Assembly: GCF_963921235.1 (NCBI RefSeq)
Contig: NC_086097.1
Location: 62,188,001 to 62,252,000, forward strand
From: Mobula hypostoma
Lineage: Eukaryota
Direction of reading: 5' to 3'
Length of the DNA: 64,000 nucleotides
In this document: in pieces, positions 1 through 64,000 of the stretch
How positions within the stretch are numbered: position 1 is the first letter of the stretch
Layout: every line of letters starts with the position of its first letter
Notes under the pieces: model-generated
The model's database searches: none
What the model saw: only the letters and a program-made list of their open reading frames with translations
Told to the model about the DNA's origin: nothing
Made by a program: the position numbers and the translations under genes

Positions 1-388
1 GTCTTTGAAATTATTGGCTAGCTTACCTTCATATTTCATTTTTTTTCCCCTTATGGCTTTTTTATTTGCTTTCTTAGTTTTAAATAGCTTTCCAATCCTC
101 TAATATTCCTCCATTTCTTTCCTGTATTATATGCCCTCTTGTTTGCTGTTATGTTCTCTTTGACTTTGTCAGCTACAGTAGCCTCATCCTCCCTTTACAA
201 AACAACTTCTGCTTTGTGGTGTATCTATCCTGTGCCTTCCAAATGACTCCCAGAAACTCCAGCCACTTTCTGCTCTGCCATCATCTCTGCTAGTGTCTCC
301 TTCCAATCAGCTTTGGCCAGCCTTACTCACGCCTCAGTAATTCCTTTTATTCCACAGTAACACAGATACCTCTGACTTTCTTTCCTTC

Positions 389-1380
389 TTTTCAAATCTT
401 TTTATTGTTATATTATACAAAAGAAATAACACGAGTACATTGAAGTAACAACACTTACAATGTCTCAAAAAAGACATTATCTAAAAGATTGAAAAAAAAA
501 TTTGTGGTAACAAAAAAAACCTACTAAGCAGAAAAAGTGGGAAAAAAAAACCATTAGGTGTACAACCCCGGAGCCATGCATCATACAAAAAGCTTCTAAA
601 AATAAACATCAAACCGCCAGCAAGAAAAGAAAATATACCAAAAAATTTACAATTAGATCGTGGAATAAATCTACCAATTAGCTCAAATGATAATAACGAG
701 CAAATGAGCCCCATCTTTTCACAAAATCAAATAAAGGTTCAAAGGTTTGACTTCCAATTTTCTCCAAACTAAGACATAGCATCACTTGAGAGAACCATTG
801 TGAGAAAGTGGGAGCTGATGTATCCTTCCACTTCAACAAAATGGCCCTCCTAGCTATCAATGTAACAAATGAAATAACATGTTGGTCAGACAGAGAAATA
901 CCATGAATATTTTGAGGAATTATTCCAAAAAGCACAGTTAATTTATTAGGTTGTAGATTAATTTTAAGTGCTTTAGAAATTGTTGAAGAAACTGACTTCC
1001 AGAACTGTTCCAATATAGAACTAGACCAAAACATGTGTGTCAGTATAGCTATCTCAGTTTTACATCTATCACAATAACTATCAACATTAGAAAATATTTT
1101 AGAAAGTCTCTGCTTCGTCAAATGATAACGATGTACAATTTTAAATTGAATCATTGAATGGCTAGCACAAATTGAAGAAGAGTTAACCAACTTCAAAATG
1201 TACGTCCAATCCTCTGTCATAAAACTCAAATTGGGTTCCTTTTCCCAATCCTGTTTAATCTTAGATAAAGGATGCTTATCCCATTGTAATAATAAATTAT
1301 AAATTCTTCCAATAGAATCCTCGATCGAAGGATTCATACTCATAACAGGTCAGCCTCCAATATGTAAGGAATGACTATAT
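389..1380 (-). mobile_element. 5'-truncated L1-clade LINE (ORF2 C-terminus and 3' UTR)
   Basis: ORF 678-1343 has the L1 C-terminal signature FKIVHRYHLT...CDRC...HMFWS...FW...ARRAILLKWK. AATAAA on the minus strand at 401-406 is followed by a short A tail. Confidence 0.85.
678..1343 (-). pseudogene. L1 ORF2 C-terminal fragment (CCHC zinc-knuckle region; last Cys replaced by Ser)
   Basis: Translated motifs CDRCKTEIAILTHMFWSS and WKDTSAPTFSQW. Confidence 0.8.
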
Positions 1381-1739
1381 CTACTCCTTCTCAAACTGCA
1401 GGGTGAATTCTATCATCTTATGACCAATGCCTCCTAAGATCTCCTTTACATTAAGCTAAATAATTAAATGTGGTTGATCACACAGCCCCCAGTCCAGAAT
1501 TGCCTTGCCACTCAAACACAGCTAGTCTAAAAAGCCATCTTTTAGACATTCTACAGATTCTTCTCTTGGCATCCAGCATCAGACTGATTTTTTTTCCCAA
1601 TCTACCTGCACATTGAAATCCCTCAAAACAATCATAACATTACCCTTCTTTCATGGCTTTTCTATCTCTCTCTAATTTGTACTCCACATCCTGGCTACTG
1701 TTCAGACCTTTCAGGGTCTTTTTATACTGTTGGCAATAC

Positions 1740-2180
1740 ATAGAAAATGCTGGATAAACTCAGAAGGTCATACAGTATCCATTGAAAAGAACTGTCACTG
1801 GGCTGAGACCTTCATCAGGACTGGACAGGAAGGCAGAATAAAAAGGTGGGGGAAGGGGAGGATGATAGGTAGGTGATAGATAAATCCAGGCAGATGCAAA
1901 AGGCAAAGGGCTGTAGGGGAAGGGATTGGGCAGGAGAGGAGAGTGGACCATGGGGGAAAGGGAAGGAGGAGGGGCAGCAGGGGAAGGAGACAGGCAGGTG
2001 AGGAGAGGCAAGATGCCAGAGTGAGAAGTAGAAGAAGAGGGGAGAGGGAGGGAAGATTTTTTCTGGAAGGAGAAATCAACATTCATGCCATCAGGTTGGA
2101 GGCTACCCAGTCAGAATATAAGATGATACTCCTCCACCCTGAGGGTGGCCTCCTCAGGGCACAAGAGGACCAACAGGTTG
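1740..2180 (-). mobile_element. Older Penelope-like 3' fragment (GIY-YIG end and pLTR with decayed hammerhead)
   Basis: The minus strand reads LGSLQPDGMNVDF, matching the C-terminus of the 38340-38862 ORF. It also carries agtcCTGATGAaggtctcagccc at about 1800-1822. Confidence 0.7.
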
Positions 2181-2740
2181 ACATGTTTTTACTCTTGCAG
2201 GATTCTACACCTTCCAATTCTGTCACCCCTTTCTAAGGATTTGGTTTAAATTATTACCAACAAAACCATCCCAACTCCTCTGCCTACCTGTCTGTCCTTT
2301 CAATACAATGTGTATCCTTGGATGTTGAACACACAACTATGATCTTCCTTCAACTATGACTCAGTGATGCCTATAATGTCATACCTGCCAATCTCTAACT
2401 GCATTACAAGATCATCCACCTTATTCTATGTGCATTTAAATACAACACCTTCAGTCTTTTTTTTAAATCACCCTTTTTGACTTTGCCTCCATGTTACTCT
2501 TCAGCTCATTCCGTTGCAATTTTGCCTGTCATCTGCCTGTCTTTCCTCAACATCTCACTTCAAACTGCATGTGCCCCATCCTCAGTGCCAAATTAGCTTA
2601 AATACTCCCCAACAGCTCTGGAAAACATGTCCACAAGGACATTGGTGCCCCTCAAGTTCAGGTGTAACCTGTCCTTTTTGTACATAACATACCTTCCCCA
2701 GAAGAGATCCCAATGAGTCAGAAATCTGAAACCCTGTTCT

Positions 2741-2940
2741 TTTATACTTTATATTTTATTGTCGCCAAACAATTGGTACTAGAACGTACAATCATTACAG
2801 CAATATTTGGTTCTGCGCTCCACACTCATTGGATTACAAATATTAAATATTAAAAATAGTTAAAATTGGTAAATATTAAAAATTTAAATTATAAATCATA
2901 AATAGAAAATAGAAAAATGGGTAGTAAGGTAGTGCAAAAT
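2741..2940 (-). mobile_element. Rex1/Babar 3' UTR fragment, same family as 30984-33851
   Basis: Closely similar to 30984-31175 (tggtactagaacg...ggattacaaatattaaatattaaaaa...gtagtgcaaaa). Confidence 0.8.
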
Positions 2941-3799
2941 TCACCCTCCTCCTTCAAAATGCCATGGACCGGATCTGAGACATCCCTGACCCCAGCACCT
3001 GGGAGACAGCATATCATCCGGGTGTCTCTTTCACATCCACAGAATCTACTGTCTGCTCATCTAACTGTGGAATCCCCTTTAACTACTGGATTTCTCTTCT
3101 CCCCTCTTCCCTTCTGAGCTTCAGAGCCAGACACAGTGCCAGTGACCCTCTCACTGTGGCTTCCTCCTGACAGGACAGCCCTCCCCAACAGAATCCAAAA
3201 TGGTATTCTTATTATCAAAGGGAATGGCCTTATGGGTACTCTGCACTGGCTGCCTATTCCCTTTCCCTCTCCTGATAATCACTCAACTACCAGCCTCCTG
3301 TAACTTTGGCGCGACAACCTCGATGTAGCTCCTGTCTGTCACCTCCACATTTTCCCACGCGAGCCAAAGGTCATCGATCTGCAGCTCCAGTTCCTTAATA
3401 CAGTCTCTAAGGAACTGCAGCTCCCGTGTCCATTTCCCTCAATAGTAAGTATATCACGTGGATACTGTTGGTGGAGGGCAACAATTTACCGGGGGAAACT
3501 GCAGCGACTGGGGTCTCTGGCACTTCTTCATGCTGGTGCAGTTATCAGGGAGACTGGAGGTTCCCATGTCTTATATGAAAAACATACCACTAACCCTGGG
3601 TCCATTCTCGACACACCAGCTATGTACTTATAAATAAAGAAAGAGAAAAAATCCTTCTGGAAACTGTTTATTTTGCTTGTTTTGGGTAATGGTTATATTA
3701 CAGGATATGTCCAGTAAAATAAGCACTGATTGCAAAGTGAGTTGCAATCCCAAAATGGCAGGGGATGAATTGAGATTCAAGATATGAACCAAACTGGGA

Positions 3800-3950
3800 G
3801 GCACCTTGATGCCACAAGTACAGCTGTTACCTCACAGCTTCAGTGATCTGAGTTCATTCCTGACCTTGGCCGCTGTCTTTGTGGAGTTTACCATTCTTCC
3901 TGTGACAACACGGGCTTTCCCAAAGTTCTTCCCAACGTATGAAAAGTCTT
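3800..3950 (+). mobile_element. Degenerate tRNA-derived V-SINE
   Basis: B-box-like gagttcattcc followed by gtggagtttaccattcttcctgtgac...gggctttcc, matching the clearer copy at 44573. Confidence 0.5.
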
Positions 3951-4354
3951 AACTTTAAACATTGTCTGGCCATTTCCCTCCAATGATGCTGTCTGACCTG
4001 CTGAGTTCCTCCTGTTTTTTGTGTGTAGCTCAAAGTACCATAAGACCTGTTTATGAGCTGTTTTACTCCGACTATAATACCTGGAACTTTAAAAAGAGTC
4101 TTAGTCTGGCATTATTTAAACACAAAGTAAGTGAACACTTAGCAAGAGGTAAAATTGCATTGAGGTGCAGATCATCTTAAGAAGAAGCAAATCCTGTATC
4201 TAGCTGGTAGGATTTAAATTCATGTTTTTGCTATCATGTCCACAACGATGAACATCAGATTTAGACTCTGTTTATGTCAGACAATTTTGCCACAAGTCTT
4301 CTACTTTTAGAAATTGAATTGAAAAAGACAAGCTATATGTGAGCTAAGAACTAG

Positions 4355-4920
4355 GCATAGTGGCACAGTAGTTTGTACAGCTGCTTCACAGTTCCATCTA
4401 CCTAGATTCAACCTTGACCTGCAGAGCTATCTGTGTGTGATTCACGTTCTCCCTGTGCGTACTAGGTTCCTCGCAGGTCCCAAAGAGGTGCCAGTTGGTA
4501 TGTTAATTCATCTCTGCAAATTGTCCGTGGTGAGGGTAGTTAGCAGCAAAATCTGTGGAGTACTGCGGGCACGCCTAATAGCAACACACATCAAAGTTGC
4601 TGGTGAACGCAGCAGGCCAGGCAGCATCTCTAGGAAGAGGTACAGTCGACGTTTTGGGCAAAGACCCTTCGTCCCAATGAGATGAAGAGTCTCGGCCTGA
4701 AACGTTGACTGTAGCTCTTCCTAGAGATGCTGCCTGGCCTGCTGCGTTCACCAGCAACTTTGATGTGTGTTGCTTGAATTTCCAGCATCTGCAGAATTCC
4801 TCGTGTTTACATCTAATAGCAAACAGGTTGCAGGGTGGTTGAGGAGTAGGACTATATAGACTGATGAGTTTGCCCTGAGAGCCAGCACAGATTTGCTTAG
4901 CTGAATGATAATGGTGCCAT
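4355..4920 (+). mobile_element. tRNA-derived V-SINE interrupted by a palindromic Penelope insertion
   Basis: A-box tggcacagtag and B-box-like gattcaacc, followed by a partial V domain (ttctccctgtg...cccaaaga). Confidence 0.55.
4583..4812. mobile_element. Palindromic, highly truncated Penelope insertion (two inverted pLTR ends)
   Basis: 4581-4673 is the reverse complement of 4681-4773, with spacer ccaatga. The right arm has a ~40-nt extension. Direct repeat ctaatagc at 4575-4582 and 4813-4820. Confidence 0.85.
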
Positions 4921-4989
4921 AAGTAAATGTGTAAGGCACATCATCTCTACTTTCTTATAAGTTTGTGTAAGTTCAGCAATTCACAACAA

Positions 4990-5592
4990 CTTTGACAAAC
5001 CTCTGTAGGTGCACAGTGGAGTAGACACCACCTGGATGGATCACGGCCTGGGATGAAAAGGCCAACACCAGGAATGGAAAAGGCTGCAGAAAGTGGTGAA
5101 TATAGCTCAGACCATCACAGGCAAAGCCCTTCCCAGATTACAGTACAGCTGCATGGAGCACTGCCACAAGTAAGCAGCACTCATCATCGAAGGCCCACTC
5201 CCAACCCCCCACCACCCATCCTCTTGCTACTACTATCAGATCGGATGTGCAGAAGCCTTAGGTCCCACACTGTTAAGTTCAAGAACAGTTATACTCTACA
5301 ACCATCAGATTCCTGAACGGGTGTGGATAGCTTCATTCACCACTGCTCTGAACTGATTCTACAACCTGCAGACTCACTTTCAAAGATTCTTTATAATTTA
5401 TGTTCTTAGTTTTACTTTTATTTTCACAGTTTGCCTTTTGCGCATTGGTTGTTTATCAGTCCTTATCTGTTTACGTGTCAATTAAAACAAATCTATTATG
5501 TTTCTTTTATTCTTGCAATTGCCTGCAAGGAAATTAATCTCGAAGTAGCGTATGGTAACATTCGTATCTTAATAATACATTTACTTTGAACT
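4990..5592 (+). mobile_element. Rex1/Babar 3' fragment
   Basis: RSLRSHTVKFKNSY-type ORF end, a 3' UTR shared with other Rex1 copies, and a tactttgaacttcgaa tail. Confidence 0.7.
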
Positions 5593-6771
5593 TCGAAGAC
5601 AAATATGCAGAAAAAAATATTCTGGAATGTAAGGCATTTCAATGTTGCTTTGTTTTTAGGTACAAAAAGTTGCATTAGGAACAAACACAGCAAATTCCCA
5701 ACTGTTAGTCAAGATACTACAGCATTTATATTACAATCAATTCTGTCATCTATAGATTGATAACATCTTTACTATTTGTTTCCTCAAAATGTTTTATCTA
5801 GTAAGTGCTTAATTAGACCATGTGCAGTATATCTGTAATAGAAACAGCTGTGAACACTCAGCGGGTCAGGCAGTATTTACGGAAGGAGAAACAGAACTCT
5901 GGTTAAAAGATTCATAGAAAAATCTGAAAAATGAAATTCAAACTGGATTATTTATTTCATTCTACAGGTGCCGATTGACCAGAGGAGAGATTCCAGGGTT
6001 TCTATTTTTGCTTCAGATTTCCAGTTGTTTTACGTGACCAGTGTAACAATGTACGTTCGCTTCTCTGTTACTGGAGGGTTAAGCAGGACACAGAGATATA
6101 AAAATATTACATAGAAATAGAACTTAGAGTTTACCATCTATTATAAAACCCACAAGTGTGTTGCATCAATGTAAACAATAATGTAAAAAATACTCAGCAA
6201 TGAATGCTTTAGTAAGTGATTGAAAGAAGATTGAAAGATTACAAATTCTGAGGAATAAACAATTAAGTAATGCATACGTGACCTGGTGAAGCAGCACAAG
6301 TCACAAGGATGTCAGATCCAATCATTCGGGCCTGTTTCAATAATGGAAAATATCCTGCTATATATTTAGAACAAGGAGCCAAAGAAGATCAGCAGAGTGA
6401 TAGAAAGCAAAACAGCTGGGTGAAGCAGCCAGACCAGTGAGGAACCAGCTACCACTGAGTAAATCTGCTCAGGTCTATTATCGCTGCTGAGCTGAGGAAC
6501 AAGAAGCTCATCTCAATGGCAAGTTACAACACTCCATGCCTTTAATAATGAAATTGATGTTCAGCATAATTTTGATATTTTTTAAATCACGTTTTGTTGT
6601 CATGCACTGTTGAGGTATCATTATCTAAGAGTAACAAAAAGTAAGGACATATTCTAGCACATCTTGCACATTTAATATTATGGCTCTATGAAGTTCTATC
6701 CTGTAACTTCCTATTTTATTCTAAAAAATTACAATATTTGTGACAGCTACTTTGAAGCTATCCCTACAATT

Positions 6772-7075
6772 TCAATGCAAGAAAATATGCAGATGCTGGA
6801 AATCCAAGCAACACACATAAAGTGCTGGAGGAACTCGGCAGGCCAGCCAGTGTCTATGGAAAAGAATAAACAGTTGATATTTCAGGCCAAGACCATTCAT
6901 CAAATTGGGAAAAAAAGACCAGAAGTCAGAGCAAGAAAGTGGGGGGAATGGAGGGAAAAGATCAAGGTGGTAGGTGATTGGTGAAACCGGGAGAGGAGGA
7001 GGAGGAAGTAAAGAGTTGGGAAGTTCACTGGTAAAAGAAAAAAATGGCCAGAGAAGGGGAGATCTGATAGGAGAG
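6772..7075 (-). mobile_element. Older Penelope-derived pLTR fragment with decayed hammerhead
   Basis: The minus strand reads tttgatgaatggtcttggcctgaaatatcaactg...tgtgtgttgcttggatttccagcatctgca. Confidence 0.65.
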
Positions 7076-7287
7076 GGTAACAAGGTCAACTTTGGTTTCT
7101 TGAGGATGTTAAGTACCATAAAGCCCAGTGAAGCAGTTAACTGGGATTGTGGCACAAGCAATTAAAATTATTGAGCTCTGAATGCAAAATACTGCGGTTA
7201 CTGGAAATCTGAAATTAAAAAAGTACATCCTTGTCAACTGCTGTCAGTACTTTGTGTTTATAACCGATGAGCTCCTTGAAACAGAAG

Positions 7288-7718
7288 AACCTGATGGCAT
7301 GAACATTAACTTCTCTAACTTCCATTAATGCCCCACCTTCCCTTCATACCCCATCCATTATTTATTTATTATTATTGTATATTTTTTTCTCTCTCTCTTT
7401 TTCTCCCTCTGTCCCTCTCACTATACCCCTTGCCCATCCTCTGGGTTTCCCTCCTCCTTCTTTCTTTCTCCCTAGGCCTCCTGTCCCATGATCCTCTCAT
7501 ATCCCTTTTGCCAATCACCTGTCCAGCTCTTGTCTCCATCCCTCCCCGTCCTGTCTTCTCCTATCATTTTGGATCCCCCCCTCCCACTTTCAAATCTCTT
7601 ACTAACTCTTCCTTCAGTTGGTCCTGATGAAGGGTCTCAGCCTGAAACATCGACTGTACCTCTTCCTAGAGATGCTTGCTGCTGGCCTGCTGCGTTCACC
7701 AGCAATTTTATGTGTGTT
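7288..7718 (+). mobile_element. Penelope (Neptune-type) 3' end/pLTR, 5'-truncated
   Basis: Highly similar to 38822-39213 and ends at the same ...tgtgtgtt terminus. Confidence 0.85.
7620..7655 (+). ncRNA. Minimal type I hammerhead ribozyme motif (stem III mutated)
   Basis: ggtc CTGATGA a gggt ctca gcct GAAA ca TC gact. Stem I ggtc/gact; the ACGT palindrome has become ACAT. Confidence 0.6.
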
Positions 7719-7979
7719 GTTTATTAGTGTAATCCTTATTATTATTCTATCTCATGCCAGCTCATTTTTCCTTCAATATTTCCACAAACTTTCAAAGACA
7801 TTTTGTCAACTTGGTTTTTTCAGCTTAAATTTCAATTTCATAATGTTATGGTTTGTTTATGACCTTTTATTTGTTTTTTTCTACTTATCTACAATTTTGT
7901 GGAATTTCATTAATTTCATTGGGATCCACTGTTGATCTAATTACAGTAAATTTCGCAAGTCGAAATAAATGAGGTGCTA

Positions 7980-8016
7980 AACACAAGGTATTCCACAGAT
8001 GCTGGAAACCTAGAGC

Positions 8017-8050
<34 letters not shown>

Positions 8051-8155
8051 TACACACACACACACTGCTGGAGGAACTCAGCAGGTGAAGCAGCATCTAT
8101 GGAAATGAATAATCAGTTGTTGTTTCAGTTCAAGATCCTTCATCCGGACTGGATA
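7980..8155 (-). mobile_element. Older Penelope-derived pLTR end containing a (CA)n expansion
   Basis: cagatgctggaaa...gcaacacac(ac)n...gctggaggaactcagcagg...tgtttcagttcaagatccttcatccggactgg; (CA)n at 8019-8064. Confidence 0.6.
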
Positions 8156-9354
8156 GACCTGGTGGCTGATCTCAGCCCAGAATGTTTCCACAGGTGCCTG
8201 TTGAGTTTCTCCGAAATTTGTCTGTGTTGCCATAAATTAGATGTTAACTGCTTTTGCATAACTTTGCCCATTTTTCAATGTTGATATGATTTCAATAGGA
8301 AAGTACTCCCAAACTATTTTTTCTTTGATGCATTTGACACATTTATCACAGTGTGCTGTTCGTTCACCATTTATGATGCTACTTCCACTCTGCTCCCAAG
8401 CTGCTTACTCATACTATAAAAAATAAATGAAACATTAAGATTTTCTAAGATTTTTTATCAACTACTTTTTCTATTTTTAGACAACTTTTCCTTACCTGTC
8501 AAACAAGGTAACACTTCAAATCCAGATATAAGTAATGCAGTGGAGTGTGAAAAGCGCAAATAGGGATACAGAGAAGTAACAGAAACTCTGACTTGTGCTT
8601 AATGATAGCTGGAAAAATATAAATTTATCCTCCAATATTATTTTTGAATTAGTAACGTCAAACAAAATATAGGATCAATTTTTATCTCCAATCTTCTTCA
8701 CTTCTTGGGAGGAACAATGCGGCAGCTACATATGAATTAGTGGGTCTCACATCCAACATGATCTCATCAAATCCAGTGTTCCCTACAAAGTATGCTTCTG
8801 ATGCCCCTAATCAATGCAAAGGAAGTACTGAATAAATGTGTTTATTAGAGTCATATGTCTATTGCAAAGCTCTGTCACAATTTCTTTGAGAAGTGAATAG
8901 TTGAAAGACTGGAGAAAGCACTACTCTGGTATGGAGAACCCTAACACTCCATAAGGATAGAAGATGTTTTTCCATAAATAAATGACATTTTATTTTTGGG
9001 ACCACTGCATAACAAAATAATACATCCCACAAAATTCCTTCAGTTTGCTTCAACTATATGGCAAAATAGCAATGCATTCCGAGCAACAGGGTAGTTGGGC
9101 TACTGGAATCAGGCAGATAATATAATTTCAGCAACCAGCCCTATTCCAGTCACTACAACTAAATGAAATTAATTCCACTGACTAAAACAACCCTCCATTC
9201 TGCAATCAATGAAATCAAAATATTATGTATAAAGCTATGTGTCAATTGTACACTTCATCTCATAAGAAGCCTTTGCTAAGTGTATTTCATAAACAATATT
9301 TTACAAATTAAATTTACACCAGAAAGCTACCTAACATGAATTAAATAATTTAAA

Positions 9355-11620
9355 TTGGGAAGGTCTGATCACAACCTGGTGCATCTAACACCCAGCTACG
9401 TGCCTCTGGTGAAGAGTAAACCTGCAACCTCGAGGACAGTGAGGAAATGGTTTGAGGAGGCTTATGAGGTGCTCCAGGGTTGTTTTGAGGTGACAGACTG
9501 GCAGGCACTCTGTGAGCTACATGGAGAGGATATTGATGGGCTCACAGAGTGCATCACTGATTACATCAACTTCTGTGTGGACTGCAATGTTCCAACAAGA
9601 ACTGTCCTTTGTTATTCAAATAACAAGCCATGGGTAACAAAGGACATTAAGGACATCCTGAATGCTAAAAAGAGGGTGTTTAGAGATGGAAATAGGGAGG
9701 AGCTGAGGGCAATACAGAGGGACCTGAAAGCCAGGATCAGGAAGGCTAAAGACAGGTACAGGAGGAAGCTTGAGTGGAAACTCCAGCAGAACAACATGAG
9801 AGAGGTCTGGAGTGGGATGAGGACCATCACTGGGTTCCGGCAAACTAGCAACAGAGGAGCTGAGGGCAGTGTGGACAGGGCCAACGAACTTAACCTGTTC
9901 TTTAACAGATTTGACATTGTGACCCCTGCCCAACCCCCACATGATTCATCTGTTGTCGGCCCCCAACCAACACATATTCCACTCTCCCCTACTACCCCTC
10001 CTCACAGTCCCCCACCCTGCTCTCATAACTATACCCCTTCCCCACATGAAACCAGCACGGTGGGTTTCACAGCTGAACAGGTGAGAAGACAGCTGAAACG
10101 TCTCAACCCAAGCAAGGACCAGATGGTGTCAGTACCAAGGTGATCAAAGTCTGTGCCCCTCAGCTATGTGGAGTACTTCACCATGTCTTCAACTGGAGTC
10201 TGAGGCTCCGGAGGGTTCCTGTACTGTGGAAGACGTCCTGCCTCATCCCTGTGCCGAAGGTGCCGCGCCCCAGCAGCCTCAATGAATACAGACCGGTGGC
10301 ATTGACCTCCCATATCATGAAGACCCTGGAGAGACTTGTTCTGGAGCTGCTCCGGCCTATGGTCAGGCCACACTTAGATCCCCTCCAGTTTGCCTACCAG
10401 CCCCGACTTGGCGTTGAGGATGCCATCGTCTACCTGCTGAACCATGTCTACGCCCACCTGGACAAGCAAGCGAGCACTGTGAGGGTCATGATTTTTGACT
10501 TCTCCAGTGCATTCAACACTATCCGCCCTGCTCTGCTGGGGGAGAAGCTGACAGTGATGCAGGTAGATGCTTTCCTGGTGTCATGGATTCTTGATTACCT
10601 GACTGGCAGACCACAGTGCATGTGCTTGCAACACTGTGTGTCCGACAGAGTGTGCAATCAGCAGCACTGGGGCTCCACAGGGGACTGTCTTGTCTCCCTT
10701 TCTCTTTACCGTTTACACCTCGGACTTCAATTACTGCACAGAGTCTTGTCATCTTCAGAAGTTTTCGGATGACTCTGCCATAGTTGGATGCATCAGCAAG
10801 GGAGATGAGGCTGAGTACAGGGCTACAGCAGGAAACTTTGTCACATGGTGTGAGCAGAATTATCTGCAGCTTAATGTGAAAAAGACTAAGGAGCTGGTGG
10901 TAGACCTGAGGAGAACTAAGGTACTGGTGACCCCTGTTTCCATCCAGGGGGTCAGTGTGGACATAGTGGAGGATTACAAATACCTGGGGATACGAATTGA
11001 CAATAAACTGGATTGGTCTAAGAACACTGAGGCAGTCTACAAGAAGGGTCAGAGCCGTCTCTATTTCCTGAGGAGACTGAGATCCTTTAACATCTGCCGG
11101 ATGATGCTGAGGATGTTCTACGAGTCTGTGATGGCCAGTGCGATCATGTTTGCTGTTGAGAGCTGGGGCAGCAGGCAGAGGGTAGCAGACACCAACAGAA
11201 TCAACAAACTCATTCGTAAGGCCAGTGATATTGTGGGGATGGAACTGGACTCTCTGACGGTGGTGTCTGAAAAGAGGATGCTGTCCAAGTTGCATGCCAT
11301 CTTGGACAATGTCTCCCATCCACTACATAATGTACTGGTTGGGCACAGGAGTACATTCAGCCAGAGACTCATTCCACCGAGATGCAACACAGAGTGTCAT
11401 AGGAAGTCATTCCTGCCTGTGGCCATCAAACTTTACAACTCCTCCCTTGGAGGGTCAGACACCCTGAACCAATAGGCTGGTCCTGGACTTATTTCCTGGC
11501 ATAATTTACATATTAATATTTAACTATTTATGGTTTTATTACTATTTAATTATTTATGGTGCAACTGTAACAAAAACGAATTTCCCCCGGGATCAATAAA
11601 GTATGACTATGACTATGACT
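9355..11620 (+). mobile_element. Rex1/Babar LINE, 5'-truncated, RT split by two frameshifts
   Basis: ORFs 9355-10143 (GRSDHN, NNKPW), 10140-~10650 (YRPVALTS, DPLQFAY, DFSSAFNTI) and 10636-11475 (GAPQGTVLSPFLF, KFSDD). Ends with AATAAA and a (GACTAT)n tail. Confidence 0.92.
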
Positions 11621-11689
11621 AAATGATGTTGAAGTGGATGCTGTTGAATAAAGCAGGAATTATTCCACCAAAAGCTGAAACCATAAGAA

Positions 11690-12155
11690 ACTGCAGAATG
11701 CTGTGGGAACACGTCAGCATATTACAGAAGTGAGCCTCCCCTCCATAGACTGTCTACACTTCTCATTGTCTCAGTAGCAACCAACATAATCAAAGACCCC
11801 AGCCACCCCAGACATTCACTCTTCTCACCCCCTGCATTGGGTAGAAGACACAAGAGCCTGAAAGCTCATATCACCAGACTATAGGACAGCTTTAATACTA
11901 TTGCTATAAGACTATTGAGTTGTCCCCTCATAGGGCAAGATGAACTCTTGATGCACAATCTACCTTATTACAGCCTTACACCTCATTGTGTACTTGCATT
12001 GCGCTTCCCTGTAACTGAAACATTTTATTGTACATTCTGTTGTTTTCCATTGCACTACCTCAAGGCACTGCTATGGTGAAATAATCTGTATGGATGATGC
12101 GTAAAACAAAAAATTTCACCATACCCTGGTTGATGTGTCAAAAATAAACCAATTT
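11690..12155 (+). mobile_element. Degenerate Rex1/Babar 3' fragment
   Basis: ataatcaaagacccc...aagagcctgaaagc...gacagcttt, the family's ORF end, followed by 3' UTR. Confidence 0.6.
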
Positions 12156-12679
12156 ACCAATTCATTTAAACTCATCAGTTTTCTTTGCAACCTGATCATT
12201 CCAGCAATTTCAGAAATATCACACCAGAGAAAATAAAGGAGACGAAAGATTGCAGATGCTGGAATCTGGAGCAAAAACAAATGCTGAAGTGGGCAATCAA
12301 CATCAACATTTCCCGTCCAGATCTGAAAGACAAAAGCATTTGATTTTCCAAGGTCCATCAATCACAATGCTGAAGCAATGAACTCTGAGTTTTATGTTTC
12401 TTTTTCAGGGAAAGATATAAATTTCCTGTGCTTATTTATCGAAATGGGCTGGATGCACCTGCCCAATATAACGGTCAGTCCAAGCCGCCTAGCTACTGGT
12501 GGAAAATAGACAGTGGAAAAGAAGTTCAATAAGGTTTCTAGCTACAAACCCCTAGACTATTGTAATGCCATTCACATGGAGTCAAAGTTTGAAATTAAAA
12601 TAAAATTGTCAAAAATCAACTTTTTTTGCCTTCAATTGAGTTGCCAAAGAGCAGCCATAATTTTATATATTTATTTTTA

Positions 12680-12915
12680 TTTAGAGATGCAGTACAGAAT
12701 AAGCCCTTCGATCTATGCCACCAACAACCTGCCAATTTAACTCTAGCCTAACTATGGGGTAATTTACCAATTTGTTACTGGCCTGTACATCTTTGGACTG
12801 TGGGAGGAAACCGGAGTACCTGGAGGAAACCCACGCACTCGTGGGGAGGACATACAAATTTCTTAGATGACACAGGGATTGAATTAATAGTGTCATGCTA
12901 ACCACTATGCCATTG
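12680..12915 (-). mobile_element. V-SINE
   Basis: The minus strand has the V-domain core gggtttcctccaggtactccggtttcctcccacagtccaaaga. Confidence 0.75.
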
Positions 12916-13089
12916 TAGATGGCGACAATTTTTTTTCTGGAATGAGTCTGATTTTTGTTGTTGGGCTGGATTGCCCCACTATATCCAATTAATGCAAGCC
13001 TGAAAATAGTGAATGGAGGCTGCAAATATTCTCTCCTCCCCTTTCATCTGCAATCCTGCATTGGGTGTTAAACATTCCTGAAGCCCTCA

Positions 13090-13380
13090 GATCATAACCA
13101 GATTCAATTTTGTTATCACTGACATGTTGTAAAAATTTGTTGTTTGTGGCAACAGGAGAATGCAATACATAAAAATTCCTATAAATTTCTGTAACTAAAA
13201 AACATATATGAAAATAAATAGTGCAAAATGAGAGTGAAAGAGTGGGGTGGTGTTCATAGGTACTTGGGCTGTTCGTAAATCTACTGACAGAGGGGAAGCT
13301 GTTCCTAAAACACTGTGTGTGCATCTTCAGGCTGCTGTACCTTTCTACCCGATAGCAGTAATGAGACAAGGGCATCTCTT
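13090..13380 (-). mobile_element. Rex1/Babar 3' UTR fragment
   Basis: gaagctgttcc...cttcaggct with an antisense tail like those at 50645-51000 and 61060-61430. Confidence 0.55.
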
Positions 13381-13468
13381 GGATATCCTGGATTTTACAG
13401 TGATTGTAGAATGGGTGAAACATGTCTTTGACCCTCTTGTTCAGTGCGTTGTGTATTAGATATTGTCA

Positions 13469-13663
13469 GGGGTGTATGGGGTGTCAGGGAGGGGTAGCAC
13501 CTCTGGTGGGGGAACATATTGCGTCCTTTTCAGGGTGGTTAGTCCACCTTTGGTCGCCACCTGGCACTCAGCTCTCACCTGTGGCTCCCCGTAGCTATTT
13601 GCATGCGACAGCGGCCACACCGCAGGCAACGGCTTCGACAAGCCGGCTAAATCAGGTGAGGGT
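13469..13663 (+). ncRNA. HDV-like (nested double pseudoknot) ribozyme at the retroposon 5' end
   Basis: P1 GGGGUGU/ACACCGC (13617-13623); P2 CUCACCUG (13574-81)/CAGGUGAG (13653-60); P3 GGC/GCC; L3 UCCCCGUA; GCAAC; P4 CGGCUU-CGAC-AAGCCG; J4/2 GCUAA with putative catalytic C at 13647. Confidence 0.72.
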
Positions 13664-14050
13664 AGCCGACGGGTCTCAAACCCTCGGTGTGATAGGGAGT
13701 TGTCTATCCCAGCATGTGAAGACAGACTCCGGCGGATTGAGCAGATGAGACCAATGGAAGGTCCAACGGTCAAGAAGGCGGTCTCTGCAAGCGTCGTGGA
13801 ACGTGTAGATCAGGACAAGACACAGAAGACGTCCTGGTCATCCACTGCGCCTAGTCCCATCTCCAGCCGTCTCGACTCTGTCTTGCCACTGGATCCAGAT
13901 GGGAATTGGGAAGAGAGAGTGAGGCTGACGTTGCGCAACTCTCCCTCACTTAAATCCAAATCACGTGCTAGTCTCGACACCATCATTATGGTGTCGAGGT
14001 CCTCATCGACACCAACGATGGACGAACAACCAACCAACCAACAACCAACC
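13469..14050 (+). mobile_element. Non-autonomous RTE-like retroposon (582 bp) with 11-bp TSD and (CAAC)n tail
   Basis: TSD agatattgtca at 13458-13468 and 14051-14061; microsatellite tail; 3' hairpins; no RT/EN motifs. The RTE assignment is inferred from the tail and the 5' ribozyme. Confidence 0.8.
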
Positions 14051-16074
14051 AGATATTGTCAAAATCTGGAAAATCAGCTCAGTATAATTACTTTATCATT
14101 TCGAATGTCTGAACAAATTATAGCTTTTAATGTCCTGACAAACATTGAATTTAGGAACATATTATCGTGAAATTACTAACCTCAGCTATAATATTCTTCA
14201 CGGTGAAATAGAGAAAAACTAACCACGTTGCCTGTGTTTTCCTGTTGGACAAGAAATGCTTATTTTACAATTCAAATCCATTTCAACTTTTAGTCCTGGT
14301 GCTGTGTATAAGTGGGAAATTCTGGGAAGGATCATGTTGGTGATGACCTTCTGGCTAATTTACTAAGACCTTTCCATCATTCAATCTGTAATCTCCTCCA
14401 GCACTTCACCTTCACAAGTTATATGCACTCCTCCAACTCTGATCTCTCGAATGTCCCCCGATTTAATAATTGAAGGAATGGTTGCTATGCCTACAGCTGC
14501 TGATCATCTCAGCCCTGAAATAATCTCCCTGGATTTTTCAGCATCCCTGCCTTTTTTTTCTCACTTTAAGATTCTCTTTAAAGCATGCTTCTTTGATATA
14601 TCTTGTGATATTCTCTTATGTGATTCATTGTCAGATGTTGCTTGGTAATGGTCCTGTATGGGACATTCCACTACCTTAAAGATTCAATGTGAATACAAGT
14701 TGCTGGTGTTTAATATTTTATGGATATCAAATTCTTGATAGTCTGTTGACGTGCATCAAAACCATTTCAAAAATGCAAACACTGGGCATGTTTCTTTGTC
14801 AAACTTTGCTGAAACAGACAGTGGGTTAGCATTGTTCTGCCAGGTAAGCATAACCTTGTATAAGAAGGTTTTCTCCAGAGTTTCTGCAAATAATATGGCA
14901 GCGCATGGGAACAAGTTTCAAGAAAATTAACTTTCATGACTGCTTTGCAACACTATTATTCATAGCCACAATCCAGAATCTGTGATATGCCAAGTTCTTG
15001 CCCTGTAAACGTTTGTACAAAGTTCTTACTGTCTGCTGCATCAACTTTAAAAGGACAAACCTAAGGAGGAGTTATAGAGAAGTACAGCACAGAATTAACC
15101 CTTACATACTGTTCGGGTCAACTTTGACCCTTTTGACCGCAGTGAAAACACCCTAAACGTCGTTTTTCCCAGCCAAAATTTTATGACTTTTCCTAAAGTG
15201 ACCCAAAATGCGCAAAAGTGAAAAGATTTTTAAAAATTAAACTTTTATACAGGTGCTACAATTTTTGCAATACTGAAGCTGTTCCAGGCCAAGTTTTACC
15301 CGTACCGATTGCAATGGCTATTGGTGGTCTAATGTTACGTGGAACTCCTGGAAAGGTCATAGTGCCTTGGCGCTGTGGCGAGATCTGCATCTGCAAGCAC
15401 ACGGTGAGCTGAGCATGCATTTTAGTGACGGCAGTTATGGAAGCAAGACGTAGACTTTGTGTTCAGGAAGTAATTGATCAGGTGTTTGAAGATGAACATA
15501 CAGACAGTGAATTGGAGGAGGAATTTTCAGAGCAGGAGGACTACATGGAGGAAGACTCTGATTACAGCCCCTCAGACGAAGACGACTCTGACAGAGAGGA
15601 GGAGAAAGCAAGGGAAATATTTATGTCCAAGGACAACAAGATCTGTTGGTCCTCACTTCCATATGAGGCTGCAGGCAGGATGGCAGCGGAAAATGTCATT
15701 CAGAAGACTCCAGGACCCACAAGACCGGCTGTATCACATGCATTTGACGTTTTATCTACTTTCCTGCTCTCCTGGGAAGCCAGCTGTGGGAGGCCCGGAG
15801 AGAAAGCAAGGCATGCGCGTCGTGTTGGACGTGACAGAAGGGCTGAAAGGAAACAACGTGACCTGTGACAACTTCTTCATGTCTCATGAGCTTGGTCAGG
15901 CGCTCCTAAAGAAGAAAATCACAATGGTAGGTACTGTGAGGTGGAACAAGCCGGAGATGCCACCTGCTCTGACTGAAAGAAGGGGGAGAGAGGTCTTGTC
16001 TTCTAAGTTTGTGTTCACCCATGACACCACAGTTGTGTGGTATGTGGCAAAGAAGAACAAGAATGTGATCCTCA

Positions 16075-16160
16075 GGAGTCTCGGCCTAAAACGTCGACTA
16101 TACCTCTTCCTAGAGATGCTGCCTGGCCTGCTGTGTTTACCAGCAACTTTGATGTGTGTT
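16075..16160 (+). mobile_element. Penelope pLTR 3' end fragment (3' half of hammerhead plus 65 nt)
   Basis: gtctcggcctaaaacgtcgact...gcaactttgatgtgtgtt, matching 39131-39213. Confidence 0.85.
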
Positions 16161-17378
16161 GGATGTAGTGTACCTGGACTTTCAGAAAGCCTTTGATAAG
16201 ATCCCACATAGGAGGTTAGTGGGCAAAATTAGAGCATATGGTATTGGTGGTAGGGTACTGACATGGATAGAAAATTGGTTGGCAGACAGGAAACAAACAG
16301 TAGGGATTAATGGGTCCTTTTCAGAATGGCAGGGAGTGATTAGTGGGGTACCTCAATGCTCGGTGCTGGGACTGCAGCTATTTACAATATACATTAATGA
16401 TTTAGATGAAGGGATTAAAAGTAACATTAGCAAATTTGCAGATGACACAAAGCTGGGTGGCAGTGTGAAATGTGAGGAGGATGTTATGAGAATACAGGGT
16501 GACTTGGACAGCTTGGCTGAGTGGGCAGATGCATGGTAGATGCAGTTTAATTTGGATAAATGTGAGGTTATCCACTTTGGTGGTAAGAACAGGAAGGCAG
16601 ATTACTATCTGAATGGGGTCAAATTTGGAAAAGGGGAAGTACAATGAGATCTGAGTGTCCTTGTTCATCAGTCACTGAAAGTAAGCATACAGGTACAGCA
16701 GGCAGTTAAGAAAGCTATTGGCATGTTGGCATTCATAACAAGGGAAGTTGAGTATAGGAGCAAAGAGGTCCTTCTGCAGTTGTACAAGGCCCTGGTGAGA
16801 CCACACCTGAAGTATGTGTGCAGTTTTGGTCTCCAAATTTGAGGAAGGACATTCTTGCTATGGAGGGAGTGCAGCGTAGGTTCACTGGGTTAATTTCACG
16901 GATGGTGGGAATGTCATATGTTGAAAGATTGGAGCGACTGGGCTTGTATACACTGGAATTTAGAAGGATGAGAGGGGATCTGATTGAAACATATAAGATT
17001 ATTAAGGGATTCGACATGCTGGAGGCAGGAAGCATGTTCCCGATGTTGGGGGAGTCCAGAACCAGAGGCCACAGTTTAAGAATAAGGGGTGGACCATTTA
17101 GAATGGAGTTGAGGAAAAACTTTTTCACACAGAGGGTTGTGGATCTGTGGAATGCTCTGCCTCAGAAGGCAGTGGAGGTCAATTCTCTGGATTCTTTCAA
17201 GAAGGAGTTAGATAGAGCTCTAAAAGAGAGGGGAGTCAAGGGATATGAGGAGAAGGCAGGAATAGGGTACTGATTGTGGATGATCAGCCATGATCACAGT
17301 GAGTGGCGGTGCTGGCTCGAAGGGCCAAATGGCCCCTACTCTTGCACCTATTTTCTGTTGTCTATCGTCTATTGTCTA
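16161..17378 (+). mobile_element. CR1 LINE 3' part (RT and 3' UTR)
   Basis: DVVYLDFQKAFDK, SGVPQ, KFADDTKLGG, RGHSL, FFTQRVV; stops and a frameshift; (TCTATTG)-like tail. Confidence 0.92.
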
Positions 17379-18379
17379 TTTCTACAAACAATGCCTTTGT
17401 CATCTGGGGTGACCTGAGCCCGACTTGGAGGGCAAGCGAGAGGAACAGGAGGAGGTTCTTTCTGGAGGAGCTTGGAAAGGCCCTTGTGACTTCTTCTATG
17501 CAAAGGTGAGAACACCTTGCCCGCGCACCATTCTCAGGAGCCGTGGTAAGGGCAGTGCAGCAATCTGTACCTGGCCCTGCTCAACAAGTCCCACAAGAGG
17601 CTAAAACAGGGGGACAAAAGAGAAGGAGATACAACTACTGCCCTGCAAAACAGGACTGCAAAATATCGACTACTCGCAGCAAATGTGGTAGACTCATATG
17701 CAAGGGCCACACCCGCAAGGTTTCCCACTACTGCTTTGAATACAAAGACTAGTTTGCAAATAACAATTACTTTTTTGTTTAGTTTGTTGGTTAAATGTTA
17801 CTTAATGTTGAATTAATAGTTAATAGTTATAATTAGATAGCAGTTAGTAGGATTTTTTTTAATGATTATAGCAGTGAGGACAGTGTTTGCTGATTGTAAT
17901 AGTTACAAATGGTTATATAATAAACCTCACAGTTCCAGAATGTTCTTGCCTTTTTCAGTTTCAATAAAATATATTTAATTTTTTATGGCTGTTATGTTTT
18001 CATGTCTTAGGTAAAATAGGACATTATATTGTGTGACAGTATATGTTTTTTGTCCAACAACAAGTGGTGTCAAACCTAAAAAATACACTGTCCCTCATCT
18101 CTAATACATTAATTAAGGATTAATCACACTTTTATTAATGGCAGATAGTCTAGTTTGACATTGTAAATAGACCAGTGGCTCAAAATTTGGTATAGACACT
18201 TTGTATAGGGGGATTCTTGGGCCAGTGTCAAAATTGACTCTGACCATACTGGGAAGGTATAAAATCTGGACAGTATGTAAGGGTTAAGTCTTTAGGCCTA
18301 TTTTGTCCATGCTGAATGATTTAAACTGCCTACTCCCATTGACCTGCACCGGATCCTTAACCCTCCACGTCCCTGCACA

Positions 18380-20460
18380 TCATCTTCTAGGGCAACTTCA
18401 TGCCTTCTTTCAGACCTCTTGATTGCTTTCATGAGTGTTCTCTTGCATTTCTTATAGTAAATAAGCATCTCATTTGTTCTTATCTGCCTGTACCTGCAAT
18501 GCACTTCTTTTTTCTTAACCAGGGCCTCAATATCTCTTTAAAACCAAGGTTCCCTACACATTATCTTACCTTTATATTCTGCAGGCACATACAAGCTATT
18601 TACTCAAAATTTCACTTTTAGCGACCACCCACTTACCAAGTACACCTTTGCCAGAAAACAACCTGTCTCAATTCATACTTGCCAGATCCTTTCTGATAAC
18701 ATAAAGTGACCTTTCTCCGATTTAAATTCTGAACACGTGGACCAGCCTTATCTTTTTGCACATTTACTTTGAAACTAATGGCATTGTGATCACTAGATGC
18801 AAGTGTTCTCCTACACAAACTTCTGTTACTTGCCTTGTCTCATTCACAAATAGCAGATCAAGTATCATGCACTCTCTCATTGGAACTTCTATGTACTGAT
18901 TAAGAAAACTTTCCTAAACACATTAGACAAACTCTATCCCCTCTAGTTCTTTTACAGTACAGTAACTTTCCCAATATGTGGAAAGTTAAAATCACCTACT
19001 ATAACAACCTTGTTTCTTGCAACAGTCCGCAATCTCTCTACAAATTTGTTTATCTAAGTCCCTCAGACTGTTGAGTGGTCTACAATACAGTCCCATTAAT
19101 GTGGTCATACCTTATTTATTTCTCAGTTCCAGCCATAATGCCTCACGAGACGAGTTCCCCTGTCTATCCTGGCTGAGCACTGCCATGGCATTTTCCTTGA
19201 CTAGTAGCACCACCCTTTCTTTAACCCCTCCCTCTCTGTCACATCTAAAACAACAGAACCTCAGAATATTGAGCTGCCAATCCTGCTCCTCCTGCAGCCA
19301 AGTCTCACTAATAGCTACAATATCATAATTCCAGGTGTTGATCTATGCCTTGATTTCATCTGCCTTTCCTACAATACTTGAAATATACACAGCTCAGGGC
19401 ATTAGTTGCACCATGCTCTACAATTTGATTCTTGACTTTGTCTCAGGTCTTAACAACTTCTGTCTCCACAACCTCCCCACTAACAGTTCTGGCACTCTGG
19501 TTCCCATCCCGCTGCAACTCCAGTTTAAGATCCATCTTGCAGCACTAGCAAACCTTCCCACTAGGTTATTCCCACTTCCAGTTCAGGTGCAAACCATCTC
19601 TTCTGCATAGGTCCCACCTTCCCCGCAACAGAGCCCAGTAATCCACGAATGCCTCCTACACTATCTCCTTAACCACATGTTAAACTATACAATCTTCATA
19701 TTTCTGGGCTCACTAGCATGTGGCATGGGTAGAAATCCTGAGATCACAACCCCTGGAGGTCGTGCCCTGAGATCACAACCCCTGGAGGTCGTGCCCATTA
19801 ACTTTGCACCCAACTCCCAGAACTCCCTTTAGTGAACCTTATCACTCTTCCTACCTATGTCATAGTTATCTACATGGATCATAACCTCTGGCTGTTTTCC
19901 CTCACTTAATGCTGAGGACTTGATCTGAAATATCCCAGATCCTGACACCCAGGAGGCAATATACCATCCAGGAATCTCATTCTTGTCGACATAACCTCCT
20001 TTCTGTTCCCCTAACTAACAAACAAATGCTGTCACCACAGCTCATCTCTTCTCCTCTCTTCCCTTCTGAGTTGCAGGGTCAGACTCAGTGTCAGAAACCT
20101 GACTGCTGTGACTTTTCTCTGCTAGGTCATCCCCCCAACTGTAGCCAAAGTGATATACCTGTTGTTGAGGGGGTGGCCACAGGGGTACTCTGTTCTGGCT
20201 TTTTAACCCCTTTCCCCTTCCTGACTGTCACCCAGAGTCCTGTGTCATGCATCTTGGGTGTAACCACCTCTCTTTATATCTTATCTATCACCCCCTCAGC
20301 CGCGTGAATGATCCAGACTTCATCCGGTTTCAGACCCAGCTCCTTAACGCAGAGTGTTTGAAGCTGCAGCTGGATGCACTTCTTGAAGGTGTAGTTGTCA
20401 GGGACACTGAAGGTCTCCCTACCTTACCACATCCTGCAAGAAGATGATTCCACTACCCTG
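18380..20460 (-). mobile_element. Degenerate CR1 LINE 5' part (ORF1 and endonuclease)
   Basis: LASSDHN near 18800 (-) and a GDFN-type motif near 18990. An ORF1 N-terminus resembling SSCRMW...VPDNYTFKKCIQLQL lies at 20330-20445 (-). Confidence 0.7.
19737..19794. repeat. Perfect 29-bp tandem duplication
   Basis: cctgagatcacaacccctggaggtcgtgc occurs twice. Confidence 0.95.
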
Positions 20461-20989
20461 CCTTGCATTTCTACTGTTTTAACTGAACAAATATAAGGGT
20501 AAAACAATAAACTGTGGGAGAAGAGAAAAAGCTCTACCTAGAGCTTTTTTTGCCTTCTCTCATTGAAACCTTGAAGAGCTAAAGCCTTAAAAAGCTCCAC
20601 TCTAACTCTGACCACTCCAATGCTGGCCAATCGGCTTGCCTCTGCCTTACTTTAATTGCTTCTTGCCAATCAATCCCAAACACAGATTGGGCAGTGCTCA
20701 AAGCTCCAAACTGCTGTGAGCTGCTGCCTTTTCTGCTCAGTTGGAGAACCTGAGTGATCTATGTCTTCTCAGGCTTCCGACCTGAGAATTCAAAGTGAAC
20801 CGCTGGGGGTTGGGGGCGGAGGGGCAGATGCTGCATGGAGGCCAGAGAGTGGAAAAGAGCCTGTGCTCAGCTTCATAACCCCATGCCAATTAAAGTGTCG
20901 AGCCAGAGGCCAGATTAAAGCAGGTCCGGAAAACAAACTGGTGTTTTTCTCCCTGCCAGCCAAGATACCCCACTCGTGCCCAGGGACCT

Positions 20990-21330
20990 CTCTACCTCCC
21001 TCCCTCTCTTCTCACTACTACCATCAGGTTGGAGGTGCAGGAGTCTTGGGTCCTATGCTACCAGGATCGGGAGCAGTTTTTGCCCTGTGGCCATCAGGCT
21101 CCTGGACCAACTTCACTCGTCTCAGTGCTGAACTGACTCTGCAGCCTGCGAACTCACTCTGCTGCTCATGTCCTATGTACTATTTGTTTACTTAAGTATT
21201 TGCATGATTTGCCCTCTTTTGCATGTTGGGTGTCTGTGGATTCTATTGTGCTTGTCTTTTGGGGACCTGCAAGATGAATCTCTAGGTTATATATGGTATA
21301 CACACTTTGGTATTAAATCTGAAATTTGAA
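20990..21330 (+). mobile_element. Rex1/Babar 3' fragment
   Basis: ctcactactaccatcaggttggaggtgcaggagtc...ccatcaggctcc plus a 3' UTR shared with 5220-5590. Confidence 0.55.
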
Positions 21331-22287
21331 AAATGGACTGCCTTATGTTAGTACTGGTAGATGTAAAACACACAGGTCAAAATGTAGAAAAGATGTGGGA
21401 CATAACTCTTCCTATAGTCTTAAAATAATGATGCAGATTGGAGGATGTCAGGTGAAGCAGTAGTGTTGGGGCAGAGCAAATGAATTTGATGAGGAATGTG
21501 AAGTACAACTTGAAAGTCCAATGCGATGCATATTACATAAAACCTGCATTACGGAAGAGACCTTAGTGGACATACCGGTTGTGTGGTGAAAAAAGCACTG
21601 AGCTGAGCACTTCCTCAGAGGAAGTTTAGTATGAGTTCCCAATTCCAATTCCATCAAGAATCCTGCCATTAAACTTACACTCTGCCTTGAAGTTTTGATC
21701 AAGATGCCATATTGTTCTTCGAAATGTATTAACAAACCAATGGAGGATACAATGGCAGCCTAATGCAACTTATTTTAAAGATACAAAAATACAATCATGA
21801 GAGTCAAGAGTCAAAGATGATAATGCCTGGGATGGGTATGAAAGGTAGTAGTTGGAGCATTGCCTTCTGTATGTATCAGCAACGACCCCTGTATCTTACC
21901 TGAAGGCAGCGAGCATTACTACAACACAAGATTTTGTAAACACAGCTACTGTGCCTTGTGAATTTCAAGGAAGACATTATCTTGACAGGGAGAGAGAGAG
22001 GAAGAAAGTTGCAGAGATAATAAGGAAAGAGACTATGACAAATAGGCCATAAAATCATCTATGTGATACTACTCAGGGTTCTTTACTTTAACACAGATCC
22101 ACGATTAACAGCAGGGAATGGTTCATGAATTGTTAAACAAACGTTTTGCGTCTACCAACAAAACAAGATGGGCTACATGATTCATTCCACATTTCACTAT
22201 CCAGAATAAGAGCTATGCAATATCTCTGGCTGGACTTTTCCCAGCACTGCTCAAAATGCATAGAGCATCAATCAAAATATTCTTAAA

Positions 22288-22965
22288 TTAGATTATGAGG
22301 ACACTCAGTCCTCATTTATTGTCATTTAGAAATGCATGCATGCATGCATTAAGAAATGATACAATGTTCCTCCAGAGTGATATCTCAGAAAAAAGGACAA
22401 ACCAAAGACTAACATTGACAAGACCACATAATTATAACATATAGTTACACAGCAGTGCAAAGCAATACTATAATTTGATAAAGAGCAGACTATAGGAATG
22501 GTAAAAAAAGTCTCAAAGTTCCGATTGACTCCCGATAGTCCCCGATAGCAGGCGGCAAAAGGGAGAAACTCTCTGCCATAAACCTCCAGGCACTGACAAC
22601 TGTCGGTGCATTGGAAGCACCCGACCACAGCTGACTCTGAGTCCGTCTGAAAAATTTGAGCCTCTGACCAGCCCTTCAACACCGAGCACCGAGCACCAAC
22701 TCTGCCGAGCGCTTCGACCCTATCCCGGCCGCCGAGCAACAAGCAAAGCCGAGGATTTGGGGCCTTCCCCTCCGGAGATTCTGGATCTAACAATAACAGT
22801 GGCAGCGAGAAAGGTATTTCAGAAGTTTCTCCAGATGTTCCTCCATTCTCTGACATCTGTCTCCATCAAATCAGGATTGTGCACAGCACCCTACTTGACA
22901 GATTACAGATATCATTCACCAGAAGTAGTCGCGCAAGCTGCGTCGCGCGCCGTCTTCTCCTCCTC
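22288..22965 (-). mobile_element. Non-coding retroposon with CpG-rich head and LINE-like 3' end
   Basis: The minus strand begins gaggagaagacggcgcgcgacgc and ends aataaatgaggactgagtgtcctcataatctaat (AATAAA, hairpin gaggac/gtcctc, short tail). CpG is well retained. Confidence 0.55.
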
Positions 22966-22984
22966 TTTCTCTTCAAATTGGAGA

Positions 22985-24542
22985 TTCCCAGAGTGCTTAA
23001 GGAAGTAGCCCAAGAAATAGTGGATGCATTAGTGATAATTTTTCAAAACTCGTTAGATTCTGGACTAGTTCCTGAGGATTGGAGGGTGGCTAATGTAACC
23101 CCACTTTTTAAAAAAGGAGGGAGAGAGAAACCGGGGAATTATAGGCCGGTTAGCCTAACGTCGGTGGTGGGGAAACTGCTGGAGTCAGTTATCAAGGATG
23201 TGATAACAGCACATTTGGAAAGCGGTGAAATGATCGGACAAAGTCAGCATGGATTTGTGAAAGGAAAATCATGTCTGACGAATCTCATAGAATTTTTTGA
23301 GGATGTAACTAGTAGAGTGGATAGGGGAGAACCAGTGGATGTGGTATATTTGGATTTTCAAAAGGCTTTTGACAAGGTCCCACACAGGAGATTAGTGTGC
23401 AAACTTAAAGCACACGGTATTGGGGGTAAGGTATTGGTGTGGGTGGAGAATTGGTTAGCAGACAGGAAGCAAAGAGTGGGAATAAACGGGACCTTTTCAG
23501 AATGGCAGGCGGTGACTAGTGGGGTACCGCAAGGCTCAGTGCTGGGACCCCAGTTGTTTACAATATATATTAATGACTTGGATGAGGGAATTAAATGCAG
23601 CATCTCCAAGTTTGCGGATGACACGAAGCTGGGTGGCAGTGTTAGCAGTGAGGAGGATGCTAAGAGGATGCAGGGTGACTTGGATAGGTTGGGGGAGTGG
23701 GCAAACTCATGGCAGATGCAATTTAATGTGGATAAATGTGAAGTTATCCACTTTGGTGGCAAAAATAGGAAAACAGATTATTATCTGAATGGTGGCCGAT
23801 TAGGAAAAGGGGAGGTGCAACGAGACCTGGGTGTCATTATACACCAGTCATTGAAAGTGGGCATGCAGGTACAGCAGGCGGTGAAAAAGGCGAACGGTAT
23901 GCTGGCATTTATAGCGAGAGGATTCGAGTACAGGAGCAGGGAGGTACTACTGCAGTTGTACAAGGCCTTGGTGAGACCACACCTGGAGTATTGTGTGCAG
24001 TTTTGGTCCCCTAATCTGAGGAAAGACATCTTTGCCATAGAGGGAGTACAAAGAAGGTTCACCAGATTGATTCCTGGGATGGCAGGTCTTTCATATGAAG
24101 AAAGACTGGATGAACTGGGCTTGTACTCGTTGGAATTTAGAAGATTGAGGGGGGATCTGATTGAAACGTATAAGATCCTAAAGGGATTGGACAGGCTAGA
24201 TGCGGGAAGATTGTTCCCGATGTTGGGGAGGTCCAGAACGAGGGGTCACAGTTTGAGGATAGAGGGGAAGCCTTTTAGGACCGAGATTAGGAAAAACTTC
24301 TTCACACAGAGAGTGGTGAATCTGTGGAATTCTCTGCCACAGCAAACTGTTGAGGCCGGTTCATTGGCTGTGTTTAAGAGGAAGTTAGATATGGCCCTTG
24401 TGGCTACAGGGGTCAGGGGGTATGGAGGGAAGGCTGGGTTCTGAGTTGGATGATCAGCCATGATCATAATAAATGGCGGTGCAGGCTCGAAGGGCCGAAT
24501 GGCCTACTCCTGCACCTATTTTCTATGTTTCTATGTTTCTAT
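22985..24542 (+). mobile_element. Young 5'-truncated CR1 LINE with uninterrupted RT frame
   Basis: About 485 open codons to the stop at 24444: NYRPVSLTS, QHGF, YLDFQKAFDKVPH, GVPQGSVLGP, KFADD. (TTCTATGT)n tail. Confidence 0.95.
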
Positions 24543-25399
24543 AAAAATCTGTAATTTGATGTCATAGTCTGGATGACAAAGCAGTCAGAAAGGACTGATT
24601 TTCCAGACATTTACTATAGGTATTGTTCAAAGGACAAGGCAGAAGGGGAGGTGTAGATGTCATTTTGCCAAAACTGAGGAAGAATGAAATACAAGTAGAT
24701 AGTAAAAAAACAGAGGCAACAATAGGCCATTGGGCCTCATGTGCTTGTGCACCACTCTCCTGCATTTACCTCAATTCCCTTTCATTTTTAAATCTCTCTC
24801 TGCCTTGAATGTGAGGTTTTGGAAAACTTGTGGATTTAGACAGTTAAGAGGCAGCAGAGCTATGCCTTAGTAATTCTAAGAGCTGTGAGCATGACGACCA
24901 TTGCCCTCTCTTTTCCTTGTAAAGCAGGTCAGCCGCACACAGTAATAAAGTGAGATAGCACTGAGGTGAAAGGGCCAGATGGCGTACCACAAGCCTTGTT
25001 TTAAATTTTTATGCTGAATAAATATGGCTGCTGACATTTGCTGACTAATAAAACATTGGGTTTTCTTTCCACTCTTGTAGTAGCTCAGTTACATTTTTTT
25101 AATCAGTTCACAACTTGGGACTGGGGGAACTCTAGCAAGGTCAGGTTTTATTACCAGTCACAAAATGCTTCTGAGACGAAGGGTTGAGTTGCCTGATTGA
25201 ATCACTGAACTCTTTCTGGTGAAGGAGCTCCATAGTACTCTTGGGTAGGGAGTCCAGGGTTTAGACACAGCCACTATGAAGGAAGAGTAATATACTATGT
25301 TTCCAAGTTAAGACGGTGAGTAATCTGGAGGACAGCTTTCGTGGGGAGGTGCACTCATGCACCTCCTCCTCTTGAACTTCTTGGTGGATTAAAAAGTAC

Positions 25400-26280
25400 T
25401 ATTTAATAGTCTAGACCAAAGATGTATTTTCTAGATAGTTGCTTAATGCGCTGAAACCCTTTTCCAACCAGGCGTCTCTAGAAAAACGGCTGGTTAGCCC
25501 CTTGCTGACAAGCTAAGGGACTCCGTGGTGAGAAAACCACCTTTCTCGAACTCCATGCGTCTAGAGTCAATATGACTTGGGTCCCACCAGACCAGGAGAG
25601 CCAGGATATTTCGACCAATCGCACCTGAATCTGAGCAATACTGTCCACTTGTAATTACCCGTTGGCAAGAAATAGCAGATTGTGCACTGCATTCAAATAT
25701 CATGAAAGTATATTTACTAATTTCAGCTTTTTCAAACAGTTAGTAGGAAAAAATCAAATAAAAAACATAAAAAGGGCCCATTACAGTTAACCCAGTCCAA
25801 ATGTGCACACAAATTGGAGCTCATCCTGAAGTTGTCTTTAACTCACGTACTACCCATGGTCTGCATAAAAACACACACCACCTTCTGAATGTTGCTCAAA
25901 ATCCATCTCGAACAAATGGGCTCCCCCACAGGGGTATTGGTCCTTCCCCCTAGAAGCCATTCATCTGCACAAAGCACCTTTTGCAACAGGGATGGCATCC
26001 TCAGCCATCTTCTCACCTGTCTTCTCCCAGCCCACCAAAAAGACCTTGAGCCGCACCAGTGTCTGTCACCAAAACCTCTCAGAACAGTGTTCAAGAACCC
26101 TCTCCCAATTCCACCAACCTGACTGGCTGACACAGCATTCGTAGGTTGAACAACACAGCCCCTTATCTTTAGCTTAAACCCAAACATACTAAAAGTAGAA
26201 CAGACTGCTCTTACAGAACTGCTAAAATGAAATACCTACAGATTAGCGATAAAAATCTTAACCAGAGACAGACACAGACA
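25400..26280 (-). mobile_element. Possible LTR plus adjacent leader/gag start of a Gypsy-like element
   Basis: Non-LINE, CpG-retaining block. On the minus strand a ...gtaattaca end at 25650 is followed by FLETPGW-like codons. The other terminus and a TSD were not resolved. Confidence 0.3.
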
Positions 26281-26559
26281 AACTCTTTGAACTTCTGTTC
26301 CCATGCCATTATTTCAGCCTGGTTTGTTTAATTCAAGCAACTTGTGTTCATTATTACTGCTCAGAATACCTTATAAATAAGACACTTTAATGGTCACTCC
26401 TTTTCCATCAGTCCATCAATGATATGGACATATTTCTTTAGCTTCAAAAGAACATTTTTACATAAGCAATATGCCCAAATGCAAAAAAAAAAATCCATCA
26501 AGCCAATTTGACAAATACATGAAAGATTCATCAACCTGGCTCTCCAGGTGACCATCAGA

Positions 26560-28874
26560 CATTAGCAGAATTGGAGGAAACAACACACTGGACCACTATT
26601 ACATGACCATCAAGAATACCTATCATGCTATTATATTCCACGCCCTCACTTTGGGAAGTCTGATCACCTGGCTGTACTTCTACTCCCTGAGTATAGGCAG
26701 AGACTGAAGACTGCAGCACCAGCAGTGAGGACCAAGAAGATATGGACAAGGGAAGCACAGAAGCACTTACAGGACTGCTTTGAATTGGTGGACTGGACTA
26801 TGTTCAGGGATTCATCTTCAAATCTGGATGAGTATGCTGCAGTTGTTATCGACTTCTTTCTTTATTAAAACCTGTGTGAATGAGTATGTGCCTACAAAGA
26901 CATTCTCAAACCAAAAGCCATGGATGAACCAGGAGGTGTGTCATCTGCTGAAGACTAGATCTGTGGCATTCAAGTCTGGCAAACTAGGCCTGTACCAGAA
27001 AAGCAGGTATGATTTGCAAGGGCTATTTCAAGGGCGAAGAGACAATTTCTAACGAGGTTGGAGGCCACATTGGAAGTATGACAACTCTGGCAGGGTTTGC
27101 AAGACATTACTTCCTACAAAGCAAAACCTAATAGCGTGAATGGCAGTGATGCTTCAGTACCAGATTAACTCAATGCCTTCTATACCCGCTTTGAAAGGGA
27201 AAATATAACTACAGCTGTGAAGATCCCTGCTGCACCTCATGACCCTGTGAACTCTCTCTCAGAGGCCGATGTTAGGCTGTCTTTAAAGAGGGTGAACCCT
27301 CGCAAGGCAGAAGGTCCCGATGGAGTACCTTGCAAGGCTCTGAAATCCTGTCCCGACCAGCTGGCGGGAATATTCAATGATATTTTCAACCTCTCACTGC
27401 TATGGGCGGAAGTTCCCACTTGCTTCAAAAAGGCAACAATTATATCAGTGCCTAAGAAGAATAATGTGAGCTGCCTTAATGACTATCGCCTGGTAACACT
27501 CATATCTACAGTGATAAAATGCTTTGAGATATTGGTAATGAACTAAACTCCTGCCTCAGCAAGGACCTGGACCCATTGCAATTTACCTATCGCCACAATA
27601 GGTCAACAGCAGACGCAATCTCAATGGCTCTCCACATGGTTTTAGACCAGCTGGACAACACAAACACCTGTGTCAGGATACTGTTCATCGACAATGGCTC
27701 AGCATTTAACACTGTAATTCCTACAATCCTGATTAAGAAGTTACAAAACCAGGGCCTCTGTACATCCCTTTGCAATTGGATCCTCGACTTTCTAACCGGA
27801 AGATCACATTCTGTACAGATTGGTGATAACACCTCCTCCTCGCTGATGATCAACAATGGCGCACCTCAGGGGTGTGTGCTTAGCCCACTGCTCTACTCTC
27901 TATATACACATGACTGTGTGGCTAGGCATAGCTCAAATACCATCTATAAATTTGCTGATGATACAACCATTGTTAGTAGAATCTCAGGTGGTGATGAGAA
28001 AGACGTACAGGAGCGAGATATGCCAACTATTGGAGTGGTGCTCAGCAACAACCTGGCACTCAACACCATTAAGACAAAAGAGCTGATTGTGGACTTCAGG
28101 AAGGGTAAGAGGAAGGAACACATACCAGTCTTCAGAGACGAATCAGAAGTAGAGAGAGTGAGCAGCTTCAAGTACCAGGATGTCAAGATCTCTACGGATC
28201 CAACCTTGTCTCAACATACTGATGCAGTTATACAGAAAGCAAGACAGCAGCTATACTTCATTCGGAGTTTGAAGAGATTTGGCATGTCAACAAACACGCT
28301 CAAAAACATCTATAGTTATACCTTGGAGAGCATTCCGACAGGCTGCATCACTGTCTGGCATGGAGGTGGGGGGGGGGGGCGCTACTGCACAGGACTGAAA
28401 GAAGCTGCAAAGGGTTGTAAACTTAGCCAGCTCTATCTTGGGTACTAGCCTACAAAGTACCCAGGGCATCTTTGGTGAGTGGGGTTTCAGAAAGGCAGTA
28501 TCCATTATTAAGGACCTCCAGCACCCAGGGCATGCCCTTTTCTTACTGTTACCATCAAGTAGGAGGTACAGAAGCCTGAAGGCACACACTCAGCAATTCA
28601 AGAACAGCTTCTTCACTTCTGCCATCTGATTCCTAAATGGACATTGAATCCTTGGACACTACCTCACTTTTTTAATACACATTATTTCTGGGGGGGGGGG
28701 GTGTTTGAGCGATTTTTAATCTACTCAATATAAATATACTGCAATTGATTTACTTTTTTATTTATTATTATTTTTTTTCTTATATATTATGTATTGCATT
28801 GAATTGCTGCTGCTGTTAACGAATTTCACGACACATGCCAGTGATAATAAACGTGATTCTGATTCTGATTCTGA
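26560..28874 (+). mobile_element. Rex1/Babar LINE, degenerate EN end and RT
   Basis: NQKPWMN, LNDYRLVTL, SAFNT, GAPQGCVLSPLLYSLYTHDC, KFADDTT; (GATTCT)n tail. Confidence 0.9.
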
Positions 28875-29129
28875 AATTCCCATGTTAATAGTGCCTGAGA
28901 CTACGAAAATCCAGCTGCTATTAGCAAACAATAGACATTAACAAACCTACAGTGCTTATCTTGTGCAGACACTCTACAAGCTCACAAAGTTAAATTGTCA
29001 TTGTTCAGACATTCGAGTATTTTGCAAAATTTAATACAATACAGCTGGTGATGTACATTTAGATTTGCAGATGGGGTGTAATTAAACAGGCCACTTTGTT
29101 CTGATTAGTTTTGAGCTTTATAAGAGTTC

Positions 29130-30780
29130 TGTGAGCCACAGTCATCCAGGCAAGTGGATGGTAATCAATCACGTTCCTGACATACCTTATAGATTTTGAA
29201 GGACTTTGTGGTCATAGCAGATAGGACACTACACAACCCTTGACCTATTTTCGTAACCATGGTATTTATGTAACAGGTCATGATAAACCCTAGAATGCTG
29301 ATAAAGAGGAGTTTGCAGAGATACTGTTGTAGAAAGTCAGGAGTAGATGGTTGCACAATCCCATGTTAGGGATGTCACTGTCTGACACCTGAGTAATGTA
29401 ACTGTCAGTTACTATAAATCAGTCCATGTTTGATTGTTGTCCAAGTCTTTCTGCATGGAGTCATGGGCTGATTGTCTTTCCAATTTGTGAACAAAATTGA
29501 ACATTGTGCAATCACCTGCAAGATCCACACTCCTGACTTCATGATGAAAGGGAATGATGGCTGGTTCTAGAACACCGAACATACTAACTGTTGCAGTGAT
29601 ATTCTAGAGCGTGAATGATTGATCTTCAAAAGCCACCCCTATTTTCTTGTATGGGGCATAATTGCAGCCAATTTAATGACATCTCCTTATTCTTATCTCT
29701 TTCAATTTTACCAGAGCTCTTTGATGGCACATTTAGTTGAGCGCTGCCTTGATTTCAAGGATAGTCTCCCTCACCTCATTTCTGGAATGTCAGCTCTTTG
29801 CTCCACCTTGCAACCAAGACTATGACATAGGGTGGAGTTGTGTGTCATGGCAAAATTGAGCCCAAGCCTGACTGAGCAAGTTAGGTAGTTGAAAATTGTT
29901 ACTAATTGTTATTTACTAATGCATTACTAATAACTGTGTAAAGTTACTGAGCAGTCATTAGCTAGATTGAATTCATCTTGTTTTTGTTTTACTTAGATGT
30001 GGCATGGCTGGGCAAATATCCACAACTTCCATTAAATATCAATATTAAAGCTTGACAGCACCAATTTGTGTAGAGGCTCCACTGATTCCAGAGTGGAAGT
30101 TCTCAGTGGTACAGCTAGGATACTATCTACTTCCATATCCTTTACAATATTAGTGCCATTAATTGATATCATGTTGGAGAAAACTGAATTAGTTGAAGAC
30201 CACCTTTGGATATGGACATGATCTCAGGAAGAAACAGCCACATCATCTACTGAGATGTATTATCAAAATACCTACAAGATATTGGAGCAGAATTAGGCTA
30301 CTTAGCCAATCAAGTCTACTCTGCCATTCCATCTATTTGAAACTTTTGATTGAATTTGACTGTGAATGCTATAGTCTTTTTAAGCACTGACGTATAGGCC
30401 CACTAATGTTGAAAATAGGGTTGTTCTTGGGGCTTCCTCTTCTAGTTAGTTGCCTAATTACCTATGAATCATTAACCAGGACTGCAGAGTCTTCATCTGA
30501 TCTGCAGACTGGGAATGGCTTCAATCCATTAACTGCCTTCAGTTTGTGCCATTCCACATGTGTGTAGTCTAACTGTATCTTTGCTAGGTTTACATCTTGA
30601 CAGTAGCACCTAGTTTAACTAACATCACTCTTCCAGTTTTCCCAAACAGAATTGATTGTAATACGAGCAGGATGATGTGTGGGCCATGAGCTAACAGATT
30701 ATGGTGGAGTGATTGGTCTACAGCACCCTAAGGATGCTCAGTGATGGGCTGACAGATCTATTCCAAGTCTTCGCCATTCA
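29130..30780 (-). mobile_element. Ancient, heavily decayed CR1/L2-type LINE
   Basis: Weak antisense RT-like remnants (ttgatggcac...gccttgatttcaagg; gtgcaatcacctgcaaagat). Related pieces at ~25120-25390 and ~41520-41800. Confidence 0.4.
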
Positions 30781-30983
30781 ATACAATTGTAAAGTTCAAT
30801 GTAATTGTATTATCAAAATACTACAGGATTTGGAGCAGAATTAGGCCATTTGGACAAGTGAGAGTGTTCTGCCATTGCACCATGGCTCAACAAATTTTCC
30901 TTTCAGCCCTGATTTCTGCCTTCTCCCCATATCCCTTTAGGCCCTGACCAATCAAGAATCTATCAACTTCTGCCTTAAATATA

Positions 30984-33851
30984 CTTTATACTTCATACTC
31001 GCCAAAAAAATGGTACTAGAACGCACAATCATCACAGCAATATTTGATTCTGCGCTTCACACTCCCTGGATTACAAATATTAAATATTAAAAATTGTTAA
31101 AATTAGTAAATATTAAAAACTTAAATTATAAATCAGAAATAGAAAATAGAAAAATGGGAATTAAGGTAGTGCAAAAAAACCGAGAGGCAGGTCCAGATAT
31201 TTGGAGGGTACGGCCCAGATCCGGGTCAGGATCCGTTCAGCAGTCTTATCACAGTTGGAAAGAAGCTGTTCCCAAATCTGGCCGTATGAGTCTTCAAGCT
31301 CCTGAACCTTCTCCCGGAGGGAAGAGGGACGAAAAGTGTGTTGGCTTGGTGGATCATGTTCTTGATTATCCTGGCAGCACTGTTCCGACAACGTGTGGTG
31401 TAAAGTGAGTCCACGGATGGGAGATTGGTTTGTGTGATGTGCTGCACCGTGTTCACGACCTTCTACAGCTTCTTTCGGTCTCGGACAGGACAGCTTCCAT
31501 ACCAGGTTGTGATGCACCCTAGAAAAATGCTTTCTACAGGGCATCTATAAAAATTAGTGAGAGTTTAGGGGACAGGCCAAATTTCTTTAGTCTTCTCAGG
31601 AAGTAAAGGCGCTGGTGGGCCTTCTTGGCAGTGAACTGTGCTTGGTTGGACCAAGTCAGGTCATTTGTGATATTGACCCTGAGGAACTTAAAGCTTTTGA
31701 CCTGTTCCACTTGTGCACCACCGATGTAAATTGGGTTGTGTGGTCCACTACTCCTTCTGAAGTCAATAACCAATTCCTTCGTCTTGCTGACGTTGAGGGA
31801 TAGGTTATTGTCTTCGCACCATGCCACCAGATTCTTAATTTCCTCTCTGTACTCAAACTCATCATTACCCGAGATACGGCCTACAATTGCTTGTGTCATC
31901 AGCAAACTTATATATTGAGTTTGATGGAAACTTGGCTACACAATCATGGGTGTACAGTGAGTACAGCAGGGGGCTGAGTACACAGCCTTGTGGGGCACCG
32001 GTGCTCAGAGTGATTGTAGAGGAGAGCTTGTCCCCTATTTTTACAGCCTGGGTCCTGTCTGTGAGGAAGTTGAAGATCCAGCTGCAGATCTGAGTGCTAA
32101 GGCCCAGGTTCCGGAGCTTAGGAATCAGTTTATTTGGAATGATGGTATTAAAGGCAGAGCTGTAGTCAATGAAAAGGAACCTTACGTATGCGTCTTTATT
32201 CTCCAGGTTTTCTAAGGAGGAACGTCGGGCCAGAGAGATGGCATCTGCCATTGACCTGTTGCTCCGGTAGACGAATTGCAAAGCGTCGAGGTTGACCGGT
32301 AGGCTGTGGTTGATGTGGGCCATAACCAATCTCTCGAAGCACTTCATAGCAATTGACGTCAGAGCCACAGGTCGATAGTCATTCAGGCATGCCACCTTGC
32401 TCTTCTTCGGCACTGGGATTATGGTTGCCTTCTTAAAACATGAGAGGATCTCAGACTGAAGCAAGGGCCAGATGAAGATGTCAGCAAACACTCCAGCTAG
32501 CTCGGTTGCACAGGCCCAGAGAACCCGTCCTGGGATGCCATCTGGGCCCGTCGCCTTCCTTGGATTTATCTTCAGGAAGGCCCTTCTAACGTCCTCCTCG
32601 GTGACGATGAATCTCGATGCCACCAGGTCCAGTTCATCCGGAGGAAGCGGGATGCTTCTCTTCTGTTCGAATCTTGCGTAGAATACGTTAAGTTCGTCAG
32701 GAAGAGAAGCGCCACAGTTATTGATATTCCCAGCCTTTTCTTTGCTCCCAGTAGTCTCATTTAGACCCTGCCATAGTCTACTGGCGTCCCTTTGGTTAGC
32801 CTGGGCTTCCAACTTGGCTCGATATTGCCTCTTGGTGCCCATAATGGCTTTCCAGAGTTCACTCCTGGATTCCGTGTAGCGACTGGTATCCCCGGACCTA
32901 AAAGCCACAGCTCTAGCCTTTAAAAGGGGCTTGACCTCATAATTCATTCAAGGATTCCGGTTAGGGAATACCCGGATTGTCTTGCGAGACACACAGTCCT
33001 CCGTGAATTTCCAAATAAAGTCGGTAACAGCTGAGGCATACTCATTGAGGTTAGCTGCCGAGTCCTTGAATACTAACCAGTCCACCGATTCAAAGCTGTC
33101 ACGGAGGACCTCATCTGTTTCCTCTGTCCAACACGACACTGCTTTTGACACAGTGACCTCCTGCTTCAGTTTCTGTTTGTAAGCTGGGTTGAGGAGTACG
33201 GCCTGATGGTCCGATTTTCCGAAGTGAGGTCGTGGGATGGAACAGTAGGCATCCTTGAGTGTTGGTATAACTTTGGCAGTGCCTTTCTGAGGTTGGCCTG
33301 GTTAAATTCCCCAGGTGTAATGAGCAAAGCCTCCAGATACCTGGTCTCAAGTTCACTGATGTTGGCATATAGTATGTTCAGAGCACACTCCACGTCCACC
33401 TGAGAGGGAATGTAGACAGCTGTCAGTATCGCAGATAGTAGGGACGACACTTCACCAACAGGTGTTCCAGGTCCGGGCTGCAGGAGCTTGTCAGTGCCAC
33501 TGTGTCCGAGCACCACCCAGTGTTGATCAGTAGGCAGACACCACCTCCCCTCGTCTTGCCCGAAGATGTCGTGCGGTCCATCCGATGGATCAAAAATCCC
33601 TCCGGTCAGATGGCACAGTTGGGGGTGGCAGGGGAGAGCCAGGTCTAGGTGAAACAGAGTACACAGCAGTTCTGCATCTCCCAGCAGTAGGTGAGTCTCC
33701 CTTTAAGATCATCCACCTTGTTCTCTATGGCTTGCACATTAGCTAGTAGGATGGTGGGCATAGGGACCCTGAAGCCCCTCAGCTTCAATCTGACCAGCAG
33801 CCCAGCTCTTTTCCCATGCTTCCTCGGTTAGTACTGCATCTTTCCAGTTCT
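30984..33851 (-). mobile_element. Rex1/Babar LINE with nearly full EN and RT, several frameshifts and stops
   Basis: AVYIP, GEFNQANL, LNDYRPVALTS, FIDYSSAFNTI, GAPQGCVLSPLLYSLYT, KFADD, RFGNSFFPTVIRLLN; (AAGTAT)-like tail. Confidence 0.92.
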
Positions 33852-35127
33852 CCATCAATAAGGACTTGGCCATTGCAGCTGCCAGTGGCAACAAATTCCA
33901 CAAATTCAACACTCTCTGACTAAAGAAATTCCTCCTCATCTCCATCCTAAAATGATGCCCGTCTGGTCTTGGACTCTCCCACCATAGGAAACATTCTCTT
34001 CACATGCACTGTGGAGACATTTCACCATTTGATAGGTTTCAGTGAGGTCGCCCCCTCATTCTTCTGAATTCCAGTGAATACAGGACCAAAACCAAACACT
34101 CTTCACATGACAAGCCATTCAATCCTGGAATCATTTTTGTGAAACTCCTTTGAACACTCGCCAGTTTCAGCATATCCTTTCTAAGGTAAAGGGCCTAAAA
34201 TTGCTTGCAATACTCTGTGAGGCCTCTTCAGTGCTTCATAAAGACTCAACATTACATTCTTGCTTTTATATTCTAGTCCTCTTGAAATGAATACTAACAT
34301 TGCACTTGACTTCCTCACCGCAGACTCAACCTACAAATTAATCTTTAGGAAATCCTGCACAAGGACTCCCAAGTCACTGAGAGAAAAATACAAAAAAACT
34401 GAGGCACTATTTGGAAAACAGTCAAACCTTTCATTTCTTCTACCAAAGTGCATCACCATATGTCTCAACACTGCATTCTGTCTGCCATGGGTTTGCCCAT
34501 TCTCATAATCTCTCCAAGTCCTTCTGTAGCCCCTCTACTACCTCAAAACTACCTACCCTCCACCTATCTTCATATCATCTACAAACTTTACAACAAAGCC
34601 ATTAATTACATCATCCAAATCACTGACATAATGCAAAAAGAATCCGTCGCAACACAGATCCTCGTGGAAAAGCACTAGTCAACAGCAGCCAACCAAAAGA
34701 GGCTCCTTCCTCCCCTCCCACTCTTTGCCATCTGCCAGTCAGCCACTGTTTTATCCATGCTAGCATATTTCCTGTAATACCATGGGCTCAAAGCTTGTTA
34801 CGCAGCCTCATGTATTGCACCTTGTCAAAGATCTTCTGAAAATCCAAGTGCACAACATCAACCGATTCACCTTTGTCTATCCTGCTTGTTATTTCTTCAA
34901 AGAATTCAAGCAGAATTGTCAGGCAAGATGCTCCCTCCGGTTAACCATGCTGATGACAGCCTATTTTAACATATGCCTTCAAGTACCCTGATATCTCATC
35001 CTTAATAAATCGACTCCAACATCATCCCAACTACTAAAGTCAGACTAGCTGGCCAACAGTTTCCTTATGCTCCTCTCCCTCCTTGAAGAATGGAGTGACA
35101 TTTTTAATTTTCCAGTCTTCTGGAACT

Positions 35128-35526
35128 CGGCCTTTTCTCCTTGGAGTAAAGGAGGATGAGAGGTGACCTGATAGAGGTGTATAAGATGATGAGATTGATC
35201 ATGTGGGTAGTCAGAAGCTTTTTCCCAGGGCTGAAATGGCTGCCACAAGAGGGCACAGGTTTAAGGTGCTTGGGAGTAGGTACAGAGGAGATGTCATGGG
35301 TAAGTTTTTTTTTATGCAAAGAGTGGTGAGTGTGTGGAATGGGCTGCTGGCAATGGTGGTGGAGATGGATATGATAGGGTCTTTTATGAGACTTTTGGAT
35401 AGGTACATGGAGCTTAAAAAAATAGAGGGCTATGGGTAACCCTAATAATTTCTAAGGTAGGGACATGTTCGGCACAACTTTGTGGGCCGAAAGGCCTGTA
35501 TTGTGCTGTTGGTTTTCTATGTTTCT
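35128..35526 (+). mobile_element. CR1 3' fragment inserted antisense into the host CR1
   Basis: RGHRFKV...FFMQRVVSVWN; ttctatgtttct tail; flanking aact at 35124-35127 and 35527-35530. Confidence 0.85.
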
Positions 35527-37914
35527 AACTATTCCAGAATCTAGTGATTCTTGAAAAATCATTACTAATGCCTCCACAATCTCTTCAGCTACCTCTTTCA
35601 GTACCTTGTGGTGTACACCATTTGGTCCAAGTTATTTATCTACCTTTAGACTTTTTGGTTTCTCAAGAACCTTCTCTCTAGTTCTGGTAGCTTCATGGTC
35701 CTTGACACCTGGGACTCCCACCATACTGTTGGTGTCTTCCACAGTGAAACTGATGCAAAATACTTATTCAGTTGGTCCACCATCACTACCTCTCTAGAAA
35801 AGTTCTCCAGTGGAATGAAGTCCACTCTTGCCTTTTTTTACACTATGTATCTGAAGAAACTTTTCCTATCCTCTTATTGGCTAGCTTATTTTCATATTCC
35901 ATCTTTACCCTAATGATTTTTCTAGATTTCTCTGTTGGTTTGTAAAGGCATCCCAATCTTCTAACTTCCCACTAATTTTTAGCTCATTATATGCCTTCTT
36001 TGACTTTATGGTAGCCTTGAATCCTCTTTATCCAGAGTTGTGTCATTTTCTTCTTCAGAATGCTTCCTCCTCTTTGGATTGTATATATTTTGTGCCCTTG
36101 GAATTGCTTTCAGAAATTCCAGCCATAGTTGCTCTGCCATCATCCCTGCCAGTGTTCTTTTCCAATCAATTCTGGCCAACTCCTCTCTCATGCTTCTGCA
36201 ATTCCCTTTATTCCACTATAATGTTGATACGCCTGTCTTTAGCTTCTCTTTCTCAAATTTCAGAGTTAATTCGATCATACTGTGATCATTTGTCCCCAGG
36301 GGTGATTTTACCTGAAGCTCTCTGATCAATTCTGGTTCATCGCACAACACCAATCCAAAACAGCATCATGAAGTTTATCTCCTTGTAGAGTCAACCACAA
36401 GCTGCTCTAAAATCCCAATCTCATAAGTACTCCGGAAATGTTCCCTCCCGGAATCCAGCACCAACCTTAATTTCCCCCAATCAACCTGCATATTGATGTC
36501 CCCCATGACTTTTGTAATATTGCTCTTTTAGCATACATTTTCTATCTCCCATTGTAGTTTATAATTCACATGCTTACTGTTTGGGGTCTGTGTACAACTC
36601 CCATCAGAATCTTTTCTACCCATACCATTCCTTAGCTCTATCCACAATGATTCATCACCTTCTGACCCAATGTCACCTCTTTCTAATGATTTGATTTCAT
36701 ACCAACTGAGTAAAACCACCCCCACCCCGTCTTCCTGCCTATCTTTTCGATACAATATATGCATTTGTACATTAAGCTCTCAGCTATAATCTTCTTTCAG
36801 CCATGATTCAGTGATGTCTACAACATCATATAAGAGAGTCTGAAACTGTGCTGCAAGTTCATTGACCTTATTCCGTATAATGCACACATTCAAGTATAAC
36901 ACCTCCAGTCCTGTATTCACCTTTTTTGATTTTGTCCACCTTTTGCATTACAACGCAACCTGTAGACTGTAATTTTGCCCTGTCAACACATTACACATTA
37001 CCTCTGTTTGTAAATCAGCTACCTCATCTTCAGCACTATTATCTGTCTTTCCTGTAATACTTCTAGCTTTGAATGTATGCAACTCAGGACACTAGTCGCA
37101 CCATGCTCAACCTTTTAATTCCTAACTTTGCCTGATGCCTTACCAAGATCTGTGTCCACCACCTCTCCACTAACTATTCTGGCACTCTGATTCCCATCCC
37201 CCTACAACTAAGCATATCACCATATACAAACTTTGAAATTTATTGTCTTGCAGGCATACTCAAAAACCCATAGAACAATAACCATAACAGAATCAATGAA
37301 AGAACATACCAACTTGAGCATTCAACCAGTTTGCATAAAAAACAACAAACTGCAAATACAAGAAAGGAATAATAACAGTAAACAAGCAATAAATAGAGAA
37401 CAAGAGATGAAGAGTCTTTGAGGTGAATCCATAGGTTGTGAGAACATTTCAATGGCAAGGCACATGAAGTTGGGTTGATATCCCCTTTGGTGTCACAACT
37501 GACGAGATAGCTTCAATTTTAACTTTCCTCACACTGAGCAGGGGTGGATCCAATTGCAGAGAAAATTCACACAAACTGTAGAGAAAAAAATTCAACAAGG
37601 CTTTACCGAACTCCTTAGCACAGGCAAAGTCAAAATCTGAAATCATTGACAAGAACTAGAGATTCCTCCAAACAGAGGAAAGGCTCTGCTTACAAAAGAT
37701 GACTCCAAGAATAAGCAAAAAATGAGGGACAGGGAACCTGTGTAGGGCTACAAACAAGACAAAGGTGATAACAATGAACTAATATGTAGCCTAATAGGCA
37801 GGTGAACAGGAAGCGCAAACACGAGGAATTCCGCAGATGCTGGAATTTCAAGCAACACAAATCAAAGTTGCTGGCGAACACAGCAGACCATGCAGCATCT
37901 CTAGGAAGAGGTAC

Positions 37915-37950
37915 AGTCAACGTTTCAGGCCAAGACCCTTTGTCAGGACG
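37915..37950 (-). ncRNA. Decayed hammerhead motif in the inverted pLTR
   Basis: Minus strand gtc CTGACAA a gggt cttg gcct GAAA cg TT gact; core G8 is replaced by A. Confidence 0.5.
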
Positions 37951-38344
37951 AACGGAAAGAAGAGCTAGTAAGCGAATTGAAAGTGGGAGGGGGAGGGGGA
38001 GATCTGAAATGATAGGAGAAGACAGGAGGGGGGAGGGATGGAGCCAAGAGCTGGACAGGTGATTGGCAAAAGGGATATGAGAGGATCATGGGACAGGAGG
38101 CCTAGGGAGAAAGAAAGGGGGAGGGGCAAGCCCAGAGGATGGGCAAGAAGTATAGTGAGAGGGACAGAGGGAGAAAAAGGAGAGGGAGAAAATAAAAGTT
38201 AATAATAATAATAAATAAATAAATAACAGATGGGGTACGAAGGGGAGGTGGGGCGTTAACGGAAGTTAGAGAAGTCAATGTTCATGCCATCAGGTTGGAG
38301 GCTACCCAGACGGAATATAACGTGTTGTTCCTCCAACCTGAGTG

Positions 38345-38862
38345 CTGTTTCCTCCCCGCCGTCTCTGCTTTCCACAGGGATTGCTCCCTACGTGACTCCC
38401 CTGTCCATTTGTCCCCCCCATCCCTCCCCACTGATCTCCCTCCTGGCACTTTATCCTTGTAAGCGGAACAAGTGCTACACATGCCCTTACACTTCCTCCC
38501 TTACCACCATTCAGGGCCCCAGACAGTCCTTCCAGTTGAGGCGACACTTCACCTGTGAGTCGGCTGGGGTGATATACTGCGTCCGGTGCTCCCGATGTGG
38601 CCTTCTATATATTGGCGAGACCCGATGCAGACTGGGAGATCGTTTTGCTGAACACCTACGCTCTGTCCGCTGGAGAAAGCAGGATCTCCCAGTGGCCACA
38701 CATTTTAATTCCACATCCCATTCCCATTCTGATATGTCTATCCACGGCCTTCTCTACTGTCAATATGAAACCACACTCAGGTTAGAGGAACAACACCTTA
38801 TATTCCGTCTGGGTAGCCTCCAACCTGATGGCATGAACATTGACTTCTCTAACTTCTGCTAA
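38345..38862 (+). pseudogene. Penelope GIY-YIG endonuclease fragment with Cys-rich linker
   Basis: PCKRNKCYTC...FTCESAGVIYCVRCSRCGLLYIGET...RFAEH...VATHFN...LEEQHLIFRLGSLQPDGMN; the RT is absent. Confidence 0.92.
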
Positions 38863-39116
38863 TGCCCCACCTCCTCCATTATTTATTTATATACACACAT
38901 TCTTTCTTTCTCTCTCCTTTTTCTCCCTCTGTCCCTCTGACTATACCCCTTGCCCATCCTCTGGGTTTTTTTTCTCCCCCCCCCCCAACTTTTCCTTCTC
39001 CCTGGGCCTCCTGTCCCATGATCCTCTCATATCCCCTTTGCCAATCACCTGTCCAGCTCTTGGCTCCATCCCTCCCCCTCCCACTTTCAAATCTCTTACT
39101 AGCTCTTCCTTCAGTT

Positions 39117-39152
39117 AGTCCTGACGAAGGGTCTCGGCCTGAAACGTCGACT
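39117..39152 (+). ncRNA. Minimal type I hammerhead ribozyme, intact core
   Basis: agtc CTGACGA a gggt ctcg gcct GAAA CG TC gact. Stem I agtc/gact; palindromic ACGT in place of stem III; predicted cut after GUC at 39148. Confidence 0.8.
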
Positions 39153-41304
39153 GTACCTCTTCCTAGAGATGCTGCCTGGCCTGCTGCGTTCACCAGCAAC
39201 TTTGATGTGTGTTAGGTGAACAGGAAGGTTTGGCCTCGTCATCTCTGCCACCCTCTGGTGGCCAGTTTCAGATGTGACAATGCCCCCCCCCCCCACCCTC
39301 CTCTACAACTGGCTCTTGACAATGACTGGAATTCTACTGCAAATTCTGCAACAGATCAGGCCCCTTGGTGCAGATCTCCCAGCCACTCTTTTTTGGTGAT
39401 CAAAAACCTGTTCAAGGGTGTCTGTGAACACCCTTAGATCACTGCAAATTGGAGATTGCCAGAACCATGGAGCAGTTGCCCACTCTTGTGCACAAGTGGA
39501 GATATAATTCAGGCAATCTTGGATGTATCAGACTGAATGGCTGAGGGCTGGTGCCCAGAGCCAAGGGCACACCAAGTCAGAAGGCCTTTGCAACTACCAG
39601 GATTGCCATCATAACACTGGGAAAAATGGATCTTGGGTTCTTTGGCTGGCACATTTGCAGGTGGCACTGTCCCAGGAGGCAGAACCAGTGCAGGCATTGG
39701 CATTGCACCAGGACAAGGATCTTATCTTCAGGAAGGCATGTATGTAACTGCTGAAGAGATTCTCCTAACAGCATCCAAAAGCTGGTGTAGTTGTCCTTGA
39801 TGTGTAGCAAGCAAGGCTCCCTGTTTAGCAACAGCAGTGCAGAGTTGTTCCTTCTCTGCTGGGTCCCTTTGATGGATTATTCTTACTATCACAGCTGACT
39901 AGGTAACTTCTTCAGTTTTAAATTCTCTTGTACTGAGTAGTGGTGAACCCAATTGCAGAGAAAGTCACACAAAGTTAGAGGAAAAAAATCCAACAAGGCA
40001 TTACTGGATTCCTCAACAGGCACAGTACAGACAGAGGGTCCAAAAAAAACTCACAGGCATAGTCAAACTCCAAAGAACATTAACTAGAACTAGAGATTCC
40101 TACAATCAAAAGCAAAGCCTCAGTTACAAAAGATAACTCCAAAATAAGGTACAAGAGATAACAATGAACTAATAATTAGCCTTACATGAAGATGAGTAAC
40201 AAGAAGGGGTTGGCTTTGTCATCTTTGCCTCCCTCTGGTGGCCATCTGATTCAAAAGCCGAATTGTTGAGGGGTCTTAACCGTGTCTGAGCCGAGTGATG
40301 TGAGTCCTGAGGCTCCTATACCTTCCACATGATGGCAGCAGTGAGAAGTGAGCATGCCCTGGATGGTGGGGGCGGGTGGGGGGGGGATCCCTAATGGTAG
40401 AAACAGCAAGAGCTTTTATTATAGATGTGCTCAATGACAGTGAGGGCTCTAATTATGATGATGTTGGGGTGTATCCACTACCTTTTTAAGGATTTTACAG
40501 CTCAAGGTCATTGCTGTTTCCATACCAGGTTGTGATGCAACCAGTCCCTACACATCCATAAAAGTTTGCCAAAGTTTGCCGAATTTCCGCAGACTCATAA
40601 AGGAAGTAGAAGAGCTGTTGTGTTAAAATTATAAACGCACTTACAAGCTGGTCCCAGGACAGGTCCTCCAAAATAATAACACCGAGGAATTTAAAGTTAC
40701 TGACCATCTCCACCTCTGATCCTCCAATGAAGAGTGATGCCTCATGGACATCTGGTTTCTTCTCCTAAAGTCATTGGTCTTGCTGACATTGAGTAAGAGG
40801 CTGTTGTTATGGCACCACATAGCCAGATTTTCAATCTCCCTCCTATACACCACTTCATCATCACCTTTGATTTGACAGAGGTATCATCAGCAAATGGCAC
40901 TGGAGCTGTGCATACTCAGAAAGTCATAAGTATAAAGTGAGTGGAGCAAGGGCTAATCATGGTTTACCTGTGCTGATGGTGATAGACGAGGAGATGTTGT
41001 TGCCAATCCAAACTGACTGGCGTCTGCAAGTGGGGAAATAAAAGATCCAATAGCACAAAAAGATATTGAGGCCAAGGTCTTGGACGTTATTTTTGAGGGA
41101 ATCATGCTACTGAATGCTCATCTGTAGTCAATAAAGAGCATCCTGATGTATACATATTTGTTGTCCATATGTTCCAGGGTTGAGTGAAGAGCCAATAAGG
41201 TGGCATCCGCTGTGGACCTGTCACTCTGGTAGGCAAATTGAAGCAGATCCAAGTCGCTTCGCAGGGAGAAATAGATAATTTCATCACCATCTTCTCAAAA
41301 CAGC

Positions 41305-41505
41305 CAACCCTGCAGGCCGAGACACTTCTTCAGGACTGGGAAGGAAGGGGGAAGACACTAGAGTAAGAAGTTGGGCGAGGGAAGAAGGATAGCTGGAAAC
41401 TGATAGGTGAAGCCAGGTGAGTTGGAAATATAAAGGGTTGGAGATGAGAGTGGACCATAGGAGAAAGAGAAGGAGGAGGGGCACCAACGAGCGGTGATAG
41501 GCAAG
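41305..41505 (-). mobile_element. Older Penelope-derived pLTR fragment
   Basis: Minus strand ccagtcctgaagaagtgtctcggcctg, with a purine-rich body like 1820-1990. Confidence 0.55.
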
Positions 41506-42369
41506 TAAGTTTAGTTACTCAATGACTCCTTCAAGCCTTGGCTAGCTTGGTGTGTGATGGTGCTACTAAGCCATTCTTGGTGACGGAGATGCCCCACTCA
41601 TAGTGCATTGAGTCACTTTGCTACTTCCAGTGTTTCTTCCAAGCGTAATTCAATGCGGTGCACCACTGATTCATCAGCTGGTGGTATGGTTGATAGATTT
41701 AGAAGGTGTCCATGCCCATATTTCATCTGATGCCATGAGACTTCAAGGGATGTAAAACAATGCTGTTAACTCCTGGGCTACTCCCTCCTACCTACAACTT
41801 AGATCAGGCAGGACTAGTGACAGTATTTACCACCTGTATATTTTCAGTGTGATCATTGACTTTTAAAATATTACCTACAGAAAATTATTTTTAAGATCTC
41901 ACTAATTCTCTGGATTCCATGCTCTATTGTATTCTCTTCACCTTCCCCCACATCATGTGTGTAGTCTCTCACCCTCTTTCTTGTTTAACCAGTAATGGCT
42001 GTACTCTGGGCTTCCCTGCACTATTCATCAGACTTTAATACTCCTGTGCTTTTCTGAGTTTCTTTGGCTCACAATACAACCAACTGCTGCTGTCTTTTTA
42101 ATTTTCACTGTCAAGGTCAAAATCAAAGTTGAGTTTATTGTCACATGCACGAGTACATGTATGCATCGGTGCAATTCAGAACTTGCAGCAGCATTCACAA
42201 GAAAAACAAAGAAAACAGATTATATACAATATTACAGAAAAAAATGACAATTAGAAAAAAAGCTAATTTTAATGCAAAGATATCAGAGTGGTCATAGTGC
42301 TGCTAAACTGTACTGGTGATTAAGGTTTTGCCAGATGGTTGAAGAAACAAATGGTTGAAGGAAAGTCAC

Positions 42370-42506
42370 AATCACAAGAAAATCTGCAGCTTCTGAAGAT
42401 CCAAGCAACACACAGAAATGCTGGAGGAACTCAGTGGCCAGGCAGCATCTATGGAAAAGAGTGAGCAGTTGATACTTCGGGCCGAGATCTTTTCATCAGG
42501 ACTGGG
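42370..42506 (-). mobile_element. Older Penelope-derived pLTR end with decayed hammerhead
   Basis: Minus strand ccagtcCTGATGAaaagatctcggcccGAAgtatcaactg...tgtgtgttgcttgga. Confidence 0.6.
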
Positions 42507-43234
42507 AAATTTCTATTTCCCCAGCTGCAGAATTTTTTGCTTTTGTGGTCAGTGCCATCAATCACTAACAATCAATGCCCATCTTCAGACGTGCCTCTTT
42601 TGTTTCTGAGCCAATCAGAATGCTTGATTTTTTTGAACTATCATTAACACCAATTGTGGTGAATTGAGAAGAGATGTGTGAGGCAGTAGTCTGGATCTAC
42701 TGAGAGTCAATCATACCAGGGGCTTCAGAAAAGTTCAACTCCTTATCGAAAATTAACAAAAGCTACCATGCATTCAAAGTCAAAGGTTGAAAAAATTAAA
42801 GTTGTTCTTGGGGATGGAGTTAGTTATTGTTCTTAGAGTGATCATGGCATATGGAAAGCAAGATGGACCAGAGGGCTGAATTTGAATGAACAGCTAAGTT
42901 CATATTGAATGGTGGAGCAGGTCTGAAGTGATCAATGGTTTATTGCTGCTCCTATTTTCTATATTTTACTATTACTATGGATTTCACTCATTACACACAA
43001 TACATCACAGAGCAATAAGGCCTTCTCCTAGAGTGCAAGCTATTGGGTTTCCGAAGGTTAACATGGTTTTACCAGGACAATGCTTGCCTACAATTCGAAA
43101 CTAAAACTACACTCATAACTAGAACAGCCCATATCTCTTCCTCAGTTGCCAGAGCTCCAGCCCATCTCATGGCCAATTCATTTATGTCCCTCTTAATCCC
43201 ACTTTACCATCACGCCCACACTGACATGCTACTG

Positions 43235-43570
43235 AAATTGGAATTGGATTTGGTTTATTATTGTCACATGTACAAGATACAGTGAAAAGTTTGTCTTTTA
43301 TATTTTCAGACAGAGCAAATCATTTCACCGTGCATTGAAGTAGAACAAGGTAAAACAATAACAGAATGCAAAATAAAAATTAGCCGCTACAAAGAAAATG
43401 CAACGTAGATAAACAATAAGGTGCAAGATAATATCGAGTAGATTGTAAGGTCAAGAATCCACCTTTCGTACTTGGAAACCATACAATTGTCTTATAACAG
43501 TGGTGTAGAAGCTGTCCTTGAGTCTGGTGGAATGTGCCTTCAGGCTTTTGTATCTTCTGCCTGATTTGTG
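43235..43570 (-). mobile_element. Rex1/Babar 3' fragment
   Basis: Antisense counterpart of 11830-12155 (gaagctgtccttgagtctggtgg...cttcaggctt). Confidence 0.6.
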
Positions 43571-44266
43571 GGTGGTGGAAGAAAAGAGAAGATTTGGGGT
43601 TGTTAGAGTCTTTAATTACATGAATATAAAAAGCTGATCTCTCTCTGATCTTCTCCAACACCTCTTCTTTCTTCCCTCCCAAAATTAAGTGCCAGACTTC
43701 TGAACCCCACCCCCCCAACCCCAACTTCACTATAAGAGCTTTTATTCCACTCACTCTCAATCCAACAATAACTTCATCGTGTGCTGGTCATCCCTGATCT
43801 CCTCAAACACCACGTCCCAGCCTTCATTTCTGATCAACTTCAGGGCTCTGAGGTCAGCTATTCCCTGCCCCATTTTCCTCCTCCAGCCACAGCAAAGGCC
43901 TGCAACCTCTAATCACACTGCTTGGCCTCTGAAAAGGAGCATCTGGCAGTATATTTTCAGGAATAATTAAAGCAAAACCGCACCTATTGTGCTGGAGGTC
44001 TTGGGCCTCAAGCCTCAGATATAACGAAGTGTTTGGCAGCGGTCCATTGGCCAAACTGGCCACTGACACCCCACTACTCCTCTGTCCTGCACACCCATTA
44101 GGCACACTCAAGTTCTGTAAGAATCTAGAATGTACATTGCATAGTTTTCAAACCATTACCATTTGGTCATGAGAACCATAGCACAGTCCAGCCTGTATTC
44201 AGTATTCATATGTTACACTTGAATGTACACTTGAGGGCTTGAATGTTCATAATGGTGATCTTAACC

Positions 44267-44307
44267 TGTGTGTTTATGTGTGTGTGTCTGTGTGTGTGTG
44301 TGTGTGT

Positions 44308-44369
<62 letters not shown>

Positions 44370-44375
44370 AAGAGA
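44267..44375. repeat. Compound (TG)n(AG)n microsatellite
   Basis: Directly visible. Confidence 0.95.
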
Positions 44376-44572
44376 AGCAGAAGTCCAAGCTACACAGGAG
44401 ATCAGATCAGTTGCTAGCCCATTTGACTGTCAATGGATTTACCGTTGAGTCCAGTGAGCTAACAAACTAGCAAATCAGTTCATTCTGAAGGTGGAGCCTT
44501 AATACACAATCCCTGACACCTGCCTGCAGTTTGAAGTTACTTCATCTCACTGCAGGGTCAGCTCCCTGTATC

Positions 44573-44822
44573 AGATAGTGTAATGGATAGCACAACGCTT
44601 TACAGAACTAGAGACCCGGGTTCAGTTCCCACCACTGACTGCAAGGAGTTTGCACATGCTCCCTGTGATCGTCTGGGTTTCCTCCAGGTGCTCTGGTTTC
44701 CTCCCACAGTCCAAAGAGATACCAGTTGGTAGGTATTAGGCTAAGGCTAAATCGGGGGTTGCTGGATGGTGTGGCTGGAAGGGCCTATTCTTCACTGTAT
44801 CTCAATAAATAAATAAATAAAT
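44573..44822 (+). mobile_element. tRNA-derived V-SINE
   Basis: A-box tagtgtaatgg, B-box ggttcagttcc, V core gggtttcctccaggtgctctggtttcctcccacagtccaaaga, and (AAAT)n tail. Confidence 0.8.
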
Positions 44823-46449
44823 GTAAGAAGGCATATACCACAGGCATTGAAGCTCGACGGTGTGCTGGGTCCAAGTGCCCTGCTCTATTAATGTTTCACT
44901 TTTCATGTTAGGACTGAGCTTTGGACTGAACATCCCCAAGAAGTAAATCTGTCCAATTGTTTCTTATTTTTCTTATGGATGCCCCATACCTTTCAGAACG
45001 GATGGAATGCAGAGGCAATAGGGTATCACGTCCCTCAGTGAATCAAGCAGTTTTTGCACCTTCAGTTATGTTTGAGTAAAAATTGCGATCTAAAAATAAG
45101 GATGATAAACAAAAAAACAAAACGTAGATGGAGAAGCTCTGACTAAAAATAGGCTCTTCTCAAAACCTCACTGCTGAACCAGACACTTAAGGAGAGGAAT
45201 GTCATCAAGGTTAATTAGATATGGTCTTGATTGTGGTGACTAGTTCCACTTGCTAAATTTACCGTCAAAGGATTTTTGCTAAATTTTAATTTATACAGAG
45301 ATGGGTTTAGTCAGCTAATCAGAACTTTTAACATGACCTCAGTCGACTGACAGTGATTGATAGCAGAAGTGAAGTTCTCATCAGTGATCCAACAATACCC
45401 AAATGATGTGCAGTCAGAATGTCTTCACTACATTAAATCTTTAATCAGCTACATTCCTTATTCTAATGTTAAAATGTCAAAATGAGTGAAAGAAATTTGT
45501 AAAAATAAATGAGGGTTTGCTTGACTTTGATTATTGCACTATAAAAGACAAAAGAGAAATGTACGTGTCCTTAAATATTCCAAATGGCTTTTACTACATA
45601 GATTTAGATAAAATATTAGTGTACTTAAAATGGTAAAACATCATTGAAAATATTAGTATTTCAAAGCATCCCAAAACTATAGATTATGCCAAAATCTTCA
45701 GGCATTGTATTCAATTGTAGGTGCCTCAGCCAGTTTCTGTGGTTAGGTATTCCATATTCTATCAGAGCATTAAGAAAATTCTTCAGATCTCTATCCTCAC
45801 TTAGCCTCAACATAAAATTGATGGCACTTGTCAGAGAAAGTAGATCTTTCCTATTGAAATGTTTACATTGGTAAGCCTTCGATATTTACTCCACAATTTG
45901 CCTTCATTGCTATCTGTCCCAATATCTCAAGTTGCATGCCTAGCTTCTCAATGTCAGCCTAGTTAATCCACACTGGAACTCAATGTTTTCTAACAGGTGG
46001 CACTCATCGTCATCATGATTAATTTGTGCAAAATCTCAGCAAACATTCCCTTCAGCTGAATTCCATCTTTTTTAATATCCTGGCTTACGAGTAAAAGTGA
46101 GAAAGCAGAAATCCTAGGTGACCTATTGTAACACTACAAATACAGCAGAAAATACCGGATATATTCTGCAGGTTAGTCTGGGTACAGAGGGGCAGAAATG
46201 GAGTTAGAGGCTGTTAGTCAGAGCTCAAAAATAAAAACAAAAGAAGCAAATTGTAAACCTGCAGGGAGGGTTGGAGAGTGGGATGGCCCTGAAGAGATGA
46301 AACTGGGCTATCTTTTAGAATAAACTGTAAAACAAATTTATTTTATTATCAAGTGAATGAGAACACTTAGAGAGTGAGAACACAGGCAAAATCATGTAAG
46401 AGTTTTGAAATGCAGAGCAGGTCAGAGTGGTCATGTCCCCCACTTCTAC

Positions 46450-46895
46450 TAGAGTCACAGAACTATACAGGATGATCGGCTCATCATGATAACCACTTAT
46501 CTATTCCCAATTTCCTGCATCCAGCCCATGTCCCTCTAAACTCTGCCTCCATCAACTTACTCCAGTACTTCTTCTTAAACGCTACTATTCTATCTGCCTC
46601 ACATATTTATTTCCGGCAGCTCGTTCCACACACTCACCACACTCTGTGTAAAAAAAGTTGTCCCTTTGGTCTCTTTTAAATTTTGCCCCTCTCATCCTAA
46701 ATCTATGCCCCCATTTAAGATTCCTGTACCCTGGGGAAAAGACTATCACTGTCTCCTTATCTCTACCCCTCACAATTTTATAAACCTCTGTAAGGTCACA
46801 CCTCATTCTCCTATGCTGTGAGGGATAAAGGCATATCCTTCCTAACCTCTAGCAATAACTCAGGCTTTCTAGTCTTGGCCATATCTTTCTAAATC
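46450..46895 (-). mobile_element. CR1 3' fragment
   Basis: DLTEVYKIVRG...GHRFRMRG...NFF in ORF 46585-46806 (-). Confidence 0.7.
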
Positions 46896-46899
46896 CAGA

Positions 46900-49780
46900 A
46901 GGCCACCTCAACAGCAAAGTGGCAATTCTGGACTAAACTTGAATCAATGAAGGATGCTCAACAGTTATGGCAGGGCTTGAACGCTATTACCTCTTACAAA
47001 GTGAAATCAAGTGACATAGGTGACAACAGGGCTTCCTTCTCAGATGAGTTCCGTGACTTCTATTCCCACTGCGACCATCAAAACATGGAGGAATCTTCAT
47101 GAAGTCCCACAGCCCCCTTTAACCCTGAGATTTCAGTCTCAGAGGCCGATGTGAGAGCATCCTTCAGGAGGGTGAACCCTCAGAAAGCATCCATCCCAAA
47201 TGGGGTAGCTGACTGAGTATTGAAGACCTTTGGTGATCAACTGGCAGGAGTGTTCACCAAAATCCTTACCCTCTTGGTTTGGCAGCCAAGGTACACATCT
47301 GCTTCAAGCAGGCTTTGTTAAATCAGTGCCTAAGAACACAATAGCACTTGCATCCACTGTAATGAAGTGTTTTGAGAGGTTGGTGACAAATCACATCAAC
47401 TGCCTGAGAAGCATTTGGATCCATTCTAATTTGTCTACTAGCACGCTAGGTACACAACACATTTCATTTACGCAACCCTGGAACATCTAGACAAAGATAT
47501 TTGAGCAAAGATACATACATCACTATGCTCTTTATTGATGACAGCACCGCATTTAATACTTTCATCCACTCAAAACTAATCAATAATCCTCAAAGTCTGG
47601 GCCTTGATACTGCCTTGTACAATTGCATCCTCAATTTCCTCACGTGCAGACCACAATCAGTTGGGATTAGCAACAACATCTCCTCCACAATCTCCACCAG
47701 CACTGGTGCACCATAAGGCTGTGTACTTAGCCCCCTGCTCTGCTCACCTTACACTTATGACGGCATGGCCCAGCATTGCTCTAATGTCATATTTAAGGTT
47801 GCTGATGACACCACTGCCTTTGGCCAAATCAAAGGTGGAGATGAATGATGGAGATTTAAAGTCTGACTGAGTGGTGCCAAAACAGCAACCTCTCTCTCAA
47901 CATCAGCAAGACCGAAGAGCTGATTATTAACTTTGGGAGGAGGGAATTAGAGGACTATGAGCCAGTTCTCATCAGGGGATCATAGGTAGAGAGGGTCAGC
48001 AATGTTAAATTCTTTAGCGTTATCATTTCAGAGAACCTGTCCCGGCCCAATAGATAATGAAATTACAAAGAAAGTATGGCAGCACCTCTACTTCCTTAGG
48101 AGTTTGTGAAGATTCAACATGGTATCAAAAACTGTGACAATCTTCTATAGGTGTGTGCTATGAGAGTATATTGGCTGATTGTATCACAGCCTGGTATGGA
48201 AACACCAATACCCTTGCATGGAATTCCTACAAAAAGTAATGGATACTGCCTAGTCCACCATGGGCAAAGGCCAACCCACCAGTGAGCATTTCTACACGGA
48301 GCGCTGTCACAGGAAAGCAGCATCCATCATCAGGGACCTCACTGCCAAGAGCTTGCATTCTTCTTGCTGCTGCCATGAAGAAGTAGTTTCAGGAGCCTTG
48401 GTACTCTCACCACCAGGTTCAGGAACAGTTGTTGCCCTTCAACCATAACTTCACTCAACTTCAGTTGCCCTATCACTGAACTGTTCCCACAACTGACGGA
48501 CTCACTTTCAAGGACTTTTCAACTCATGTTCTCGATATTTATTGCTTCTTTGTGCATTATTATTATTTCTGTTTTTTCTCCTTTTGCATTTGTTGTCACG
48601 GTCTGGTCCATGAAATCCGCATTCCGGTTCACGGTCCTGTCCGTCGATCTGTATTCCAGGTTAAACCCCCTATCTGAATCCCTTCTCTGCCCCTTGCTCC
48701 TGAAGTTTTGCCATGCCCCTGCAACCTGTGCCTGGAGCCTTGCCTTGCTTTGTCTTGCCTCGCCTCGGCTTGCCTTGCCTGGCCTTACCTCGCCTGGCCT
48801 GGCCTGGCCTGGAGCCTTGACTTGCCTGTAACCCTTGCCTGCAACCTTTGCCTGCACTGCTGTCAAGTTCTATTGTTGGAGCAAGATAAGGATCTGTCTA
48901 TTGTTGTTTTGACCTGTCTCTGTGTCCATGCCTTCACTAGGTAGGTCTGGCTGTTTGCTGCTACCTAGTGTTGGGATCTGTCTTTCTGTCCTCACCTTTG
49001 CTAGGTAGGCCTGGTCGTTTGCTGCTACCTAGTGTTGGGAACTGTCTGTGTCCATGCCTTCACTAGGTAGATCTGGCTGTCTGCCGCTACCTTGTGTTGA
49101 GAACTGTCTCATCGTATTCTGCATTCTGTGTAATGAATCCTGGTCCTACGTCCTGTTTCCAAGGAGGAGTCCTGGCTCAGTCTTCCAGGTTCCTGCCTCT
49201 CCCTTGACCAAGGCTCTGTGTTCCTGTCTCCCTCTCGACCAAGGCTCTGCATTCCTGTCTCGTCCAGTCCTGTTGCTACTCCTCATCCTGTAGCCACGTC
49301 TTGTCCGAGCCTAGTTCTGGAGTCCGAGCCCAAGTCAAGTCCCAGGTTCTGGGTCCTTGCCCAGTCTCTGGCTTGGAGTCCATACCCAAGCCTTGAAGTA
49401 CCCTCGCGCCTCGAGGAACCTAAGCCTCGTCATGTCTTCACCTGGATCCGGGATCCGAGCCCAAGTTAAGACCCAGATTTTGGGTCCTTGTCCAGTCTCT
49501 GGCTCGGAGTCCTTGTCCAGGCTCCTAGTTCCTAGTTCCTTGTCCAGGTCCCACTTTTCTAGTCAAGTCCTGGCCCAAGTCTGTGTTCTTGTCCCTGCTC
49601 CTAGTCTGCATCCAGTCACGTCCCCAACCCAGCTCTCTAGTCAAGTCCTGTTCCTATTACTTCAGTGTCTGTGTCTTGCATTTGGGTCCACCTCTCAGCG
49701 CCCCCATTATGACATTTGTATAGTAAGTTGTCGTTTGCGCACTGGTTGTTTACCCTGTAGATGTCGTCTTTTGTTGATAC
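46900..49780 (+). mobile_element. Degenerate Rex1/Babar LINE with a solo LTR in its 3' UTR
   Basis: [28 protein letters not shown] and kvaDD remnants. Confidence 0.8.
48594..49714 (+). mobile_element. Solo LTR (1121 bp, probably Gypsy) with internal tandem repeats
   Basis: TGTCA...TGACA termini; 5-bp TSD tttgt at 48589-48593 and 49715-49719; internal (gcct t/g)n and ctaggtagg...gctacctagtgttggga repeats. Strand inferred. Confidence 0.85.
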
Positions 49781-50735
49781 AAAGTTCAAGTTCATTATCA
49801 AAGTACATGTATGTCACAATATACAACCCTGATATTCATTTTCTTGTGGGCATATTCATTAAATCCATATTGGAATAATAACTATAATAGAATCAATGAA
49901 AGAGTGCACTAACTTGGGCATTCTGTCAATATGCAAAAGAGAACATTCCAACCACAAAAAGAAAGAAAAGATAATAATAAATAAAGAACAAATATGGAAA
50001 CCATGAGATGAAAAATCCCTGAAAATGAGTACATAGGTTCTGGAAACATTTCAGTGATGGGGCAAGTGAAGATGAGTGACCTGATTCCCTTTGGTTCAAG
50101 AGCCTGATGGTTGAATGGTTGAATATTCAAAGTAACTGTCCTTGAAACTGGTGGTATGAGTCCTGAGGCTCCTGTACCTTCTTCCTGATGGCAGTAGCAA
50201 GAAAAGCGCATGACCTTTGTGGTAGGATATCGCTCCAGGTAGATGTGCTCAATGTTGGGGAGGGCTTTACCTGTGATGGACTGGGCCATATCCACTATGG
50301 CTTGTAGGATTTTCTGTTCAAGGGCATTGGTCCTTCCATATCAGGCTGTGATGTAGCCAGTGAATATATTCTAAAAGAATATATTCTTTTATATTATAAA
50401 AGTTTGTCAAAATTTTGGATGTCATGCTGAATCTTTGCTAACTCCTAAGGAAGTTAGTGTGCTTTGTTCGTAATTGCACTTACGTGCTGGGCCCAGGACA
50501 GATCCTCTGAAATGATAACAGCAAAGAATTTAAAGTTGCTGACCCTCTCCACCTCTAATTCTCCAATGAGGACTGGCTCATGGACTTCTGTTTTCCTCCT
50601 CCTGAAATCAATAATCAGCTCCTTGGTCTTGCTGACATTAAGTAAGAATCAGAATCAGAACAGGCATATGTTTAACTTTGTAGCAGCAGTACAATGCAAT
50701 ACATGATAAATATAGGAAAAATCAGAATTACAGTA

Positions 50736-50736
<1 letters not shown>

Positions 50737-50775
<39 letters not shown>
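50737..50775. repeat. (GT)n(AT)n microsatellite
   Basis: Directly visible. Confidence 0.9.
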
Positions 50776-50782
<7 letters not shown>

Positions 50783-51811
50783 TTAAATAGTAAAGTTAAA
50801 ATAAGTAGTACATAAACAGAAATATATTTTTAAAAAGTAGTGAGGTCGTGTTCATGGGTTCAATGTCCATTTAGAATGGGATGGCAGAGGGGAAGAAGCT
50901 GTTTCTGAATCGCTGAGTGTGTGCCTTCAGGCTTTTCTATTTCCTTCCCGATAATAACAATGAGAAGAGGGCATGCCCTAGATCCTTAAATGGATGCCGC
51001 CTTCCTGAGGCACCACTCCTTGAAGATGTATTTGATACTACGGAGGCTAGTTCCCATGATGGAGTCTATTTTACAACTTTCTGCAACTTACTTTGATCCT
51101 GTGCAGTAGCCGTCCATCCCAGACAGAAGCAGCCAGTCAGAAAGCTCTCTGCTGTACATCTGTAGAAATTGCAAGTGTTTTTGGTGAGACACCAATTCTC
51201 CTCAATCTCCTGATGAAATAAAGCCACTGTCTTTCCTTCTTTATAACTGCATCATTATTTTGCGACCATGTTAGGTCCTCAGAGATATTGACATCCAGAA
51301 GCATGAAATTGTTCACCCTCTCCACTTCTGATCCCTTTATGAGACTTAGTTGGGGTTCCCTCGTTCTATTCTTTCTGAAGTCCACAATCAGCTCTTTGGA
51401 CTTATCAACATTAAGTGCAAGTTGTTGCTGCGACACCACTCGATCTGCAGGTATATCTCGCTCCTGTACACCCTCTCGCCACCGTCTGAGATTCTTCCAG
51501 CAATGGTTGTATCATCACAAAATGTATACATGGCATTTGAGCTATGCCTAGCCACATATTCATGGGTGTAGAGAGAGTGGAGCAGTGGGCTAAGCACACT
51601 TCCCTGTGGTGTGCCAGTGTTGACTGTCAGCCAGATGGAGATGTTATTTCCAATCAGCACAGATCATGGCCTTCTGGTTAGGAAGTCGGGGATCCAGTTG
51701 CAGAGGGAGGTGCAGAGGCCCAAGTTCTGTAGCTTTTCAATCAGATCTGTAAGAATGATGGTGTTGAACACTGAGCTATGGTCAATAAACAGCATCCTGG
51801 CATCCTGACAT

Positions 51812-52054
51812 CGACTGGTGGCACAGTGACATCAGCGCCGGACTCCGGAACGGAGGTTCCTGGGTTCGAATCCAGTTGGGCCACTCCCAAGTACGCTTTC
51901 CATCCGTTCTGGGTTGAGTGTTGAGCTCACAACTCGACCTCGTAAAAATAAAAGAAAAATATTGCAAAATGTTTGTGTGAGGAGTGGCGCCCCACACAGC
52001 CTTCCAATCTGCACCTTGTAAGGCATGAAAATGCCTGACGCTGGCCTCTCATCG
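51812..52054 (+). mobile_element. tRNA-derived SINE (non-V family) with 6-bp TSD
   Basis: A-box tggcacagtga; perfect B-box ggttcgaatcc (51863-51873); TSD tgacat at 51806-51811 and 52055-52060. Confidence 0.8.
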
Positions 52055-54391
52055 TGACATACCTATTCATAATGTTCAGGTGATCCAAGGCCACATGGAG
52101 AGCCATTGTTATCATGTCTACCATAGACCTAATGTAAGAGGTTATTGTGGCACCACTCAGCCACTTTTCCAATCTCCCTCCTGAATGCTGATTCATCACC
52201 ACCTTTGATTTGGTTACAGCAGTAGTGTCATGAGCATACTTCAATATAGCATTGGGGCTCTGCTTAACCTCACAGTCATAAGTGTAAAGTGAATAGTGCA
52301 GGGAGGCAAGCACCTGTCCTGATGGAAATTGTGAAGGACTGGTATCTGCAAATGAGGAAATCAAGGGTCCAATTGTACAAGGAGATATTGATGCCAAGGT
52401 CTTGAAACCTATTTCTATTATGGTTATTGGATTTACTGAGTATGACCGTAAGAAAACAAATCTCAGGGTTGTATATGATGACAAATATGTATCTTGAAAA
52501 TAAATTTACTTTGAACTTTGAACATCAACTCTGCTTCCAGCCTCCACCAAAGTGGCTCTCCATGGGTTCTATGAAATCAGACATTCCAGACCAGCTGACC
52601 AAATGGGACCTTGTTGACAACCTTGCTAATGTCCAAATAAACAACATCCACTGCACTATGCTCATCTACCTGTTTGGTTGCCTCTCAAAACTCTCTAAAA
52701 TATTTGGCAAGTACAACTTACCATACACAAAGCCATGCTGACTCACTTTAATCAATCTCTGTCTATCCAAATGCTGATAGAATCTTTCCTGCAAAATTTC
52801 CTCTTATAATTTACTTACTACTGATGTTAGTGTTGAATCAGAAAGTCTGCAATGCACCAAGACAGAAAATGAGGTGTTGTTTTTCAAGTTTACATTGGGG
52901 CTCATTGTCACAGCACAGAAGGCCGCAAGTCAATACCAATAGATCAGAGTGAGAGCAGCATGGGGTATTTATGTGGCAGGCAATGGACGCTCAGGATCAC
53001 CTCGGAGTACTGAGTACTGTAGGTGTTCACCAACTGCATTTGGTTTCTCCAACTTAAGGTGTACTGCTTTGTGAACACGAAATGCAATTCAGCAGTTTTA
53101 ATCTCAACACTAAAGTGCATCCACCAGCAGGCCATCGAATAGACTACATTGCAAAAATTACAACTTTAATTACGTGTTTTAATGTTGCCTTAAAACAACC
53201 TAAGAATCAAATATGTTGCTGTGGTCATGAGGATTAACAGGGCATGTGGAATACAAAGATCCTAACAATCCCAAACAGCCATGCGCACTGACTAGCAGAA
53301 AAGAAAATGGCAATTCACTTCTCTTGTCATCTCAAATATCTGAAAATAAGGCACAGAAATAAATATTAAACACCTGTCATAAGAATTACCCCATTGCCTA
53401 GTTATCACGTATCACTGCATAGTCAATAGTAACTCTGCCTTTAGCTAATTATCACAAACTTGCATTTTCTACACTGTTGAACATTCTGCACAATGAGCAA
53501 AGCAAAAATTAAGTCTTTTATTACCAAACAGACTGGATGAATTTAAATGAGTCAACTTTCCCCACATTGTACACGTAGTAATACATGAGTGATAAAAGTG
53601 ACAGTGATGTAACATTAAATACTTAGGCTTGCTCATTAGCACTGGTTTACAGAACAAGCCTCATGGTCACAAGTAAAACAAAGGCAAAAAATATAAATGG
53701 AATGAAGTGCTATTTTCTTTGGAGAACTTATTGACCAAAAGCTAATTATTTAGCATTGACAGACATATGGAGCATTGACAGTAATAACTTTTTCATGTTT
53801 GATTCAGTAAGTTAAAGCTAGTGTCCATAACGTCATACCTACCAATCTCTAACTGTGCGTAAGATCATCTACTTTATCCTGTATACTGTGTATATTCAAA
53901 TATAACACCTTCAGACCACTACTCATCACCCTTTTCAATGTTCCCTGGTATACTGCAACTTATTCCACTGAGCAATTTTACCCAGTCGTCTCCCTGTCCT
54001 TCCTGACAGTAATACTGCACATTGCCTCTTCTTGTATACCAACTGCCTGACTCTCACCCCTATCCCTCAGTTTCCCAACCCCCTGTCAAATTAGTTAAGG
54101 CAGAGTAGTCGTATTTAAAGGTAACCATCACAGTCCATGCCTTCCTGTCAGATTGCTGGCGGGAGGTAAGAGTAGGCTCCCTCACCTCTGCCCCTCTAAC
54201 CCTCAACACAGATGTCCCTCAGGGCTGTGTCCTAAGCCCCCCCTTTATACTCTGTATACCTATGACTGTGTCGCCACTCACAGCTCCAATCTGCAAATTA
54301 AATTTGCTGACAACATTACACTGATTGGCCTAATCTCAAATAATAATGAGGTAGCCTACAGAGAAGAAGTCATCACCCCGACACATTGAGG

Positions 54392-54489
54392 AAGTCCTGA
54401 CGAAGGGTCTCGGCCCGAAATGTTGACTGTACCTCTTCCTATAGATGCTGCCTGGCCTGCTGCGTTCACCAGCAACTTTGATGTGTGTT
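54392..54489 (+). mobile_element. 98-bp Penelope-derived insertion (hammerhead plus short 3' tail) with 9-bp TSD
   Basis: TSD acattgagg at 54383-54391 and 54490-54498; the insert matches 39117-39213. Confidence 0.9.
54393..54428 (+). ncRNA. Minimal hammerhead motif with CpG decay in stem III
   Basis: agtc CTGACGA a gggt ctcg gccc GAAA tg TT gact. Confidence 0.65.
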
Positions 54490-55251
54490 ACATTGAGGGA
54501 GAGGTTGTTTTCTTGACACCACTGTGTCAGGAGCTGGTTGTGGACTACAGGAAGAATGGAGACGGGCTAGCCTCTGTTGACATCAATATATCTGGAGTTG
54601 AGAGGGTGAACAGTTTTAAGTTCTTCAGCATAATCATCACCGAGGATCTCACTAAGTCTGTACATACCGGCTGTGTGGTGAAAAAGGCACAACAGTGCTT
54701 CTCTCACTTCAGATGGTTGAAGAAGTTTGGCATGGGTCCCCAAATCCTAAGAATTGTCTATCGGGGCACAATTGAGAGTATCCCGATTGGCTGTATCACT
54801 GCCTGGTATAGGAACTGTACTTCCCTCAATCGCAGGACTCTGCAGAGAGTGGTGCAGACAGCCCAGCGCACCTGTAGATGTGAACTTCCCACTATTCAGG
54901 ACGTTTACAAAGACAGGTGTGTAAAAAGGGCCCAAAGGATCATTGGGGACCTGAATCACTCCAACCACAAACTGCTTCAGCTGTTACCATCCGGGAAACA
55001 GTACCACAGCATAAAAGCCAGGACCAACAGGCTTCAGGACAGCTTCTTCCACCAGGCCATCAGACTGATTAACTCATGCTGACACAACTGTATTTCTATG
55101 TTATATTGACTATCCTGTTGTACATACTATTTATTATAATTTACTATAAATTGCACATTACATATTTAGATGTAGACGTAACATGAAGATTTTTTACTCC
55201 TCATGTACAAATGTTGTATATGAAGGATATAAGTAATAAAGTCAATTCAGG

Positions 55252-55600
55252 TCAGTTCAGGAGCCGGATAGTTGTAGGGTAACAACTGTTCCCTCGAACT
55301 GGTGGTATGGGACCCAAGTAGTCTCCTTCCAGTGGTTGTAGTAAGAAGAGGGTACGGCCTGGATGGTGAGGGTCTTTGATGATGGATACTGTTTTCTTGT
55401 GGCAATGCACCATATAAATGTACTCAATGGTGAGGAGTGCTTTGTCTGTGATGGACTGGGCTGCGTTCACCACTTTGTGTAGCCATTTCTGTATCTGTTC
55501 ATTGGTGTTTCCATAACAGGCTGTAATGCAGCCACAACTGTCACTCTCCACTGTGCATCTATAGAAATTTGTCAAAGTTTTTGGTAACATGCCAAGTCTG
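55252..55600 (-). mobile_element. Rex1/Babar 3' ORF fragment
   Basis: KTLTNFYRCTVES...CITACYGN...IIKDPHHPG...TTIRLLN. Confidence 0.75.
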
Positions 55601-56004
55601 AATAACCTGTTGTTATTTTTATCTCACAGCCCTATGACCAGCAGTGAGATCTCAGCTGTGGGAACAGAGGGGAGTACAGGTGAAACATTAAATGCACTGA
55701 GCGTGTTCCAAGTTTACCACATATTATTCAGTGGGTATTGGAAAAGGCATGGTGTTCACTATGGAAAGGCTCCCACTGTACATTTAAAATGTAGGCTTGA
55801 ACTTTATTGTAGCTTTGCAGAGGACTGGAAAACCGAGCATGAAATTGAGCTGGGTGTACATGCACTGCACTTTTTCTGTAACTGTAACACTATATTCTGC
55901 ATTACATTTTCCTTTTCACTATCTTGATGTGGACTGTCTAGATGGCGCACAAACCAAAGTTTTTCACAGTACCTCAGTACATGTGACAATAACTTACATT
56001 TTTT

Positions 56005-56265
56005 TGAGATAAACATGGAACAGGCCTTTCTAGCCCAATGAGCTGTGCTGCCTGGCAATTCACCAATTTTAACCCTAGCCTAAACACAGGACAATTTACA
56101 AAAACCAAGTGATCTACTAACTGGTACATCTTTGGACTGTGGGAGGAATCCCACGCAGTAACGGGGAGAACATACAAACTACTTACAGACATCGCCGAAG
56201 TTGAACTCCAAAACCCAACGTCCCAAGCTGTATAGGGTCACACTAGCCTCTATGCCACCATGGTA
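56005..56265 (-). mobile_element. V-SINE
   Basis: Minus strand gagttcaacttc...gtttgtatgttctccccgt...ttcctcccacagtccaaaga. Confidence 0.7.
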
Positions 56266-56899
56266 CATAATAACTAATTCTACTTCTAGATGAGAGCTTC
56301 TGGCTCAATTTTGTTCAGAATTTCAGCCTTCCTCAAAACTCCACCCTCCACAAATCCCTCTCCAAACCCCTTCTCTGGAAGGCGAAGCTGAGTTTCTTCC
56401 CTGGTGCTCTGAAAGCTAACCTCTCCTCCTTTACATTTTCAACCACTTCCCTCCCATTGTCAATCCCACCATTCCCCACCAGCAGTTTATTGCTGCTGGA
56501 ATTCTCCGTTGCCGTGAAGTCTCCTTTCTTATTTTGTTAGTTCTTGGGCTACAAGTAGTTAACAATGACTTACAGCCATGAAGCACAGCAGGAACTCTAC
56601 CATGTTGAGTGCTTCACTAATTCTTGGCCTTACCTGTGGAAAGTGTGACTATAACCTTCATCTCAGCATTGATGTGCTCATTAACAAATACTCTTGCATC
56701 TGGAATCGCTCTCATTGTATTACCAACTCTTCATATATATATATATATATATATTAAAAAACTGCATAATTTACAAGTCCAGCAGAAGTTTGCTACATTG
56801 AATCTCATAAACGCAGTGATCCAAAGAATATTTTCTACTCTGGTCTTTCAAGAGGTGCAAAGTGCAATGTGCTTCTATAATTTAGGCAAATAATTGACC

Positions 56900-57600
56900 C
56901 AGATATGAAATTTAAACTGACTTGGGGGCAAATAACAAAGAAAGGATAAAGGGTTGCTCCTCAAATTATTAGGTGAATTATGGTGTCTTGTGTGTTGTCA
57001 TTTATATTTGTAGAATAAATAACCATGAGCTCCCTAAAGAAGGAAAAAATAATAAACTGGAGCCTCGTCATTGAGCCCATTAAAAATCTGTGTCAGTTCA
57101 ACTACTATTCAGTAGAAAGAATTTTGATGATTGTACAGAAAGCCCTGTTTCCATGTTTGCTGATGATGGAAAGTAACATGGAAATTTAAACTGTCTGGGT
57201 GGAATTACTAGTATTAATCGGTAGAGCGATGGACAAAACTCTAGCAATCGGATTACCTTCTGGACTGATCTGAGATTTAGTCTAGGCCTTAAGTGGGCGG
57301 AATAATAAAATTGCTAACTGCTAAAGAGTTCAGAGCTGTGGAGGTCAAATGGGATTAGGTCTCCTTGTACATAGATCAGTAAAATATCTTGAGCAGATAA
57401 AAGATCGAAAAGGTTAATAGAATACTGGCCTTCACATTTTAAAGAATGGAAGACAAGGTGCTACAATCTAATCAGGGAACAAAAGATCCTGTTTAAAACA
57501 CATCTCGATTACTGTCTTCAACTTAATGCACCACACTTTAGGAAGGATTCATTAGCCCTGAAGAGTATTTGGACTTGGACATCATGAATTAAACTACAAT
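56900..57600 (+). mobile_element. Ancient CR1 RT remnant
   Basis: tttgctgatgat (FADD) near 57156, then gcaccacactttaggaagga-like remnants. Confidence 0.45.
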
Positions 57601-58904
57601 AAGAAAACACTGGGGTGGGGGTTCCAGTTTCTCTTGTAAGCAGAAGTGATTGAACTCACTGCATGCGCTGGGCAGCAATTCTCCCCAAATCACGAATTTC
57701 TGCCCACAGTATACAGTGATGCTTGAAAATGATGCTTTTGGCAGAAAAAATAATGGGATTTAGTGGGAGCGTAGGAGCTTCACTAATGTGTAGGATGTTG
57801 AGCAGAAACAAGCAGCAGTGGTGAGAGGGGTAAGTGGAAGGCTGTGGAAAAGATAAGAGCATGAGCATGAAACATGACGAGAGTCCTGATTAGAAAATGG
57901 CAGAGTTGCAGTCAAAGACAGTACAAAATGTTAATCTGCCTTTTGGCATTCCACTTTGCTTGGCTTATTTGGGTGAGGGAAATGAAATAAATATTTAGTT
58001 CTGGAATTCTGCATGTTCTTGTCTTAAAGTGAAAAAAAAACCTGATATTTCTCCTTTAAATTAATCTTCCTCAGATTTAAAGCCTGAGAGTGCCTTTGCA
58101 GGCTTTAATTTGTCACAAAGGCAGTGAAAGACCTTACTCTTCATTCATTGTCTAGGTCAGACACAATATTACCAAGCAAAGCTATGGCTGTCTTACCAGT
58201 TTGCCTTAGACACTTTCCAAGGACTGCATGGGATCTTAACCTTACCTAGTTCCTCAGAGCAAATGATTAAATCAAATTTCCCACTGACAGGAGAAAGCAA
58301 CAATATTTTTTCTCTTCTATTCTCTCTCTCTCTCTCTCTCTCTATTAAATGCCAATATTTGTAAAATAATAAAATGATGCAGAGATTAACAGTGTGCTGC
58401 ATAATTGATCTTTCGGTATAATTAATCTGATTTGGAATAACATGATTATGATTTTAAATTAACTGGACCCAGGTGTGAACTTCAGTGGAACTGTTCTCCA
58501 GAACATCTTATGTAGTGAAGGCTAATTCAATTAATTGATTTGAGCAAGAGGGGAATCCGTTTTTATCTAGGACAATTTATCACTTCCTCCAAATCCCAGA
58601 CATTTCTGAATATTCAGGGTTATTTCTGAGACGTGTTTCAGCAACCAATTAAGGTTGAAAAAAATCCTCAAATTCCATCCCCCACCTCACCTTGAATTCA
58701 TTATCATTTCCTCCCTCAGGGTTATTTATTCTATAAACATAAATTACACTATCTAAGGCATCACAGTATTGTAGGGTAGGGCACAGATTTCCTTTAACTG
58801 TCCATCATTGTTCAAACTTCAGATTCAAATTAACGATAGATTGAGAACTTTGGACCCAAAATTTTGTATGCAGATTTACTCTAATCTTTTATCATTTTTT
58901 CAAG

Positions 58905-59590
58905 AGGAATCTATGGAAACGAATAATGATTCAGTGTTTTAGGCTTAGGCCCTTCTTTCTAAGTGGGAAGAAAGGTGAAAAACGCCAGAATAAAATGCTG
59001 GGGGAGACATGAAATGAGGACTTGTTAGAAGGTGATAGGTGAAGCCATGTGGGTGAGAACGAGAAAGGACTGGAGAAGAAGGAATCTGAGAGGCCTCCAA
59101 CCTGATTTAAGCAGCAATACCTCATATTTCATCTAGGTAGCCTCCAACCTGAGGGCATGATCATTCATTTCTCTTTCTGGTAAAAAAAATTGATTCCCTC
59201 CTCCTTTCCTCTTCTTCTATTCCCCAAAATTGTCTGTTACCTCTTCTCCTCAACTGCTTATCACCTTCCCCTGGTGCCTCACCTTCTTCCCTTTCTCCTG
59301 TGGTCCACTGTCCTCTTCTTCTTCTTTCAGATTCAATCTCGTCTCAGATTCCTTCAGTTCCTGCCCCCACCTGGTTTCACCTATCACCTTCTAGCTAGTC
59401 CTCCTTTATCTCCTCCCAGCTTTTTTAATCTGACATCTTCCCCTTTCCTTTCCAGCCCTGAAGAAGGGTCTTGTCCCAAAACTTTGACTGTTCATTCATT
59501 TCCATAGATGCAGCATGACCTACTAAGCTCCACCACAATTTTGTGTGCCTGGCTCTGAATTTCCAGCATCTGCAGAATCTCTTGTTTTTA
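58905..59590 (+). mobile_element. Older Penelope copy with inverted 5' segment
   Basis: An antisense pLTR piece at 58905-59095 precedes a sense GIY-YIG end (QQYLIFHLGSLQPEGM) and a pLTR with ccagccCTGAAGAagggtcttgtcccAAAActttgactg at ~59452-59490. Confidence 0.65.
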
Positions 59591-61059
59591 CAGATTTTCT
59601 ATTTAGCAGTCTTTATTCATCCTTAAGACCTAAGGGACAGTTTCTTCAGGATCATGGATTACAGTTATTCTTTCATTCATGAATCTGTGGTGACTCTCAA
59701 TTCAACAAAGATTTAATAAGCTCAGAATCTTTACAGAACTACCATCTAAAATAATCTTGTGCATCTTTCTAGGTCAGTGGGAATTGTGTAGTAAAATCAA
59801 AGTACAATTTAAAAAGAAATTGCTGGAGACATTCAGCAGTCCAAGCCATATCTTGGGAGAGAAAATAAATAATTCTTAATAAATAAATTATTCAATGTGA
59901 ATATTTCAGTTTGGTGCTCATTGGTAAAGTTAGAAAGCAGTCAGAGGTGAGAGAGCAAAGAATGACATGGAGACCAAGAGAAAATGGAAGATACAGATTA
60001 GTATTAACCTAAAAAGAATGAAGAATTGGAAAAGCAACTAATTTCTTGAGAAGGAATGCATATAGGGAAAAACAGAGAAGAGAGATAGAAAATACAATAT
60101 TGAAACTTTGAGATACCGATAATAGCAGTTGATGGAAATCTGAAATAAAGGATTATTCTGGGAAAGCCCAGAAGGTCAGGCAGTACCTGTGGAGACAGAA
60201 ATATGTTTTACAATAGAAATGACCATGCATTAAAGTAAAGAATTCCAAATTAAACACAGAAAATGCTAGAGACACTCAGGAACCAAGGCAGAATAGGTGG
60301 AGAGAGAAACTGAGCTGCTACCCCAGAACAATGATGTTTTATGTTGGCAACTATGAAAGGTCAGCAATCAGAACCCCACTGTAAACCCCAGCATTTCATT
60401 CTTCTGCATCAGTTAAGTCACAGCTGAACCCAGAGGGTTGATTTATCCTGTAACAGAAATTGAGGTGTTGTTCCTCAGGCTTATGTTGGGAATCATTGCA
60501 ACAGTTCAAGAAGTTCCCTACCTTAGAGAAAGCATTTTAGATTATCTTGGATGTGTTTTAGCTGCAAAAATGGATACTTGAAAATTAAGTTGGATGAAAG
60601 CATGCAGGGCTCTTCATGGAAAGATTGCAATAAATGTTGCAAATAGTACAGGAAAACAGCACCTGTTGGATAGAATCAAAGCATCCTGACAGGAAACTAT
60701 TCTCAGTGAGGCTTCTGGTGTATTTTGACACTGTAGTTTTTGTGTTTACAGCACATTAACGGCAATACATTGATACCCATTCCACACCTCCTTTGCCATG
60801 TGCTTTGCCATTCCAATCCTTAAATCAGGAATCAGGGCCTTTCCGTCTTTACTGTTCTTCTGTCTGGGCATGATGCAGCCTTCCTGTCTCAATATCAAAT
60901 TCTCCAAGTTTAGGTTACTCACTTATTCTTTCTGTCTGTTACAGAACTGGACTTTCCTGTCTGTCATCATTTTTGACATAGTATTTTTAATTTTATTTCA
61001 GTATAGTCTTGTCTACTGAGTTTATTCAATAGTCTTGTTATTAACCACATGAAATATAA

Positions 61060-61430
61060 AGAATCAGGATTAGGTTTAATATCACTGGCATATGTCATGA
61101 AATTTGTTATTATGCAGCAACAGTACAATGCAATACACAATAATAAAAACTGAAAAATACAGTGATATATAATACAGTATATATATATTAAAATGTTAAA
61201 TTAAATAACCTGTGCAAAGAGAGCAAAAGAGGTACTGAGGTAGTGTTCATGGGTTCAATGTCCATTCAGAAATCTGATGACAGAGGGGAAGAAAATATTC
61301 CTGAATCATTTAGTGTGCCTTCAGGCTCCTGTACCTCCTCCTTGATGGTAACAATGAGAAGAGGACATGTCCTAGGGGATGGGCTCCTTAATGATGGATG
61401 CTGCCTTTTTGAGGCATCACTCCTTGAAAC
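61060..61430 (-). mobile_element. Rex1/Babar 3' fragment
   Basis: Similar to 50645-51030. Confidence 0.65.
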
Positions 61431-63319
61431 TTGATATATTTCTAACTGTTATCTGATCTCACCTTATCAATAATGTTTTCTTCGACCTACAGATGCTTTC
61501 TGATCCTCCATCCCGTGGAAAAGTAACTTGCTTTCTCTCTTCACCAGTTCTGACAAATGGCCTCAGACCTGAAGCATTAACTGCTTCTCATTCCACAGTT
61601 ACCATAACCTGTTGAATGTTTCCAACATTTCTTGTTTTATTTTGGAGTTCCACCTTTTTCTTTAAAGCTTTTTTCACTTACTGTAAGAAAAGTATGCAGC
61701 ACAAGTCAATATGTCACCCAATAAACTCATGGTCCTGTAAGATAATTTTCTGTGCCATTCCCACCAAGTCCTGGAATAATATTACCAGGGACATAGATAA
61801 GTTTGGTACATGGACAGGAAAGATTTAGAGACACATGGGCCTATGCACGCAAACTAGCTCAGTTAGGCAATTTGGTTAGCATGGACAAGTTGGCCAAGAG
61901 GCCTGGATTCCATGTTGTATGTAGCTCTTTGACCCATTGAATTGCACAATTAGGAGAGTGAGTTGGGGAAGTCTTCATGTGCCCTGGTACAATCCCAATC
62001 AGAGCTGAAATCAGGTTGATCGAAACTAAAGACCAATAATCTAACAATAAAGAACACACAGTCTCTTTGTGTGATGTCCCACCTAGTATGATGCTGCATT
62101 CATGCTCAGCACACACATTGCAGCAGTTCATTGAGGGATGACCAGTAAACTTCAACAACACCTCTGATGCCCACATTCCAAGAATGAATTAAAAGCTATA
62201 CAAATGGATTAAAAATCAGGAATAGGGCCAGTGCCATCATTAAGTCCTTCAATGTCCATCACATAGAAGCATACATCTTATTTTGCAAATTTGAAATCCT
62301 AGTTATAGCTTTGCCAGAAACACTGTTGTGATCATTAATCAAATGATGTGAAAATCTTATTCATCTTAGTCCACAATCTCCAACTTTTCATAGGCTAATA
62401 ATGATCAGCATGTTTGCACTCCACATATCATGTTCAAGATATTTTATTCACAGATGTGTTTCTGCTATTATTTTCACATCCTTTTCTAATTCTTGCTGGA
62501 TTTTTATTAGCTTTTATGCATCAATCAATATAATTGCTTTGATGAGAAGTAAGTTAAACTTTCTCTTTTATGTGGCTCTGTTGCTGTGGCAATTGTAATA
62601 TGAGCATAGGCCTAATGAAGATATTCCTTCCTTTTGCTTCGAACCTTCAATCTTTTACAATGCACTTATTTAAGTAACATCACAGAAGCCTGGACCTACC
62701 AATGCACTGCTCTGTACTCTTTTGAAATAATCATGTCCTTTGCCGACCCAATTATAATTTGCAAGTTGGAAACCTATGCCTTTTGCAGACAAGCTTCAGG
62801 AATTGGATGAATTTTCATTGAGATCTGAGCCAGATGGCAGTGAAAAGCAGAACAATGAACAAGAATGCAGGGTGTCTTTATGCTGAGCATTCTTTGCAAA
62901 AAGAATACAACTCCTTTCACAGTTCTAGGATGATTTAAATTCAAGATAAATTCCAATGCTGTAAAATTAAACTGTAATTACTGTTGCACTGTAGGAAATG
63001 CAGCCATTTTTAACAAAGCAAGATTTCACGTATTGAAATACTGACAAAATAATTTACCCACTTGATGGTACCTAATCTAATAATCTCTAATTAAGCATGC
63101 AGTAGGAAATCAGAGGGAGGAATCTGCATAAATTCAATGTTGTTACGTTCAATTGTGAGGTCACAAGTTTATTCTCTGTGCTCAGAAGTATTTTTTTACG
63201 TTCCGTTATGTGCAAACAGCTGACAAATTATATTTGTTAGCCAATACAAAATGTACAATTTTTGTTGGCTAGAACATATGGTACCTTAATGCAGTATAAT
63301 TGATTATTGATTACAGAAG

Positions 63320-64000
63320 GAAGGAACTGAAGTTCATGAGCCAGTCCTCATGGAGGAGACAATCAGTAACTTTAAATTCCTTGGCATCATCATATCAAAG
63401 GATCTGTCTTGGGACCATCACGTCCTGTAATTGACATCACAAAGAAGGCACAACTGCTCTACTGTTTTAGAAATGTGCACAGATTGGCATGTGATCTAAA
63501 ATTTTGGCAAACTTCTACAGATGTAGAGTGGAGAGCATCTTGACTGGTTGCATCATGATCTGGTATGTAAACACCAATGTCCATGAAAAGCCTACAAAAT
63601 ATGGTGGACACAGGCAAAGCTCTCGCCACCATTGAGCCCATCTACAAAGAGCACTGCCAGAAAAAAGTTGCACCTATCATCAAGGAATCTCATCTTCCAT
63701 GCCATGTGCTCTTCTCACTGTTGCCATTGGGATGGAGATACACCATGAGGTTCTAACAGTTATTACCCTTCAACTCTAGGCCCCTGAACCAACATGGATC
63801 ATTTCACTCAACTCAGCTCTGAACTGGTTCTGCAACCTATGGACTCACTTTCAAGGACTCCTCAGTTTATGTTTTCAGTATTATTTATTTATTTGATTGT
63901 TCGTCTGTTTGTTTATTTACTTGCACAGTTTATCTTCATTTTCTCATTGATTGTCAGTCTTTGTGTGCAGTTTTGCATAGATTCCATTGTTTTCCTTTGT
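63320..64000 (+). mobile_element. Rex1/Babar 3' fragment
   Basis: aactttaaattccttggc...aaacttctacagatgtagagtggagagcatcttgactggttgcatc; 3' UTR shared with other copies. Confidence 0.75.

What the first reader, a model, noticed from the sequence alone, without database searches (positions are those of the whole stretch)
13469..13663. HDV-like ribozyme heading a non-coding retroposon, with an extra stem-loop in L3
Seen in sequence: the HDV fold elements occur in order. P1 5' GGGGUGU is at 13469-75 and duplicated at 13478-84, followed by a ~90-nt J1/2. P2 is CUCACCUG/CAGGUGAG (8 Watson-Crick pairs, extendable) and P3 is GGC (13583-85)/GCC (13614-16). L3 begins UCCCCGUA, the spacing of HDV U20-C21-C22...G25. 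P1 3' is ACACCGC, then GCAAC as in HDV 40-44, P4 CGGCUU/AAGCCG, and GGCUAA, placing the C75 equivalent at 13647. G1 sits immediately after the TSD. Established: HDV-like ribozymes process the 5' ends of R2 and RTE retrotransposons. Inference: this is a ribozyme-headed, promoter-less SINE-like family with an atypical ~20-nt hairpin (13594-13612) at the flexible end of L3. This copy has two likely lesions, G13622 in P1 and A13624 in P1.1.
Basis: partly seen in the sequence, partly recalled or inferred. Interest (0 to 1): 0.85.

Follow-up and report, generated by a model that had tools for sequence, protein, structure and literature searches.

The report
Ribozyme-headed retroposon family in ray genome
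A 582-base jumping-DNA copy begins with a fold that matches the hepatitis-delta-type self-cutting RNA, and thousands of sister copies start at the predicted cut site, so this looks like a new variant of a known trick by which promoter-less retroelements trim their own RNA.

Summary
The insert is window 13469-14050, flanked by an 11-base target duplication. One public run holds the empty site.

The host genome carries at least 3,515 copies of the ribozyme core. In the two samples taken, most copies start at G1: 39 of 40 within 4 bases, and 44 of 53 within 3.

The family majority has C at 13622 (27 of 30) and G at 13624 (23 of 30). This gives a perfect 7-bp P1 and a GG for P1.1. The window copy is a decayed one.

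An older sister family is about 80% identical in the head and keeps all helices. Three base pairs differ by compensatory changes, one in P4 and two in J1/2. The L3 bases CC changed to AA exactly where HDV tolerates change.

The 19-nt hairpin inside L3 is conserved, and no canonical fold without it exists. The second GGGGUGU closes a structured J1/2 domain.

Rfam models do not reach threshold. Cleavage is untested, all sequencing runs were contigs, and no partner LINE was found.

Verdict: a genuine HDV-like ribozyme head on a non-coding, non-autonomous retroposon. It is a new variant of a known kind and of moderate interest.

The parts
13458..13468 (+). Upstream copy of the target-site duplication AGATATTGTCA
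   Evidence: It is a 100% direct repeat with 14051-61. A contig of run X23 joins 13445 to 14052 with 12 letters between, which is the empty site with a single target copy (table 5c and the flank depth in table 2).
13469..14050 (+). One 582-bp copy of a dispersed non-autonomous retroposon (family 1)
   Evidence: The 40 scored matches are 95-100% identical, out of 4042 first-look candidates in the host genome. The 34-nt core matches 3515 places at up to 3 mismatches, with 0 in the control.
13469..13475 (+). P1 5' strand GGGGUGU. The predicted cleavage site is immediately 5' of G13469.
   Evidence: It pairs with 13617-23, 7 of 7 pairs in the family majority and 6 of 7 in this copy. It is the first base of the element in most copies.
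13476..13571 (+). J1/2, a 96-nt structured peripheral domain. Its closing helix is 13479-85 with 13563-69, which uses the second GGGGUGU.
   Evidence: The independent minimum-energy folds of the two family majorities share 28 pairs. 94.3% of cells pair, against 40-53% when slid. Two pairs differ by compensatory changes between the families.
13572..13581 (+). P2 5' strand CUCUCACCUG
   Evidence: It pairs with 13653-62. 95.7% of cells pair in 60 sequences.
13583..13585 (+). P3 5' strand GGC
   Evidence: It pairs with GCC 13614-16. 95.4% of cells pair.
13586..13593 (+). 5' part of L3, UCCCCGUA. The U, the two C that form P1.1 and the G have the HDV spacing.
   Evidence: The sister family has UCCAAGUA, so only the two variable positions changed.
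13594..13612 (+). Extra hairpin capping L3 ('P3.1'): stem GCUGU/ACAGC with a 9-nt loop UUGCAUGCG. A13597 breaks one pair in this copy.
   Evidence: 13597 is G in 29 of 30 copies. 96.2% of cells pair. There is one difference, in the loop, between the two family majorities.
13614..13616 (+). P3 3' strand GCC
13617..13623 (+). P1 3' strand. It reads ACACCGC here and ACACCCC in the family majority, so G13622 is a lesion.
   Evidence: 13622 is C in 27 of 30 copies. C dominates in all four runs.
13624..13625 (+). P1.1 3' strand. It reads AG here and GG in the majority, so A13624 is a lesion at a CpG site.
   Evidence: 13624 is G in 23 of 30 copies and in 41 of 52.
13626..13629 (+). J1.1/4, the GCAA of GCAAC. 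It is not conserved; the sister family has UACA.
13630..13645 (+). P4 hairpin CGGCUU-CGAC-AAGCCG
   Evidence: Pair 13631:13644 is G:C in 35 rows and C:G in 14. Pair 13634:13641 is U:A in 44 rows and U:G in 15.
13646..13652 (+). J4/2, with the putative catalytic C at 13647 in GGCUAA
   Evidence: The T, A and A after the C are invariant, and the C is kept in 90% or more of 60 rows. This stretch is the part that matches Rfam RF02682.
13653..13662 (+). P2 3' strand CAGGUGAGGG
13663..13972 (+). Body. It holds an open frame from ATG 13754 to the tail with no stop, but no sign of coding.
   Evidence: There is no Pfam family above threshold. Relatives in 1.8 billion proteins are only short mis-predicted ones. 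Stops and synonymous changes are as expected for neutral decay, and 21 of 53 copies have indels.
13973..13998 (+). 3' stem-loop, 11-bp perfect arms CTCGACACCAT / ATGGTGTCGAG
   Evidence: In the older subfamily, about 150 nt of tRNA-type SINE lie between the arms.
13999..14050 (+). 3' end ...GATGGACGAAC followed by an (AACC/CAAC)n tail of variable length
   Evidence: Older copies end ...GATGGACGAACCTTA.
14051..14061 (+). Downstream copy of the target-site duplication

Best explanation
Window 13469-14050 is a decayed copy of a high-copy, non-coding, non-autonomous non-LTR retroposon. The first 194 bases of the family encode an HDV-like (double-pseudoknot) self-cleaving ribozyme.

Proposed mechanism:
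1. A source copy is transcribed as part of a longer host or read-through transcript (inferred).
2. The head folds into P1, a structured J1/2 domain, P2, P3, L3 with an extra capping helix, P1.1, P4 and J4/2 (shown as sequence, conservation and covariation).
3. The C of GGCUAA catalyses scission just 5' of G1 (inferred by analogy with HDV, R2, RTE and L1Tc ribozymes).
4. The released RNA, which starts at G1, is copied into new sites by the reverse transcriptase of an unidentified LINE. That enzyme recognises the 3' stem-loop and tail. The result is 7-14 bp target duplications and insertions that begin at G1 (the junctions are shown; the enzyme is inferred).

The window copy itself has mismatches in P1 (G13622), P1.1 (A13624) and the L3 helix (A13597), so it is probably inactive.
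For: Anatomy: all helices and the GGCUAA motif are in the canonical order.

The insertion is real.
- It has an 11-nt target duplication.
- Run X23 holds the empty site.
- 28 of 44 full-length copies have an exact direct repeat of at least 7 nt that ends within 3 nt of G1.

5' ends:
- 39 of 40 best matches start within query bases 1-4.
- 44 of 53 fetched copies start within bases 1-3.
- Genome-wide, the first 34 bases match 2749 places and the 34-nt core matches 3515, both at up to 3 mismatches, with 0 in the controls.

Majority restoration:
- 13622 is C in 27 of 30 copies, 13624 is G in 23 of 30, and 13597 is G in 29 of 30.
- The same letters dominate in runs of four organism codes.

Structure counts on 60 sequences:
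- For the 33 core pairs, 93.5% of cells pair, against 30-49% when slid.
- P4 pair 13631:13644 is G:C in 35 rows and C:G in 14.
- For the 28 J1/2 pairs, 94.3% pair, with two compensatory pairs.

Family 1 against family 2 majorities:
- There are 0 differences in the 7 bases of P1 5', 9 in 91 of the core, and 19 in 97 of J1/2.
- None of the core differences breaks a pair.
- The two L3 differences fall on the positions that are not conserved in HDV.

Folding: the minimum-energy fold of an intact copy (L014, identical to the majority) leaves bases 1-10 free for the pseudoknot.

Transcription: neither Rfam nor ARAGORN finds a tRNA, 5S or 7SL head. The younger family lost the internal tRNA-type module of the older one and still reached thousands of copies.
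Against: - No cleavage assay was done, and no RNA 5' ends could be read, because every run was held as contigs.
- Curated models do not recognise the head. The best hit is RF02682 at 21 bits against a gathering score of 44 (E 0.17), and it covers only P1'-P4-J4/2. An intact copy scores 16.6 bits.
- L3 is 28 nt with an inserted helix. I know of no HDV-like ribozyme built this way, and the insertion might abolish catalysis.
- Covariation rests on few events: one in P4 and two in J1/2, all between just two families. P1, P2, P3 and P3.1 are conserved but do not covary.
- The excess of divergence in J1/2 over the core is modest (Fisher p = 0.04).
- 10 of 52 copies have A at 13474, which breaks a P1 pair without compensation.
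- The 5'-end samples are biased towards full-length copies.
- No autonomous partner was found.
Confidence: 0.75

Rival explanations
1. The conserved fold is real but no longer (or never) catalytic. It serves as a structured 5' module for reverse-transcriptase or other protein binding, for RNA stability or for IRES-like function. The uniform 5' end comes from a transcription start at G1.
For: - The L3 insertion departs from every HDV-like ribozyme I know.
- The 19-nt L3 hairpin is conserved in sequence as well as in pairing, as a protein-binding or docking site would be.
- A review states that R2 protein binds a pseudoknot within the R2 ribozyme region (PMC6765202, passages read).
- No RNA-end data could be obtained.
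Against: - All catalytic-core features are kept across two families: G1 at the base of P1, the two L3 cytosines, the L3 G, and C-U-A-A in J4/2. Neighbouring non-essential positions drift.
- No promoter-type head was detected.
- There is a TTTT run at 13526-29 inside the head. From recalled knowledge, this would stop RNA polymerase III.
Confidence: 0.14
2. The resemblance to HDV-like ribozymes is chance in a G+C-rich, highly structured SINE head. The element is an ordinary retroposon with an unrelated head.
For: - Rfam finds nothing at gathering thresholds.
- The loose descriptor hits random sequence of the same composition 4 times in 2 Mb.
- The descriptor was written after seeing the element.
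Against: - The descriptor hits the 128 kb of window strands once, at this element.
- The P1 5' strand falls exactly on element bases 1-7.
- Family 2 keeps every helix and compensates in P4.
Confidence: 0.04
3. On origin only (this is compatible with the best explanation): the element is not a free-standing 'SINE' but an internally deleted derivative of an autonomous ribozyme-headed LINE, like the R2 SIDEs. Its body is left-over 5' UTR and the start of the ORF.
For: - An open frame runs from ATG 13754 to the tail. It is open in 29 of 30 young copies over the stretch from the family's usual ATG at 13754 to 14030; 17 of these 29 have a stop further upstream in the same frame.
- SIDEs with ribozyme plus 3' end are documented (PMC3414825, abstract read).
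Against: - The frame has no relative in any reverse-transcriptase protein among 1.8 billion representatives: 18 hits, all short mis-predictions or low-complexity proteins.
- There is no coding signature.
- The older subfamily is a composite with a tRNA-type SINE module. This points to template switching or recombination, not to a simple deletion.
- No LINE with this head or tail was found, but the search was shallow.
Confidence: 0.2

Closest known systems
HDV-like ribozymes at the 5' end of R2 retrotransposons (Eickbush, Burke and Eickbush 2013, PMC3774820; sections 12, 16 and 18 read)
   Same: - The ribozyme is the first thing in the element, and its cleavage defines the RNA 5' end.
- P1 is 6-7 bp, P2 is at least 5 bp, and P4 and J1/4 are variable.
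- The distance between P1 and P1' ranges from 23 to over 700 nt, so a 96-nt J1/2 is ordinary.
- Duplicated P1 strands are discussed there as a route to 5' extension.
   Different: - R2 is autonomous and inserts only in 28S rDNA. This family is non-coding and dispersed, with variable target duplications.
- The R2 L3 is a simple loop. Here L3 is capped by a conserved 5-bp helix.
Non-autonomous elements with an HDV-like ribozyme head: R2 SIDEs (PMC3414825, abstract read) and NARTc of Trypanosoma cruzi (PMC3383444, abstract in search listing)
   Same: Each has a ribozyme at the 5' end, a 3' end recognised by a partner's reverse transcriptase, and no ORF.
   Different: - Those derive visibly from a known autonomous partner, and SIDEs are described as rare.
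- Here no partner is known, there are at least 3,500 copies in a vertebrate genome, the older form is fused to a tRNA-type SINE module, and L3 is unusual.
HDV-like ribozymes of RTE and Baggins elements (Ruminski et al. 2011: recalled, the paper was not held; summarised in the review PMC6765202, section 11 passages read)
   Same: These are dispersed elements without their own promoter, transcribed from introns or read-through, and released by a 5' HDV-like ribozyme. This is the mechanism proposed here.
   Different: Those are autonomous LINEs. Whether this family's partner is an RTE, an L2 or another clade was not established.
Large HDV-like ribozymes with a structured J1/2 peripheral domain (Webb, Nguyen, Myszka and Luptak 2016, PMC4908430; abstract and introduction read)
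   Same: A stable helix closes J1/2 two bases after P1 and two bases before P2, the arrangement that paper says 'pinches' P1 and P2 together and speeds catalysis.
   Different: No L3 insertion is described there, and no activity data exist for the present RNA.
Canonical tRNA-, 5S- or 7SL-derived SINEs
   Same: Short, non-coding and high in copy number, with target duplications and a LINE-type 3' stem-loop and tail.
   Different: - The head is not a polymerase III gene relative.
- The only tRNA-type module sits near the 3' end of the older subfamily and was lost in the younger, more numerous one.

Membership tests
HDV-like self-cleaving ribozyme | Nested double pseudoknot with the strands in the order P1, J1/2, P2, P3, L3, P3', P1', P1.1, P4, J4/2, P2' | tested here: met
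   The order and coordinates were read. 93.5% of 1949 cells pair in 60 sequences, against 30-49% for slid controls.
HDV-like self-cleaving ribozyme | P1 of about 7 bp that starts with G at +1, with the cleavage site at the 5' end of the functional RNA | tested here: met
   The family majority pairs GGGGUGU with ACACCCC, 7 of 7; the window copy pairs 6 of 7. G1 is the first base of the element: target duplication, empty site, and 44 of 53 copies starting within bases 1-3.
HDV-like self-cleaving ribozyme | P1.1: two L3 cytosines pair with two G directly after P1 | tested here: met
   C:G is present in 55 and 45 of 59 rows with letters. Family 2 changes the next two L3 bases (CC to AA) but keeps these two. 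The window copy has A13624, so this pair is broken there.
HDV-like self-cleaving ribozyme | 3-bp P3 closed by a short L3 loop of about 7-8 nt, with a 5' U and a conserved G (the loop length is recalled from HDV and R2 descriptions) | tested here: inconclusive
   P3 is 3 bp, and U, CC and G have the HDV spacing. But L3 is 28 nt, because a 19-nt hairpin sits between the eighth L3 base and P3'. No alternative canonical P3/L3 exists in the sequence (my reading).
HDV-like self-cleaving ribozyme | Catalytic cytosine in J4/2 followed by purines (C-N-R-A) | tested here: met
   The motif GGCUAA has its C at 13647. The U, A and A are invariant, and the C is kept in 90% or more of 60 rows.
HDV-like self-cleaving ribozyme | A match to a curated covariance model at its gathering score | tested here: not met
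   There are 0 matches at gathering thresholds. The best is RF02682 at 21 bits against 44, and 16.6 bits for an intact copy. These models have no room for a 96-nt J1/2 or for an L3 helix.
HDV-like self-cleaving ribozyme | Divalent-ion-dependent self-scission that leaves a 5'-OH and is abolished by mutating the catalytic C | not testable with these tools
   This needs bench work. The public runs were available only as contigs.
Non-LTR non-autonomous retroposon (SINE in the broad sense) | Dispersed high-copy insertions flanked by target-site duplications, with an empty site in a relative | tested here: met
   and the empty-site contig in X23.
Non-LTR non-autonomous retroposon (SINE in the broad sense) | No protein-coding capacity | tested here: met
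   The stop-free frame from 13754 shows no coding signature.
Non-LTR non-autonomous retroposon (SINE in the broad sense) | A 3' end shared with an autonomous LINE of the same genome | tested here: inconclusive
   The top 150 RVT_1 matches were all of one L1-type family. The single copy fetched, L058, has a 1264-aa ORF and no similarity to the element. Other LINE families were not reached.
Canonical SINE (polymerase III head) | A 5' head derived from tRNA, 5S or 7SL RNA with an internal promoter | tested here: not met
   There is no such match in 13400-14100 at E up to 10, and ARAGORN finds none. A-box-like and B-box-like motifs occur only in the internal module of the older subfamily. The box consensus sequences are recalled, and neither ARAGORN nor Rfam calls that module a tRNA.
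R2 SIDE | Derived from R2 and inserted at the 28S rDNA R2 site | tested here: not met
   The flanks and target duplications differ at every copy examined.

The most novel reading that the evidence does not exclude
This is an active HDV-like ribozyme of a previously undescribed architecture. L3 is turned from a hairpin loop into an internal loop capped by a conserved helix ('P3.1'). The loop of that helix carries the self-complementary GCAUGC, so it may dock a protein (perhaps the partner's reverse transcriptase) or a second RNA. The ribozyme heads a recently mobile family of several thousand copies in a cartilaginous fish, and that family expanded after losing its only polymerase-III-type module. 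If so, it is a natural vertebrate system in which ribozyme processing alone supplies the 5' end of a retroposon.
Probability: 0.45. Interest if true: 0.7.

Novelty: new variant of a known kind. Interest (0 to 1): 0.52.

Why it matters
HDV-like ribozymes at the 5' ends of non-LTR elements are established for R2, RTE, Baggins and L1Tc, and for their deletion derivatives. The principle is therefore not new.

What would be new:
- A helix inserted into L3, the strand that builds the active site. Current search descriptors and Rfam models would miss such ribozymes, so the family's true spread may be underestimated.
- An abundant, young, non-coding family in a jawed vertebrate that appears to rely on the ribozyme and not on a polymerase III head.
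- Two naturally diverged families that already act as a mutational series: L3 CC to AA, J1.1/4 GCAA to UACA, and a flipped P4 pair.

The family is easy to test. Intact genomic copies exist, and the window copy is a ready-made triple-lesion control.

Tried and rejected
- Rfam at gathering thresholds gave nothing over the whole window. Permissive scans gave only a partial RF02682 match below threshold.
- The coding hypothesis for the stop-free frame 13754 to the tail was rejected.
  - Pfam gave only DUF746 at E 0.027, below its cut-off.
  - phmmer against 1.8 billion representatives gave 18 hits. The six I fetched were short proteins that are translated copies of the same repeat from other genomes, plus two unrelated repetitive proteins; I did not look at the other twelve, which the hit table lists at 58-214 residues.
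  - Stops were seen in 1 of 32 copies without indels, against 1.5 expected.
  - The synonymous share is 56 of 164 in frame, against 42 of 163 and 43 of 161 out of frame.
- Long open frames next to some copies (742, 357 and 369 codons) turned out to be neighbouring repeats, not a LINE.
- The partner LINE was sought with PF00078. All 150 scored matches were of one L1-type family, and the single copy I fetched (L058) is unrelated to the element. The partner remains unidentified.
- RNA 5' ends could not be read. All 24 listed runs are held as contigs, and table 6 lists no molecule ends, which says nothing either way. In run X1, only guessed to be RNA, 8 contigs run on upstream of 13469 into unlike sequence. 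I do not count this as evidence of co-transcripts.
- I tested whether the second GGGGUGU is an alternative cleavage site. Only 1 of 53 copies starts at base 10, and that stretch pairs in the J1/2 closing helix.
- ARAGORN and Rfam do not call the internal module of the older subfamily a tRNA. Its tRNA-type label rests on box-like motifs that I recall.
- Earlier notes of this scan hold no look-alike of this sequence.
- Literature:
  - A search for an L3 insertion in HDV-like ribozymes found nothing relevant.
  - Searches for 'HDV-like' with 'shark', and for 'ribozyme' with 'retrotransposon' and 'elasmobranch', gave 2 papers each, none on this subject by title.
  - An earlier broad search was uninformative.
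  - Ruminski et al. 2011 was not held.
Full report
**What is in the window**

- GGGGTGT lies at 13469-75 and again at 13478-84.
- A 96-nt stretch follows.
- Next come CTCTCACCTG (13572-81), GGC (13583-85) and TCCCCGTA (13586-93).
- A hairpin occupies 13594-13612, followed by GCC (13614-16).
- Then come ACACCGC (13617-23), AG, and GCAAC.
- The hairpin CGGCTT-CGAC-AAGCCG occupies 13630-45.
- GGCTAA follows, with its C at 13647.
- CAGGTGAGGG (13653-62) closes the fold.

An 11-nt perfect direct repeat, AGATATTGTCA, lies at 13458-68 and 14051-61. It brackets a 582-bp G+C-rich insert. The insert ends in an 11-bp perfect stem-loop (13973-98) and an (AACC/CAAC)n tail.

**It is a member of a large dispersed family**

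- The host genome is 3.48 Gb in 200 contigs.
- The whole insert gave 4042 first-look candidates. The 40 that were scored are 95-100% identical.
- The 34-nt stretch from P1' to GGCTAA matches 3515 places at up to 3 mismatches (1789 forward, 1726 reverse, 0 in the reversed-pattern control).
- The first 34 bases of the element match 2749 places under the same rule.
- The flanks differ at every copy.
- Of 44 fetched copies that start at bases 1-3, 28 have an exact direct repeat of 7-14 nt whose upstream copy ends within 3 nt of G1.
- In public run X23 (organism code F), a contig covers both flanks and joins 13445 to 14052 with 12 other letters between (tables 2 and 5c). I read those letters as the diverged counterpart of 13446-58, followed by a single copy of the target. 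That is the empty site, so the insertion boundaries are fixed independently of any fold.

**5' ends**

- Among the 40 best matches, 32 start at query base 1 and 39 within bases 1-4.
- Among 53 distinct family-1 copies fetched, 37 start at base 1, 5 at base 2 and 2 at base 3. The other nine start at bases 4, 4, 5, 6, 7, 8, 10, 17 and 46.
- 30 of the 53 were chosen as best full-length matches, so the sample is biased. The 23 found through internal protein-level matches show the same pattern.
- Only one copy starts at base 10, so the second GGGGTGT is not a common cleavage site.

In 30 young copies, the majority differs from the window copy at four positions in the head.
- 13622 is C in 27 of 30.
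- 13624 is G in 23 of 30.
- 13597 is G in 29 of 30.
- 13652 is C in 27 of 30.

The source sequence therefore had ACACCCC, a perfect 7-bp partner of GGGGUGU. It was followed by GG, the partner of the two L3 cytosines. The L3 hairpin stem GCUGU/ACAGC was intact. The same four letters dominate in contigs of four runs that carry four different organism codes. One natural copy, L014:1501-1700, is identical to the majority over the head.

**A second, older family gives the comparison that copies of one family cannot**

Loose ends pointed to a variant core. A 27-nt motif from it matches 369 places in the host genome at up to 2 mismatches, with 0 in the control. I fetched 15 of them and aligned them with 45 family-1 rows.

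These rows were left out:
- L019, L029, L033, L034, L038, L042, L043 and L051, which are 5'-truncated;
- L031, which is the same place as L007;
- L055-L057, which were simply not added.

The result is alignment A1, with 60 rows.

The two majorities differ as follows.
- 0 of 7 positions in P1 5'.
- 19 of 97 positions in J1/2.
- 9 of 91 positions in the core (Fisher p = 0.04 for J1/2 against core plus P1).

None of the nine core differences breaks a pair.
- Two turn L3 UCCCCG into UCCAAG. They leave the U, the two P1.1 cytosines and the G untouched.
- One is in the loop of the L3 hairpin.
- Three change J1.1/4 from GCA to UAC.
- Three are in P4. There, 13631:13644 flips from G:C to C:G (35 against 14 rows), and 13634:13641 goes from U:A to U:G (44 against 15 rows).

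Over the 33 core pairs, 93.5% of 1949 cells form a standard pair, against 30-49% with the 3' partners slid by 1-3 columns. P1, P2, P3 and the L3 helix are conserved but do not covary, so they are neither confirmed nor contradicted by covariation.

**J1/2 is a structured domain**

The minimum-energy folds of the two majorities, computed separately, share 28 of 32 and 31 pairs. On A1, 94.3% of cells pair, against 40-53% when slid. Two pairs changed on both sides between the families: G:C to A:U (43 against 12 rows) and A:U to G:C (44 against 11 rows). The structure was derived from these same sequences, which inflates the paired share.

The closing helix pairs 13479-85 with 13563-69. The 'duplicated P1' is therefore one strand of a helix that sits two bases after P1 and two bases before P2. 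Webb et al. report that this arrangement activates large HDV-like ribozymes (PMC4908430, abstract and introduction read). In R2 ribozymes the two P1 strands lie 23 to over 700 nt apart (PMC3774820, section 18), so the size of J1/2 is not unusual.

**The unusual part is L3**

The first eight L3 bases (UCCCCGUA) have the length and spacing of the HDV L3; the HDV numbering is recalled. A 5-bp helix with a 9-nt loop, plus one G, then intervenes before P3'. I found no alternative canonical P3/L3 pairing in the sequence. If the RNA is an HDV-like ribozyme, the helix must be accommodated. It sits at the 3' end of L3. From recalled structural work on HDV, that end is the exposed and dispensable one.

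One literature search for L3 insertions found nothing relevant. I do not claim such a helix is unreported beyond that.

**Curated models**

Rfam gives no match at gathering scores. The best permissive match is RF02682 (the HDV ribozyme of F. prausnitzii) at 21 bits against a threshold of 44, E 0.17. It covers GCAGGCAAC-P4-GGCUAA. An intact copy scores 16.6 bits. The models cannot span the two insertions, so this is a failed membership feature but not evidence against the fold.

A descriptor I wrote after seeing the element hits the window once on both strands. It hits 4 times in 2 Mb of random sequence with the head's composition, and 0 times in 2 Mb with window composition.

**Non-coding status**

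A frame is open from ATG 13754 through the tail. Over the stretch from 13754 to 14030 it is open in 29 of 30 young copies. Several results speak against coding.
- No Pfam family reaches threshold.
- Relatives among 1.8 billion proteins are only short mis-predicted ones, none with reverse transcriptase.
- 21 of 53 copies have indels in the frame.
- Stops are as expected under neutral decay (1 observed, 1.5 expected, in 32 copies).
- The synonymous share in frame (56 of 164) is close to that of the other frames.

The protein hits do show that diverged relatives of the repeat, head included, exist in other genomes.

**Composite history**

- Older copies (81-92% identical among themselves in this module) carry about 150 nt between the two arms of the 3' stem-loop. 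The extra piece has A-box-like and B-box-like motifs (consensus recalled). It resembles a stand-alone SINE in the window at about 51815-51948 (79% over 136 nt; sequence).
- All six best genomic matches to that module lie inside composite copies.
- These older copies end ...GATGGACGAACCTTA.
- The younger family lacks the module, gained an (AACC)n tail, and is the more numerous.
- Neither Rfam nor ARAGORN sees a polymerase III gene relative in the head.
- I therefore infer that transcription does not depend on an internal polymerase III promoter. This fits, but does not prove, read-through transcription followed by ribozyme release, the mechanism reviewed for RTE and Baggins elements (PMC6765202, section 11).

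**What remains open**

- No cleavage was measured.
- No RNA ends could be read, because all runs were contigs.
- The partner LINE is unknown. The 150 best reverse-transcriptase matches belong to one L1-type family, and the copy I fetched, L058, is unrelated to the element.
- The covariation rests on two families only.

**Verdict**

The principle is known from R2, SIDEs, RTE, Baggins, and L1Tc with NARTc. The L3-capping helix, the vertebrate high-copy non-coding carrier and the composite history make this a new variant of a known kind.

Noticed in passing
window 51813-51950: A stand-alone tRNA-type SINE with box-A-like TGGCACAGTGA and box-B-like GGTTCGAATCC. It is 79% identical over 136 nt to the module that sits inside the 3' stem-loop of the older ribozyme-headed subfamily, but it continues into a different A-rich 3' part.
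   Followed up: partly
window 13599-13607 (loop of the L3 hairpin): The 9-nt loop UUGCAUGCG holds the self-complementary GCAUGC. It also holds UGCAUG, which I recall as the Rbfox-binding hexamer. This could mean loop-loop dimerisation or protein binding, or nothing at all.
   Followed up: no
window 12989-13465, minus strand: A 158-codon open frame abuts the insertion site. Its ...RYSSLKMHTQCFRNSFPSVSRF stretch looks to me (from memory) like the C-terminal end of a fish LINE ORF2. The retroposon seems to have landed in or beside an older LINE fragment.
   Followed up: no
L058 (G000:C1:65939800-65946300), 1481-5272: An intact 1264-codon L1-type ORF2. All 150 best RVT_1 matches in the genome scored almost identically (about 156-160 bits), and many of them sit in 1264-codon frames. 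They came from 332,531 first-look candidates. This suggests a very young and very abundant L1-like family.
   Followed up: partly
window 13474 (and the same position in L009, L012, L020, L026, L030 and others): 10 of 52 copies have A instead of G at the sixth base of P1, with no compensating change at 13618. This may be a subfamily with a weakened P1, or recurrent change at the 5' junction.
   Followed up: no
window 13469 (first base of the copies): The first base is G in 40 of 52 copies, T in 8, A in 3 and C in 1. One-base variation at the 5' junction is reminiscent of R2 junction variability.
   Followed up: no
G000:C1:241729130-241729255: A core motif on the minus strand and a head motif on the plus strand lie about 60 nt apart. 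They may be two partial copies head to head.
   Followed up: no
window 13663-13700: The stretch just after P2 (GUAGCCGAC GGGUCUCAAACCC UCGGUG) can form a further hairpin, and it is fairly conserved in family 2. It may be an extension of the structured head.
   Followed up: no

Follow-up and report, generated by a model that had tools for sequence, protein, structure and literature searches.

Reading of the 64,000-nucleotide stretch of Mobula hypostoma DNA analysed here (the window) confirmed that positions 39117–39152 of the forward strand make up a complete minimal type I hammerhead, predicted to be self-cutting, and that this copy is intact. The motif's sequence, coordinates and stem assignment agree exactly with the original prediction. 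On the plus strand, stem I is formed by 39117–39120 and 39149–39152, and the core C3–A9 (39121–39127) is followed by an extra A (39128), stem II (39129–39132 with 39137–39140, including a G.U pair at 10.1–11.1), G12–A15.1 (39141–39144), the palindrome ACGU (39144–39147) and C17 (39148), with the cut predicted between 39148 and 39149. The core CUGANGA ... GAAA ... UH is present, one more stem I pair is possible (U39116.G39153), and there is no helix III; the proposed palindromic stem III could be read from the sequence as ACGU at 39144–39147, the 15.1–16.1 segment. The proposal of an extra base after A9 also held, as the stem II register with the extra A is 1.4–2.5 kcal/mol better in context, and an extra base between A9 and 10.1 was found in six of six motif families. 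The register without the extra A was rejected on account of its lower stability in the folding model.

A scan with Rfam covariance models returned no hammerhead family at E ≤ 5, which would favour a resemblance to hammerheads by chance. Against this stand the location in a pLTR, the covariation seen in sister families and the rarity of the full descriptor (core, extra base, stems I and II, and paired 15.2–16.2), which matched the window at 39121 and 54397 only and found a match of any kind in just 1 of 200 dinucleotide shuffles of the window (mean 0.005). Chance resemblance, to which we give practically no probability, is already refuted by the genome count, the shuffles and the sister-family covariation. 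The motif class was published in 2014 (Cervera), and the motif at 39117 is a further member, with an unusually high copy number and a G.U variant at a conserved pair. A literature search for the motif in sharks, or for a transcript start at a hammerhead of a Penelope-like element (PLE), gave nothing specific; the supplements of PMC4209133 may list the motif.

The host element and its insertion

The motif belongs to a 5'-truncated Penelope-like element at 38348–39213 (plus strand), which contains the end of the RT–EN linker, GIY-YIG, a pyrimidine-rich 3' region, the hammerhead and 61 nt more, and has no tail. Translation of its coding region at 38455–38862 (plus strand; stop at 38860–38862) gives a CX4CxxC linker motif and a GIY-YIG/CCHH endonuclease; the Pfam GIY-YIG match to this region (E=0.0015) lies below the gathering score, and the region differs from a full-length copy, L047, by 5.4% substitutions. 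L047, one of nine loci picked for long open frames, shows the full layout, with a motif (2420), a 1043-aa frame with RT and GIY-YIG, and a second motif (5938) in direct repeat 3,518 nt from the first. The RT and GIY-YIG Pfam matches of L047 are both below the gathering score, its motifs having been identified by direct reading. The original assignment to a Penelope pLTR is borne out by the tandem layout of L047 and by the position of the hammerhead on the sense strand, where it starts 254 nt 3' of the GIY-YIG stop.

A single frame with RT and C-terminal GIY-YIG (in L047), partial tandem pLTRs, an inverted truncated copy and a tail at one end, all characters of EN+ Penelope-like elements, were found, together with the CX2-5CxxC linker between RT and EN and the CCHH motif of Neptune described in PMC8557442. 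The CX4CxxC linker fits Neptune or Nematis rather than Penelope or Poseidon (PMC8557442), and the host element likely belongs to the Neptune clade, on the basis of this single linker motif, which Nematis shares.

The element adjoins an inverted 5'-truncated partner copy at 37814–38347 (minus strand), which carries a tail of ~37–40 nt (about 37814–37853) and a hammerhead at 37915–37950 (minus strand) that is predicted to be inactive, with G8A and a GUU triplet. Aligned over 429 positions, the direct and inverted halves show 36 differences (8.4% substitutions). They are one insertion because an identical 14-bp target-site duplication, read from the flanks, frames the pair (37800–37813 on the left and 39214–39227 on the right, plus strand). 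The insertion occupies one copy of an older local duplication (37500–37810, 39214–39280 and 39900–40250), and the other copy is the empty site; a related stretch at about 40171–40250 is uninterrupted. Elsewhere, the window holds several LINE-type RT remnants and one DDE_Tnp_1_7 transposase remnant (9349–11475, 22660–24444, 27528–28448, 31865–32947 and 15474–16196).

Relatives in the window and in the genome

All 14 other places named in the original prediction are relatives of the 39117 motif, 12 of them by fuzzy match, the one at ~1800 by a downstream-flank profile and the one at 58935 by minus-strand reading. The repeated waves of copies that had been proposed are supported. The supposed close copies are mostly not intact hammerheads, being cut off inside the motif or changed in core, triplet or palindrome, and the estimate of roughly 15 motifs is too high for intact ribozymes, as one is fully intact (39117) and two pass the descriptor. 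For example, both short copies of the head-to-head pair at 4580–4812 are truncated inside the core; the copies at 4644/4675 and 16078 are 5'-truncated inside the motif, with first bases that correspond to 39123 and 39131; the copy at 7620–7655 (plus strand, within a truncated element at 7288–7722) has an intact core and a broken palindrome (ACAU); and a short solo copy at 54393–54489 (plus strand), which starts at stem I, combines an intact core with a GUU triplet and an AUGU palindrome.

Many insertions consist of two short copies in head-to-head orientation, with the joint at or within the motif (loci L001, L015, L025, L090, L147, L250 and L283, and 4580–4812 in the window); such pairs would form long hairpins if transcribed. 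A weak Rfam match to mir-3926 at 4609–4745 corresponds to the head-to-head pair in the window.

A genome-wide search gave 45,139 matches to a 34-base pattern in the 3.48-Gb genome, with 0 for the control. Position 11.1 is U in 38,661 of these near-exact copies (86%, giving the G.U at 10.1–11.1 as in 39117) and C in 6,478, while older copies are mixed (U in 37 of 94 and C in 48 of 94). In a sample of 100 evenly spaced 10-kb stretches of the genome, the downstream-flank profile alone gave 209 matches (control 0), which extrapolates to about 700,000. After removal of 26 partial or edge matches, 136 of the remaining 183 resembled the motif; core, stems and palindrome are kept in 18 of 42 young copies versus 1 of 94 old ones, and descriptor-passing copies amount to about 25 per Mb. 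Most genome copies are likely inert leftovers.

An older subfamily has an apparent C at core position 6 (L149:+4050, L106:+632, L106:+7085, L061:-1804 and L055:6283); A6C is described in PMC3088659 as a natural variant with low activity. At L047:2400–2640, U at N7 creates an ATG inside the core that opens a 14-codon upstream frame, and the young C7 variant removes this ATG.

Conservation and covariation

Between young and old copies the majority letter changes in 2 of the 36 columns of the motif (N7 and 11.1), as compared to 24 of 30 columns upstream, 5 of 12 adjacent downstream columns and 9 of 46 further on; this count is restricted to the 136 of 183 copies that are motif-like, a filter that works in the motif's favour, and the old copies are a mixed group. 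In contigs of four runs from four organisms, similarity is lost at 39117 and 39154. The expectation of a core more conserved than its flanks thus held for the 5' flank and across families, but within the family stem II and the loop match the core and the downstream flank is fairly conserved. Decay of non-CpG core columns versus the downstream flank was 0.147 versus 0.154 in old copies and 0.026 versus 0.042 in young ones. Selection on inserted copies was rejected, as core and downstream flank have decayed to nearly the same extent in old copies, and the core only a little less in young copies.

Within the family there is no stem II covariation because stem II is no less fixed than the core. 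Stem I covariation was not seen within the family either; among 100 listed copies, out of 1,145 in which the 5' arm has changed, the 3' arm is mostly still the original one, as expected of neutral decay.

Sister families were searched for with core-only patterns that have longer spacers and contain no stem II, and these gave 1,846 matches versus 399 for the control, and 319 versus 14 for a second pattern. Core, extra base and G10.1–C11.1 recur in five further motif families, whose stems II differ yet pair. Across families, 75.9% of stem II cells are paired, as compared to 31–49% in slid structures (26 equal-length copies, four families), and double-sided changes occupy 23 cells versus 10.5 after shuffling, with 0 of 500 shuffles as high (26 copies; relatedness inflates the shuffle test). 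Covariation of stem I across sister families is weak. The sister families at L168–L211 number at least five and have stems II of 6–7 bp. A GIY-YIG-like frame lies 640 nt upstream of the motif at L189, the only 1 of 44 loci of families B–F with a GIY-YIG-like motif upstream, and a search with the L047 protein matched none of the families B–F loci, its sole match being a locus of family A. The other motif families are probably other PLE families.

Ends of copies and the putative start of the RNA

Short sister copies show a pile-up of 5' ends at 39105–39126 (plus strand), which suggests a transcript start at about 39112–39118. Of 58 young-like copies, including 7 from the window and 3 at a locus edge, 17 begin at 39105–39126, none at 39083–39104, 2 at 39127–39148 and 7 at 39149–39170. 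Among 101 copies chosen for the whole motif, 26 begin at 39112–39118 and 8 at 39084–39101. On these positions, the pile-up at the motif's 5' edge likely marks an RNA start at or near stem I.

The same pile-up could arise by stalling or template switching of reverse transcriptase as it runs into the pyrimidine tract, or could reflect a splice acceptor, and we regard this as possible though improbable on balance. The ends spread over about 20 nt, many of them in inverted pairs, and full-length copies do not start at the pile-up: none of seven exact 5' ORF junction copies starts at 39112–39118, five having a longer pLTR and two starting at 39128 and 39130, which counts against a transcript start. 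An acceptor-like stretch, moreover, stands just 5' of stem I in both subfamilies. This putative signal at 39097–39118 (plus strand) resembles a branch point, a pyrimidine tract and an AG acceptor, and its sequence differs between the subfamilies. A D. virilis intron that ends at helix I (PMC4209133) points the same way. However, the short copies share no upstream exon, several solos flanked by a target-site duplication have a clean start at 39116–39118, the exact spliced junction has two genome matches, neither with the ORF end before it, and a GT..AG joint occurs in 0 of the 15 joints shown (of 118).

Only in old copies does a donor-like GT overlap the ORF stop. An intron between ORF stop and motif was considered and rejected, since the 10 junction matches had the form of microhomology and just one of them was preceded by the ORF end. 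No spliced form was found; PLEs keep introns, so splicing is still compatible with this result.

The 3' ends of copies cluster near 39213–39217 and 39249–39253 and resemble the two RT start sites of the anole work (PMC11167929). Starts exactly at the cut site number 498, about threefold more than three bases upstream (183) or three bases downstream (147). Of 15 starts at 39149 that were examined, two of them from one tandem locus, six share microhomology with an inverted partner; in 30 loci whose ends fall at 39146–39151, the G residues at 39149 and 39146 account for 11 and 10 starts, respectively. The excess at the cut site is a hint that some templates may have been cut; microhomology and a G bias are also present.

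Folding and the likelihood of cleavage

In the folding model, the isolated motif forms a rod in which core GACG pairs with the cut-site CGUC. Scores were -11.5 kcal/mol for the active double hammerhead, -22.0 for two rods and -30.3 for the best dimer duplex, which is inactive, in a model that ignores the non-standard pairs and contacts of the core and magnesium. The same ranking was obtained for 8 of 8 motifs tested from five families. Self-cleavage by the 39117 copy is doubtful.

The original prediction had the copy possibly active in trans or as a dimer; likely activity as a dimer was not supported. An RNA-only ribozyme of this kind, acting once host transcription reads through the locus, would draw on a core, two stems and a palindrome that are all intact and could find partners among the about 25 descriptor-passing copies per Mb; weak cutting is also reported for dimer and trimer constructs of a Schistosoma motif (PMC4209133), while the monomers tested in that paper were inactive, in agreement with the folding model. 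Against it, the own insertion offers no same-strand partner, the copy in it being antisense and carrying G8A; the closest copy that combines the same strand with an intact core lies at a distance of 15.3 kb, and its triplet is GUU; and the active dimer is far less stable than its alternatives, ~10 kcal/mol worse than two rods. The anole PLE hammerhead cut only with its protein, was dispensable for insertion and left no reads ending at the cut site (PMC11167929). We consider RNA-only activity of this copy quite unlikely.

A further alternative is that the motif of the youngest subfamily no longer cuts and persists solely in a structural or promoter role. The G10.1–C11.1 pair is highly conserved, though not invariant, in minimal hammerheads (PMC4209133), whereas U stands at 11.1 in 38,661 of the 45,139 near-exact copies, and C at N7 strengthens the inactive rod (-11.6 versus -9.9 with U). 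Yet the catalytic positions are all the same between subfamilies, with the free N7 as the sole core change, and stem II is still closed by a G.U pair, and we hold a loss of cutting in this subfamily to be unlikely. The natural U11.1/C11.1 and C7/U7 variants are a ready pair for an activity test.

Proposed explanation

Taken as a whole, we find it probable that the locus carries a Neptune-type minimal hammerhead as an inert passenger, that cutting is aided by protein and that the RNA starts near stem I. The 39117 copy would be the passenger of a 5'-truncated insertion, likely templated by uncut RNA; a copy that contains the whole motif implies a template RNA that was uncut or rejoined. In working tandem copies (pLTR–ORF–pLTR), transcription likely begins at stem I or just ahead of it, and the RNA is predicted to fold by default as a rod, with the core paired to the cleavage triplet, and so to stay uncut. 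Cutting after GUC would occur only when two copies refold via the ACGU palindrome, likely with the aid of the element's protein. Reverse transcription likely begins at two sites, about 60–65 and 100 nt past the cut site, and proceeds through the uncut motif; initiation on the 5' copy would bring it to the RNA end after 100–140 nt, which would yield the very many short solo copies.

A more specific version would have the RNA start at stem I and the hammerhead act as a protein-gated self-decapping switch: uncut capped RNA would be translated and reverse-transcribed, a cut would remove the cap and the first 31–37 nt, and the small excess of copies with starts exactly at the cut site would record germ-line cleavage. 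About 30% of young copies would, on such a reading, be complete copies of the first 100–140 nt of the RNA. We put this version forward tentatively, as rather unlikely.

Comparison with known systems

The motif described here and the minimal hammerheads of the PLE pLTRs of Xena, Poseidon and Neptune (PMC4209133) both lack helix III, have a palindromic 15.2–16.2 and one extra base between 9 and 10.1, share a short helix I and the pLTR location, and occur mostly as dispersed single copies. Compared with those hammerheads, stem II is here only 4 bp long and the dominant subfamily has G10.1.U11.1.

The Poseidon hammerhead of the Anolis element PAc (PMC11167929) is alike in that the motif lies just 5' of two 3'-end sites that define the tail, and in that unprocessed RNA is the main template, as is likely here. 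It differs in that the first methionine of the ORF is here downstream of the tail, not at stem II, and the linker is of Neptune type. Neptune EN+ PLEs (PMC8557442) likewise have a C-terminal GIY-YIG with CCHH and the CX2-5CxxC linker, partial tandems, an inverted 5'-truncated copy and a tail at one end only.

Non-LTR retrozymes (bioRxiv 10.64898/2026.07.22.740005) resemble the present copies as non-coding, hammerhead-bearing pieces related to pLTRs. They are described as head-to-tail arrays with a ribozyme in each unit, whereas here the pieces are solos and head-to-head pairs cut from the end of a coding element. No head-to-tail array with a hammerhead per unit was found at the 39117 locus, and the 100 sampled 10-kb stretches contained two same-strand pairs of descriptor matches, 6–7 kb apart.

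The 45,139 near-exact copies found here compare with about 4,000 in the coelacanth and 9,000 in Xenopus (PMC4209133), with search methods that differ. The class has been known since 2014 and this motif is an ordinary one; its young copies, which number in the tens of thousands, form a genomic record of template ends, with one 10-nt zone for the putative RNA start and one cut position.
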